Below are positions 1-57,226 of a stretch of 57,226 nucleotides of DNA, in pieces. Position 1 is the first letter of the stretch. Each line of letters opens with the position of its first letter. The stretch lies in the sequence record DRR378314_1853; one strand, given 5' to 3'. Below the pieces are notes generated by a model. The model worked only from the letters and a program-made list of their open reading frames with translations, was not told the DNA's origin and searched no databases. The position numbers and the translations under genes are program-made.

Positions 1-29
1 CCACCCCTCAATCCCCTCCAAGGAGGGGA
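1..29. repeat. REP-like GC-rich palindrome (CCACCCCTCAATCCCCTCCAAGGAGGGGA)
   Basis: Perfect hairpin TCCCCTCC-AA-GGAGGGGA at 11-28 in an AT-rich intergenic context. Resembles short palindromic repeats I associate with Bacteroidota genomes. Only one copy in the window, possibly truncated by the window edge. Confidence 0.45.
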
Positions 30-304
30 ATAATTCATGATTATTGTTGGACTTAGGTAAAATCAAGGCCACAATCAGCGTAAGGTCTATTTCACCAAGG
101 TTGTACTCCCTTAAAGCCAAAACCACGTTAATAATTGATTTTTAGGAATCCAAGTTGTTTTTTAAAGGAACTAAGAAGTTTCTAGGAAAGATTACGGACT
201 TTTTATTTGATGGAGTAAAGTCATGTGACCTCACCCACCGGCGATAGCGTCAGGCAGACTTGAAGACTGAAAAACCATTGGACAAGCTTGCGCTAGCCAG
301 GGTA

Positions 305-1609
305 TTATTTTGGTAAATATCCCTTAAACCTGATCAATTTATCATCATTTTGCTGATAGGTAATGGGCTTGGGATCTAACCATTCCACTATTTTATCTTT
401 AATGGCATAGGCAAAAAAGTGATTCCCTGAAGGGGTATAATGACCAATAAAATACCTCTCCATATATTCATCCAAACTAAGATTGAATTTTTTGAAATCG
501 TCTAGATGTACTTTATTCATATCAAAATACCTGTAATCATTATCTCTAATAAAATCCATAATCTCTTGGTCATAGCGTTTATTCCCTACAACCATTTCCC
601 TAAAAACATTGGTTGGATCAAAATGTACCAACATTAGCTCTTTCCCATTGGCTTTACAAAATTCATCGGTTTTTTTTAAAATGTATTTAGTGGCTTCAAA
701 GGAGTATTTATTTTTTAATGCAGTAGCCGTGCTCATCATCTTATCCGTAGAGGAAAAATCTACCACTGGCAACTCCAAGATATGGGCAAGTTTATTAAGG
801 CCCTCCACATCCAAGTCAGAATTTACCATATCATAACCCAACAAATAAAGCTGCAACATTAGATCATCTTTTAGATTATCGTACATAAACTCGGGATCGG
901 ACATTTTGTATATGCCCTCCTTGGAATTAATTCTATTTTCCTTTTCTACTAATTTTCCAATATGGGTATCCATTTCAATGTTGGACCAAAAATTGCCATG
1001 GAACATATATCCACCATAATCGTTCCAACGGGTATAATAAGAGGCGTAGCGACATCTAAAAACACTTCTTACATAATCGTCTCCCCACATATATAGAATT
1101 ACGTATTTGGAGTCTTTATCCTCTTTTTCCCGCCTCAATAGCCTTCTATAAGCCTGGTAAACACCAAAACCTCCCATTCCGAAATTATTAATCGGTTCTC
1201 CCAGATGCCCGGCAAGATACTCCTGCCAGGTTTCGGCATCGCTTACCTGGTGACAATGGGTAAAACTATTGCCATAGGTATTGATTCGGCATGGTTTATC
1301 GGCATATATACTGTTGGTCCTTTTACCGTCTTTCATTACAGTAGATAACGTATAGCTGTTATCTATCCCATCATGTGGCATATAATTTCCCAAAATATAC
1401 CCCACCTCAGGATCAAACTGGGCCCAACTATCATGTTCTAGGAAAATTTCCAATTCCTCCTTGGGAACGGCACTTTTCCTTAGGTATTCAGCATACGACT
1501 TCTTTTCACCTATCTTGGAACGGCCAAATAAAAAATCGGGCAGCAAGGATGCTCCTCCTGCGGTTATTGCAGTGAAAACATTGGATTTGATAAATTTTCG
1601 TCTGTCCAT
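305..1609 (-). CDS. Tat-exported SGNH/GDSL-like hydrolase-fold protein
   Basis: N-terminal twin-arginine signal (MDRRKFIKS). SGNH-like blocks: YGNSFT (block I, GDS to GNS), NFGMGGFG (block II), GHYTPSGN (block V). Confidence 0.6.
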   Translation of the reverse strand: MDRRKFIKSNVFTAITAGGASLLPDFLFGRSKIGEKKSYAEYLRKSAVPKEELEIFLEHDSWAQFDPEVGYILGNYMPHDGIDNSYTLSTVMKDGKRTNSIYADKPCRINTYGNSFTHCHQVSDAETWQEYLAGHLGEPINNFGMGGFGVYQAYRRLLRREKEDKDSKYVILYMWGDDYVRSVFRCRYASYYTRWNDYGGYMFHGNFWSNIEMDTHIGKLVEKENRINSKEGIYKMSDPEFMYDNLKDDLMLQLYLLGYDMVNSDLDVEGLNKLAHILELPVVDFSSTDKMMSTATALKNKYSFEATKYILKKTDEFCKANGKELMLVHFDPTNVFREMVVGNKRYDQEIMDFIRDNDYRYFDMNKVHLDDFKKFNLSLDEYMERYFIGHYTPSGNHFFAYAIKDKIVEWLDPKPITYQQNDDKLIRFKGYLPK

Positions 1610-2052
1610 AGTCAGTAATTAGAAATTAATTGCAAAAACTTTATATCATCGGTAACCTTAAATGCATCCATATAATCATTTAAATTAATGAATTATAATC
1701 GATAATGAGAATAATTGGCCCAATAAGCGTCCGTACCCTCACCGATAACGTGAGCCTGCCAAGTATGCCGGGGAGGTTCATGCTAGCATGACCGTTGGGC
1801 TAGCTTCGGCTCCAATCATTTCAACTGGCTGTTTAATTGCAGAATACTTAGATCTATTAATAAAAGTTTGACCGCTAGATTTGTGGAAATTAAAGCGTTA
1901 AGTGTGGTGACCTAGCGCGGCTTGTTTTTTAGGCACTAAGCCACCTAAAATTAACATTTTTAAGTAGTTGGAATTATGATAAATATTTGAATCGATTAGT
2001 ATTGTGAATATGGTTATTAACTACATTTAATTATTATTCCACTATTTATAAT

Positions 2053-2610
2053 ATGCAAAAAACCTTAGCAATAATTTTGACAATTATAGCCTCATCCCAA
2101 GTATATTCCCAATTTATAAAAGAGAAGTCTATAGATGTTTCAATAGGTTTTGGCTATAGCACCCCGAATGAAGATATTGACATTACTGGTCAAGGTTTTT
2201 TTATGCAGGGTGAATATGTCCTTACCTTGGCCAAGTGGATAGATCTTAGACCATATACAGGTTTGATCCTGACAAAAGATAACCCGGGAAACCAACCCAA
2301 TGATCCTTTATACAAGTCTACTGCAAACGCCTTTCTATTTGGAGGAAAAACACGTATTGCGGTACCCGTACCATGGGTAGCTCCTTATCTAGAAGTTGGT
2401 CTTGGTGGTTCTATTGGCTCCTTTAAAACATTTACGCCCTCCACAAACATAGATTATAGTGGTTTAATACTACATATTCCAATCTCTATAGGTTTGGAAT
2501 TGGGACCTAACCACAATTTTGATATCACCTTTACCTACTATTTTCACAATAGTGTGGAACAGTTTGTTGGGGCAGCGGCAATTGGAATTTCCATTCCGTT
2601 AAGCAAATAA
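2053..2610 (+). CDS. Outer-membrane beta-barrel protein (OmpA/PorT-like 8-strand type), hypothetical
   Basis: Signal peptide followed by alternating amphipathic beta strands (PYLEVGLGG, IGLELG, FDITFTYYF, C-terminal AIGISIPL). Confidence 0.6.
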   Translation: MQKTLAIILTIIASSQVYSQFIKEKSIDVSIGFGYSTPNEDIDITGQGFFMQGEYVLTLAKWIDLRPYTGLILTKDNPGNQPNDPLYKSTANAFLFGGKTRIAVPVPWVAPYLEVGLGGSIGSFKTFTPSTNIDYSGLILHIPISIGLELGPNHNFDITFTYYFHNSVEQFVGAAAIGISIPLSK

Positions 2611-2937
2611 TCCTGCTGACCCGATTGCCCCACTGGCGCCAGAGATGCACAGGGAACTAGTTCTGGGTTGTAGCGAATAATTTTTCTCATCGGTTTACCT
2701 TGAGCCAGGATGTATTCAATGAAAGCATGCGGATTTTCCAGATAACAAACAACGTCCTTCCATTAATCCCAGTTCCCATATGATAATGTTAAAAGGTGCA
2801 GAGAAACTGCTCGGGAAATATGAAAAGTACCAACTGGGACATTGAAAAACCAAAAAGGGCTTTCAACTTAAGGGGTGTATTGTATTGTAAGGATGAGATT
2901 TTGCGTAGCGGTCAATGCTATATAGGCATGGACAAAT

Positions 2938-2965
2938 CTTGAACCTTGAACCTTGAACCTTGAAC
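2938..2965 (+). repeat. Heptamer tandem repeat (CTTGAAC)x4
   Basis: Four perfect copies read directly, 3 nt beyond the stop of the minus-strand serine hydrolase gene. Confidence 0.9.
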
Positions 2966-2968
2966 TCC

Positions 2969-4279
2969 TTATTCCCAATGCAACTGGACCAGATCATTGG
3001 CGGTATTCAGTTTGTTATGAGGGGTAGTCTGTCCATATATTTCCTTCACTATTGCATACAGATCCGGTATCACGGTTTTGGCAATTTTACTATTGTTGCT
3101 CAATAGTACACAGATTCCCAGATCGGCTTCCGGATAAATAGCTATTTCATTTCTATAGTTGTTGACACTTCCCCCATGATGCCAAATAGTTTTTTCTTGG
3201 TCCGAGTCCTTCTCCATGAATTTATGTATTCTCCAACCATAGCCATAGTAAGATGTTTTATGTCCAGGCCAATGTTGGTAATACTTACTTTCCCCTTTAA
3301 TTTCTATAAAAGGGGAGAAAGTTTCTGCCAGCGCAGATTTGCTCATTAATTCCGGGTTGTGCCCCAGTAAAAATCGCATCCATTTGGCCATATCAACAGA
3401 GCTGGCACTAATACCCCCAGCTGCAATGGCATTGTAATAATTATTTGTAAGTGGCAATGTTTTCCAGCCATTTCTTCTTTTGGAGTGTGGCATGGCCACA
3501 TTTTCCATAAGCGCCAAGGTTTCATAATCCATGGTGGTTGAACACATGCCCAAAGGATTAAAAAAGGTATTGGTCAACACCTCACTTATATCCTGTCCGG
3601 TTGCTTTATATATCATTTCCCCACATAGCGCAAACATGGCATTCTGGTAGCTATACATGGATCCTGGCTCACTTATCGGTGTAATTTCCTTAAAGCGCTG
3701 GGCAATATCCTGTAATGGCAAGCCCGCCTCTACAAGGTTGGTATAGCTATGATAAGGTGTGCCAGCGGTATGCGATAAAATATTGGCAAGGGTAATTTTA
3801 CTGGTATTGTTGCTATCGCCAAATTTAAATTCCGGTATAAAATCACTTACCTTATCCTCCCAATGTAATTTGCCTTCATCCTTTAATTCAGCTGCCAACA
3901 CCCCTGCAAATCCCTTGGAAAGTGACCCAAGTCTAAAAATAGTCCCGCCATCTACATGGTCATCACGGTTAATATTTCTTTTGCCATAGCCATCCGACAG
4001 TATAATAGAATCGTCCTTTACAATACTCACTCCAGCTCCAACAATATCCCCTGCCGAGATCGCTTTATCAAAATAGGCATTAATGGCTACTTCCAACTCC
4101 TCTTGATGCCTTTTATAAAGTAGCTCCTCCTTGGCGGTCAATGCATCCTTTAAATGATCAATACTTGTAACGGCTACCTCGGACCCTGGATCGGGGGCCG
4201 ACATAAAGGCATTTAAAACAAGGGTTACGATTGTAAGGATTAAAAGCGAAATTCCTATTAAGATTTTGCTTCTCTTCAT
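2969..4279 (-). CDS. Serine hydrolase, beta-lactamase class C/AmpC-like (PBP) family
   Basis: SxxK (GSLSK), YxN (YSYQN) and HxG (WHHGGS) motifs; LLSHT-like ILSHTAG; N-terminal signal/anchor. Confidence 0.85.
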   Translation of the reverse strand: MKRSKILIGISLLILTIVTLVLNAFMSAPDPGSEVAVTSIDHLKDALTAKEELLYKRHQEELEVAINAYFDKAISAGDIVGAGVSIVKDDSIILSDGYGKRNINRDDHVDGGTIFRLGSLSKGFAGVLAAELKDEGKLHWEDKVSDFIPEFKFGDSNNTSKITLANILSHTAGTPYHSYTNLVEAGLPLQDIAQRFKEITPISEPGSMYSYQNAMFALCGEMIYKATGQDISEVLTNTFFNPLGMCSTTMDYETLALMENVAMPHSKRRNGWKTLPLTNNYYNAIAAGGISASSVDMAKWMRFLLGHNPELMSKSALAETFSPFIEIKGESKYYQHWPGHKTSYYGYGWRIHKFMEKDSDQEKTIWHHGGSVNNYRNEIAIYPEADLGICVLLSNNSKIAKTVIPDLYAIVKEIYGQTTPHNKLNTANDLVQLHWE

Positions 4280-4534
4280 ATGGGGTGCATTTTTTTTTGA
4301 TGTAATATTTCCTAAATATAGGATGATATACTTAAATAACGGACGAAATGCTCGAATTCTTATAAATATCCCTCTTTTTTAACACTAACATCCAGCTTTT
4401 TAAGACTCAATATTAGGAGGTTAAAAAATACTTCCAAAAAGCTTAACACATTTCCAATAAAAATAAACCATAAGCAAGCACATAAATAATTCTATATATT
4501 GCAGCGACCAATATTATTTCAAAACCACTTCAAT

Positions 4535-5005
4535 ATGAAAAACCACCTATACCATACCACGGTGCAATGGACGGGAAATGAAGGAAAAGGCACTTTAGAT
4601 CCCAAATCCTACAATAGAAACCATGAAATCTCCTGTCCAGAAAAATATAATGCAATAAGGGGATCGTCAGATGCCGCTTTTTCAGGGGACGGTAAAAGGT
4701 ATAATTCAGAAGATTTACTGGTTTCCTCCATCTCGGCCTGTCACATGCTTTGGTATCTTCATTTATGTGCCATAAACAAAATAGTAGTTACGGAATATAC
4801 CGATAAGGCTGTTGGACTAATGGAGGAAACATCCAATGGCAGTGGAAGATTTAAGGAAGTTACACTTCACCCCAATATTAAAATAACGGATGCCCAATTG
4901 ATCCAAAAGGCGATTCAGCTGCATTCGGAAGCCAATAAAATGTGCTTCATCGCCAATTCCTGCAATTTCAAAATCAATCATAAACCCACTATTACGGTTG
5001 AATAA
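4535..5005 (+). CDS. OsmC family peroxiredoxin-like protein
   Basis: SACHMLWYL and CFIANS two-cysteine motifs; W-x-G-N start. The ATG at 4535 is preferred over the TTG at 4499. Confidence 0.85.
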   Translation: MKNHLYHTTVQWTGNEGKGTLDPKSYNRNHEISCPEKYNAIRGSSDAAFSGDGKRYNSEDLLVSSISACHMLWYLHLCAINKIVVTEYTDKAVGLMEETSNGSGRFKEVTLHPNIKITDAQLIQKAIQLHSEANKMCFIANSCNFKINHKPTITVE

Positions 5006-5050
5006 TAATTTCAACTTATATTTGGGAGGCCATGTAAAGACAATATCCGT

Positions 5051-5878
5051 ATGATCAATAGAGTATTTCAACTTACCATAGTTTTATTTTCCATGCTATC
5101 CTTGAGTTATGGACAGGACACAAACGAAAGGACCCAATTTTTCCCGAAAGTAGAACTGGCGGTAGAAAATATTCCAAATAAAGAGAACCTATGGGTTTTT
5201 ATACTCGCGGGACAATCCAATATGGCCGGAAGAGGATTAGTGGAACCTCAGGATACCGTTCCCAACAATAGAGTATATACCCTGAACAAACAGGGAAATA
5301 TCATCTTCGCCAAGGAGCCCCTACATTTTTATGAACCAACAATGGCCGGGTTGGACAGCGGACTTTCGTTCGGTAAGGCCTTGATCAAACATATTCCGGA
5401 CAGTATTTCGGTGCTATTAATTCCAACTGCGGTAGGGGGAAGCTCAATTTCACAATGGTTAAACGATTCTATCCATAGAGAGGTTAAACTATTCTCCAAT
5501 TTCAAACAAAAAGCGGAGTTGGGTATGCGTTTTGGGACAGTAAAAGGAATTCTTTGGCATCAGGGTGAAAGTGATGCCAAAACCAAGGAGGCTCCATTGT
5601 ACCAAATCAAATTATCGGAGTTGTTCTATCAATTCAGAAAGATAATTGGGAACCAAGAGACAACAGTTGTAATAGGGCAATTGGGCAGTTATTCAACCAA
5701 TCCATTGTGGTCAAAGATTAATGACCACATTAAATACTATGTATCTACTGATCCATATTCAGGGATGATCAATACGCAGGACCTAAAGGACAAAGGGGAT
5801 AAGGTGCACTTTAATTCCGAAGCACAGCGGCTCATGGGTGAAAGATTTGCCAATGAATTTATTAAAATACAGCATTAG
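5051..5878 (+). CDS. Sialate O-acetylesterase (SASA/CE6-like SGNH esterase)
   Basis: GQSNMAG, WHQGESD and DKVH (DxxH) motifs; signal peptide. Confidence 0.85.
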   Translation: MINRVFQLTIVLFSMLSLSYGQDTNERTQFFPKVELAVENIPNKENLWVFILAGQSNMAGRGLVEPQDTVPNNRVYTLNKQGNIIFAKEPLHFYEPTMAGLDSGLSFGKALIKHIPDSISVLLIPTAVGGSSISQWLNDSIHREVKLFSNFKQKAELGMRFGTVKGILWHQGESDAKTKEAPLYQIKLSELFYQFRKIIGNQETTVVIGQLGSYSTNPLWSKINDHIKYYVSTDPYSGMINTQDLKDKGDKVHFNSEAQRLMGERFANEFIKIQH

Positions 5879-6039
5879 CCTATTTTGCATGTGCGTTAAT
5901 GTATTAAGCATAATACACCGCTACTAGGTATACTGTGATTTACAATGCATTAGTTCTACTTGCCTATATAATGACCATAAACCAATATGGTCAACTTAAC
6001 CATGCCCTACGTTTTAACCCCAAATATGTACAACCTATA

Positions 6040-6129
6040 TTAAGACGTAAGCACATAAATGGCCCAAGCAAAGCAAAAGGCGCAATAGAGATAAAATAAA
6101 AATTCGTTAAATGTAGTATTTTCCTTCAT
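6040..6129 (-). CDS. Putative 29-aa small membrane protein MKENTTFNEFLFYLYCAFCFAWAIYVLTS
   Basis: Translated by hand (below the ORF-track cutoff). ATG start, about 20-residue hydrophobic C-terminal helix, located in a 450-nt gap with no other gene. Confidence 0.4.
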   Translation of the reverse strand: MKENTTFNEFLFYLYCAFCFAWAIYVLTS

Positions 6130-6327
6130 AATATGGGGTTTATATATAAAACCCCATAATCAAGGGAAAAGGATTTTCGTATCCATGTATGGAACAAAAT
6201 TTCGACGACCTGACCCCAATTCGGATAAAGGGTCAAAATCATCTATGAAAGTAAAATCCTACAAAACTATAAAACCTAGAAAGACAACTGTTTACCGATA
6301 ATTTATTGATCCAAAACCTAAGAAAAA

Positions 6328-7416
6328 CTACAATTTGACCACACAATTCTGTGCGGCCGATTTGTAGATGGCCTCAACAACACGAATATCCCTCAGTCCT
6401 TCTTCCCCTGGGACAATTAAGTCGGTTTTGTCCATAATGGCCATGGCATCCTCATCCATTTGTTTGGCCTGCTGGTTGGGGATGGAAAATTTTATGATCG
6501 TTCCATCGGACATACTTCCATTATTGCCATTATAGGAGCTGTGTGGTTCCATTTTCAACCAACCTTTTTCATAATTGACCTGAAGATGATTCATATTTAT
6601 ACCAAAACTGGTCTGGCAGGATGCTAGGGCACCACTGGGAAATTCCAGTTGAAACATCATGGTTTCCTCTACTTCGTGATAAATTTCAGGTCGGGTAGTG
6701 GAGGCCTGCGCCAGTACCGAAATCGGTTCTTCCCCGGTAGCCAATCGGGCACCTTGTAATGCATAAACACCCATATCGCCCATGGCACCACCCCCTAATT
6801 TTTTATTTTGCTTCCAATGGTTGGTCCGGCCGTCAAAATATCCCGCGGCAGAAGTCACCATCCGTACTTTCCCAAAAGGTCTTTCCTTGCCCACTTTCAT
6901 ATAGGCCTGAATATTTGGGTCGTGCTGACAACGGTACCCGATAGCCAGTTTTACCTTATTATCTTTACAGGCCTTGATCATTGCCTCACAATCGGCTACA
7001 GAGGGTGCCATTGGTTTTTCACACCAAACATGCTTACCCGCCTTGGCCGCCCTAATCGTATACTCTGCATGCATGGAAGGAGGCAGAACCACGTATACAA
7101 CATCTATATCCGGGTTATTGGCAATGGTATCAAAATTTTTGTAATTGTAAACGTTCTTGTCCTTAATCCCATATTTTTCCTGCCAGATCGGAATTTTTTC
7201 AGGACTACCGGTGACTATACCCCTTAATTCGCAGTTATTGGTCAATTGTAGGGCAGGTGCAAGAAGATCTGTACTATAATAGCCCAATCCAACAAGGGCT
7301 ACCCCTAATTTTTTCTTTTGTGCCTTGGTTGAAGACAGTAGTATTTGAGGAGTAAATGCGCTTGCTGCTGCAATCAATCCCGCTTTTTGAATAAATATTC
7401 TCCTTTGTTTTTCCAT
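6328..7416 (-). CDS. Gfo/Idh/MocA family oxidoreductase (glucose-fructose oxidoreductase-like), Tat-exported
   Basis: Twin-arginine QRRIFIQK, Rossmann GLGYY, HVWCEKP and GGGAMGDMGVY motifs. Start reassigned to ATG 7416. Confidence 0.85.
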   Translation of the reverse strand: MEKQRRIFIQKAGLIAAASAFTPQILLSSTKAQKKKLGVALVGLGYYSTDLLAPALQLTNNCELRGIVTGSPEKIPIWQEKYGIKDKNVYNYKNFDTIANNPDIDVVYVVLPPSMHAEYTIRAAKAGKHVWCEKPMAPSVADCEAMIKACKDNKVKLAIGYRCQHDPNIQAYMKVGKERPFGKVRMVTSAAGYFDGRTNHWKQNKKLGGGAMGDMGVYALQGARLATGEEPISVLAQASTTRPEIYHEVEETMMFQLEFPSGALASCQTSFGINMNHLQVNYEKGWLKMEPHSSYNGNNGSMSDGTIIKFSIPNQQAKQMDEDAMAIMDKTDLIVPGEEGLRDIRVVEAIYKSAAQNCVVKL

Positions 7417-7595
7417 GGTTCCAATTTGGAGGAGAAAATACCACAAAAAATTGAAAATTCCATAAAAATATGTGAAGCTTTTGAAGCAGAAAAAGTACTC
7501 TACCAATAATGTGATTGCATACCCGCTTTCCGGATCATTCCTAAAAACTGACCGTGAGTTGGAAAAGTCGGAAAGATGAACCTATGAAAACGCCC

Positions 7596-8156
7596 TTATT
7601 CCTTTTTCTGAAGGTTTTGGACCAGTAGATCCTTTAAAACATATGCGGCAACAAGAATAAAGCCCGTTATCAGGGTTGGGGTAGCATATTCCCATTCCAA
7701 TATTTTGGTCAGGCTTCCAATAATTATGGCCAATATGCCTATGATCATCATTGTATTCCACATAAAATATGCAATATCACTCCTATTGTCGTCCTTGTCG
7801 TCAATGAGATATGTTGTGCCTTCCATGATGATCCAAATTATGAACGCCAAGCTACCAATGACCTGAAAAAAATCATTGTGGGATATGTCCAGTATTTTGA
7901 AAATTCCATTTAAAGACCAAGAGGTAACTAAAATTAATTTGTTGTACTGCAGAAACCCTTTTTTTGTTTTCTTCCAAAATCGCCAAGCGTACAATACACC
8001 TATAGCGGCAAGAGAAATTAATATTATAGGATTAGCGACGGTCGTAAAATGTAAAATTTTACAAAGAAAGCCTACTACAAGGAGGGAAATGGCAATTCTT
8101 AAAGGTGTTCTCAAAATCTTCTTTTCTGTTTCCATAAAATTGTTTTTAAGATTCAT
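7596..8156 (-). CDS. Membrane protein with three GldL-N-like helical hairpin repeats
   Basis: About six TM segments. Three units each containing a KIL motif: GFLCKILHF, NGIFKILDI, GSLTKILEW. Confidence 0.5.
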   Translation of the reverse strand: MNLKNNFMETEKKILRTPLRIAISLLVVGFLCKILHFTTVANPIILISLAAIGVLYAWRFWKKTKKGFLQYNKLILVTSWSLNGIFKILDISHNDFFQVIGSLAFIIWIIMEGTTYLIDDKDDNRSDIAYFMWNTMMIIGILAIIIGSLTKILEWEYATPTLITGFILVAAYVLKDLLVQNLQKKE

Positions 8157-8228
8157 GGCATTTCAGTTTTGGTTTTGCTGAATTGCTCTGTCCTTTCTTC
8201 AATAGACATTTCCCTATGGTGTAATTAA

Positions 8229-8672
8229 CTACAGCACCTTGATATTGGCCTTTAGCCCTTCCATTATTCCTAATATATTATCTACCGTTTCTTTTAAATA
8301 ATATTTAATGAGTACGTGGGGGATACGAATGGTGGTAAATCCATTTCTAAACGAATGCATGGCTTCTTCCAAATCGTTGATGGCTTGTTCGTGGGTTATG
8401 GATTGGTATTCCGTGTCGATTTCTATATTAAGTTTTACCCTAGATATAGCAATATCCACTGATTTTTTTCCATCCCACCATTCCAGCATTGGATTTACAC
8501 CTGCATTTTTTAAACCATAATATAATTGTATGGCTTCTTTGGGGGTCCTTTTAAGTTTGATCAGCTTTTCCATGCGGTCTTTGTGCTTCGCACAAAGCTC
8601 TAATCCTAAGAGATCCATCGCACTTTTGTGGTCAAGATAATCAAGCTCTTTGTTACAATCTAAACATGTCAT
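8229..8672 (-). CDS. Hypothetical protein: N-terminal CxxC...CxxH putative zinc finger plus DUF559/Vsr-like PD-(D/E)xK-fold domain
   Basis: CLDC...CAKH. VDIAISRVKLNIEID and NGFTTIRI match the DUF559 pattern VDF...KLVIEIDG...G..V.R. Confidence 0.5.
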   Translation of the reverse strand: MTCLDCNKELDYLDHKSAMDLLGLELCAKHKDRMEKLIKLKRTPKEAIQLYYGLKNAGVNPMLEWWDGKKSVDIAISRVKLNIEIDTEYQSITHEQAINDLEEAMHSFRNGFTTIRIPHVLIKYYLKETVDNILGIMEGLKANIKVL

Positions 8673-8903
8673 TCAAGTAGGTTAAAAATTTAATTTGGGA
8701 CTATTATAACCGTAATATTTTTGGATTATTATATGAGGGATGTCCAAAAAGGCCATCTTTTAGACGAACTGCAACTTTTTAGATGAACGACCTACTTTTC
8801 AAACCACATGGCCTTTAAAAAACAAATATTCTTCCGCATTTTAGAATATCCCTATATATTTACATATTCGCTATTTCAAACCTAAAGAATGGACTGTAGA
8901 ACA

Positions 8904-10004
8904 ATGCCTAAAACAATAGCCACGACTATTATCTTTTTTATTATTCTTTTGGGCTGTAAGGACAGTCAAAACACAAAGCCTAAAGTTGTGACATCCTTTG
9001 CACTGCCAGAACTGACCTTTAATGAAGCCAATCGACTTGTCCGCCTGCCATTGGATTGCCTACAAACGGAATACCCCAACAAATTAAATCAGTCACTTCA
9101 GGATTCGACCCATTTGGGCAGTCCTAAACAATTGCACCCGGCATTTTATGGTTGTTATGATTGGCATTCCTCTGTTCATGGTCACTGGTCCTTGGTTTCG
9201 CTATTAAAACAGTTCCCTAGTTTAAATCAGGCTTCCACAATTCGCAATAAATTGGTGGAAAATATTTCCAAGGAAAATATATTGGCAGAGGTGGACTATT
9301 TTAACATGGAAGGAAATAAGTCATATGAACGGACTTATGGATGGGCCTGGATCCTGAAATTGGCCGAAGAGCTTCATACATGGCAGGACCCCTTGGCCCG
9401 TGACCTTGAGGTTAATTTACAGCCGTTGACAAACTATATAGTAGAAGCCTACATAGAATTTTTGCCAAAATTAAATTATCCCATTAGGGTGGGAGAACAT
9501 ACCAATACCGCATTTGGACTTTCCTTGGCTTGGGACTATGCGGTTGCTCTTGAGGACGAGGCCTTAAAAATTGCTATTACCTCCAGTGTTGCACGCTTTT
9601 ATGAAAACGATGCAGATTGTCCCATAATCTGGGAGCCTAGTGGATTCGATTTTTTGTCGCCCTGTCTGGAGGAAGCCAATCTGGTGAGAAAAATTTATAG
9701 CCCAGAAAAGTTTAAAAAATGGCTGGATAAATTCCTGCCCCAATTGGCAGATCCCCAATTTAATCTGGAACCTGGAAAAGTGTCGGACAGAACAGATGGA
9801 AAATTAGTTCATTTGGATGGTCTCAATTTTAGTAGGGCTTGGTGTTTGTACGGTATTGCGGAGACACTTCCCCAATACTCCCATTTAAAACAAATTGCCA
9901 CTGAGCATATTAATTACTCTCTCCCCAGTATTGTAGATGATAATTACAGTGGCACCCATTGGTTGGGAAGCTTTGCCTTATACGCCTTAAATACAGCCCA
10001 ATAG
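8904..10004 (+). CDS. DUF2891 family lipoprotein
   Basis: Lipobox LLGC. Signature motifs EYPNK, HPAFYGCYDWHSSVHGHW, ERTYGWAW, HLDGLNFSRAW, THWLGSFA. Start could alternatively be 8889. Confidence 0.8.
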   Translation: MPKTIATTIIFFIILLGCKDSQNTKPKVVTSFALPELTFNEANRLVRLPLDCLQTEYPNKLNQSLQDSTHLGSPKQLHPAFYGCYDWHSSVHGHWSLVSLLKQFPSLNQASTIRNKLVENISKENILAEVDYFNMEGNKSYERTYGWAWILKLAEELHTWQDPLARDLEVNLQPLTNYIVEAYIEFLPKLNYPIRVGEHTNTAFGLSLAWDYAVALEDEALKIAITSSVARFYENDADCPIIWEPSGFDFLSPCLEEANLVRKIYSPEKFKKWLDKFLPQLADPQFNLEPGKVSDRTDGKLVHLDGLNFSRAWCLYGIAETLPQYSHLKQIATEHINYSLPSIVDDNYSGTHWLGSFALYALNTAQ

Positions 10005-10005
10005 A

Positions 10006-11199
10006 ATGAAATGGAAAATGGGGCCAGGAGTTTTGGTAGCGGCAGCCTTTATAGGTCCCGGTACCGTTACCGTGTGTTCCATTGCCGGTGTAAAATATGG
10101 ATATTTACTACTTTGGGCCCTGTTGCTGTCCGTATTGGCCACCGTGATATTACAGGAAATGGCTGCGAGATTGGGAATCGTCACCCAAAAGGGATTGGCC
10201 CATGTTATAAAAGAAGAGATAGGTGTCCGCTGGATTAAGATTTTGGTACTGGGCCTTATCTTATCGGCAATCGTTGTAGGTAATGCAGCTTATGAAGGAG
10301 GCAATATAGGTGGTGCTTCCTTGGGATTAGAGGCTATATTTGGGCAAGAACATCTAAGTTTTTATCCTTGGGTAGTGGGAAGTTTTGCATTTCTACTTCT
10401 GTTTTTTGGTAATTATAAGGTTTTGGAAAAGGTGCTGGTTTCTCTGGTAATGGTCATGAGCATATCCTTCTTATTAACGGCCATAATTACAAAACCGAAT
10501 ATTTCGGCCATATTGCAAGGTCTTATTATCCCCAAAACTCCAGATGGAAGTATTTTGACCATTATTGCGCTGGTAGGCACTACGGTAGTACCCTATAATT
10601 TATTCCTACATACCTCACTGGTAAGTGAAAAATGGAAATCCAAGGAGAATTTGAAGGAAGCCCGTAGGGATACCGTCTTATCCATTTTACTGGGAGGTAT
10701 GGTTTCCATGGCCATAGTGGTTACCGCAACTGCCATACCGTCCGGCGAAATAAGTAATATTATGGATATGACCAAAGGCCTGGAACCACTTTACGGGGAA
10801 AGTGCTAAATATTTTATGGGAATTGGACTTTTTGCGGCCGGGATAACCTCTGCCATTACGGCACCCTTAGCCGCTGCCTATGTGGCCAGTAGCTGTTTTG
10901 GATGGGGCACCACTATGAATAACTTAGGCTTCAAAATGGTCTGGATGATCATTCTATTATTAGGTGTCCTGTTTATGTCCGTAGGAATAAAACCTTTGGA
11001 GATTATTAAATTTGCCCAGATAACCAATGGGATGCTATTGCCAATTATCGCTATTTTTCTATTATGGATCGTTAACAGGCAAACAGTCATGCTGGAATAT
11101 CAAAATACCAAATTTCAAAATATATTGGGGATTATCATTATAATTTTGTCCATTATTCTGGGGGCAAAGAGTATATTAACTGTTTTTGGGCTATTTTAA
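10006..11199 (+). CDS. Nramp-family (YcsG-like) transporter, probable 5-oxoproline uptake
   Basis: GPGVLVAAAFIGPGTVT (lacks the DPGN metal motif of true MntH), QEMAARLG, GTTVVPYNLFLH; about 11 TM; located in the pxp operon. Confidence 0.8.
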   Translation: MKWKMGPGVLVAAAFIGPGTVTVCSIAGVKYGYLLLWALLLSVLATVILQEMAARLGIVTQKGLAHVIKEEIGVRWIKILVLGLILSAIVVGNAAYEGGNIGGASLGLEAIFGQEHLSFYPWVVGSFAFLLLFFGNYKVLEKVLVSLVMVMSISFLLTAIITKPNISAILQGLIIPKTPDGSILTIIALVGTTVVPYNLFLHTSLVSEKWKSKENLKEARRDTVLSILLGGMVSMAIVVTATAIPSGEISNIMDMTKGLEPLYGESAKYFMGIGLFAAGITSAITAPLAAAYVASSCFGWGTTMNNLGFKMVWMIILLLGVLFMSVGIKPLEIIKFAQITNGMLLPIIAIFLLWIVNRQTVMLEYQNTKFQNILGIIIIILSIILGAKSILTVFGLF

Positions 11200-11203
11200 G
11201 GAT

Positions 11204-11941
11204 ATGATCAATATTGATATAAATTGTGATATAGGGGAGGGTGTAGACAATGAAGCAGAGCTATTGCCCTTAATTACCTCCTGTAATATTGCCTGTGGTG
11301 GCCATGCCGGGGATGCCGATACCATGATGAAGGTAGCCTTATTGGCCAAAGAACACAAGGTGCTGATAGGAGCGCACCCATCATATCCAGATAGGGCGAA
11401 TTTTGGAAGAACCAGCATCAAAATGGTTAAGGATGAGTTAAAAAAAAGTATTCTTGTCCAAATAGAGGATTTGAATACTGTCCTCAAAACTTTAGGTATT
11501 TCACTGAACCATATTAAGCCCCATGGTGCCCTATACAATGACGTGGCCAAGGACAGGGAATTGGCATCGGTGTTTTTGGATAGTATTTCAAGATATAAGA
11601 AGGAGGTATTTTTGTTTGCGCCCTATGATTCCAAAATAGCGGAGGAGGCTCTGCGTTTGGGATTTCGAATAAAATATGAGGCGTTTGCCGATCGCAATTA
11701 TAATGAAGACCTCTCCCTAGTGTCCCGAAAAGACCCTAAGGCCTTGATACAAGAACCCAAAGAAGTTATGGATCATTTGCTCCATATGGTTACAAAAGGT
11801 GCGGTTTTGACCCTTTCTGGGAAGGCCGTAAAAATCCAAGCGGACACCTATTGTATTCACGGGGATTCTCCTTCAACATTGCAAATATTAGTGTATCTTT
11901 CCAAACATTTACCAGAAAACCAAATCTTAATAAAAAAGTGA
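11204..11941 (+). CDS. pxpA: 5-oxoprolinase subunit A (LamB/YcsF)
   Basis: DINCDIGE, NIACGGHAGD, GAHPSYPD, HIKPHGALYN, EAFADRNY, CIHGD. Confidence 0.92.
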   Translation: MINIDINCDIGEGVDNEAELLPLITSCNIACGGHAGDADTMMKVALLAKEHKVLIGAHPSYPDRANFGRTSIKMVKDELKKSILVQIEDLNTVLKTLGISLNHIKPHGALYNDVAKDRELASVFLDSISRYKKEVFLFAPYDSKIAEEALRLGFRIKYEAFADRNYNEDLSLVSRKDPKALIQEPKEVMDHLLHMVTKGAVLTLSGKAVKIQADTYCIHGDSPSTLQILVYLSKHLPENQILIKK

Positions 11942-12675
11942 GTAGTTTCAAAATTTCTGTAAGGCAATTTGGTGTCCACGCCATATTGGTGGAATGGCCC
12001 AATAGGGTGGAAGAATCCATATTGGACGAGATTCTCCAATTCATTCAGTACTTAAAAAAAAATCAGCTGGATGAAAAGGAGTGGGAGTTTATTCCTGCCT
12101 ATAATTCACTTACTTTGATATGTAAGGACACCGTCCTAGATTTCGATTATTTAAAACCAAAGATAAAGGAGTGGTATGCTATAAAAGGAAAGATAGAACC
12201 TGCCACCAGGTATCTTTGGCGATTACCAGTATGTTATGATCTTGAATTCGGGCTGGATCTCGAGGAGATTTCCGTGGAATTGGGCCTGTCAGTGGAACGT
12301 ATCACCGAATTGCACTCAAAGAGTATTTATACTGTCTATGGTATCGGATTCTTACCAGGGTTTATGTATTTGGGAGGTGTGCCAGAAGTTCTGGAGGTTC
12401 CGCGTAAATCCACCCCCAGACCTAAAGTACTAAAAGGCTCGGTTGGCCTAGCCGCAAAACAAACGGGAATTTATCCCCAGGATTCACCAGGAGGGTGGAA
12501 CATAATCGGGAAATGTCCCGTACCTATGTTCGACGTTAAAAAGGAAAATCCCTGTTTTGTCAAAGTAGGGGATAAAATACAATTTTACCCTATTTCAATG
12601 GCAGAATACCAATTGCACAAGATTGAAGGTGAGGTAGGGATTTATAACTTAGAAAAAAAAGTGCTGGATGCTTAA
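11938..12675 (+). CDS. pxpB: 5-oxoprolinase subunit B (KipI/AHS1)
   Basis: PAYNSL, GFLPGFMYLG, QTGIYPQDSPGGWNIIG. GTG start overlaps the pxpA stop (GTGA). Confidence 0.9.
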   Translation: MSSFKISVRQFGVHAILVEWPNRVEESILDEILQFIQYLKKNQLDEKEWEFIPAYNSLTLICKDTVLDFDYLKPKIKEWYAIKGKIEPATRYLWRLPVCYDLEFGLDLEEISVELGLSVERITELHSKSIYTVYGIGFLPGFMYLGGVPEVLEVPRKSTPRPKVLKGSVGLAAKQTGIYPQDSPGGWNIIGKCPVPMFDVKKENPCFVKVGDKIQFYPISMAEYQLHKIEGEVGIYNLEKKVLDA

Positions 12676-13507
12676 CATTATAAAATCGGGCTTTTTCACC
12701 ACAGTTCAGGATACCGGTAGATTTGGATACAGGGATAAAGGTGTTCCAGTTTCAGGGGTTATGGACTCATTCTCTGTCTCCAAGGTAAATACTTTGCTGG
12801 AAAACGACGAAAACAGTGCCGTATTGGAAATAACCATGACGGGACCAACATTGGAATTTGAACAAGATACCTATATTGTTTTGGGAGGGGCGGAAATGTC
12901 GGTAACTCTTAACGATATTACCATAGAAAACTACAAAGTCTATAAAGTAAATGCAGGTGACATCTTAACCTATGGCAAATTATTAAAAGGGTTCAGGGCG
13001 TATTTGGGGATTAAGGACGGATTCAACACTGCATCGGTATTGGGAAGTAGATCCTATTTTAAACCAATTACGGAAAGGGATTCCATTAAAAAAATGTCCA
13101 GTCTTCCGTATACCGAGTGTAAACTGTTCAGTCCCAAAATTTCGAAACTTAAAGTAGACTCGGTTTTGGACAAAACCGAATTGGAAGTATATAAGGGCCC
13201 TGAATATAAGCTATTGACCGATAAACAATTGGCCCAATTATTTTACAGGGAATTTACGGTGGCTAATGAGAATAACCGAATGGCATATCAGCTCAATGAG
13301 GTAATTGAGGGCAATAAAGTATCCATGTTAACCTCGGCAACCCTGCCTGGAACAATACAACTGACTCCTGCTGGAAAATTGATCATTTTAATGAAAGATG
13401 GTCAGACCACAGGTGGCTATCCAAGAATATTACAGTTGTCGGACATGGCCATGTCCATTTTGGCGCAAAAAAGATCTGGAAACCATATTAGTTTTAAACT
13501 AAGGTAG
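12668..13507 (+). CDS. pxpC: 5-oxoprolinase subunit C (KipA/AHS2)
   Basis: TTVQDTGRFG, GVPVSGVMD, LGSRS, DGQTTGGYP; overlaps the end of pxpB. Confidence 0.9.
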   Translation: MLNIIKSGFFTTVQDTGRFGYRDKGVPVSGVMDSFSVSKVNTLLENDENSAVLEITMTGPTLEFEQDTYIVLGGAEMSVTLNDITIENYKVYKVNAGDILTYGKLLKGFRAYLGIKDGFNTASVLGSRSYFKPITERDSIKKMSSLPYTECKLFSPKISKLKVDSVLDKTELEVYKGPEYKLLTDKQLAQLFYREFTVANENNRMAYQLNEVIEGNKVSMLTSATLPGTIQLTPAGKLIILMKDGQTTGGYPRILQLSDMAMSILAQKRSGNHISFKLR

Positions 13508-13525
13508 GCGACGGAAATTTATTTC

Positions 13526-13556
13526 TTTGTCAATTAAATTTTAATACTTAATTTTA
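13526..13556 (+). promoter_or_regulatory. Putative Bacteroidota primary-sigma promoter of the ilv leader
   Basis: TTTG (13526-13529), 19-nt spacer, TAATTTTA (13549-13556), against the consensus TTTG-N19-21-TAnnTTTG. Confidence 0.55.
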
Positions 13557-13561
13557 CAGTA

Positions 13562-13609
13562 ATGAAAATAAATAGAAGCATAATCAAATTGGTCATTATC
13601 GTCCCATAA
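13562..13609 (+). CDS. ilv operon leader peptide MKINRSIIKLVIIVP (15 aa)
   Basis: Translated by hand. 8 of 15 codons are Ile/Leu/Val, clustered at the 3' end, and the ORF overlaps the attenuator hairpins. Confidence 0.85.
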   Translation: MKINRSIIKLVIIVP

Positions 13610-13679
13610 CTGGGATGATACGGATTTCTATTTATTAAAAAGCCTGTATCAGATATATTTGATACAGGCTTTTTTTTTT
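13597..13679 (+). promoter_or_regulatory. Transcription attenuator (pause 1:2, antiterminator 2:3, terminator 3:4)
   Basis: 1:2 TATCGTCCCA/TGGGATGATA; 2:3 TGATACGG/CTGTATCA; 3:4 AAAAAGCCTGTATCA/TGATACAGGCTTTTT followed by a T run. Confidence 0.85.
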
Positions 13680-13934
13680 AGGTTTAGCAGAACTAAAGTT
13701 AGGAATTTTGTTCTTTATTAAGTCGCCACCCAAAGGTTTATCAAAGAATAAAAACCTACTGAATATGATATGGTTTATGTGTTTAAATACTTGATTATTA
13801 GATAGTTAAAATTAAATCGTTATTATTGAATTTAAATCAAACTTTTATGTTAAAAATCTAAGGGTTTTTAAACTTTTATCTTTGGTAGTCGTAGTTTATA
13901 TAGAATAGTATTAAAATACAAAGTATACAAATTA

Positions 13935-15611
13935 ATGGAATTAAATAAATTTAGCAAAAACGTTACCCAGGACCCCACACAACCTGCCGCACAGGCTATG
14001 TTATACGCCATAGGACTGGAAGAAGAGGATCTAAAAAAACCTTTGATCGGAATTGGTAGTACAGGTTATGAGGGCAATCCTTGTAACATGCACTTAAATG
14101 ATCTGGCTCAAGAAGTAAAATTGGGAACCGAAAAAGGGGGCTTGGTTGGACTTGTGTTCAATACTATAGGTGTCAGTGATGGTATTTCAATGGGTACTTA
14201 TGGTATGAGATACTCCTTGCCTTCTAGGGATATTATTGCGGATTCTATGGAAACTGTGGTACAAGCTATGAACTATGACGGACTTGTAACGGTTGTAGGT
14301 TGCGACAAAAATATGCCTGGAGCCCTTATGGCCATGATAAGATTAAACAGACCTTCTGTTTTGGTTTATGGTGGTACAATTGCCTCTGGCTGTTTTAAGG
14401 ACAAAAAATTGGACATTGTCTCGGCCTTTGAGGCATGGGGCGAAAAGGTAGCCGGAACCATGAACGAGGAGGATTACAAAGGAGTAATTCAGAACGCATG
14501 CCCGGGAGCAGGCGCCTGTGGTGGTATGTACACCGCCAATACCATGGCTTCGGCCATTGAAGCTTTGGGAATGGCCTTGCCTTACAATTCTTCAAACCCA
14601 GCTATTGGCAAGGAAAAGAAACAAGATGCCATTAGCGCTGGTTTTGCATTAAGGCATCTATTGGAAAACGATATAAAGCCCAGCGACATCATTACAAGAA
14701 AATCTTTTGAAAATGCAGTGCGCTTGCTTACCCTCTTAGGAGGATCCACCAACGCCGTACTACACTTTTTGGCCATAGCAAAAGCAGCAAATGTTGATTT
14801 TACTTTGGACGACTTTCAGAAAATTAGTGATAGCACCCCGTTCTTGGCAGATTTGAAACCCAGTGGCAAATACCTAATGGAGGATCTACATCGTGTTGGT
14901 GGCACCCCTGCAGTGATGAAATTTATGTTGGAAAACGGTATGTTACACGGCGATTGTATGACCATAACCGGTAAAACCGTTGCCGAAAACCTTGCAGAGG
15001 TTCCAAGTTTAAAAGAAGGCCAGCAGATTATTAAACCGTTGAACGCTCCGATCAAGGAATCAGGACATTTAAGAATCCTTTACGGGAATCTTGCAGAAGA
15101 CGGTGCCGTAGCTAAGATTACAGGTAAAGAAGGATTGCACTTTACCGGTCCCGCAAAAGTTTTTGATGATGAGTTTTTGGCAAATGCCGGTATTGGCAAA
15201 GGATTGGTGAAAAAAGGAGACGTTGTGGTTATTAGGTATGAGGGGCCAAAAGGTGGTCCGGGAATGCCAGAGATGTTGAAACCTACAGCCGCCATTATGG
15301 GGGCCGGACTAGGGAAGGACGTAGCCTTGATTACAGATGGTCGCTTTTCGGGAGGTACACACGGCTTTGTTGTTGGTCACGTATGCCCAGAAGCCCAGGA
15401 TGGTGGAACTATCGCCCTCTTGCAAGATGGGGATGTCATCACTATTGATGCCGAAAAAAATAGTATCTCAGTAGCCTTGTCAGAAGAAGAGATTAAAACG
15501 CGAAGGGCCAACTGGGTACAACCGCCCCTAAAGGTTAAAAAAGGAAGTCTTTACAAATATGCGAAAACGGTATCCTCGGCCTCACAAGGTTGCGTAACCG
15601 ATGAAATATAA
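13935..15611 (+). CDS. ilvD: Dihydroxy-acid dehydratase
   Basis: [50 protein letters not shown]. Confidence 0.96.
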
Positions 15612-15659
15612 TATTAAAGGGGTTTACACCCAGTATGTTAACCGATTAGGTCTACAATT

Positions 15660-17393
15660 ATGGAAACATTGAAAAAGGAAAAAACAGCATCAACTAAGCA
15701 GATCACGAAGAGAATAAGTGGTGCGGAGGCTATTATCCATTGCCTATTGGCTGAGGGTGTAGACTTGATTTATGGATATCCTGGCGGAGCCATTATGCCA
15801 CTGTATGATGAATTATACAAGTTTCAGGATAAACTTACCCATATTCTAACAAGACATGAGCAGGGAGCAACCCACGCTGCACAGGGCTATGCCAGAGTAA
15901 CCGGAAAGGTTGGTGTAGCCGTGGCCACCTCAGGTCCAGGGGCTACCAATTTGATTACCGGTATTGCCGACGCCCAGATAGATTCTACACCTATGGTCTG
16001 CATTACAGGCCAGGTAGCCAGACATTTGTTGGGTTCCGACGCTTTTCAGGAAACCGATATTATAGGAATTTCCACACCTGTAACCAAATGGAACTGTCAG
16101 GTTACCAAAGCCTCTGAAATTCCTGAAGTCTTGGCCAAGGCGTTCTATATTGCCAGATCGGGCAGGCCAGGACCCGTATTGGTGGATATTACCAAAAATG
16201 CACAAATTGATGAGTTCGACTTTTCATACGAGCATTGTACCGGGGTACGTAGTTACAACCCTTACCCTAAACCAGACATAAAGGCCATTGAGGAAGCGGC
16301 CAATTTAATCAATGCTGCCAAGAAACCTTTTATAGTTTTTGGACAGGGAATAATTTTAGGAGAAGCCGAGGAACAACTAAAAACCTTGGTCGAGAAGGCT
16401 GGTATTCCTGCTGCTTGGACCATACTTGGACTTTCGGCCATGGATACGGAACATCCATTAAATGTTGGAATGGTAGGGATGCACGGTAATTACGGGCCCA
16501 ATTTATTGACCAATGAGTGCGATGTACTCATTGCCATAGGTATGCGCTTTGACGATAGGGTAACCGGAAGTTTGGACACCTACGCCAAACAGGCAAAAAT
16601 TATCCATTTCGATATAGATCCGGCTGAAATAAATAAAAACGTTAAGGCAGATGTAGCCGTATTGGGCGATTCCAAGGTTACCTTGGACCTATTGCTGCCA
16701 ATGATCAAGACCAACACTCATGAATCTTGGCACAATGAGTTTAAGAAAAAATATGAGATAGAGTTTGACCAGATCATTAAAAATGATGTTTATCCTACCA
16801 AGGACAGACTTACCATGGCAGAAGTTATTGAGGAAATCAATATAGCCAGTGGTCATAAAGCCATAATAGTTTCGGACGTTGGGCAGCATCAAATGATTGC
16901 CTGCAGGTATGCCAAATTCAAACAGACCAAAAGTAATGTTACCTCAGGTGGACTGGGAACTATGGGCTTCGCCTTACCAGCGGCTATCGGAGCCAAAATG
17001 GGAGCCATGGATAGGGAAGTTGTTGCCATTATTGGTGATGGCGGATACCAAATGACCATTCAGGAATTGGGGACTATCTTCCAGAACAAGACCCCTGTTA
17101 AGATAGTGGTACTAAATAACGATCATTTGGGAATGGTACGCCAATGGCAGGAGCTTTTCTTTGAAAGTAGATATGCCTCTACCGTCATGGTAAATCCTGA
17201 CTTTGTAAAAATTGCGGAAGGTTACCATATACAATCCAAGCGCATAAGCGAGAGAAAAGATTTAAAGGCTACCATTAAAGAAATGTTGGCCTCCAAGGAT
17301 GCTTATTTCTTGGAAGTTAAAGTAGAAAAAGAGGACAATGTTTTTCCTATGATTCCTTCTGGGGCATCAGTATCGGATATACGTTTGAAATAA
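15660..17393 (+). CDS. ilvB: Acetolactate synthase large subunit
   Basis: GYPGGA, RHEQGA, TSGPGATN, DVGQHQM, GDGGYQM ThDP motif, LGMVRQWQ. Confidence 0.95.
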   Translation: METLKKEKTASTKQITKRISGAEAIIHCLLAEGVDLIYGYPGGAIMPLYDELYKFQDKLTHILTRHEQGATHAAQGYARVTGKVGVAVATSGPGATNLITGIADAQIDSTPMVCITGQVARHLLGSDAFQETDIIGISTPVTKWNCQVTKASEIPEVLAKAFYIARSGRPGPVLVDITKNAQIDEFDFSYEHCTGVRSYNPYPKPDIKAIEEAANLINAAKKPFIVFGQGIILGEAEEQLKTLVEKAGIPAAWTILGLSAMDTEHPLNVGMVGMHGNYGPNLLTNECDVLIAIGMRFDDRVTGSLDTYAKQAKIIHFDIDPAEINKNVKADVAVLGDSKVTLDLLLPMIKTNTHESWHNEFKKKYEIEFDQIIKNDVYPTKDRLTMAEVIEEINIASGHKAIIVSDVGQHQMIACRYAKFKQTKSNVTSGGLGTMGFALPAAIGAKMGAMDREVVAIIGDGGYQMTIQELGTIFQNKTPVKIVVLNNDHLGMVRQWQELFFESRYASTVMVNPDFVKIAEGYHIQSKRISERKDLKATIKEMLASKDAYFLEVKVEKEDNVFPMIPSGASVSDIRLK

Positions 17394-17455
17394 AATAATT
17401 ATTAATTAAAAATACCCATAACTTCATATTTTTGATGGAGGATTGGGATAAGGAG

Positions 17456-17980
17456 ATGGAAAAAAAATGGTTTACAATTTCAGTATACTCCGAGAACAGC
17501 GTTGGACTACTGAACAGAATATCAGGGATATTTTTAAAACGTCACATAAACATTGAGAGTCTAAATGTTTCAAAATCGGAAATAGACCACGTTTCAAAAT
17601 TCACCATTGTGGTATACACTACAGAAGATTGGGTGCGTAATATTGTGGGACAGGTGGAAAAGCAAATTGAGGTAATCAAAGCGTTCTATCATACCGATGA
17701 AGAAACCATATATCAGGAGTCGGCATTATTCAAAGTGGCTTCCACCTTATTGTTCGATGAGCGAAATATCCAAAATATTATAAAGGATAGTAATTCCCAA
17801 ATTGTTACGGTGTCACGAGATTTCTTTGTTTTGGCAAAGACCGGAAGAAGAAATGAAATTGATGACATGTACCAACAACTGAAGCCCTATGGCATTATGC
17901 AATTTGTGCGTTCCGGAAGAATTGCGGTTACAAAATCCGAAATGAAAATTTCATCATTATTAAAAGAGTTTAATCAATAA
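17456..17980 (+). CDS. ilvN: Acetolactate synthase small (regulatory) subunit
   Basis: ACT domain ENSVGLLNRISGIFLKRHINIESL and C-terminal VRSGRIA. Start could alternatively be 17435. Confidence 0.92.
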   Translation: MEKKWFTISVYSENSVGLLNRISGIFLKRHINIESLNVSKSEIDHVSKFTIVVYTTEDWVRNIVGQVEKQIEVIKAFYHTDEETIYQESALFKVASTLLFDERNIQNIIKDSNSQIVTVSRDFFVLAKTGRRNEIDDMYQQLKPYGIMQFVRSGRIAVTKSEMKISSLLKEFNQ

Positions 17981-18026
17981 ATAATCAACCCCGAGACAGA
18001 TCGGGAAATAAAATCGAGTTTAAAAA

Positions 18027-19502
18027 ATGGCAAATTACTTTAATACACTATCATTAAGGGAACAACTTACTCAATTAGGGAAATGTAGATTTATGGATTC
18101 TACGGAATTTTCTGATGGTGTATCCGCTTTAAAAGGGAAGAAAATTGTAATCGTAGGTTGTGGTGCCCAAGGTCTTAACCAAGGTCTAAATATGCGCGAT
18201 TCCGGATTGGACATTTCATATGCCTTAAGAGGTGCGGCTATAAAGGAAAAAAGACAGTCTTTTATAAACGCAAGTGAAAATGGCTTTAACGTAGGCACCT
18301 ACGAGGAACTTATACCAACAGCCGATGTAGTTATCAACTTAACTCCGGACAAACAACACACCAGTGTGGTTTCTACAGTTATGCCCCTAATGAAAAAAGG
18401 AGCTACATTATCCTACTCGCACGGTTTTAATATTGTAGAGGAAGGAATGCAGATCCGTGAAGACTTAACCGTTATTATGGTGGCACCAAAATGTCCAGGA
18501 TCTGAAGTACGTGAAGAATACAAAAGAGGCTTTGGTGTTCCTACCCTTATTGCGGTACACCCGGACAACGACCCTCAAGATAAAGGATTGGCCCAGGCAA
18601 AAGCCTATGCAGTTGCCACTGGCGGACATAAGGCCGGTGTTTTGGAATCATCCTTTGTTGCTGAAGTAAAATCCGATTTAATGGGTGAGCAGACCATACT
18701 TTGTGGCTTGTTGCAAACAGGTTCTATTCTTTGTTTTGATAAAATGATTGAAAAGGGAATCGACGCTGGATATGCTTCCAAGTTGATTCAGTACGGATGG
18801 GAAACCATTACAGAAGGTCTTAAATATGGAGGTATCACCCATATGATGGATCGTTTGTCCAACCCTGCAAAAATCAAGGCTTTTGAACTTTCAGAAGAAT
18901 TAAAGGATATAATGCGTCCTCTTTTCCATAAGCATATGGACGACATCATGAGCGGCCATTTTTCAAAAACTATGATGGAAGACTGGGCCAATGATGATAA
19001 AAACCTATTGACCTGGAGAGCAGCAACTGGAGAGACCGCTTTCGAAAAAACTCCAGCTGGATCAATGAAAATTTCTGAACAGGAATTTTATGACCACGGT
19101 GTACTAATGGTGGCTATGGTAAGAGCAGGTGTGGAACTGGCTTTTGAATCCATGACCGAATCGGGAATTATTGCCGAATCCGCTTACTACGAGTCATTAC
19201 ATGAAACTCCATTGATAGCCAATACCATTGCTAGAAAAAAATTGTTTGAAATGAACAGGGTTATATCCGACACAGCTGAATACGGCTGCTATTTGTTTGA
19301 TCACGCCTGTAAGCCTCTATTGGCCGATTTCATGAAAACAATAGAAACAGATGTCATAGGAAAACATTTTGCCGACCAAAAACATCTAAGTGTGGACAAC
19401 GCAAAACTAATTGCTGTGAACAAAGCTTTACGCGAGCATCCCGTAGAGATTGTAGGAGCAAGGTTGCGTGCATCCATGACCGCTATGAAACCTATAGTAT
19501 AA
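18027..19502 (+). CDS. ilvC: Ketol-acid reductoisomerase, long (class II) form
   Basis: [32 protein letters not shown]; 491 aa with duplicated C-terminal domain as in E. coli IlvC. Confidence 0.96.
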
Positions 19503-19521
19503 TTAAACTTAACTAATTATG

Positions 19522-19560
19522 AGGCCTGCCAAGTTTAATTAACATGGCAGGCCTTTGTTT
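19522..19560 (+). terminator. Hairpin/putative weak intrinsic terminator between ilvC and ilvA
   Basis: AGGCCTGCCA...TGGCAGGCCT stem followed by TTGTTT. Confidence 0.55.
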
Positions 19561-19572
19561 ATATATGCATTT

Positions 19573-20826
19573 ATGAAACCTTATTTTCCCAAAATAGAAG
19601 ACATCAGGAAGGCGGCCGAAACCATTAGGCAAGTTGCAGATATCACTCCATTGACGCAGAGCATTAGATATTCCAAGGCCTATGATGCCAATATTCTTTT
19701 AAAAAGGGAAGATTTACATAGGGTAAGAAGTTATAAAATAAGAGGGGCATTCAATAAGATCAGTTCCCTAACCAAAGAAGAAACGGTGAACGGAGTGGTA
19801 TGTGCCAGCGCCGGAAACCATGCCCAGGGTGTTGCTTTTGCCTGTAATCATTTAGGAATAAAAGGAACCATATATATGCCATCGGTGACCCCTAAACAAA
19901 AGGTTGAACAAACAAAGTTGTTTGGAGGGGATTGGGTAACTGTGGTCCTTGAAGGGGATACCTTTGATGATTCCTCCAATGCGGCAAAAAAGTTCTGTGC
20001 TGCTGAAAAAAAGACATATATCCATCCTTTTGATGACCCCAAAATTATTGAGGGACAGGCTACAGTTGGCTTGGAAATATTGGAACAGACCAAAAAGCCT
20101 ATAGACTATGTCTTTGTGGCTGTTGGTGGTGGCGGATTGGCCTCGGGTCTCTGTGCTGTATTCAAGACATTATCGCCACAAACAAAAATTATTGGCGTAG
20201 AACCGGAAGGAGCCCCGTCTATGAAAACTTCCATAGAAAAGGGAGTTAACACCGAACTGGAACACATAGACAAATTTATTGACGGTGCGGCCGTAAAACG
20301 CGTGGGAAACCTTACGTTTAATATTTGTAAGGAATACCTTCACGATATGGTAACCGTTCCGGAAGGCAAGGTTTGCCAGACCATTTTGGATCTTTACAAC
20401 AGGGACGCCATAGTTGTGGAACCGGCAGGAGCACTTACGATTACCGTTTTGGACGATTTTAAGGAAGAAATAAAAGGTAAAAACGTGATCTGCATTGTAA
20501 GTGGAAGTAACAATGATATTACACGAACGGCTGAGATAAAGGAACGCGCCTTGCTTTACGGCAAATTAAAACATTACTTTATTATACGCTTTCCCCAAAG
20601 ACCGGGTGCGTTGAAGGAGTTCGTTGTGGATATTTTAGGGCCCACGGATGATATTACCCATTTTGAATATTCAAAAAAATCGAGTCGGGAGAATGCTCCG
20701 GCAGTGGTGGGCATAGAATTAAAAAGCCCAGAAGATTTGGCTCCCCTAATTAAAAGGATGAAGGACAATAATTTTTTTGGGGACTACATTAACGATAAAC
20801 CGGATTTGTTTCAGTATTTAATTTAA
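19573..20826 (+). CDS. ilvA: Threonine ammonia-lyase, biosynthetic short form
   Basis: SYKIRGA (PLP Lys), SAGNHAQG, VGGGGL, single C-terminal ACT (FPQRPGAL). Confidence 0.93.
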   Translation: MKPYFPKIEDIRKAAETIRQVADITPLTQSIRYSKAYDANILLKREDLHRVRSYKIRGAFNKISSLTKEETVNGVVCASAGNHAQGVAFACNHLGIKGTIYMPSVTPKQKVEQTKLFGGDWVTVVLEGDTFDDSSNAAKKFCAAEKKTYIHPFDDPKIIEGQATVGLEILEQTKKPIDYVFVAVGGGGLASGLCAVFKTLSPQTKIIGVEPEGAPSMKTSIEKGVNTELEHIDKFIDGAAVKRVGNLTFNICKEYLHDMVTVPEGKVCQTILDLYNRDAIVVEPAGALTITVLDDFKEEIKGKNVICIVSGSNNDITRTAEIKERALLYGKLKHYFIIRFPQRPGALKEFVVDILGPTDDITHFEYSKKSSRENAPAVVGIELKSPEDLAPLIKRMKDNNFFGDYINDKPDLFQYLI

Positions 20827-20994
20827 TAACATTTGGGACAATTTTTATGATATTGCAAAATGCGAAATCCTTTTCGTGACTTTACTTCAAATATTCTACC
20901 AGATTTATAGGGAATTAAAATTATCGTTTTATTAATTTAGTGGTCTGATAGTTTAATTTCAATAGTTTCATCTTTCAAAAAAAAAGAATCACTT

Positions 20995-22581
20995 ATGGGC
21001 AAATCGGGCATACCTGCAGAACACACAATAAACGAGGTTATTCATCAAAGAACCTATCTTATCAATGGTGAATTAAGGGCTTGGAACGGGAACACCTCTG
21101 AGGTGTACTCCACCATATCCAGCACAGAAAAATATGCCCCAACATTACTGGGAAGTATCCCGGACATGGAGGAAAAGGAAGCTTTGGAAGCTCTGGACGC
21201 AGCCCTAGTGGCATACAACAAAGGTAAGGGCATCTGGCCTACCATGCGGGTAAAGGAACGCATAGACTGCATGGAGATTTTTGTAAATAAAATGCAGACC
21301 AAGAGGGATGAAATTGTTAAACTTTTAATGTGGGAAATTGGAAAATCGCTTCCAGACTCCCAGAAGGAGTTCGACAGAACCGTGGAGTATATTAATGATA
21401 CCATCGAGGATTACAAGCAACTTGATCGGGATAACGCCAAATTTGAAAAAAACGATGGTGTTTATGCTCATATTAGGCGGGGACCTCTTGGGGTCGTACT
21501 CTGTTTAGGACCATACAACTATCCTTTGAACGAAACTTTTGCCTTGCTTATTCCTGCTATAATTATGGGGAATACTACCATTTTTAAGCCAGCGAAACAT
21601 GGGGTTTTATTGATCACACCATTGTTGGAGGCTTTTCAATCCAGTTTCCCAAAAGGGGTAGTGAATATTGTATTTGGTAGGGGTAGGGCAGTAGCCGCCC
21701 CAATAATGAAGACAGGAAAAGTTGATGTTTTGGCCTTGATAGGCAATAGTAAATCTGCGAATGCGCTGCAAAATCAACATCCTAAAAGCAATAGATTGCG
21801 CTTGGTACTTGGATTGGAAGCTAAAAACCCGGCCATAATACTACCCGACGCCGATTTGGATTTAACCATAGACGAATGTATTGCAGGTACCTTGTCCTTT
21901 AACGGTCAACGTTGTACCGCACTAAAAATAATCTATGTACACGAGGATATTGCCGCGGAATTTAATAAAAGATTTTCTGAAAGGGTAGATGCTTTAAAAT
22001 TTGGAAACCCCTGGGAAGATGGTGTTAAGTTAACCCCTTTGCCCGAACCAGGTAAGCCCGCCTATATACAGGAATTGATAGATGACGCCAGGGAAAAAGG
22101 TGCCAAGATATTGAATAAAAAAGGGGGCACACATTCCGACAATTATATTTGGCCAGCTATATTATTTCCCGTTAACAAGGAAATGCGGGTCTATCAGGAA
22201 GAGCAATTTGGTCCGGTAATTCCAATCGTGACCTTTAAGGATATTGAAGAACCTTTAGACGATATGGCAGAATCCAATTATGGACAACAGGTGAGTTTGT
22301 TCGGAAGGGATGTATACGCCATAGCGCCCTTAATAGATACCTTGGTGAACCTGGTATGTAGGGTAAACCTGAACAGTTCTTGTCAACGTGGCCCGGATGT
22401 TTATCCATTTACAGGACGAAAGGATTCTGCCCAAGCCACCCTAAGTGTCTATGATGCATTACGTTCCTTTTCTATTAGAACCTTTGTAGCCTTTAAGGAC
22501 AACGAACTTAATAATGAAACCGTAGAACAGCTGTTAGAGTCCAAATTGTCGAATTTTATTAGTACCGACTACATTTTATAG
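20995..22581 (+). CDS. gapN: NADP-dependent non-phosphorylating glyceraldehyde-3-phosphate dehydrogenase (ALDH family)
   Basis: [43 protein letters not shown]. Confidence 0.8.
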
Positions 22582-22618
22582 CCAATATTTTAGTTTTATC
22601 GGAACTTGAAAATTTTCT

Positions 22619-22666
22619 AAAAACTAAAGCCCAACTTGATATTTATCTCGTGGGCTTTAGTTTTTT
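22619..22666. terminator. Bidirectional intrinsic terminator between convergent gapN and the kinase gene
   Basis: AAAAACTAAAGCCCA...TGGGCTTTAGTTTTT inverted repeat with A and T tails. Confidence 0.75.
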
Positions 22667-22688
22667 AATATCATATCTGTACAGATGA

Positions 22689-24455
22689 CTATTGAATATA
22701 CTTTTGCTGCAGAATGGATGTCAATGTTTTGAATAATTCCGTTGGATTAAAAGGTTTGCATATAAGCCCATCTATTCCGTATTCCCCTAGCTGATTTTTA
22801 ATATCCATTCCTGTGGAAGCAGACAGCGCGTAAATGGGCATAACCTTATTGAGCGGATTGTTCGAGTCCCTAATTGCCTTGCTGGCCTCAAAACCATTCA
22901 TTACCGGCATTTGAAGGTCCATCAAAATCATATCATAGGTATTCTCCAGTGCCTTATTAAGTGCAATTAGTCCATTTTCGGCTATTTCAAAATCTACCTG
23001 CCATTTGGAGAGAAATTTTTCAATGACCATAATATTCACCTTATTATCCTCGGCCACGAGAATTCTGGTCCCTTTTAGATTATCCTGCTCATGAAATGAC
23101 TTGGCGTCAAAGGAATAGATATCCTCCTGATGATCGGTCATGCTGCTCTTTTGCAGTTTCAACTTAAAACTAAAGGTAGATCCTTTGCCAACCTCGCTCT
23201 CCAATTCAAGATCGCTGTCCATAATTTCCAATAATCGCTTACAGATGGCCAGTCCCAGACCTGTACCTCCATACTTTCTTGTAGTATCGGAATTGGCCTG
23301 GGCAAACGAAAGAAATATTTTATCTTTTTTATCTTCGGGAATACCAATTCCCGTATCGGATATTACAAATTCCAAAAAGTAGAAATCCTCCTTTACTTCC
23401 AGCACTTCTATATCCACCTTAACCTTACCCTCTTCGGTAAACTTAATGGCATTACTTACCAAATTGGTCAGGATTTGTGACAATCTGGTACTGTCACCGA
23501 TAAATGTTTTTGGAATGGAAGTATCTTTCTTGATAAGCAACCGAATATCCTTTTCTTTTGCAGTATTGTGGAATATACTTCCCAAACCGTTCAGCACCTG
23601 ATTTAAACTAAAATCCCTTTCTTCCAATTCCAATTGTCCGGATGCAATTTTGTTAAAATCCAAAATATCATTTACCAAACACAATAAATGCTCGGAAGAG
23701 TGCTTTAAAGTACTTAGGTTTTCCAACTGCTCCGGTTTAGGATTTTCCAAAAGTAGCAGGTGACTTATACCTATGACCGCATTCAACGGAGTTCTTATTT
23801 CATGAGACATAGTGGTCAAAAACTCGTCCTTGGCCTTATTGGCCATAGATTCCTTCTCCTTGGCTTCAATTAGGGCCAATTCTGTTTCTTTTATTTTGCT
23901 AATATCTACAATAGCCCCTATATACCCCTCAATATTTCCGTCTTCGGACATAATGACCTTCAAGGAAAAATCCAACCATTTATGTTCTCCGGTAATAATT
24001 TGGGACTTAAACGATTTGCTTATGGTCTTAAAATTGGGAGTCCTAAGGTCTATAAGGTTTTTTAAATCGTTTCCTTGCTCATCCTTTAGGAATTGGTAGT
24101 AAGGTTTCCCTAAACAATCTTTAACCTTATAACCTGTCAACTTTCTCCAGGCAGGGTTCAGATAGGACCAATTGCCATTCAGGTCCATTTCAAAAATAAC
24201 ATCCTTGATGTTTCCGGCCACTTTGGACAATTGTCCTGAAATGGATTCCACACTGTTTTTTAACTGCTGGTTCGTCTGGAACAACTCTTGCGAACTTTTC
24301 TCCAAAACATTCTCAACCTGCTCCAAATCACAATCATAAGCCTTATATGCTTCATCCACTTGATGCAATAAAGGGGCGATAAGATCTAGAGTACTATCAT
24401 CCAAATCTATCTTTCTTAACTGTCTTTTGAGAAGTCTGTGGTAATTATTGCTCAT
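22689..24455 (-). CDS. Cytoplasmic hybrid histidine kinase (PAS-HisKA-HATPase-REC)
   Basis: PAS (YLNPAWRKLTGY), H-box MSHEIRTPLN, N-box NLVSNAIKFT, DTGIG and GGTGLGL, receiver AEDN/LMDLQMP/KP; no TM segment. Confidence 0.92.
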   Translation of the reverse strand: MSNNYHRLLKRQLRKIDLDDSTLDLIAPLLHQVDEAYKAYDCDLEQVENVLEKSSQELFQTNQQLKNSVESISGQLSKVAGNIKDVIFEMDLNGNWSYLNPAWRKLTGYKVKDCLGKPYYQFLKDEQGNDLKNLIDLRTPNFKTISKSFKSQIITGEHKWLDFSLKVIMSEDGNIEGYIGAIVDISKIKETELALIEAKEKESMANKAKDEFLTTMSHEIRTPLNAVIGISHLLLLENPKPEQLENLSTLKHSSEHLLCLVNDILDFNKIASGQLELEERDFSLNQVLNGLGSIFHNTAKEKDIRLLIKKDTSIPKTFIGDSTRLSQILTNLVSNAIKFTEEGKVKVDIEVLEVKEDFYFLEFVISDTGIGIPEDKKDKIFLSFAQANSDTTRKYGGTGLGLAICKRLLEIMDSDLELESEVGKGSTFSFKLKLQKSSMTDHQEDIYSFDAKSFHEQDNLKGTRILVAEDNKVNIMVIEKFLSKWQVDFEIAENGLIALNKALENTYDMILMDLQMPVMNGFEASKAIRDSNNPLNKVMPIYALSASTGMDIKNQLGEYGIDGLICKPFNPTELFKTLTSILQQKYIQ

Positions 24456-25579
24456 TCAGAAAATGTTGTTATCGTCATTGTTTGATTGTGCAGTGTACAT
24501 GGCGAAAACTTATCAAAGGGGGCAATTTCCCCGTACGAATAGAAGCCCGTGGTATAGATATCATTTCCAAATACTTCATTTACTGCCTCTACCTCTTCCT
24601 CCACCAATTGCTTCATAACCAATCTTCGCCCTACACAGCTTATCAAGAAAGCCAACTGATGTTGATCTTCCGTACTATTCTTGGCAGTAATGGCAGATTG
24701 TTCCGCACCACCTATAATTCTATCAATATTGGCCTTCATTAGTCTTACATAAGAACCTTGGGGAATGTTTCCCGCAAAGGTGAGACTTCCATTTTTCTCA
24801 TCAACTGACAAAATAGTCCTTACCACTGGTATTTGATTATCTTCATCCCTCATGCTCAAAGGAAATAACAGACCCGATCCAGGCAAATCCTTTGCCATGT
24901 CTCCTAAAAATGATTTATACAGCTCCAATGCCGGTTGCCCATCCAATTCATAGAGCACATTGTTGGTAGATTTCGTTACCAATCTTTCAATTCCAAAACT
25001 ATCCCAACCTCCCTTGGATGCAAATCCTATACTTAGTTCCGGGCCGTACAAACCCAGGGCAACTATCTTTTTGGAAGCCACTTTATTCCCGGAAATGACA
25101 AGGGTATTCTCAAAGTTTGAACAATCGCCTGCCAAACCGCCAGTGATACTTACAGACTTATCCAAATCGGCATGCAACCCCTTTACCAATTCTGCCCCAT
25201 TTACAATAAGTCCATCGCTGAGTACGAAAATATGTCTCAAATCTGGCCCCATTAATTTGCTACTAATAGCCTTACCTGCCTCATAACTATCCAGATTGCA
25301 AGCAACTAGATCAACTTCCTCGATTCTCAGTTTCGTCTTTTCAAACTTAACCGCAGTTAGGGCAATCGTAGAATCCAACACCTCATTTCCCAAGATCTCT
25401 CCAGCAGTGGAACAACCAATTAGAATAGCACCTTCAAATTTACATGCAAGTTTGCTTACAAATTCTTCCGTACCAATAAAGGTTGGAGACGCGAAAAGAA
25501 AAAACACATCAGGAACAAATTTCAAATCCAAATGATCAAGGTCCTGGAGATGAAGTACTTTATGCTGATATATTTTCAT
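24452..25579 (-). CDS. FIST N/C domain signal-transduction protein (NosP-like)
   Basis: GCSTAGEI, LSDGL, GGLAGD, LYELDGQPAL, SCVGRR, GFYSYGEI, LHNQTMT. Overlaps the kinase start (ATGA). Confidence 0.9.
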   Translation of the reverse strand: MKIYQHKVLHLQDLDHLDLKFVPDVFFLFASPTFIGTEEFVSKLACKFEGAILIGCSTAGEILGNEVLDSTIALTAVKFEKTKLRIEEVDLVACNLDSYEAGKAISSKLMGPDLRHIFVLSDGLIVNGAELVKGLHADLDKSVSITGGLAGDCSNFENTLVISGNKVASKKIVALGLYGPELSIGFASKGGWDSFGIERLVTKSTNNVLYELDGQPALELYKSFLGDMAKDLPGSGLLFPLSMRDEDNQIPVVRTILSVDEKNGSLTFAGNIPQGSYVRLMKANIDRIIGGAEQSAITAKNSTEDQHQLAFLISCVGRRLVMKQLVEEEVEAVNEVFGNDIYTTGFYSYGEIAPFDKFSPCTLHNQTMTITTFSE

Positions 25580-25984
25580 GACGCTAAATTTTGTAAGAAA
25601 AATCTTCTTTTATATATGGTATCAACGTTTAATAATCATAAATCGTATAGATTTTGAAATTTAATGGGAGATACCACTAGTCTTATGTATTTATGATTTA
25701 TGCAAAAAAATTACTACCCTTCCAACTGTCAATTAGTCCTTTAGGCCGCCATTGATAAAAAATTTAGACCATAGAGGCTGTAAAAAGTCGAACCCATTAA
25801 GTATTAAATGTTTGCCAAAAAAACACCAAAACTACTATAAACACACGCAATGTGATTAAAGAGTATTACTTTTGCCGCTTTTTTGCAGGATATAAATGAA
25901 TATAAATAGGATAATTATCCATAGCTACACGAAAATACCTTGTAGTAATATTGTACCTGTATTAATGTCTTAAATAATAATATT

Positions 25985-27187
25985 ATGAGTATGGACAAAT
26001 CGAACAAAAAAGCGCTACTTGCCCTAGGGGTAGGAGGCTTTGGTATAGGGATGACCGAGTTTGTGATAATGGGTATTCTACCGGACGTGGCCAATTCTCT
26101 TCAAATAAGTATACCTCAAGCAGGTCATTTTATATCGGCCTATGCCTTGGGCGTGGTAATCGGTGCCCCCACTTTAACAGCTCTAAGCGGAAAGTGGCCA
26201 GCACATAAAGTGTTGTTATTTTTAATGATATGGTTTACGGTTTTCAACACCCTTTCAGCATTTTCAACGAACTATGTTACTTTAATGGTCGCTAGATTCT
26301 TGTCTGGATTGCCACATGGAGCATTTTTTGGAATTGGTGCTGTAGTGGCCGGAAAGTTGGCGAAGGAGGGGAAAGCAGCCCAGGCCATTGCCACCATGTT
26401 CGCCGGTTTAACCATTGCCAATGTAATAGGGGTACCAATTGGTACTTACCTGGGGCATCATTATAATTGGAATCTATCGTTTTTAATGGTGGGTATTGTT
26501 GGTATCGTCGCAATGGTAAGTATTTACCTATGGATCCCAAAAATGGAAAAATCCTCCTCTGAGGGATTCTTCAAAGATTTGAAGGTTTTTAAAAGAGTGG
26601 AAATTTGGCTGCTCATCTTACTAACTACAATCGGGACTGGGGGATTCTTTGCCTGGTATAGCTATATAGCCCCCTTGTTGACCAACGTATCCGGACATTC
26701 TGAAAGTATGGTGAGTTATGCCATGATTTTGGCCGGTGTAGGAATGGTGTTCGGTAATTTCATTGGCGCTAAAATGGCAGAGATTTTTAGCCCGTTGAAA
26801 GCAGTTATCATCAGCTTATCCTTAATGGTAATGGTACTGCTGATAAACTTCCTGGTTGCTGCAAATCCAGTAGCAATATTAATTTTAACCTTCATTATTG
26901 GAATCGTTTCCTTTATGGTAGGCACTCCAATTCAATTGGCCATTATAAAGGCTTCCAAAGGATCTGAGATGTTGGGGTCTTCCATGAATCAGAGTGCCTT
27001 CAATATGGGCAATGCCTCTGGAGCATTCTTTGCCGGATTGCCCATAGCCATGGGATTTGGATTTACCTCCGCAAGCTTGGTCGGGGCCTTAATGGCCGGC
27101 ACAGGCATTACCATTGCCGTATTGATCTTGGTGTTTTCTAAAAATAGAGCGGTCAGTACTAAAAGAAAAATGGCGTTTAACTCTTAA
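25985..27187 (+). CDS. MFS transporter, AraJ/DHA1-like
   Basis: GGFGIGMTEFVIMGILP, ISAYALGVVIGAP, RFLSGLPHGAFFG; 12 TM. Confidence 0.88.
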   Translation: MSMDKSNKKALLALGVGGFGIGMTEFVIMGILPDVANSLQISIPQAGHFISAYALGVVIGAPTLTALSGKWPAHKVLLFLMIWFTVFNTLSAFSTNYVTLMVARFLSGLPHGAFFGIGAVVAGKLAKEGKAAQAIATMFAGLTIANVIGVPIGTYLGHHYNWNLSFLMVGIVGIVAMVSIYLWIPKMEKSSSEGFFKDLKVFKRVEIWLLILLTTIGTGGFFAWYSYIAPLLTNVSGHSESMVSYAMILAGVGMVFGNFIGAKMAEIFSPLKAVIISLSLMVMVLLINFLVAANPVAILILTFIIGIVSFMVGTPIQLAIIKASKGSEMLGSSMNQSAFNMGNASGAFFAGLPIAMGFGFTSASLVGALMAGTGITIAVLILVFSKNRAVSTKRKMAFNS

Positions 27188-27219
27188 TCCTTATCTAAGG
27201 TTAAATTTTGTTGTAAGAT

Positions 27220-27258
27220 AAAATAGGGCGACCAATCAAATTTGGTCGCCCTATTTTT
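27220..27258. terminator. Bidirectional intrinsic terminator between the MFS gene and leuB
   Basis: AAAATAGGGCGACCAA-TCAAAT-TTGGTCGCCCTATTTT perfect 16-bp stem. Confidence 0.85.
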
Positions 27259-27260
27259 AT

Positions 27261-27285
27261 AGATTCCTGCCTACGCAGGAAAGAC
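27261..27285. repeat. Short palindromic REP/dRS3-like element AGATTCCTGCCTACGCAGGAAAGAC
   Basis: TTCCTGC-CTAC-GCAGGAA hairpin. Same ATTCCN-N8-NGGAAN geometry as Neisseria dRS3-type repeats. One copy in the window. Confidence 0.5.
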
Positions 27286-27291
27286 ATTCTA

Positions 27292-28347
27292 TTATATATT
27301 TTTAGCCAACCAATCGCCAACTTCACTAGTCTTATAAGCTTTTCCTCCTTCTGCCAAATCTTCAGTAACAAAACCTTCTGCAAGCGATTTGTTTACTACA
27401 TCACGAATGGCCTGTGCCTCTTCTTTCAAGTCAAAATCTTCGAACATCATAGCCGCTGATAGTACCGTAGCCAATGGGTTTGCTATATCCTTACCTGCAG
27501 CCTGTGGATATGACCCGTGAATAGGTTCATATAACCTAACTTTGCTTCCTACGGAAGCCGATGGCATCAATCCCATAGACCCAGATATTACTGAGGCCTC
27601 ATCCGTTAAAATATCCCCAAAAAGATTTTCAGTTATTATTACATCATACCCTTTTGGCCATTGTACCAATCGCATAGCAACGGCATCTACAAATTCATAG
27701 GAAACTGTTACTTCTGGGTAATCTTTTTCCATGGCTTGAACTGTTTCACGCCATAGACGTGAAGATTCCAAAACATTGGCCTTATCAACACAACAAAGTC
27801 TTTTGGATCGGGTCATAGCCATTTCAAAGCCTTTTTTTGCCAAACGCTGAATTTCCGCACGGGTATAGGTCATTGTGTCAAAGGCAGTATTCCCATTATC
27901 CTTACGCCCACGTTCCCCAAAATACACTCCGCCTGTCAATTCCCTGAGAATAATCAAATCCGTACCCTCGATGCGCTCACGTTTCAAAGGGGATTTATCT
28001 ATAAGTGAAGGGAAAGTAAAAGTAGGTCTAACATTGGCAAACAAACCTAATTTTTGTCTCATTTTCAACAATCCCTGTTCTGGACGTACCTTGGCAGAGG
28101 GATCGTTGTCGAATCTTGGATGCCCTATCGCCCCGAATAAAACGGCATCCGCAGCTTCACAAACGGCATGGGTTTCATCCGGATAAGGCTCTCCAACCGC
28201 ATCAATTGCTGCTGCACCGGTAAGGGCAGGCGTCCAGCTTATCTCGTGATTGTATTTCTTGGCTATGGCATTGGATACTTTTACCGCTTGATCAATTACT
28301 TCAGGACCTATTCCATCTCCTGCTAAAAGGGCAATATTTAATTTCAT
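27292..28347 (-). CDS. leuB: 3-isopropylmalate dehydrogenase
   Basis: GDGIGPEV, RELTGGVYFG, VDKANVL, NLFGDILTDEA, EPIHGS. Confidence 0.96.
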   Translation of the reverse strand: MKLNIALLAGDGIGPEVIDQAVKVSNAIAKKYNHEISWTPALTGAAAIDAVGEPYPDETHAVCEAADAVLFGAIGHPRFDNDPSAKVRPEQGLLKMRQKLGLFANVRPTFTFPSLIDKSPLKRERIEGTDLIILRELTGGVYFGERGRKDNGNTAFDTMTYTRAEIQRLAKKGFEMAMTRSKRLCCVDKANVLESSRLWRETVQAMEKDYPEVTVSYEFVDAVAMRLVQWPKGYDVIITENLFGDILTDEASVISGSMGLMPSASVGSKVRLYEPIHGSYPQAAGKDIANPLATVLSAAMMFEDFDLKEEAQAIRDVVNKSLAEGFVTEDLAEGGKAYKTSEVGDWLAKNI

Positions 28348-28409
28348 TCAGTTTTGCTTTTTGCCAAACGTTTATTCGACTGGCTTGGTTATAATTGTTT
28401 GTGTTTTTC

Positions 28410-29927
28410 CTAGATTATATTCAACATTTTCTCGGTGGCCTTTATGGCTGAAACAGTTTGATCTGAGTCCAGCCCCCTGGAAATAAATTCCTTATCGCCC
28501 CTTTTCCAGGTAATAATGGTTTCACAGAGAGCATCGGAATTACTGCCAGGTGGAATTCGCACCGCGTAATCCACCAAAGTGGGCAATTCCAATTTTTTGG
28601 ATTTGTATACTTTTCTCAATGCATTCATAAAGGCATCGTATTGTCCGTCGCCCTGAGCGTGCTCCTCTATAAGTTCACCATTAATTTCGAGGGCTAGAGT
28701 AGTGGAGGGCTTTAAACCTTTCGAATGGGTAAGTACATATGATTTAACAAAAACCTTTTGCTGATAGGTATCGCTATCCAAAACATCGGAAATAATATAG
28801 GGGAGGTCCTCCTTGGTTACCTTTTCCTTTTTATCTCCCAATTCAATAATACGTGCCGTAACCTTTTTTAACTCATCATCATTGAGCGTTAATCCCAGCT
28901 CTTGTAAGTTCTTTTGAATGTTGGCCTTTCCCGAAGTTTTACCTAAGGCGTACTTACGTTTTCTACCAAATCTCTCCGGCATTAAATCATTAAAGTACAA
29001 GTTTTTCTTACTGTCCCCATCTGCATGGATTCCTGCAGTTTGAGTAAAAACATTATCCCCTACGATAGGCTTGTTAGCAGGAATTCCAAATCCGGTAAAG
29101 GCAGAAACCAACTTGCTCACCTTATATAGGGAAGATTCGTTCACAGCCACCTCTATTTCGGGCATAAAATCGTTGATTACAGCTATAGCACTTGCCATTG
29201 GCGCGTTACCAGCCCTTTCACCCATTCCGTTAACGGTTAAATGAAGTCCATGGCAACCTGCTTTAATTGCCTCCATTACATTGGAAACACTTAAATCATA
29301 ATCGTTATGCCCATGAAAATCGAAATGCATATTGGGATAACGCTGTACTATTTCCGATATAAACTTATATGTTTCTGTGTAGGTCAGGATTCCCAAAGTG
29401 TCGGGCAACAAAACCCTTTTTACTGGCTGAGTGGACAGAAAATCTATAAATTGGAATACGTATTCCTTTGAATTTCGCATCCCATTGCTCCAGTCTTCCA
29501 AATAAACATTGGTAGAGATACCTTCCTTGGCCGCTTCTGCTATGGCCTTTTCTATTTCGCTAAAATGTTGTTCCGGAGTTTTTTTAAGCTGGTGTGTTAG
29601 GTGGTTCATAGAACCTTTGGTTAAAAGATTCTGGACCTTGGCACCGGATTTTTTCATCCAATCAATAGAAACACCCCCATCCACGAATGTCAATACCTCA
29701 ACACGGTTAATATACCCTTTGGTATTGGCCCATTCGGTAATCTGTTGTACCGCTGAAAGTTCTCCCTCCGATACCCTGGCAGAAGCTACTTCAATTCTAT
29801 CTACATTCAACTCATCCAACAATAACTTAGCCAAGGTAAGCTTTTCGGATGCCGAAAAGGACACCCCAGAGGTCTGTTCGCCATCCCTAAGGGTGGTGTC
29901 CATTATTTCAATTATTCTTCGTTTCAT
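28410..29927 (-). CDS. cimA: DRE-TIM synthase with LeuA regulatory domain, probable (R)-citramalate synthase (Leptospira/Bacteroides type)
   Basis: DTTLRDGEQT, HGHND, GERAGNA. IEVASARVS, YLEDWSNG and AGIHADGD are features of the CimA clade rather than canonical LeuA (EAGFP, SGIHQDG). Confidence 0.7.
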   Translation of the reverse strand: MKRRIIEIMDTTLRDGEQTSGVSFSASEKLTLAKLLLDELNVDRIEVASARVSEGELSAVQQITEWANTKGYINRVEVLTFVDGGVSIDWMKKSGAKVQNLLTKGSMNHLTHQLKKTPEQHFSEIEKAIAEAAKEGISTNVYLEDWSNGMRNSKEYVFQFIDFLSTQPVKRVLLPDTLGILTYTETYKFISEIVQRYPNMHFDFHGHNDYDLSVSNVMEAIKAGCHGLHLTVNGMGERAGNAPMASAIAVINDFMPEIEVAVNESSLYKVSKLVSAFTGFGIPANKPIVGDNVFTQTAGIHADGDSKKNLYFNDLMPERFGRKRKYALGKTSGKANIQKNLQELGLTLNDDELKKVTARIIELGDKKEKVTKEDLPYIISDVLDSDTYQQKVFVKSYVLTHSKGLKPSTTLALEINGELIEEHAQGDGQYDAFMNALRKVYKSKKLELPTLVDYAVRIPPGSNSDALCETIITWKRGDKEFISRGLDSDQTVSAIKATEKMLNII

Positions 29928-30054
29928 TTATGCAGAACTAGTAACCGTATGTCTATTGTCCAATAACTTAAAAACAGTAAAACGCCTTTTTAACCTATCA
30001 AGAAGAGGATAAACCTCCACTTAATATGAGGCACATTTACTGCAACCCAATACT

Positions 30055-30651
30055 TTACAAGGGAGTATCTTCGGCAAATTCCCTAATATTCTCCTTTATG
30101 TTCAAAAGATAATCAATATCATCAAAGCCGTTAAGCATATTATCTTTTTTGTAATTGTTGATATCAAAGCTTTCGGATTCACCAGTAGTTGTCAAAGTAA
30201 TGGTCTGTTCCGGTAGATTGACTACCAATTCTGTTTTTGGATCCGCATAGATTGCCTCAAATATTTTTTCTAAAAACGGAGCACTTACCTGTACCGGCAA
30301 TACCCCAATGTTTAGACAATTGTTCTTAAAAATATCTGCAAAAAAACTGGATACCACACATCTAAATCCATAATCGTAAACTGCCCAAGCAGCATGTTCC
30401 CTAGAAGAACCGGATCCAAAGTTTTTGCCCCCAACCAATATTTTACCACTAAAGGTAGGATTGTTCAATACAAAATCCTCTTTTGGACTATTATCCGGAT
30501 TGTAGCGCCAATCCCTGAACAAATTGTCCCCAAAACCTTTACGCTCCGTCGCCTTAAGAAAACGGGCAGGAATTATTTGATCCGTATCCACATTTTCAAT
30601 AGGAAGCGGAACCGCTGTTGTTTTAAGTATATTAAATTTATCGTATGCCAT
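30055..30651 (-). CDS. leuD: 3-isopropylmalate dehydratase small subunit
   Basis: NVDTDQIIPARFL, NFGSGSSREHA, FADIFKNN. Confidence 0.96.
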   Translation of the reverse strand: MAYDKFNILKTTAVPLPIENVDTDQIIPARFLKATERKGFGDNLFRDWRYNPDNSPKEDFVLNNPTFSGKILVGGKNFGSGSSREHAAWAVYDYGFRCVVSSFFADIFKNNCLNIGVLPVQVSAPFLEKIFEAIYADPKTELVVNLPEQTITLTTTGESESFDINNYKKDNMLNGFDDIDYLLNIKENIREFAEDTPL

Positions 30652-30827
30652 GTTATTTAAACTTAGGTGCCCAGCGCCCAGCGCTAGACGAAAATTAAAC
30701 TTTATTTTATCACAAAATTATTTTGACCTCTTTAAAACCTTCTTAAAGCTCTTCCAAAAAAATACCGTTCCCAGTCGCCACAATTTATGAGGAATGCCTT
30801 TAACATTACCGAAATTGCATTGAGGTT

Positions 30828-32237
30828 TTAAACCAATTCCTCTTGCATCAACTCCCTTGGATCTGTTACCTTTCCGGTAACGGCCGCAGCAGCTGCCACC
30901 AACGGACTTGCCAAAAGTGTTCTTGACCCAGGGCCTTGTCTACCTTCAAAATTTCTATTTGAGGTACTCACAGCATATTTCCCAGCAGGAACCTTATCAT
31001 CGTTCATGGCCAAGCATGCAGAGCAACCTGGTTCACGTAATTCAAAACCAGCTTCGTGCAAAATGTCCAAAATTCCTTCTTCCTTGATGGCAGATTCCAC
31101 TTTATGGGATCCAGGTACTAACCAAGCCGTAACATTATCTGCTTTTTTTCTGCCCTTAACTATGGAAGCAAAGGCTCTAAAGTCTTCGATACGGCCATTG
31201 GTACAACTTCCCAAAAACACAAAATCGATTGGCTTTCCAATCATGTTATCGCCCTCATTAAAGGCCATATATTGAAGTGATTTTTTATAAGTGGCAACAC
31301 CACCCTCCACAGATTCGGCCTGTGGAATACCATTGGAAATTCCGATACCCATTCCTGGATTGGTACCATAGGTAATCATAGGTTCTATATCGGCAGCATC
31401 AAAAGTTATTTCTTTGTCAAAAGTAGCATCCTCATCCGTTTTAAGGGTTTTCCAATATTCCATGGCTTTGTCCCAGTCGGCACCTACAGGAGTAAATTCC
31501 CGTCCTTTGATATATTCGAAAGTTTTTTCGTCCGGGGCGATCATCCCTCCACGGGCACCCATTTCAATACTTAGGTTACAAACAGTCATCCTACCTTCCA
31601 TAGTCATGTTCCTAAAAACATCACCTGCATACTCCACAAAATATCCCGTAGCACCAGAGGTCGTTAATTTGGAAATTATATAAAGGGCCACATCTTTGGG
31701 GGTAACGCCCTTACTAAGTTTTCCATTGACATTGATACGCATAGATTTGGCCTTCTGCTGCATAATACACTGGGTGGCCAATACCATTTCCACCTCGGAA
31801 GTTCCTATACCAAATGCAATAGCTCCAAATGCGCCATGGGTAGAGGTATGAGAATCACCACATACAATGGTAGCACCGGGTTGGGTAATTCCGTATTCCG
31901 GACCTACCACGTGAACAATCCCATTTTTTTCATGCCCAAGTCCCCAATAGGAAATACCGTGAGCCTTGGAATTTTCTTCCAATGCTTTTAGTTGATTGGC
32001 CGAAAGTGGATCTTTAACCGGCAAATGCTGGTTAATGGTAGGAGTGTTATGATCTGCAGTGGCAAAAGTACGCCCTGGATACATTACTGGAATACCCCTA
32101 CTTTTTATACCTAGAAATGCTACCGGACTAGTAACTTCATGAACCATGTGACGGTCTATGAACAGGACATCCGGCCCATTTTCAATCTTATGAACAACAT
32201 GGGAATCCCATACTTTATCAAATAACGTTTTCTTCAT
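30828..32237 (-). CDS. leuC: 3-isopropylmalate dehydratase large subunit
   Basis: [46 protein letters not shown]. Confidence 0.97.
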
Positions 32238-32501
32238 TTTATAGGGTTATGATTTATGATCTTAGATTTAATATTCGTAACAAGGCACTTTGCCTACTTT
32301 TTTACTAGCATGCAAAATTAAGACTATCTTGGAAATCATTGAAATTAATATAGGAATAATTACGATGTTCAACATAAAAGTTGCCGAATGTTTGGAATAT
32401 AACCCAATCTTTTTTTGATATGACATTTAGCCGTCAATCCCATATTTGGGGCGAATAATTTAGGGCAGGACCCAGAACACAAAACCCCAATTATTAACAA
32501 T

Positions 32502-32537
32502 AAAAAAGGTGGTCAAAACCAGTTCGACCACCTTTTT
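32502..32537 (-). terminator. Intrinsic terminator downstream of the M28 peptidase gene
   Basis: AAAAAAGGTGGTC...GACCACCTTTTT inverted repeat 18 nt past the stop. Confidence 0.8.
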
Positions 32538-32554
32538 AAAATATCTTTTTTTTA

Positions 32555-34117
32555 TTACCTAGCAGCTTTATCCACCTTTAGACGGGCATCCCTGTTGGCT
32601 ATTTCCCATGCGGTAAGAAAAACCAGTCTGGTTCTATTTTCCAGCAGGTCATAATTAATTTTATCCGGTGTATCCCCTGGTTGGTGATAGTCGGCGTGAG
32701 TTCCATTAAAGTAGAATATGATAGGAATATTATTCTTTGCAAAATTGTAATGATCACTTCTGTAGTAGAAACGGTTGGGATCATTTTCATCGTTATAAGT
32801 ATAGTCCAATTCAATATTCATATACTTCTTGTTGACCTCTTCCGATAGATTATGAAGTTCCGTGCTCAACTTATCCGAACCAATTAAATAAATATAATTC
32901 CTATCTCCCGTACGATTAGGGTCTATTCTCCCAATCATATCAATATTTAAATCGGCCACCGTTTGGGACAAAGGAAAAATTGGGTCGTGATCAGCGTAAT
33001 ATTTAGATCCCAAAAGACCTTTTTCCTCTCCTGTAACATGGAGAAAAACAACAGATCGTTTTGGACCATTGCCTTCATCGGCGGCTTTTTTAAAGGCCTC
33101 CGCAATCTCCAAAAGTCCAACGGTTCCAGAGCCATCGTCGTCAGCACCATTATAAATTTCCCCCTCATTGTTTACTCCAACGTGATCAAGATGGGCCGAA
33201 ATTATAACATACTCATCAGGTTTTTCCGAACCTTTTATTACCGCAACCACATTCTCGGATTCCACATCTTTACTATCACTTTCAATATTCAGCATCAATT
33301 TGACGGAAACGTTTTTGGAAGTGTTTTCCGATAAAATATTTGGGAGAATGGCGTTAGCCACCATGCTATCGATAAAAAAGCTAAAAAAATCATTTTGGAC
33401 TTCATCTTTCAAACCCATACTGCCTCCATCTTGCCGCTGCATAAAATTAAACCTATTTTTAAAGCGACCGTAGTTGGCCTCATCAAAATACATTACCCCA
33501 ATGGCACCCTTGTTGGAAGCCAATTCCATTCTTTTTCCAATCGATTCCGACATATTGCTCCAAACAGATGCCTCATCGGAACCTGAAAGGGCATAGGTAC
33601 CATCCTCATTCATAGGTTCCCCTGCCTTAACCAAAACTATTTTACCCTTTACATCCACGTTGGCATAATCCGAGTAATCCTCTTCTTCTATACCATAGTT
33701 TACATAAACTATATTGTCATAACTACCCGTAGCAGCAGTAAATGTCAGCAAGCCTTCTCCATTTTCGTATTCCTTCCCGTTTATGGTAACAGACCCCTTA
33801 GGTAATTTACTTATGACCAAGGGAACATTTTGAAAATAATTTCCATCAGATTGGGCAGCAGGAATGCCAAGCTCTACATATTCTGCCTTAAGATATTCCA
33901 CTGCCAATTTTTGCCCCGGTTCTCCAGTGTCCCTTCCTTCAAATTCGTCTGAAGCATAAGTATAAAGATGTTCCTTTAGTTCGGCCTCCGTAATGGATTG
34001 AGCATAAACCATGGGGTCTACACTATTAACTACTGGTTCAATTTGTTGGGAAATGGTTTTTTGCGATGAGTTGCAGGCCATGGAAAGTCCTAACGCAACA
34101 AACAATATCTTTTTCAT
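32555..34117 (-). CDS. M28 family metallopeptidase lipoprotein with PA domain
   Basis: Lipobox SMAC. SAHLDH, GADDDGSG, GEEKGLLGS, NIDMIG, RSDH and DYH zinc-ligand motifs. Confidence 0.92.
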   Translation of the reverse strand: MKKILFVALGLSMACNSSQKTISQQIEPVVNSVDPMVYAQSITEAELKEHLYTYASDEFEGRDTGEPGQKLAVEYLKAEYVELGIPAAQSDGNYFQNVPLVISKLPKGSVTINGKEYENGEGLLTFTAATGSYDNIVYVNYGIEEEDYSDYANVDVKGKIVLVKAGEPMNEDGTYALSGSDEASVWSNMSESIGKRMELASNKGAIGVMYFDEANYGRFKNRFNFMQRQDGGSMGLKDEVQNDFFSFFIDSMVANAILPNILSENTSKNVSVKLMLNIESDSKDVESENVVAVIKGSEKPDEYVIISAHLDHVGVNNEGEIYNGADDDGSGTVGLLEIAEAFKKAADEGNGPKRSVVFLHVTGEEKGLLGSKYYADHDPIFPLSQTVADLNIDMIGRIDPNRTGDRNYIYLIGSDKLSTELHNLSEEVNKKYMNIELDYTYNDENDPNRFYYRSDHYNFAKNNIPIIFYFNGTHADYHQPGDTPDKINYDLLENRTRLVFLTAWEIANRDARLKVDKAAR

Positions 34118-34434
34118 TCAACTATTTTTAATTAATTCAGAATTTTCCAAAAATAGGGAAATCTTAAAGAAAGAATCTTACTATTTTTATAAAACTGTTT
34201 GGACTCTTATTGTAGGTGCTCCATAAGCGGTACTTATACCATAAATCTGGAACTGTGATCAAGACCATAAGCTTTCCGTTTGTTTTGGATGATGTAAAAC
34301 CTACATCGTTTATTAAGCTGTTTCCCCCATCTGAAGACCCAATAAGTTAATATTCTCTCAAATTCGGCTAATATTTCTCTATTTTAGGGTTTGTGGTTGT
34401 ATTAAATTTGTAAATCATAATAAAAATCTTTGTC

Positions 34435-35355
34435 ATGCAAATAAAATGGGAAGGCGTAATGCCAGCAGTTACCACCAAATTTACGAAAGAGGACACCTTG
34501 GACCTCGAAATGTTCGAAATCAATATACAGGCACAACTGAAAGCTGGGGTCAGTGCAATTATCTTGGGCGGCACCCTAGGAGAAGCCAGCACCCTAACAG
34601 ATGATGAGAAGAAGATATTGATTCAGGAGACTGTGAGAATTGTTGACGGTAACATACCTGTAATCATAAACATAGCCGAACAAACCACCAAAGGCGCCAT
34701 TGAAGCAGCTTCAAAAGCTAAAAAATATGGGGCCAGTGGTCTAATGATGCTTCCCCCTATGCGATACAAGGCTAATGACTTTGAAACGGTAACCTACTTT
34801 AAGGAGGTAGCCAAGAGCACAGATTTACCTATAATGATATACAATAATCCTGTAGATTACGGTATAGAAGTGACTTTGGATATGTTCGAAGAATTGTTGA
34901 CCATGCCCAACATACAAGCTGTGAAAGAATCTACCCGCGATATCTCGAACATCACGCGGATCAAAAATAGATTTGGCGACCGCTTAAAAGTGTTGACAGG
35001 CGTTGACACTTTAGGATTGGAAAGCGTTCTTATGGGTGCGGACGGTTGGGTTGCCGGACTGGTCTGTGCCTTTCCTGCAGAGACTGTAGCCGTATATAGC
35101 TTGGCAAAAGCTGGAAAAATTCAGGAAGCATTGGCCATATACAGATGGTTTTTACCATTATTGGAACTGGACATCAACCCTCAGTTGGTACAAAATATAA
35201 AATTGGCCGAAGTAGCTACAGGCATAGGAACTGAGCAAGTAAGGGCCCCTAGACTACCTCTTCAAGGCGAGGAAAGAATAAGAGTATTGAAAATAATTGA
35301 AGAAGGGATGAAGACAAGGCCAACCCTTCCCGAGTATAAACCAGAATTGGTTTAA
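34435..35355 (+). CDS. DHDPS-family protein, probable delta1-pyrroline-4-hydroxy-2-carboxylate deaminase
   Basis: GTLGE (not GTTGE), IYNNP, VKES, GADGWVAG; first gene of the hydroxyproline cluster. Confidence 0.8.
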   Translation: MQIKWEGVMPAVTTKFTKEDTLDLEMFEINIQAQLKAGVSAIILGGTLGEASTLTDDEKKILIQETVRIVDGNIPVIINIAEQTTKGAIEAASKAKKYGASGLMMLPPMRYKANDFETVTYFKEVAKSTDLPIMIYNNPVDYGIEVTLDMFEELLTMPNIQAVKESTRDISNITRIKNRFGDRLKVLTGVDTLGLESVLMGADGWVAGLVCAFPAETVAVYSLAKAGKIQEALAIYRWFLPLLELDINPQLVQNIKLAEVATGIGTEQVRAPRLPLQGEERIRVLKIIEEGMKTRPTLPEYKPELV

Positions 35356-35444
35356 CCTAATTATAACATAAAAAACTTTCTAAAGTGTTACTTTAGTCAA
35401 GGAAATTCAAGCTCATCTGAGCGTATAATTATAACAGATTCACA

Positions 35445-37028
35445 ATGATTACAGGGAAAAACTATATTGGAGTAGATACATCGGCCAGGAACAGTAGAAC
35501 ATATTCAACTTTCAATCCAAAATTAAATAAACCTACGGAATGGATTTTCCATGAGGCTTCCCAAGAAGAGGTAAATGCCGCTGTAGACAAGGCGGCACTT
35601 GCATTTGAAACCTATGGCAAATTTCCAGACGCCAAAAAAGCCGAATTTTTAAAGGCTATTGCCAGTGAAATTGAAGCCTTGGGTGATGAATTGATTTCGG
35701 TTTATGTCCAAGAATCCGGATTACCTGAAGGTAGGGCAAAAGGGGAGCGAGGAAGAACTATGGGACAACTACGGGCTTTTGCTACCTTGTTGGAGGAAGG
35801 TTCTTGGGTAGAGGCCACTATAGATACCGCACAACCAGATAGGGAACCATTGCCAAAAGTAGACATCAGAAAAATGCTGCTTCCCATTGGCCCCATTGCA
35901 GTATTTGGCGCCAGCAATTTTCCATTGGCCTTTTCCACTGCCGGGGGAGATACCGCCAGTGCCTTGGCTTCTGGCTGCCCTGTAATTGTAAAAAGTCACC
36001 CAATGCATGCCGGCACAGGAGAGTTGGTAGCCTCGGCCATTGCTAAAGCAGCTAAAAAGACGGGCATGCCGGATGGTGTTTTCTCCAACCTAAATAGTAG
36101 AGATTCTGAGGTAGGACAATTATTGACCATGCACCCAAAAGTAAAAGGAGTAGGTTTTACAGGGAGTACCAATGGAGGTATGGCCCTTTATAAATTGGCC
36201 TCGCAAAGAAAAGAGCCGATTCCGGTATTTGCCGAGATGGGCAGTATTAACCCAGTAGTGGTGCTATCTTCAGCCTTGGAACAAAAAAGCTCCGAATGGG
36301 CTTCGCAATACGCGGGTTCCATTGTATTGGGAGCTGGACAATTTTGTACTAATCCAGGACTTATAATAGGTATAAAAGGACAGGCCTTCGATGGTTTTAT
36401 AGCCAACCTTGGCAAGGAAATAGAAAAACTGGAGCCTACTTGCATGTTACACCCCAACATTTACGAAGGTTACGAAAAAGGTAAAAAGGAATTGTCTTCC
36501 CAGCCCAAAACAGCGGAAGTGGCTGCTTATAAAGGTGAAACCGCCCCTAATTTCGGTGAACAAAAAATATTGACCGTTGCTGCGCAAGACTTTTTGGACA
36601 ATCCCGTGTTACATAAGGAGGTTTTTGGTCCGTTTTCAATTGTTGTACAATGCCAGGACAAAGCGGAATTGGTTACCGTAATCCAGCATTTGGAAGGACA
36701 GTTAACAGGAACTATTCTAGGGACGGAAACCGAGATAAAAACGAGTCCAGAGGTAGTGAGCGCTTTGGTAAATAGGGTAGGGCGTATAATCTTTAACGGG
36801 GTCCCCACCGGAGTGGAAGTTTGCCCATCAATGATGCATGGCGGCCCATTTCCTTCCACTACGGACAGCAGGTTCACCTCCGTTGGAACTTCGGCCATAA
36901 GACGATGGGTCAGGCCAGTATCTTTCCAAAGTTGGCCCGAAGAAATATTACCGGATGCCTTAAAGAATAATAATCCCTTGGACATTATGAGGCTAGTAAA
37001 CGGTGAGCACAGCAAACAGAAGATTTAG
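35445..37028 (+). CDS. Alpha-ketoglutaric semialdehyde dehydrogenase (NADP+ ALDH)
   Basis: FGASNFPLAFSTAGGDTASALA, AEMGSINP, GQFCTNPG, EVFGP, HGGPFPST...TSVG. Confidence 0.85.
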   Translation: MITGKNYIGVDTSARNSRTYSTFNPKLNKPTEWIFHEASQEEVNAAVDKAALAFETYGKFPDAKKAEFLKAIASEIEALGDELISVYVQESGLPEGRAKGERGRTMGQLRAFATLLEEGSWVEATIDTAQPDREPLPKVDIRKMLLPIGPIAVFGASNFPLAFSTAGGDTASALASGCPVIVKSHPMHAGTGELVASAIAKAAKKTGMPDGVFSNLNSRDSEVGQLLTMHPKVKGVGFTGSTNGGMALYKLASQRKEPIPVFAEMGSINPVVVLSSALEQKSSEWASQYAGSIVLGAGQFCTNPGLIIGIKGQAFDGFIANLGKEIEKLEPTCMLHPNIYEGYEKGKKELSSQPKTAEVAAYKGETAPNFGEQKILTVAAQDFLDNPVLHKEVFGPFSIVVQCQDKAELVTVIQHLEGQLTGTILGTETEIKTSPEVVSALVNRVGRIIFNGVPTGVEVCPSMMHGGPFPSTTDSRFTSVGTSAIRRWVRPVSFQSWPEEILPDALKNNNPLDIMRLVNGEHSKQKI

Positions 37029-37032
37029 ACTA

Positions 37033-38040
37033 ATGCCCAGAAAGACTTTTTTTTGTGTGGATGCCCATACCTGCGGTAATCCCGTTAGGGTAGTTGCAGG
37101 GGGAGGACCTAATCTCCTAGGCGCGGACATGAGCGAAAAACGCCAACATTTTTTAAAGGAGTACGATTGGATTAGGAAAGGACTAATGTTTGAACCCCGC
37201 GGCCATGACATGATGAGCGGAAGTATTTTTTACCCGCCTTCCGATCCGGCCAACGATTTTGGCATCCTGTTTATAGAAACCAGTGGTTGTCTCCCCATGT
37301 GCGGACATGGTACCATAGGTGCAATTACCATAGGGATAGAGGAAGGGCTACTTTCTCCAAAAGAGCCAGGGAAAATAAGAATGGAAACTCCAGCGGGCTT
37401 GGTAAATATTGAATATCAACAAACCGGCAAAAAGGTGGATTGGGTAAAGTTGACCAATGTTAAATCATACCTTGCCGCGTCCGATCTTACCGTGAGTTGT
37501 TCAGATTTAGGGGAACTCGTTTTTGATGTCTCCTATGGGGGCAACTATTATGCTATTATTGATCCCCAAAAAAATTTTAAGGGCATTCAGGATTACTCCG
37601 CTGGCAAATTGGTCCAATACAGTCAGGAAATAAGGGAGAAAATAAATCTTAAATACCCCCACAAGTTTATACATCCAGAGAATCCAACCATCAATGGTGT
37701 TAGTCATATAGAATGGACGGGGAACACCATATCACCGGATGCCACCGCTAGAAATGCCGTTTTTTATGGGGATAAGGCTATAGACAGATCTCCCTGTGGT
37801 ACCGGTACCTCTGCACGAATGGCACAATGGCACGCCAAGGGCAAGCTAAAAGTAGGGGATGAGTTTATCCATGAAAGTTTTATCGGATCCCAATTTGTTG
37901 GAAAAGTGGAGGAGGAAACTACTTTGGCGGGAAAGACGGCCATCATTCCCAGTATTAAAGGATGGGCACAGGTTTATGGTTATAACAATATCATTATTGA
38001 TGATGATGATCCCTATGCACACGGTTTTCAAGTAATTTAA
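37033..38040 (+). CDS. 4-hydroxyproline 2-epimerase (proline racemase family, Cys/Cys)
   Basis: EPRGHDMMSG, MCGHG and DRSPCGTGT. Ser in MSG rather than the Phe of proline racemases. Confidence 0.88.
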   Translation: MPRKTFFCVDAHTCGNPVRVVAGGGPNLLGADMSEKRQHFLKEYDWIRKGLMFEPRGHDMMSGSIFYPPSDPANDFGILFIETSGCLPMCGHGTIGAITIGIEEGLLSPKEPGKIRMETPAGLVNIEYQQTGKKVDWVKLTNVKSYLAASDLTVSCSDLGELVFDVSYGGNYYAIIDPQKNFKGIQDYSAGKLVQYSQEIREKINLKYPHKFIHPENPTINGVSHIEWTGNTISPDATARNAVFYGDKAIDRSPCGTGTSARMAQWHAKGKLKVGDEFIHESFIGSQFVGKVEEETTLAGKTAIIPSIKGWAQVYGYNNIIIDDDDPYAHGFQVI

Positions 38041-38044
38041 GATC

Positions 38045-39295
38045 ATGGGAAAAGATGTAGTGATCATAGGTGGGGGAATAGTCGGACTCTGTTCTGCTTA
38101 TTTTTTACAAAAAGAAGGACATAAGATTACGGTATTGGACAAATCTGATATTACTTCCGGGGCTTCTTTTGTCAACGCTGGATATATTACCCCAAGCCAT
38201 ATTATTCCCTTGGCCTCCCCTGGAATGATTTCAAAGGGAATTAAATGGATGTTCAATTCGTCCAGTCCGTTTTATATGCAACCCCGTTGGGATACAGATT
38301 TTTTTAAATGGTCTTGGTATTTCCACAAATCCTCCACTAAAGAAAAAGTGGAGTTGGCCATACCATTGATCAAGGAAATAAATATAATTAGCAGGGAACT
38401 TTTCACCTCCATAAAGAATTCCGGGGATCTAGGGGATTTTCAACTGGAACGCAAGGGACTATTAATGCTTTATAAAACCGATAAGGAAGGTGAACATGAA
38501 ATGCAAGTAGCCAAAAAGGCTTCCTATTTAGGCCTGGAGGTTAGCTCTTTGAACAAAAAAGAACTGGATACACTTCAGCCAAATGTTACCATGAACGTCA
38601 AAGGTGCTATTCATTATGAGTGTGACGGACATACCACCCCAACAGAGTTCATGAAAAAAATGCTGGATTACTTGAAGAGAAGTGGGGTAATTGTTAAGAC
38701 GAATGAAGAGGTCATTGACTTATCCACTGAAAATGGCCGAATAACAAAGGTAACTACCAATAAGAATATCTATTCCCCTGAAGAAGTTGTCTTGGCAGCA
38801 GGCACTTGGAGCGATAATTTATCAAAGAAATTGAAAATTAAACTTCCTATACAGGCAGGGAAGGGTTATCGGATAAATGTTCCCAGACCCACTGGGATTA
38901 CTATTCCGGCCATTTTGATGGAAGCCAAGGTGGCGGTAACGCCAATGGCAGAATATACCCGTTTTGCGGGCACCATGGAATTCTCGGGAATCAATGATGT
39001 TATTAGAAAACAACGGGTTGAGGCCATCGCAAATGCCACCACCGAATTTTATCCGGAAATAAAAATAAGTGAGGCAGAAAAATTGGATGCCAAAAGTGGA
39101 TTACGACCCGTATCTCCAGACGGATTGCCCTATATTGGAAAGAGTAGCTCCCTAAAAAATTTAACCGTTGCAACCGGACACGCCATGATGGGTTGGAGTC
39201 TAGGCCCTGTGACCGGAAAATTGGTTTCGGAAATAATATCGGACAAAAAAACATCGATGGATATAAACGGCTTTTCTCCAAATAGACGATTCTAG
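38045..39295 (+). CDS. FAD-dependent D-amino acid dehydrogenase, probable cis-4-hydroxy-D-proline dehydrogenase
   Basis: GGGIVG, GASFVNAG, GKGY, GLRPVSPDGLPYIG, GHAMMGWSLGP; operon context. Confidence 0.8.
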   Translation: MGKDVVIIGGGIVGLCSAYFLQKEGHKITVLDKSDITSGASFVNAGYITPSHIIPLASPGMISKGIKWMFNSSSPFYMQPRWDTDFFKWSWYFHKSSTKEKVELAIPLIKEINIISRELFTSIKNSGDLGDFQLERKGLLMLYKTDKEGEHEMQVAKKASYLGLEVSSLNKKELDTLQPNVTMNVKGAIHYECDGHTTPTEFMKKMLDYLKRSGVIVKTNEEVIDLSTENGRITKVTTNKNIYSPEEVVLAAGTWSDNLSKKLKIKLPIQAGKGYRINVPRPTGITIPAILMEAKVAVTPMAEYTRFAGTMEFSGINDVIRKQRVEAIANATTEFYPEIKISEAEKLDAKSGLRPVSPDGLPYIGKSSSLKNLTVATGHAMMGWSLGPVTGKLVSEIISDKKTSMDINGFSPNRRF

Positions 39296-39432
39296 ATCTT
39301 ATGAACCCAAAAATAAATTCCAAATCATGAAATCGGAAACAAGCATGCTCCTTTTCATGGTCTGGAATTCCTAGGTTAAAAATATTAATTGGGATGAATA
39401 ACACTACCTTTTAAAAGATAAACTACTGCTGG

Positions 39433-40599
39433 CTAATCACTACCGCCTGTCTCACCCAATAAATTAAACCCTCCTTTAACTATAACCTGATCACTATCCT
39501 TTAAATCGCCCATTTCTGCAATGGCCGTATATCCATTATAGCTATCACCAATTTTAACCGCCTTTGTTTCAAAAACACTTCCTTCATTTCCTTCAGAAAC
39601 CAAGGTTATAACGTAATGGTTATTATCCTGGACAATTACACTTTCAATGGGCAGGGCGTTTATACTCTTGTTAGAAGTAATGATAGCAGCCTCAACAAAC
39701 ATACCTACTGCAAAATTGTGGTTTTCATCATCGTGTAAATGACCGTGGACCTTTACCGTTCTACTGTCCGCATCAATGGAGGTCCCCACCAAATATACCT
39801 CGGCTTCGTAATATTCCGCTGAAGCTTCGGATATTTTAAAACGTATTTTTTGATCCTTTTTTATATTCATAATATCCTTTTCAAAGACGGACAATTCCAA
39901 ATGAATGTGATCGGTATTTATAATTTCCATAATTTCGTCGGCAGGGGAGACATACATCCCCTTACTAACATTTACTTTGGTTATATTTCCGTCTATTGGG
40001 GCAAAAATGGTTGCCTCAGATGCCAAAATTCCTTTTTCAACATTATCCGGAGAAATATTTAACATTTTTAGTTTTTGTCGTAACCCGTTGTATCTGGCAA
40101 GATTGCGTTTGTATTCGCTCTCTGCCTTTAAAAAATTCTTTTGTGAGGTTATGTTTTCGGCAACTAGACTTTTTTGGCGGTCAAATTCGGATTTCAAAAA
40201 ATTAAGCTGTTCAAAGCTTTCTTGATAATCCTGTTGCAATTGTATAAATTCGGGATTTTCCAATGTAAGTAGAGGCTGTCCTTTTTTTACCTTATTTCCG
40301 ATCAAAAGGGGAGTTCTTTTTATATATCCCCCGGCAAATGCACTTACTATTGCTTTATTTTGGGGAGGAACGTCTATGGTCCCAGCAACCACTACCTCTA
40401 CAGGGAAGTTTTGTTGACTAATACGCCCAAGTTCCATGCCCTCTCCGTCAAATTGGGCTTTGGAAATGGCAATGGTATTTGTCGCTTGTTCACTTGGGTC
40501 AGCATTGGCAGCAACATTGCTTTTTTCATTGGAATCCCCGCATGCAGACACATTGAGGAAAAGGACTGTTACAATAAGTATATATAGTAATCGTGACAT
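39433..40599 (-). CDS. RND efflux periplasmic adaptor subunit (CzcB/CusB-like lipoprotein)
   Basis: Lipobox VSAC, lipoyl half-motifs (GNKVKKGQPL, IFAPIDG), coiled hairpin; 10 nt downstream of czcA. Confidence 0.9.
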   Translation of the reverse strand: MSRLLYILIVTVLFLNVSACGDSNEKSNVAANADPSEQATNTIAISKAQFDGEGMELGRISQQNFPVEVVVAGTIDVPPQNKAIVSAFAGGYIKRTPLLIGNKVKKGQPLLTLENPEFIQLQQDYQESFEQLNFLKSEFDRQKSLVAENITSQKNFLKAESEYKRNLARYNGLRQKLKMLNISPDNVEKGILASEATIFAPIDGNITKVNVSKGMYVSPADEIMEIINTDHIHLELSVFEKDIMNIKKDQKIRFKISEASAEYYEAEVYLVGTSIDADSRTVKVHGHLHDDENHNFAVGMFVEAAIITSNKSINALPIESVIVQDNNHYVITLVSEGNEGSVFETKAVKIGDSYNGYTAIAEMGDLKDSDQVIVKGGFNLLGETGGSD

Positions 40600-40609
40600 A
40601 GTATTTATT

Positions 40610-43600
40610 TTATAAGTTTAAATAATTGATAGCAATGACCGTTTGATTATAGGCATTAAGGTTCTCAAGATAAGTTAGGGTAATATTGTACCCATTTTCC
40701 ATACTCTGTATATATTGAAAAAAGTCTATTTCCCCGCTCTGATAGCTTAAGGTCGCCGTTTTTATAATTTCATCGGCAAGAACTTGACCTTCAGTCTCGT
40801 AATAGGCAAGCACTTCTTGATACTTTTTTAATTGTCCCATAAGTGACTGGTATTTGGTCCTTAACTGAACAGTATAATCCTCGGCTTCCGCCAGGGACAT
40901 CTCCTTGGCTATTTTGGCTGCCTTAATTTTGGAGGCATTACCACTAAAAAACAACGGAATCTTAACCCCCACCTGAAAACCATAAAGGTTCTCTCCCAAA
41001 GTGGAATTGGTTCCCTGGAAATAATTAAAATTCAGGTCCGGCAATAAATATTGCTGCTCTAGAGTACTTTTTGCTTGGAACATTTTTGTCCTATTTTCAA
41101 AAAACGACATCCCTGCATTATTTTCAAGATTCACATCCATTAAATGAAGTTTTTCCATAGGTATTGTCCTAACCAACAGTATAGAATCTGGCTGTACCGT
41201 TTTAATGAGTTCCTGATACGCCAAATTGGAATCTTCAATTGCTTTTTTGTAAAGTGTCTGAAGTTCCTTTTGTTTGGCCTGTGCCGTTATTTTTTCCAAA
41301 TAGTTGCTTTCGCCAAGTTCAAACCTGCGTTGGGCGGAGTAGGAAAAGCGTTCATACAGATCATTTAGTTCGCTATAGGTCTTTTCCTTGTGCCTTGCGT
41401 ATTGCAATCCATGATAATTGGAAGCCAGCTCCTGTTCCAGAATTCGCTTTTTCCGTTCATGAGCACTACTTTCTGTAAGATAATTGGCCTTATTGACACC
41501 TTTTTCTGCAAAATAAACGGTTGGAAAAAGGAAGTTCTGCTGTACACCAAAGACCTCCAAAGGCTTGTTGTTGATGGCGATATTGTTTTGATCGTAATGA
41601 TAGTATAGGTCTGTCTTATCAAAACTGAAGGCACTGCCTATAAGCGCTTTGGATTCATCCACCTTAAGTTTCGATGCCCTTAGGCCAGAGTTGTTATTTA
41701 AGGCCAAGGTGTGTATTTCATCAAAACTGAGTCCCTCCTCCTGTGCCTGAACACCACTGATACCAATTAAGAAAAGTATTACCAAACTTAGGACTTTTAC
41801 ATTGTTCTTGGAATTGACCGTCTCCTTTTTATCTTTTAAATGAAAAATAGAGTAGAGTATGGGCAATACCACCAACGTTAATATAGTGGCGGTAATAAGC
41901 CCTCCAATAACTACTGTGGCAAGTGGTCTCTGCACCTCTGCGCCTACGTTAGTGGATATAGCCATAGGAAGGAATCCCAGTGCGGCAGCGGATGCCGTCA
42001 ACAAAACGGCTCTTAACCTATCTTTTGATCCCTGTATAATAAGTTCGTCCGAATCTTCCATACCTGCGTGTTTTAATTCTTTAAAATGTTCTAACAACAC
42101 AATTCCATTGAGTACGGCAATCCCGAAAAGGGCTATGAAACCAACACCCGCAGAGATACTAAATGGCATATCCCTAACAAACAAAAGAAGTATTCCTCCA
42201 ACGGCCGCCAAAGGAATGGCCGAGTAAATAATCAGTGCCTCCCTTATTGAGCTAAATGCAAAATAGAGTAATATCAGAATAAGTACCAACGCCACTGGCA
42301 CTGCAATTTTCAGTCGGTCTTTGGCACTTTGTAAATTTTCGAACTGCCCCCCGTAAGTGATGGTGTAGCCTGTAGGTAGCTTTACATTTATTTCGATCAG
42401 CTTTTGAATGTCATCTACCACCGACTGAAGGTCCCTATTCCTTACATTGATACCCACTACTATCCTGCGTTTGGTATCGTCCCTAGAGATTTTGGCCGCT
42501 CCGGTCGTATAGGAGATTTGGGCCAACTCCCCTAAAGGAATCTTACCGGCCGACGGAGTGTCCACATATAAATTCTTAAGATTGGAAATATCCTGTCTAC
42601 TTTTTTGATCCAGTCTTAGTGTTAGGTCAAATCGCTTTTCTCCCTCAAAAACACTCCCTAGGTTGGTCCCTGCAAACCCCATGGAAATAAGATTGTTTAA
42701 ATCAGCAATATTAAGACCATATCTGGCAATCTTTGCCCTGTCGAATTTTACGTTCATTTGCGGAAGTCCTGCAATTTTCTCTACCGTTATGTCTGCCGCG
42801 CCCTCCACATTCTGAATAAGATTTCTTATTTCATTTCCTTTTTTATTCAAGATTTCCAGGTCCTCCCCGAAAATTTTAATGGCAATATCCGCGCGGACAC
42901 CCGTAATAAGTTCATTAAAGCGCATTTCAATGGGCTGGGTAAATTCTACCTCCATACCAGGGATCACTCCCAGGGCCTCCTTGAATTTATCTGCCAATTC
43001 ATCCTTAGTCTCTGCAGAAACCCATTCCTTTTTGGATTTAAGGATAATAATAACATCGCTTTCCTCCATAGACATAGGATCCGTGGGTACTTCTGCCGCA
43101 CCTATTCTGGTTACCACCTGTTTTACTTCCGGGAAATTATCAATTAGAATCCGTTCTATCTTAGTGGTAATTTCAACAGTTTCGCTCAAAGAGGTCCCTG
43201 TTTTCAAAACGGGTTGTATCACAAAGTCCCCCTCGTCCAAGGTAGGCACAAACTCTCCGCCCATAGTGGTAAATAGGTATATGGATCCCCCCAATAGCAC
43301 GACAGAAATAGCCAACACCACCTTTTTCTTTTTTAGTGCCCAACGGATAATGGGATCATAAGATCTATTTAGAAAATCCATTAGACGTACCGAAATGTTT
43401 TTTGAGGACTTGGTAGATGGTCTTATAAATATGGAGGCGGCCACCGGAACATAGGTAAAACATAAGATCATGGCACCTATTAAGGCAAAACTAAAGGTGA
43501 GCGCCATGGGTTTGAACATTTTCCCCTCTACACCACTTAAGGATAGGATTGGAATGAATACGATGAGTATAATTAGCTGCCCAAAAATAGCCGAGTTCAT

Positions 43601-44947
43601 CATTTTGGAAGCGCCATTAAAGGTAATTTCATTTTTTAGTTGCTGTCGGGCCCTTGCTCCCAGCAATTGCAATTCTCCTTTCTTAGCGGTTATTTGATAG
43701 GCTATGAATTCGACAATAATAACTGCACCATCTATAATGATCCCAAAGTCTATGGCCCCTAGGCTCATCAGGTTTGCATCTACCCCAAAAATATACATCA
43801 TTGAGAGGGCAAATAATAAACAAAGTGGAATTACGGAAGCCACTACCAAACCTGAACGGAGATTTCCCAACAGCAGAACAACCACAAAAATTACGATCAA
43901 ACATCCAAGGATTAGGTTCTCTGCCACAGTAAAGGTTGTTTTTCCAATAAGCTCGCTACGCTCCAAAAATCCATTTATAAAAACACCTTCGGGCAAGGTC
44001 TTGGAAATAGCGTCTATGCGTTCATGAACAGCTTCAATAACCTTTTTGGAATTGGCATCCTTAAGCATCATTACCTGTCCCAAAACCTTTTCTCCTTCCC
44101 CATTTCCGGTAATGGCCCCAAAACGGGTGGCACTGCCAAAACCAACATTGGCTACATCCTTAATATAAATAGGTAGGTTGTCCGTTGATTTAACTACAAT
44201 ATTTTCAATATCCTTAAGGGAAGATATAAGCCCTTCCCCCCGAATAAAGTAGGCCTGGTTTACTTTTTCTATATAACCACCTCCCGAAACGCTATTATTC
44301 TTTTCCAAGGCCGTAAAAATTTCGGCAGTGGTAATATTCATGGCATGCAGCTTTTGAGTGTTTATAGCTACTTCATATTGTTTTAAATAGCCGCCCCAAG
44401 TATTCACCTCCACTACTCCAGGAATTCCCGAAAGTTGCCTCTTCACCACCCAATCCTGAATGGTACGCAGATCCATGGCAGAATACTTGTCCTTATACCC
44501 CGGCTTAGTATCCAGAATGTATTGGTAAATTTCTCCAAGACCAGTAGTGATAGGGCCCATTTGGGGAGTACCGAATCCTGCGGGGATTTTCTCGGAGGCA
44601 GAGATTAACTTTTCGGAAATTAACTGTCGGGGCAGATAAGTGCCCATATTGTCCTCAAAGACGATGGTGACTACCGAGAGTCCAAATTTTGACACCGATC
44701 GAATTTCAATAACACCGGGCAAATTGGCCATTTCCAGTTCCACGGGATAGGTTATGAATTGCTCCATATCCTGAGTGGATAAATTCTGGGAGGTGGTAAT
44801 TACCTGTACCTGGTTATTGGTAATATCGGGAACAGCTCCAATGGGTATCTGCGTTAAGGAATACAGTCCAAAACCTATAATAAATAATGTGAGTAAAAAA
44901 ACAATTAATTTGTTCTTTATACTGAATTGTATAATATTGGATAACAT
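40610..44947 (-). CDS. czcA: CusA/CzcA heavy-metal RND transporter fused to a C-terminal TolC-like outer-membrane factor
   Basis: AVPDIT, DFGIIIDGAVIIVE (HME TM4 motif), PTLDEGD, GFIALFGIAVLNG, GAEVQRPLATVVIGG. An extra helical domain of about 380 aa carries OEP-type motifs (RRFELGESNYLE, YQSGEIDFFQY). Confidence 0.9.
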   Translation of the reverse strand: MLSNIIQFSIKNKLIVFLLTLFIIGFGLYSLTQIPIGAVPDITNNQVQVITTSQNLSTQDMEQFITYPVELEMANLPGVIEIRSVSKFGLSVVTIVFEDNMGTYLPRQLISEKLISASEKIPAGFGTPQMGPITTGLGEIYQYILDTKPGYKDKYSAMDLRTIQDWVVKRQLSGIPGVVEVNTWGGYLKQYEVAINTQKLHAMNITTAEIFTALEKNNSVSGGGYIEKVNQAYFIRGEGLISSLKDIENIVVKSTDNLPIYIKDVANVGFGSATRFGAITGNGEGEKVLGQVMMLKDANSKKVIEAVHERIDAISKTLPEGVFINGFLERSELIGKTTFTVAENLILGCLIVIFVVVLLLGNLRSGLVVASVIPLCLLFALSMMYIFGVDANLMSLGAIDFGIIIDGAVIIVEFIAYQITAKKGELQLLGARARQQLKNEITFNGASKMMNSAIFGQLIILIVFIPILSLSGVEGKMFKPMALTFSFALIGAMILCFTYVPVAASIFIRPSTKSSKNISVRLMDFLNRSYDPIIRWALKKKKVVLAISVVLLGGSIYLFTTMGGEFVPTLDEGDFVIQPVLKTGTSLSETVEITTKIERILIDNFPEVKQVVTRIGAAEVPTDPMSMEESDVIIILKSKKEWVSAETKDELADKFKEALGVIPGMEVEFTQPIEMRFNELITGVRADIAIKIFGEDLEILNKKGNEIRNLIQNVEGAADITVEKIAGLPQMNVKFDRAKIARYGLNIADLNNLISMGFAGTNLGSVFEGEKRFDLTLRLDQKSRQDISNLKNLYVDTPSAGKIPLGELAQISYTTGAAKISRDDTKRRIVVGINVRNRDLQSVVDDIQKLIEINVKLPTGYTITYGGQFENLQSAKDRLKIAVPVALVLILILLYFAFSSIREALIIYSAIPLAAVGGILLLFVRDMPFSISAGVGFIALFGIAVLNGIVLLEHFKELKHAGMEDSDELIIQGSKDRLRAVLLTASAAALGFLPMAISTNVGAEVQRPLATVVIGGLITATILTLVVLPILYSIFHLKDKKETVNSKNNVKVLSLVILFLIGISGVQAQEEGLSFDEIHTLALNNNSGLRASKLKVDESKALIGSAFSFDKTDLYYHYDQNNIAINNKPLEVFGVQQNFLFPTVYFAEKGVNKANYLTESSAHERKKRILEQELASNYHGLQYARHKEKTYSELNDLYERFSYSAQRRFELGESNYLEKITAQAKQKELQTLYKKAIEDSNLAYQELIKTVQPDSILLVRTIPMEKLHLMDVNLENNAGMSFFENRTKMFQAKSTLEQQYLLPDLNFNYFQGTNSTLGENLYGFQVGVKIPLFFSGNASKIKAAKIAKEMSLAEAEDYTVQLRTKYQSLMGQLKKYQEVLAYYETEGQVLADEIIKTATLSYQSGEIDFFQYIQSMENGYNITLTYLENLNAYNQTVIAINYLNL

Positions 44948-45023
44948 AATTCATTTATAAAAAAATTGCAAGCTATTGCAAAACAGCTTGTTAAATAATG
45001 ATTTCAATCAGTAATGAATTATG
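44945..45023 (-). promoter_or_regulatory. Predicted mRNA structure sequestering the czcA start codon, with a nested terminator-like hairpin
   Basis: Perfect 11-bp inverted repeat CATAATTCATT (44945-44955) / AATGAATTATG (45013-45023). Inner hairpin at 44970-44991 followed on the mRNA by CAA-U8. Confidence 0.6.
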
Positions 45024-45417
45024 CAGTCTTGGGGGGTTGGAAAATATCGGAATTTTCTATTTGACAATAAGATTCCTGATAAAAATAGTTTGAAGTGGTA
45101 TCTGCCACTTGAGGAGTTTTAGGTACCATAAAATCTGCTCTGCTCAGTACAAAGGCAGTGGAATAATGGGAGCAGGTTTGATGATTGAAAGGCAATTCTT
45201 CATGATCCTTCTGTTCCTCCCTATGTTCCAAATCGTGCTGGGTTTTAAGTTCCCCATAATGTTTGGATATAAAAACAAACAAGTTATCCCCATATTTCTC
45301 TTTGTGGAATTGGGCATGAGTCATAAAATCATCCAATTGGGCAACATCTACCATATCCAAATTAAAACTTTGGAACAGCAATAAAATCGACAACGTTATG
45401 GAAAATAATTTGCTCAT
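45019..45417 (-). CDS. His-rich exported protein with C-terminal IFQPP motif; candidate regulatory uORF/arrest peptide for czcA
   Basis: 132 aa from ATG 45417. N-terminal hydrophobic signal, 8 His and 2 Cys, ends SDIFQPPKTA, 71 nt upstream of czcA. Confidence 0.7.
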   Translation of the reverse strand: MSKLFSITLSILLLFQSFNLDMVDVAQLDDFMTHAQFHKEKYGDNLFVFISKHYGELKTQHDLEHREEQKDHEELPFNHQTCSHYSTAFVLSRADFMVPKTPQVADTTSNYFYQESYCQIENSDIFQPPKTA

Positions 45418-45484
45418 TTGCCCACTAAAGATAAGAAATAATAATCTCTCACAATAAAAGCTGTTACTAACTTTTTGCCAAATG

Positions 45485-46189
45485 TTATTCAATGACTACC
45501 AAGGCTTTGATCAAAGCCTCTTTTTTATGCCTGCTCAAAGGAATAACTTGTTCGTTTATTTCTACCGTGGAACCGTTAAAATTTTCAATCTTTTCCAAAT
45601 TAACCGTATAGGATTTGTGGATTCTAAGAAATTTATCCTTGGGCAATTGCTTGGCAAAGGCCTTCATGGTAGAGAGTATTAAAGTCTTTTTATCCGTGGA
45701 GATAATCTTCACATAATCTCCATAAGCCTCTATCCATAAAATCTCGTTCAGGAATAGTTTAGTTTTTTTAAGGTTACTATTTACATAAATATATTCCAGC
45801 TCAATCTCCTCCGCATTTTCATGTTCGTAATTGTTAATTGCCTTTCTTATGGAAACATCAAATCGGGTTTTATCCACTGGTTTCTGTAAATAATCCGTTA
45901 CGTCATAATCGAAGGCCTTCATGGCATAATTGGGGTTGCCGGAAATAAGTATAACCTGTGGTTTATGTTCCAAGGATTCCAGGAATTCGAATCCGTTGAA
46001 ACCTGGCATTTCAATATCCAAAAATATTAAGTCTATAATATTGCTGCCGATGTCCTTTTTTGCATCTACACCATTATCGTATTCATTTATAAGATCAAGC
46101 TTGGAGTGTTCCTTTATTATTTTAGCTACTGCGCGGCGTTGTACCGTAGAGTCGTCTATTAAAATGCATTTTAATTTAGTTTTTTTCAT
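45485..46189 (-). CDS. LytTR family response regulator (orphan)
   Basis: Receiver IDD/FLDIEMP/DYLQKP; LytTR domain IEAYGDYV, FLRIHKSY. Confidence 0.92.
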   Translation of the reverse strand: MKKTKLKCILIDDSTVQRRAVAKIIKEHSKLDLINEYDNGVDAKKDIGSNIIDLIFLDIEMPGFNGFEFLESLEHKPQVILISGNPNYAMKAFDYDVTDYLQKPVDKTRFDVSIRKAINNYEHENAEEIELEYIYVNSNLKKTKLFLNEILWIEAYGDYVKIISTDKKTLILSTMKAFAKQLPKDKFLRIHKSYTVNLEKIENFNGSTVEINEQVIPLSRHKKEALIKALVVIE

Positions 46190-46996
46190 GGTCGAAATTT
46201 AACAAACTACCACAACGAATTAAAGCTGACCAAAGCCCAAGATTGGGAACAGTCTAAATTTTCCCGCTACCGTTTGCAACAGGAATATCAACTACTTTAA
46301 TGCCCAGGGTTAGTGTTTGGCATTTTATAAGGAACAAATATACAGTATGTTATATTAAAAATAATTCTAAATTATTATAAATCGCTCAGACCAAATACAA
46401 TAGGGCCTAACACAATAAAATATCTGAAAATGGTGAACAAAAAAATGATTTATGAAGCATGACAAATGAAATATTACCCATAAAAAACCATTCGTTTTTA
46501 TGTAGCTTGCCTGTAAATCAACTTATGGTGTTTTGACCTAGTAGGATTGAGTAGCCCTTTTGATAATACCTTAGGAATATCTGTTACTTGTGTGCCAATT
46601 AATGTCCTATTTAAGGTTAAAGGAAAATTTCCCGATCGACCAATGATAATGATTAAAATACACTCTTTGTATATGTTATTTTGAATTATCTTTATGTATC
46701 TGTCCCCGAATCCAAACCTAAAATGTGCGCTCAAAATATTTTTTTCAATACCAACCTACCCAAAAAATAGTAATGATATGGATTTGGATGAAATGTTCTG
46801 GGCATATTATTTTGGAAGTTTCATTGACAAATTCGGCATTCGATGGATGAGCTGTGTCAACCAAGATTAGTCCGAATAAGTCATATAATTAAAGACAAGG
46901 GGGATCTCGACAGAACAACACCTTTAGTTACATAAATAATTGCAAATCAATACCTTAAAACAATTACAATAATCTTTCAATTTAACAAAATGTGTT

Positions 46997-47392
46997 ATGC
47001 AAGATTTTAAATTAAACAGTTCCGCAAAAGATGTTAGCTCATACATTGCCAGTTGTCCGGTAACGGTACAGGAGGTTTTGGAAAAATTGCGAAGTACCAT
47101 CCTAAAAGCGGCACCAGAGGCAGAGGAAACGATTAGTTACAAAATGCCGGCCTTTAAGTATTATGGTATGTTGGTATACTTCGCTGCCTATAAAAATCAT
47201 ATCGGATTCTATGCCACCCCAACGGGTCACAAAGAATTCGAAAAAGAATTGGCTCCCTATAAACAAGGGAAAGGTTCGGTTCAATTTCCACTAAACCAAC
47301 CCTTGCCGTTCTCTTTAGTTGCAAAAATTGTAAAATTTAGAGCACAGGAGAACTTGGCAAATTTTCAAAACAAGAAGAAAGCTAAAAAATAA
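46997..47392 (+). CDS. DUF1801 (YdhG-like) protein
   Basis: APEAEETISYKMP, YFAAYKNHIGFY, GKGSVQFP, PLP. Confidence 0.85.
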   Translation: MQDFKLNSSAKDVSSYIASCPVTVQEVLEKLRSTILKAAPEAEETISYKMPAFKYYGMLVYFAAYKNHIGFYATPTGHKEFEKELAPYKQGKGSVQFPLNQPLPFSLVAKIVKFRAQENLANFQNKKKAKK

Positions 47393-47460
47393 ATCTTAAA
47401 GTATTGTAATGAATGTGGACAATGCCCACTTCCTTAAAAATAGGCCATAATTCTCAATTA

Positions 47461-47566
47461 AACTACCTCGGGGCATTGAAAGGACCCTTATTTCAGATTT
47501 CGACGCCCGCCTGAATGGAACAGGCAGGCAAGCGCCGTAGCATTTTAATCTCGATTATTGAGTAAA
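47461..47566. repeat. Degenerate composite palindromic (REP/MITE-like) intergenic element
   Basis: GC-rich island in an AT-rich spacer with nested imperfect inverted repeats (CCCGCCTG...CAGGCAGG; CTCGATTATTGAG). Resembles dispersed Flavobacteriaceae repeats from memory; not verifiable inside this window. Confidence 0.35.
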
Positions 47567-47754
47567 ATGGTTGATCTCTGAGCCCAGACCATCTTCAATT
47601 TCAACAAAAATCTGCAATTTCCTATCTTAGTGGCTACCTTTAATTATGTAACCCTTAATACACAATGAACCATATAAAAATATAGCTCCAAGTTATTATT
47701 TTGTTATGTTCTATTTTGTTTTTATTATGACTTTTTAAAGACTAATTTTGACAT

Positions 47755-48708
47755 ATGATGAAGAACTACTTAGTCCATTTTGTTTTGTGTATTTCCTTTA
47801 TACTGGGCATAGCCTTCCCAATAGGACTTTTGGCCCAGGAAATAAAGATTTTTTCCGTTGAGGATTTTGATTTAAAAGGACCGGTTAAATCTTGTTTGGT
47901 TGCCACCGATTACGGAAAGGAAGAATATACCTTTAATGAAGGAGGAATTCTAACAAAGGCCGTTACCCGTTATAACGATACAGATTATGACATAACAATT
48001 TATAAATTGGATGGGTCCGTACTATTGGAAAAACGGTTAGAGAATTATAGGGACGGTGTATTTGTGAAGAACACCTCTATTGCCAATTTTTATGAATTGG
48101 ACACCACAGATGGCAAAAAGATTACCGAAAAAATTATTTCGTACAACAAGGAGTTTTTAGATCAGTATGAATACAACTATGGAGAGGACGGGAAGCTCTC
48201 CACCATAAAACGTATTAATGATAGTGGTATTGACGAGACTGCACTAAAATATGAAGTCTACAAAGGTGAGGTTACCGAAACATATTATTTAAATGATATC
48301 ATTTTCAAATCTATCCGGACCTCAAAAATAAAGGGAAAGGACAATACCGTTCACAAATTAATTCTGACCAAAGAATTTCTGGAAGGTTTACCTCAGAAGG
48401 CGCTGGAACAGACTTATGACAGTAATAACAAACTGGTATCGGAAAAAAAGTTTGTTTACAACGATGGTCAAAAAACATTTATTCCCACAGAGAGTATGAC
48501 CTATACGTACAATGACAAGGGAATGCTAATTTCATTAAAAACTGCCAAAGGTAAATCGGTGAGTGTCCAAGAATTTATTTACCAATACGATAGCCATGAA
48601 TCCGGCAACTGGATAAAACAGATCATTACCCCGGACAACACCTATAAAACCAGAAAGATTAAATATTACGAAAAGGAAACCATAAAGGCTCCGGAAGTCA
48701 AGTCGTAA
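47755..48708 (+). CDS. Exported hypothetical protein with YD/RHS-like Tyr-rich beta-hairpin repeats
   Basis: Signal peptide ending LLA-Q; LKGPVKS start; repeats YNYGEDGK, TYDSNNK, YTYNDKG, YQYDSHESGNWIK. Confidence 0.55.
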   Translation: MMKNYLVHFVLCISFILGIAFPIGLLAQEIKIFSVEDFDLKGPVKSCLVATDYGKEEYTFNEGGILTKAVTRYNDTDYDITIYKLDGSVLLEKRLENYRDGVFVKNTSIANFYELDTTDGKKITEKIISYNKEFLDQYEYNYGEDGKLSTIKRINDSGIDETALKYEVYKGEVTETYYLNDIIFKSIRTSKIKGKDNTVHKLILTKEFLEGLPQKALEQTYDSNNKLVSEKKFVYNDGQKTFIPTESMTYTYNDKGMLISLKTAKGKSVSVQEFIYQYDSHESGNWIKQIITPDNTYKTRKIKYYEKETIKAPEVKS

Positions 48709-48726
48709 ATACTTTATTCCGAAAAA

Positions 48727-49275
48727 TTAACTCCATTCCTCTTTTAGAAGGCCATAGCAGCAGGTATTTCGTTTGAAGCCATCCAATAGATAAACGTTAC
48801 TACGTAAAATGCCTTCCAATTTGGCCCCCAATTTTTCAACCGCCTTACGGGATTGAATATTGCGTTCATCAATCCTAAATTCTACCTTTTCAAAATGCAT
48901 TTCATTAAAGGCATAATTGAGCATTAAAAGTTTTGCCTGACCATTAAGGCCAGTGCCTTGAAATTCCCTTCCTATCCATGTGGAACCTATTTCAAGAACC
49001 TTGTTTTTTTGGTCGATATTCATAAATCGGCTACTACCCGCATACTTATTATTCCTTTTATCGTAGATAATAAAGGGCATGGCCGTAAAATTTCTTTCTT
49101 TCTCCAGAGCTTGTTCCACATACTTTTTTAGTGCTTCGGGTGTCTCAATATCAGAAGGGGAATATTGAACAAGTTTTTCCTGACCGGCAATAGGCAATAA
49201 ATGATGGTAGTTGCTCATTGACAGTGGCGCCAGTTTCACAAAATCGTTTTCCAGAATTGGGCTAAAGCTTTTCAT
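48727..49275 (-). CDS. GNAT family N-acetyltransferase (RimJ/RimL-like)
   Basis: LEIGSTW, QGTGLN, NIQSRKAVEKLGAKLEGILR. Confidence 0.88.
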   Translation of the reverse strand: MKSFSPILENDFVKLAPLSMSNYHHLLPIAGQEKLVQYSPSDIETPEALKKYVEQALEKERNFTAMPFIIYDKRNNKYAGSSRFMNIDQKNKVLEIGSTWIGREFQGTGLNGQAKLLMLNYAFNEMHFEKVEFRIDERNIQSRKAVEKLGAKLEGILRSNVYLLDGFKRNTCCYGLLKEEWS

Positions 49276-49919
49276 GTAATTAGATTGATTAAAATATCCT
49301 TTTTTATTTCATGCCCACCATCAAAATTAATCAATTCGGCTTTTCCGTTAAATAGCGATTTCAACTTTTCCTTCTCTCTTTGTAGACGGGATTCCGATAT
49401 AAATTCATCCTTATTGCCCAACACCAATTTTATCTTGGCGTTTTTGGTAAGTAAAAATTTAAAATCCTCAGGAGTAAGTTCCTCTGGGATACCGCCGGCA
49501 TAGAATATCAACTGATCTAGGTCTATTTTACTTTTCGCGGTCCAACGGGCAGCTATGGACACCCCTTGGGAAAAGCCCAATACAATTAGTCTGCAATGGG
49601 CGGGTATTTTTTCCGAGGCCAACAGATTATCCATATAATTTAAAACATTCCCCGTTTCCAAAACCGTGTTTTCCTTGGTAAGCCAACTAGCTCCAACATG
49701 CTTAAAATCCTTGTTCAAATAATATTTTGAGGGAGCCTGTGGAGCAATAATATAATTTTCCTCCTTGGGCAATTCATTAAAATATTTAATAAAATATCTG
49801 CTCAAAAATCCAATACCGTGAAATACTATCCAAACATTCTTGGTTTTTTCGCTCAGGATGTTCAAGGCGCAATAGGTATTGGTGGCAGTATATGAAATTT
49901 GCTTTTCTTTGAGTTCCAT
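49272..49919 (-). CDS. Alpha/beta hydrolase (phospholipase/carboxylesterase-like)
   Basis: FHG oxyanion motif, GFSQG nucleophile elbow, GNKDEF Asp, GGH His. Confidence 0.85.
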   Translation of the reverse strand: MELKEKQISYTATNTYCALNILSEKTKNVWIVFHGIGFLSRYFIKYFNELPKEENYIIAPQAPSKYYLNKDFKHVGASWLTKENTVLETGNVLNYMDNLLASEKIPAHCRLIVLGFSQGVSIAARWTAKSKIDLDQLIFYAGGIPEELTPEDFKFLLTKNAKIKLVLGNKDEFISESRLQREKEKLKSLFNGKAELINFDGGHEIKKDILINLIT

Positions 49920-49991
49920 AAATTTTGGGATAAGGTATAAAGTAACACAATTGTTGAATTTCTAATGCTTAATTTTACAAAAAAATAATTC

Positions 49992-50414
49992 ATGAACGAA
50001 TACAAGGAGAAAATTCTAAAAATTTGCAATGAGCATAACAAAGCTACCCTAATGGAAACCTTGAATATAGAATATATTGACGTTGGAGAGAATTATTTGG
50101 TGGCAAAAATGCCAGTTACTTCGCAGGTACATCAACCCGATGGGGTATTACATGGTGGTGCCACTGTGGCATTGGCCGAAAGTGTAGGAAGTATGGCTTC
50201 CCACATTTTTTTGGATACCAAAGAATTTTTTGTTCGTGGTTTGGAAATATCGGCCAATCATGTCAAAAGCATCAGGGAGGGAGATGTTTACGCTAGGGCA
50301 GAGGTGGTACATAAAGGACGTACCACACAAATTTGGGATATTAAAGTAACGGATAAAGACGGAAACCTAATTTCAATTTGCAAACTTACCACCATTGCCT
50401 TATCCAAAAAATAG
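49992..50414 (+). CDS. menI: PaaI/hotdog thioesterase, probable DHNA-CoA hydrolase
   Basis: HQPDGVLHGGATVALAE, GLEISANH, GRTTQIW; heads the men cluster. Confidence 0.75.
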   Translation: MNEYKEKILKICNEHNKATLMETLNIEYIDVGENYLVAKMPVTSQVHQPDGVLHGGATVALAESVGSMASHIFLDTKEFFVRGLEISANHVKSIREGDVYARAEVVHKGRTTQIWDIKVTDKDGNLISICKLTTIALSKK

Positions 50415-50415
50415 T

Positions 50416-51525
50416 ATGTCCCTAGGTTTTTTAGATCAAATTGAAGAGCACTTTCGTCAAGGATTGCCATTTGTTGCCTATAGAAAACCCAATAAGGCTG
50501 AAGTAAAGGTAATTTTTCAAAATGACCGGGAATTACATTATATAAACAACTTTACCGAGAGTGGCTTTGTATTCGCACCCTTTAATGGGGAAGGACCTGC
50601 AGTCTTAATTAAAGAGGACGAAGCTTTAGAGGAAACCTTTGAATCGGAACCGGTAAACGCCAAAAATCCAATTTCCCCTTCATTAGATCAGGACTCCGAT
50701 AAAGATTTTTACCTCAAATTAATAGAACAGGCAATCAAAAGCATTGATTCGGGAAATTTAAAAAAGGTGGTACTATCCAGAAGTATAGAAGTAGGGACCT
50801 CAAAGACCCCTTTTGTTATGTTCAGCGATTTGCTCCTCCAATATCCAAAAGCTTTTTGTTATATCTGGTTCCATCCTAAAATTGGGCTGTGGTTGGGAGC
50901 CACTCCCGAAATATTTTTGGAAACTGAAAACAATAAATTTAGGACTATGTCCTTAGCTGGCACCCAATTGCATAAGGTTGGAGAAGCACCAATTTGGAAA
51001 GAAAAAGAAATTGAAGAGCAGGAGATGGTGACCCAATTTATTTATAGCTCACTGAAAGACAAGGTTTCTTCCCTAGAGGTATCCGAGGCCATGTCTATTA
51101 GAGCGGGCAATCTTTGGCATATTAAATCGTCCGTTTCTGGAAATATGAATAATTCGCGGCTCCAAGAAATTATAGAAGTCCTACACCCAACGCCGGCCGT
51201 TTGTGGACTACCAAAAAATGCGGCTAAAGAATTTATTTTGGAAAATGAGAATTATGAACGCCAATTCTATACAGGTTTTTTGGGAGAGTTAAATTTTAAG
51301 GAAGATATCAGACGGCCATCAATAAGAAAAAATCAGGAAAATATGGCCTATAGGACCATAAAGAACAGGACCTCCTTGTATGTAAATTTAAGATGCATGC
51401 AGGTACTGGAAAACAAGGTAAAAGTCTATGTGGGCGGCGGCATAACCAGTAGGTCGGTCCCCGACAAGGAATGGCAGGAGACACTGGATAAAAGTAGGAC
51501 CATGTTAAATATAGTTTTAAAGTAA
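50416..51525 (+). CDS. menF: Isochorismate synthase
   Basis: KVVLSR, GATPE, LAGT, LHPTPAVCG, YVNLRC, YVGGGIT; adjacent to menD. Confidence 0.85.
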   Translation: MSLGFLDQIEEHFRQGLPFVAYRKPNKAEVKVIFQNDRELHYINNFTESGFVFAPFNGEGPAVLIKEDEALEETFESEPVNAKNPISPSLDQDSDKDFYLKLIEQAIKSIDSGNLKKVVLSRSIEVGTSKTPFVMFSDLLLQYPKAFCYIWFHPKIGLWLGATPEIFLETENNKFRTMSLAGTQLHKVGEAPIWKEKEIEEQEMVTQFIYSSLKDKVSSLEVSEAMSIRAGNLWHIKSSVSGNMNNSRLQEIIEVLHPTPAVCGLPKNAAKEFILENENYERQFYTGFLGELNFKEDIRRPSIRKNQENMAYRTIKNRTSLYVNLRCMQVLENKVKVYVGGGITSRSVPDKEWQETLDKSRTMLNIVLK

Positions 51526-51581
51526 ACCAAAAACCAGCTATGAATTGGTTTTAGAAATACCTGAGTTGTATTTTTGCAATA

Positions 51582-53336
51582 ATGAAATATTCCAATATTC
51601 CCACCGCACAGTCACTTGTCCATCATTGCAAAGCAAGGGGCATTAAAAATATAATTATATCTCCGGGATCAAGAAATGCACCTTTGACCATAAGTTTTTC
51701 GGAAGACCCTTTTTTTAATTGTTATAGTATCGTTGACGAGCGTTGCGCTGCATTTTTTGCTCTGGGCATATCACAGCAACTAATGCAACCTACAGTAATT
51801 TTATGTACCTCAGGCAGTGCATTGTTAAACTATTATCCCGCCATTGCGGAAGCTTTCTATAGCGATATACCACTAATTGTTATATCGGCGGATAGGCCCT
51901 CTTATAAAGTGGATATAGGGGACGGACAAACCATAAGACAGGAAAATGTGTTTGAAAAGCATATTGGTCACTCCGCAAACCTAAAACAGGATGTTTGTCA
52001 TGCCACCCATAAAATCAGGAAATATGACCCAGATCAATTAGCGGAAGAAAATATTGACCAATCCCAAATTCTGGTTCAAAAGACCAATGACAAAGCACTT
52101 AACAAGGCACTTAATATTGCCATTGCCAATAATACTCCCGTACATATAAATATTCCGTTCGAAGAGCCTTTGTACGAAACAGTGGAGGAATCCCCACTTT
52201 TGCCACAGATTGAGTTATTGAAGAAGCAAGGGGAAAATGGTCTAGACGAATGGCAGGACTATATTCATAGCTGGCAAAATGCTTCCCGAAAAATGGTGTT
52301 GGTCGGGGTAAATCCGCCTAACGCGGTTGAAAAAATGTATTTGGAAATTCTTGCCAAAGATCCAACGGTTGTGGTAATGACGGAATGTACTTCCAATTTA
52401 TTTCATCCCAACTTTTTCCCCAATATAGACAGTATAATAGCTCCTATTGAGAAATCCGCCAACAAGGAAGAATTGTTCAAAATGCTACGCCCGGAAATTG
52501 TCCTAACATTTGGGGGGCTTATTGTTTCGAAAAAAATAAAGGCTTTTTTAAGGGATTATACCCCTTTAATGCATTGGCATGTAAATCCCAAAAAAGCATA
52601 CAACACCTTTTTTAGTCTAACAAAACATTTTAAAACGACTCCCAACGAATTATTTAAAAACCTTTTGGCAAACCCTTCGTCCCAAGAAAGTAACTATTAT
52701 GACTATTGGACAAAAAGGAAGGATCATTACAAGTTAAGAAGACAACTGTACTTACTGGAAATACCATTTTCTGACATGTGGGTATTCCATAAGACTTTGG
52801 AAAGTATTCCAAGTAATTATCAACTACAACTGTCCAACAGTTCTACTGTTAGATATGCCCAATTATTCGATTTGGAGCCCTCTATCCGTGTTTTCTGCAA
52901 TAGAGGCACCAGTGGTATAGATGGCAGTACTTCAACGGCCATAGGGGCTTCGATTTATGAATCCAGTCCAACATTGCTGATTACGGGCGATTTAAGCTTT
53001 ATCTATGACAGCAATGGTCTATGGAACAATTACATTAAACCCAATTTTAGGATAATCGTTATCAATAATGGTGGCGGCGGCATTTTTAGAATTTTACCTG
53101 GCAAAGAGGAAACCGACAATTTCAATACCTTCTTTGAGACAACCCATAATCTTAATATCCAATCCATAGCTGAAATGTACAACTTTGAATTTGAGTCCGT
53201 TTCCAACAAAATCGACTTAATTGAAGCCTTGGGGAATTTCTATAAAGCATCCGAAAAACCCAAAATTCTTGAAATAAAAACGCCTAGATTATTAAATAAC
53301 AATATTTTGCTTAGTTATTTTGATTTCATATCTTAG
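51582..53336 (+). CDS. menD: SEPHCHC synthase
   Basis: SPGSRNAPL, DERCAAFFALG, CTSGSA, SADRP, NRGTSGIDG, GDLSF, NNGGGGIF. Confidence 0.95.
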   Translation: MKYSNIPTAQSLVHHCKARGIKNIIISPGSRNAPLTISFSEDPFFNCYSIVDERCAAFFALGISQQLMQPTVILCTSGSALLNYYPAIAEAFYSDIPLIVISADRPSYKVDIGDGQTIRQENVFEKHIGHSANLKQDVCHATHKIRKYDPDQLAEENIDQSQILVQKTNDKALNKALNIAIANNTPVHINIPFEEPLYETVEESPLLPQIELLKKQGENGLDEWQDYIHSWQNASRKMVLVGVNPPNAVEKMYLEILAKDPTVVVMTECTSNLFHPNFFPNIDSIIAPIEKSANKEELFKMLRPEIVLTFGGLIVSKKIKAFLRDYTPLMHWHVNPKKAYNTFFSLTKHFKTTPNELFKNLLANPSSQESNYYDYWTKRKDHYKLRRQLYLLEIPFSDMWVFHKTLESIPSNYQLQLSNSSTVRYAQLFDLEPSIRVFCNRGTSGIDGSTSTAIGASIYESSPTLLITGDLSFIYDSNGLWNNYIKPNFRIIVINNGGGGIFRILPGKEETDNFNTFFETTHNLNIQSIAEMYNFEFESVSNKIDLIEALGNFYKASEKPKILEIKTPRLLNNNILLSYFDFIS

Positions 53337-53373
53337 AAAGATATTAATCTAATCATTAAGAATATATACTATT

Positions 53374-53715
53374 ATGAGCAAAAGAGATGAATTAATCGAA
53401 AAATATGCAGCAGACATCAAGGACAAATTTGGTGAAACTCCAAATATGGATTTATTGACGAAAGTTACCATAGGATTAGGGCCTTCCATATACAACATGG
53501 ATGCGTCTAAAGTTTCAGGGTCGGATGACAAAGAATTGCAGACGGTTAAGAATAACTTCCTAATTAAAAAACTGGGATTAAAAGATAGCCCACAATTAAT
53601 GGATGCTATTAAAAGCGTAACAGACAAATACGGCAGTTCCGTAAAGAGCAAGCACAGGGCCGTAGTTTATTATATGTTGGCGAAACACTTTAAAAAGGAA
53701 TCCGTCTATAAATAA
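53374..53715 (+). CDS. DUF2853 family protein
   Basis: LLTKVTIGLGPSIY, VKNNFLIKKLGL, KHRAVVYY. Confidence 0.8.
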   Translation: MSKRDELIEKYAADIKDKFGETPNMDLLTKVTIGLGPSIYNMDASKVSGSDDKELQTVKNNFLIKKLGLKDSPQLMDAIKSVTDKYGSSVKSKHRAVVYYMLAKHFKKESVYK

Positions 53716-53737
53716 TAGTACCCACAATATATACATG

Positions 53738-53767
53738 AGCCGCCTTTAAAAAGAGCGGCTTTTTTTT
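53738..53767 (+). terminator. Intrinsic terminator
   Basis: AGCCGC...GCGGCT stem followed by a T run. Confidence 0.75.
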
Positions 53768-53799
53768 ATTGAGATTCTTTTTAAACGTATTTTTGCCAA

Positions 53800-54630
53800 A
53801 TGATAGCACTTGGAAAATATAATAACTTAGAAATACTTAGGGACACAACAGTTGGTCTCTTTTTGGGAGATGACGAAGGTAATGATGTACTATTGCCCAA
53901 TAAGTATGTACCCGAGGAATTTGAGATCGGAGACCACTTGGATGTATTTTGCTATCTGGATCATGAAGAGCGAATTGTAGCTACTACATTGGTGCCTTTT
54001 GTGACTGTAGATCAGTTTCAGTTGCTCCAAGTTGCAGAAGTAAATGAATACGGTGCGTTTATGGACTGGGGACTGGAAAAGCATTTGTTGGTTCCTTTTA
54101 GGGAACAGCGCAACAAAATGCAAGAAGGTCAATGGTACGTTGTATATTGCTATTTGGATGAAAAAACAGATAGACTGGTAGCTTCCAACAAGCTGGATAA
54201 ATTTTTGTCCAATGATGAATTAACAGTGCAAGCCCTGGACGAGGTAGATCTTGTGGTTACCAGACTGACCGATTTAGGCTGGGAGGTAATTATAAACCAT
54301 AAGCACAAAGGATTGGTTTACTCCAACGAAATTTTCAAAAAAGTGGCCGTTGGGGACAAACTAAAAGGGTATATAAAAAATATAAGGCCAGATAACAAAA
54401 TAGATGTTAGCTTACAACCTATAGGATACAAAAGTTTAGAGCCTGCGGCAAACTTAATTTATGAAAAACTTGTTGCCAATGGTGGAATTCTAAATTTACA
54501 CGATAAATCGGACCCAGAGGATATTAAAAGAATTATGCAGATGAGCAAGAAGACTTTTAAAAAGGGAATAGGGGCTCTGTACAAGGAACGTAAAATAGAA
54601 ATTAAGCCAGATAGCATCAAGTTGCTATAA
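53800..54630 (+). CDS. CvfB family S1 RNA-binding protein
   Basis: VLLPNKY, GAFMDWGLEKHLLVP, DKSDPEDI...MSKKTFKKGIGALYK winged helix. Confidence 0.9.
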   Translation: MIALGKYNNLEILRDTTVGLFLGDDEGNDVLLPNKYVPEEFEIGDHLDVFCYLDHEERIVATTLVPFVTVDQFQLLQVAEVNEYGAFMDWGLEKHLLVPFREQRNKMQEGQWYVVYCYLDEKTDRLVASNKLDKFLSNDELTVQALDEVDLVVTRLTDLGWEVIINHKHKGLVYSNEIFKKVAVGDKLKGYIKNIRPDNKIDVSLQPIGYKSLEPAANLIYEKLVANGGILNLHDKSDPEDIKRIMQMSKKTFKKGIGALYKERKIEIKPDSIKLL

Positions 54631-54810
54631 TTTACCAGCTTTAAATAACGGACATTAAATTAGTGGTGTCCAATTATTTAAGGATTTTACTTTTAATTAT
54701 TTGTCGTTTTGCAACAAAAACCATTACTTTTACAACAACCAAGTTTAAAAACATAAATAGTCGATTTATTTTCACTAATTTTAGAACTCATCCCCTAAAC
54801 AATTTAGACT

Positions 54811-55422
54811 ATGCCATTCATAGAGGAAAGTGATTTATTAGAATTGCATAAAGACATAGACAAGGCTCAAATCATAAATGAGCGTCTATTGGATCAAATA
54901 AAATACAAGAACAAGGAATTAAAGCGCAGTAAGATACAGCGAAATCTATTTGGCAGTATAACCGTGCTTTTTTTAATTGGCACACTGGCCATTTTCTCGT
55001 ACAACGCAGGATTTATCAGGTCTTCCAATTATGAGAACAGAAATAACATGAGCAATAACCTCTTGGTGTCCATAGATAGTCTGGAGGTAATAAAGGCCAG
55101 AATAGATAATCTTAAGGAACAGAACGAGGAACTAAGTCTCGTGAAGGAGTTTTATTTGGCCAAAAAGTTTTTGGATAAAGAAAAGATTTATTCCGTCCAG
55201 GTTAAGTCCTTTGTAGACAACAACATAACTCTTGCTTCAGAATCTCTGAACAATACAATATTCGTAAAAACCAATCCCTTTTATTCTTACTCTCTGGGAA
55301 ATTTTGAAACCTTGGAAGAAGCCAGATCTTTTAGGTTCCAATTGGTGAAAATGGGTTTTGAGGATGCATTCGTTGCTTCGTACAAAGAAGGAAAGCGTTT
55401 AGAAATAGAAGACCCATATTAA
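54811..55422 (+). CDS. Bitopic membrane protein with coiled coils and C-terminal SPOR-like domain
   Basis: Single TM helix. YSVQVKSF...YSLGNFETLEEA...MGFEDAFVASYKEGKR matches the SPOR pattern. Confidence 0.7.
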   Translation: MPFIEESDLLELHKDIDKAQIINERLLDQIKYKNKELKRSKIQRNLFGSITVLFLIGTLAIFSYNAGFIRSSNYENRNNMSNNLLVSIDSLEVIKARIDNLKEQNEELSLVKEFYLAKKFLDKEKIYSVQVKSFVDNNITLASESLNNTIFVKTNPFYSYSLGNFETLEEARSFRFQLVKMGFEDAFVASYKEGKRLEIEDPY

Positions 55423-55423
55423 A

Positions 55424-56332
55424 TTGCCAAAAATTAAAGCTTGGATTAGTGCGGCCCGTTTGAGGACACTTCCTCTTTCGTTGTCCGGAATAATTATAGG
55501 TACAGCACTGGGAGGCATGTACGGCCAATTTCGTTGGGATATTTTTGCATTTGCACTATTAACCACAGTCGCATTCCAGATTACTTCAAATTTCGCCAAT
55601 GATTATGGCGATGGTGTTAAAGGCACCGATAATGAAAATAGGGTAGGACCTATGCGCGCTCTCCAAAGTGGCCAATTAACCAGGCAAGAACTTAAAAGTG
55701 GGATTGTAATTTCAATTGTAATATGTGTCTTTTTAACAGTTGCCCTATTATATCTCTCCTTTGGCACCAAGAACCTTCTTTTCACCCTAATTTTCGGAGC
55801 ACTTGGAATTCTGAGCATTTGGGCAGCCATTAAATACACCGTTGGAAAATCGGCCTATGGATATAAGGGCCTGGGAGATTTGTTCGTTTTTCTTTTTTTT
55901 GGCCTGCTGGCAGTATTGGGTTCTATGTTTCTTTATACCAAAACACTATATACGATGGCTATTTTTCCTGCTGTAGCTATGGGCCTATTGAGTACGGGGG
56001 TATTGAATCTTAACAACTTAAGGGACTATGAGTCCGATAAGACTTCCAATAAAAATACCCTGATAGTGAAGATGGGCATTAAAAACGGTAAAATATACCA
56101 TGTTTTCCTAATCATAATTAGTTTTATAAGCATGCTGGCCTTTACCTTCATGCATTACCAGAATTGGAAAAATGCTATTCATTTAGTAGCATTTGTACCT
56201 ATATTTATACATCTAAATAAAATGTGGAAAATTAGAAATACGGTACTGCTGGATCCCGAATTGAAAAAGTTGGCTTTGAGCACTTTCTTATTGTCGATTC
56301 TGTTTTATTTTAGTTTTAATAATTTTTCGTAA
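55424..56332 (+). CDS. menA: 1,4-dihydroxy-2-naphthoate polyprenyltransferase
   Basis: ARLRTLPLS, SNFANDYGDGVKGTD, YGYKGLGD, NNLRDYESD; TTG start. Confidence 0.93.
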   Translation: MPKIKAWISAARLRTLPLSLSGIIIGTALGGMYGQFRWDIFAFALLTTVAFQITSNFANDYGDGVKGTDNENRVGPMRALQSGQLTRQELKSGIVISIVICVFLTVALLYLSFGTKNLLFTLIFGALGILSIWAAIKYTVGKSAYGYKGLGDLFVFLFFGLLAVLGSMFLYTKTLYTMAIFPAVAMGLLSTGVLNLNNLRDYESDKTSNKNTLIVKMGIKNGKIYHVFLIIISFISMLAFTFMHYQNWKNAIHLVAFVPIFIHLNKMWKIRNTVLLDPELKKLALSTFLLSILFYFSFNNFS

Positions 56333-56365
56333 TTTTGAGATAATAACCAATCAAATAAATACACC

Positions 56366-57121
56366 TTGGAACAACCGATTAGAATTCTTATTGTAGAGGA
56401 CAACGTGATAATTGCAGATGACATGCAATCTATGTTGGAAGAGATTGGATACGAAATCGTAGACAATGTTATTGTTTACGAGCAGGCAGTTGAAGTCTTA
56501 AAGAACAAGGAAGTTGACCTTGTGTTGATCGATATTATCCTAGCCTCCGATAAAACCGGAATTGACTTGGGCAAGCACATTAGGGAAAACTACAACATCC
56601 CCTTTATCTTTGTAAGATCCAATAGCGATCGGGCCACTGTTGAAAATGCCAAGACTGTAAAGCCCAACGGCTATTTGGTCAAGCCATTTGAGCAACAGGA
56701 TTTATACACCTCCATTGAAATTGCCCTGTCCAACTTTACTTCCGTAAAGAACAATGGGGCATCTGAAAGTCAGGAAGAGGAAGATGATAGGCTAATGTCC
56801 AACAAGGTTTTGAAGGATTCCATTTTCGTTAAAAAACAACATCTGTATTATCGAATCCAATTTGGGGATATACAGTTTATAAAAGCGGATAATGTGTATC
56901 TAGAGGTTAATACAGTAGACAAAAAGTTTTTGGTTCGATCCCCTCTCAAGGATTATTTGGAGAAACTACCGCAACAGAAATTTTACAGGGCTCATAAATC
57001 CTATATTGTTAACGTGGACCATATTGATGCCATTAACTCCAAGGATATTTTAATTAACAATACACTTATTCCTATTTCAAAGGAATTCAAGGAATTTATT
57101 ATTTCAGCAATGAATTCGTAA
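56366..57121 (+). CDS. LytTR family response regulator
   Basis: Receiver VEDN/LIDI/YLVKPF; LytTR IKADNVY, FYRAHKSY; TTG start; TAATTTTG box at 56330-56337. Confidence 0.9.
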   Translation: MEQPIRILIVEDNVIIADDMQSMLEEIGYEIVDNVIVYEQAVEVLKNKEVDLVLIDIILASDKTGIDLGKHIRENYNIPFIFVRSNSDRATVENAKTVKPNGYLVKPFEQQDLYTSIEIALSNFTSVKNNGASESQEEEDDRLMSNKVLKDSIFVKKQHLYYRIQFGDIQFIKADNVYLEVNTVDKKFLVRSPLKDYLEKLPQQKFYRAHKSYIVNVDHIDAINSKDILINNTLIPISKEFKEFIISAMNS

Positions 57122-57144
57122 CAAATAATTTTATTTAAGAATAT

Positions 57145-57169
57145 AAAGGTGCTTCAAGGCACCTTTTTT
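57145..57169 (+). terminator. Intrinsic terminator
   Basis: AAAGGTGC...GCACCTTT stem with T tail, 24 nt after the stop. Confidence 0.8.
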
Positions 57170-57226
57170 ATTTACCGCAAACTGCATATTGATCGAATCA
57201 GGAACAATTGTTGTGTTTTTGCAAAG

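Follow-up and report, generated by a model that had tools for sequence, protein, structure and literature searches.

Several described systems bear on the leader gene reported here. CutF of Rhodobacter capsulatus ends in PPPRL, with the PPP two residues from the stop codon, and its PAP mutant loses induction, as stated in passages of PMC9973294 and bioRxiv 10.1101/2025.02.05.636593. In the CutF-like list, as given in passages of PMC9973294, Bacteroidota make up 40% after normalisation (19% raw), CusA/CzcA genes are included among the neighbours, and the His-only clusters precede HupE/UreJ genes. For CruR of Bordetella pertussis (DUF2946/PF11162), passages of PMC9426467 report a fixed spacer of 45 residues to be functionally important, and passages of PMC12992588 describe its arrest as demonstrated. 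The Bacteroidota arrest candidates listed in passages of PMC10987492 end in Pro-stop (NSP, NAP), a type found only in this phylum; QPP occurs neither in that paper nor in PMC12992588. As for DUF6660 (PF20365), a Bacteroidota family, no paper characterising it was among the literature matches listed.

Here we describe a leader ORF upstream of a heavy-metal efflux pump gene in a DNA stretch of 57,226 nucleotides (record DRR378314_1853), hereafter called the window, to which all coordinates refer. The arrangement is real and conserved, and as judged from sequence it probably plays a regulatory role.

A conserved leader ORF precedes czcA

45019..45417 (-): leader ORF, 132 aa; translation ends in IFQPPKTA; without a Pfam or NCBIfam family
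45031..45042 (-): F-Q-P-P, conserved in homologues; candidate motif for a ribosome pause, three codons from the stop
40610..44947 (-): RND pump of the czcA/cusA family, 1445 aa, with a fused outer-membrane efflux domain (TIGR00914, PF00873, PF02321)
39433..40599 (-): periplasmic adaptor (czcB/cusB-like), 10 nt after czcA (TIGR01730 above cut-off, PF16576)

A previous reading made from the sequence alone had placed a 132-aa ORF at 45417-45019 on the minus strand, ending in IFQPPKTA and with its Pro-Pro at 45036-45031. Both coordinates and translation were as described, and Pro128-Pro129 lie exactly there, three codons before TAA. A longer ORF of 157 aa from TTG 45492 was not favoured; the alignment with homologues begins at ATG 45417. 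Profile searches with the protein gave no match to any Pfam or NCBIfam family, and its nearest named relatives are Arenibacter proteins. The downstream czcA product passes the CusA/CzcA heavy-metal RND test (TIGR00914, 1166 bits; cut-off 701).

Leader homologues were found in 121 of 301 genomes of the taxonomic family by protein search and in 67 of 401 genomes of the phylum by profile search, and the leader family comprises 2407 protein clusters at 50% identity. The family-level set consists of 131 loci, namely 130 of 138 homologue matches plus the window locus; the other 8 matches lay at a contig edge, were split or stop-interrupted, or were among the weakest. From it came a subset of 95 loci, whose leaders share less than 70% identity with each other, and column conservation was read from an alignment of 63 rows. 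czcA is the next gene in 129/131 family-level loci at a median gap of 79 nt (71 nt at the window locus). In a second, more distant set, all 61 loci have a terminal PP (one of them probably spurious) and 45/61 have czcA downstream; several of the 16 others carry a VIT1, cation-efflux, HMA, DUF3347 or TonB-dependent receptor gene instead. A third set of 64 loci, which is without Flavobacterium johnsoniae, showed PP in 62/64 and czcA next in 48/64. In the F. johnsoniae profiling table, Fjoh_4462 (4341 nt; likened to czcA by length only) has low counts and a 480-nt unannotated gap upstream, with no row for a leader.

A check on the conservation of QPP and of its distance to the stop had been proposed, and both proved to be conserved. 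PP occurs among the last 12 residues in 131/131 loci (QPP 124, HPP 3, EPP 3, YPP 1) and has 2 or 3 residues after it in 128/131, while a terminal PP of this kind was seen in only 4/244 ordinary ORFs. The residue two before PP is F in 115/131 and L in 13/131, never R. Every synonymous codon of Pro (four) and of Gln (two) is in use for QPP across homologues, so the motif is kept as a peptide. QPP is a candidate ribosome pause motif.

The association was also examined in reverse, from czcA, among 150 of the 233 czcA matches listed. A small PP-ending ORF lay upstream of 47/68 fused pumps (27/47 newly read plus 20/21 from the earlier loci, the latter counted by hand), against 0/20 unfused pumps among these matches, two more being without flank. 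Unfused pumps nearly all follow an adaptor-like gene. The leaders before fused czcA belong to His/QPP, DUF6660 Cys/QPP and RAPP/RGPP types, all at the same position and with a terminal PP. With a leader of this kind before about 70% of the fused czcA genes in the sample, such leaders may be the main means by which the phylum controls these pumps.

Candidate promoter element and neighbouring genes

45426..45433 (-): candidate -7 element of the Bacteroidota type, TATCTTTA, 8 nt upstream of the leader ATG (sequence and positional recurrence)

According to passages of PMC6847099, the Bacteroidota -7 consensus is TAHHTTTG, with the start 4-5 nt downstream. The box TATCTTTA claimed at 45433-45426 is rightly positioned, but taken alone the motif is about as frequent in the window as chance predicts (129 occurrences against 122.6). 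It is its place that recurs: it lies 4-10 nt before the leader start in 64/95 homologues, and 86/95 loci lack it in the 60 nt preceding czcA. This is consistent with a single, nearly leaderless transcript. No regulator gene is a conserved neighbour among the 131 loci, in agreement with the proposed independence from a transcription factor. The upstream LytTR gene was rejected as a controller; it adjoins the leader in only 3/131 loci (flanks of 1500 nt in 30 loci and 600 nt in 100).

Anatomy of the leader protein

45367..45417 (-): N-terminal hydrophobic helix, residues 1-17 (predicted helix 2-17); candidate export signal or signal anchor
45187..45354 (-): residues 22-77, a helical domain with conserved His; candidate metal site (H34xxxH38, H53-Y54, His 61/65/72, LPF end)
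45046..45186 (-): spacer, residues 78-124; no predicted secondary structure, variable sequence, fixed length

The predicted structure shows an N-terminal helix and a helical domain up to residue 73, with nothing regular beyond. A hydrophobic 12-mer was present at the N-terminus in 63/63 aligned rows (hydropathy median 2.6, minimum 1.7), and this end of the protein is a candidate export signal or signal anchor. The helices of the His domain were predicted with high confidence. Across the 63 rows, H34 and H38 are conserved in 98%, H53 in 87%, H72 in 90% and P76 in 100%, and the core HxxxH...H[YF] is found in 85/95 and 64/64 loci. This core may bind metal. The middle of the protein had been described as His/Cys-rich. 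Indeed there are 8 His and 2 Cys, but only C82 lies in the middle, C118 being in the spacer. As 15/63 aligned homologues have no Cys at all, the conserved feature is His and not His/Cys; no Cys column is conserved. Foldseek with the leader model returned no fold match, and the best Z in a second fold search was 3.9.

The spacer is the least conserved part (mean column conservation 0.31 versus 0.53 for the His domain), but its length is fixed. LPF-to-PP measures 51-55 aa in 81/81 loci with the LPF motif, which 14/95 lack, and the third His of the core lies 70-77 residues before Pro1 in 84/85 loci. The abstract of bioRxiv 2021.02.06.430026 reports that a periplasmic domain folds on the ribosome at ~70 residues. 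The two distances are close, and hence the geometry favours a metal-tuned pause.

A signal-like N-terminus followed by a spacer and terminal prolines is also the layout of monitoring substrates (passages of PMC10987492), so that the pause could report Sec capacity or envelope stress, as in SecM, rather than metal. We consider such an export monitor most improbable. The downstream genes are metal-related, with czcA in 129/131 loci and VIT1, cation efflux, HMA, DUF3347 and TonB-dependent receptor genes among the 16 distant exceptions, and the invariant residues are His.

The stop/start stem is under selection

45013..45024 (-): stem 5' arm; last codon GCA, stop UAA and 6 further nt (structure prediction, covariation)
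44944..44955 (-): stem 3' arm; czcA -8 to +4, including A-3 and AUG (prediction, covariation)
44969..44990 (-): inner 9-bp hairpin, then CAA and a U run; terminator-like here (structure prediction)

The 11-bp complementarity that had been noticed between the leader stop and the czcA start was reproduced: CAUAAUUCAUU (45023-45013) pairs without mismatch with AAUGAAUUAUG (44955-44945), and one G-U pair extends the stem to 12 bp. The stem forms the closing helix of a predicted structure with two inner hairpins (z = -4.16, 0/200 shuffles as stable; z = -2.62 in a longer window). In the free mRNA the predicted unpaired probability is ~0 from czcA -6 to AUG, and the stem does hide the czcA start in the predicted fold, as had been supposed.

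Across the 95 loci, the duplex between stop window and start window had a native mean of -11.35 kcal/mol versus -7.28 for swapped partners, the native partner being better in 86/95; shuffled windows gave -5.83 and shifted windows -4.31 or -5.75 kcal/mol. Native also beat swapped in 32/38 loci of the distant set and 31/39 of the third set. For 44 ordinary gene pairs, which have first-ATG starts with A at -3 in only 20 and may therefore form a weakened control, the mean duplex was -5.38 kcal/mol, and -10 kcal/mol or better was reached in 4/44 of them versus 66/95 leader loci.

Compensatory changes across homologues, which the sequence-only reading had proposed to look for, were found as well. 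In a fixed register and unselected loci, pair +4/-4 is Watson-Crick in 63/83 (39.6 expected), with UA, AU, CG and GC all present, and pair +5/-5 in 50/83 (31.5 expected); pairs +6/-6 and +8/-8 showed no Watson-Crick excess in the same loci. Because relatives are not independent, 93 loci were paired on the czcA tree. Among the tree-independent pairs, the native partner was more stable in 35, less in 7 and tied in 4 (p = 1.5e-5), against 22 versus 21 in the control window. Double changes preserved pairing in 32/71 cases in register, against 6-12 of 44-68 cases out of register. When single columns were tested on the supported branches of the tree, the pairs were too few to reach significance. Thus the stop/start pairing is under selection, and the idea that AT-rich surroundings of stop and start produce the stem by chance was rejected on the swapped, shuffled, shifted, ordinary-gene-pair and tree-pair controls.

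The register of the stem varies. In 49/95 loci the stop codon is matched exactly to the AUG by the best helix, and in the others the helix slides onto the -10 to -25 region, which contains the positive determinants A-12 and A-13 in F. johnsoniae (passages of PMC6847099). In about a quarter of the loci the stem is weak or absent (z above -2 in 23/95). When the last codon encodes Ala it is GCA in 40/49, versus 143/481 Ala codons within the ORF; CA-ending last codons were not significantly linked to stem register (30/46 vs 24/49, p = 0.15).

The inner hairpin scores terminator-like at the window locus, and at least 5 U follow an inner-type hairpin in 34/95 homologues versus 5/44 controls. The pause might accordingly govern transcription, through termination at this hairpin or by Rho as for CruR, with the stem being secondary. 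Such attenuation is very unlikely in our estimate: at this locus 3 nt separate the hairpin from the U run, which is weak in most homologues, terminator-like matches in the region are near chance (10 vs 7.1), leader-czcA spacers are short (median 79 nt versus 162 nt for cruR), and the selection that can be demonstrated acts on the stop/start stem. The region came nowhere near the gathering score of any known RNA family. Probably the inner hairpin mainly brings the stem arms together.

Ribosome position and direction of control

In 64/95 loci the first nucleotide of the 5' arm lies +10 to +14 nt from Pro1. A ribosome extends 12-15 nt from its P site to the mRNA entry edge, and the 5' arm would start at this front edge when the ribosome stands at PP. 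Hence either release from the pause or plain termination could open the stem. The computed cost of opening the czcA start at the window locus is 10.2 kcal/mol in free mRNA. With Pro1 in the P site it is 9.1 (12 nt covered) or 4.4 kcal/mol (15 nt), with Pro2 3.4-4.4 and with the ribosome at the stop 3.6 kcal/mol. Over the 95 loci, the median drops are 0.2 (12 nt) and 3.6 (15 nt) at Pro1, 3.6-4.2 at Pro2 and 4.8 kcal/mol at the stop. A drop of 3 kcal/mol or more occurs in only 13/95 loci at Pro1 with 12 nt covered, and in 1/44 control gene pairs.

The proposal that a paused ribosome frees czcA therefore holds in one part: the start opens if about 15 nt are covered, but 12 nt are too few, and the median drop of only 0.2 kcal/mol at this footprint counts against a pause-opened stem. 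Its companion, that metal releases the pause, does not fit with it. Were czcA opened by the pause and the pause ended by metal, the pump would be turned off by metal. The output of an efflux pump must increase with metal, which leaves two possibilities: the pause is lengthened by metal, or the ribosome is freed by metal and goes on to melt the stem. A pause at PP and termination can both open the start, so the sequence leaves both directions of control standing.

In the second of these directions, the ribosome would pause at QPP by default, a pause which the stem itself may help; metal would fold the His core in the periplasm and pull the chain free, and the ribosome would reach the stop and melt the 5' arm, so that czcA initiates or re-initiates. 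In its favour, the stop codon lies at the centre of the 5' arm, with exact stop-AUG pairing in 49/95 loci; the start opens fully only when the ribosome has come to the final codons or the stop, and from Pro1 nothing is opened at a footprint of 12 nt. The His core also lies at a folding-force distance from PP, and the CruR pause is relieved by metal (passages of PMC9426467). A 15-nt footprint at Pro1, however, already yields three quarters of the opening, and in CutF, with similar spacing, unpaused arrival at the stop in the PAP mutant gives no downstream induction. A switch of this release-on kind seems unlikely. We are equally doubtful of the broader proposal that phylum-wide QPP leaders with interchangeable His/Cys sensors control most fused czcA pumps without a transcription factor, metal-driven release melting the stem.

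A further possibility is translational coupling. Any ribosome completing the leader would melt the stem and so link the amount of pump to that of leader, the product would be a small periplasmic metal-binding accessory protein, and QPP would have another role. A terminating ribosome is indeed computed to open the stem fully, and the predicted structure of the His domain is well folded. Left unexplained are a length-fixed, variable and unstructured spacer with an invariant terminal PP, the tail and position shared by unrelated sensor domains, and the rarity of such stems in ordinary gene pairs (4/44 vs 66/95). On balance, plain coupling is rather improbable.

Proposed mechanism

Conserved QPP and widespread stop/start pairing make control of the pump by a pausing ribosome probable; the leader probably switches pump synthesis on in this way, as sequence and the analogy with copper-sensing leaders of other bacteria suggest. 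A metal-tuned pause in either direction, prolonged or release-on, is fairly likely. It is favoured because QPP is conserved as a peptide, the spacer is fixed in length, the stem is partner-specific, and different sensor domains share their place and a terminal PP.

As the best single explanation we tentatively put forward, at a little below an even chance, a cis-acting, CutF-like leader in which metal prolongs the QPP pause and so opens the stem for czcA-czcB translation. One promoter would give a nearly leaderless leader-czcA-czcB mRNA. Its stem, a predicted structure with demonstrated selection, would conceal the czcA AUG and the A-rich upstream bases that are important in this SD-less phylum. 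The leader would be exported during synthesis. With the ribosome at QPP, the three-His core is ~75 residues away by geometry and would just have arrived in the periplasm. When there is no metal, the ribosome would pass QPP and terminate quickly, and the stem would close again. Metal bound to the nascent chain (Zn, Co, Cd or Ni, guessed from the His ligands and the pump family) would lengthen the pause, so that, as in CutF, the ribosome would keep the outer pairs open and czcA-czcB would be translated. Against this explanation, QPP lacks the Arg of RAPP-type motifs, the stem is weak or absent at part of the loci, last codons ending in CA show no significant link to its register, and a folded metal-binding His domain might more naturally pull and release.

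If the mechanism is true, it would extend nascent-chain metal sensing to His-liganded metals and Bacteroidota, beyond copper and Proteobacteria, bring in a proline motif that does without the arginine of RAPP, and show such a switch where ribosomes ignore Shine-Dalgarno sequences. The compensatory stem variants and the fixed spacer are ready-made mutants for a tractable host.

Comparison with known systems

The sequence-only reading knew of no experimental description of a QPP-type system in this phylum. No paper on such a system was found, and neither QPP nor DUF6660 leaders were the subject of a study in the literature searched, which covers few subscription journals; CutF-like Bacteroidota leaders before CusA/CzcA have, however, been predicted (passages of PMC9973294). 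New here are the His-core/QPP family, the tree-controlled covariation on an AUG-masking stem, and the fixed-length ruler.

With SecM, MifM and Apd substrates the leader shares a targeting signal, a spacer, a proline-containing end and a stem over the downstream start (passages of PMC10987492 and PMC12992588). It differs in that its downstream gene is not a Sec/YidC component and that no Arg stands three before the last Pro, as compared with these passages.

DUF6660 proteins resemble the leader in their position before czcA, the N-terminal hydrophobic helix and a W/F-Q-P-P tail. Comparison of the His-leader profile with the DUF6660 profile gave a probability of 97% (E 4.5e-11), a distant relationship, and two czcA-position leaders of the DUF6660 type exceed the Pfam cut-off. 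In contrast to the leader, DUF6660 has a CxPFCxCxCC cluster and no His-core helices; with no PF20365 match and no Cys cluster, the leader is not a member.

CruR, as described in passages of PMC9426467, likewise has an export signal, a fixed spacing between metal motif and PP, and PP three residues from the end. The spacing is 70-77 residues in the leader versus 45 in CruR, and CruR represses an importer through Rho, unlike the leader upstream of an efflux pump. The CxxC motif of DUF2946/CruR is absent from the leader protein, as is the C-terminal RAPP, in place of which the leader has FQPP, with Arg two before PP in 0/131 loci. PF11162 gave no match to the leader at E up to 1 and touched just 1/63 members of its family (E 0.016). 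In the ESM Atlas the nearest named cluster was DUF2946/CzcI at 0.92 with 115/256 shared features, which we take as a lead only. DUF2946 membership was rejected, as there is neither CxxC nor RAPP nor a Pfam match.

CutF, in the passages of PMC9973294 and bioRxiv 10.1101/2025.02.05.636593, comes close in its architecture: a small first gene with a Sec-type N-terminus, a metal motif, prolines 2-3 residues from the stop, and a stem over the initiation site of the next gene, which detoxifies metal. With 132 aa, PP at 128-129 and 71 nt to czcA, the leader agrees with the rules on size, tail and neighbour given for CutF-like genes in passages of PMC9973294 (fewer than 150 aa, PP in the last 15 residues, a same-strand gene within 1000 nt). 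These rules also ask for a Sec signal peptide predicted by SignalP, for which the hydrophobic N-terminal helix is a candidate. It also has a conserved, covarying stem in reach of a ribosome at PP, the opening of which depends on the assumed footprint. On the other hand, the leader has a three-His helical core where CutF has CxxxC, and F/W-Q-P-P-K/R where CutF has PEGPPP; its stem masks the AUG and Kozak-like bases, while that of CutF masks the SD. The target of the leader is an RND pump, and sequence similarity to CutF was not shown. By analogy, the leader most likely works like CutF.

Leader-czcA pairs and their variants

Many genomes of the family carry a second, divergent paralogous leader-czcA pair, represented by locus L110 (G001:C1) and loci L096-L129. 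In these paralogous leaders a CC follows the His region, and the stem is displaced to about -4 to -22 of czcA. The paralogous czcA of these loci is likely a pump for another metal.

The gene following the leader is not czcA in two loci, L008 and L090; in L008 the gene that comes next, 301 nt beyond the leader, looked VIT1-like by eye. As a separate observation, four loci from named Flavobacterium/Flavobacteriaceae records (L222-L225, at about 5001-5720) retain both leader and stem while czcA is reduced to a short N-terminal stub, which is 26-39 codons long in L223-L225 and frameshifted in L222. The stub of L222 is followed by a run of DUF2231-like, VIT1, thioredoxin, ApbE and DUF3570 genes. 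In these four loci the leader may have been recruited by a different operon.

Annotation of the leader start

Many database copies of the leader protein are 111 aa long (7 of 15 among the cluster members listed). These copies apparently start at an internal Met (Met22, window position 45354) and lack the signal region, so the family would be hidden from signal-peptide filters.

Neighbouring genes in the window

The gene directly upstream of the leader is the following:

45485-46189, minus strand: LytTR response regulator

This adjacency was found in only 3 of the 131 loci of the family-level leader set: that of the window and the two most closely related to it. On the plus strand, a convergent cluster (35445-39295) was labelled by eye as aldehyde dehydrogenase, proline racemase/epimerase and FAD oxidoreductase, and presumably resembles hydroxyproline catabolism. 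Likewise by eye, we take the plus-strand genes at 49992-53336, labelled thioesterase, isochorismate synthase and MenD, to resemble menaquinone biosynthesis.

A leader type without terminal Pro-Pro

A distinct His/Cys-containing leader of about 153 aa was observed upstream of fused czcA in 10 loci of one family (L339 and L341-L349), with the pump 137-180 nt away. In all 10 loci its C-terminal tail reads L-x-T/S-V/I-V/I-L-L-N/I and lacks the terminal Pro-Pro. This tail is possibly another sort of arrest or sensor tail.
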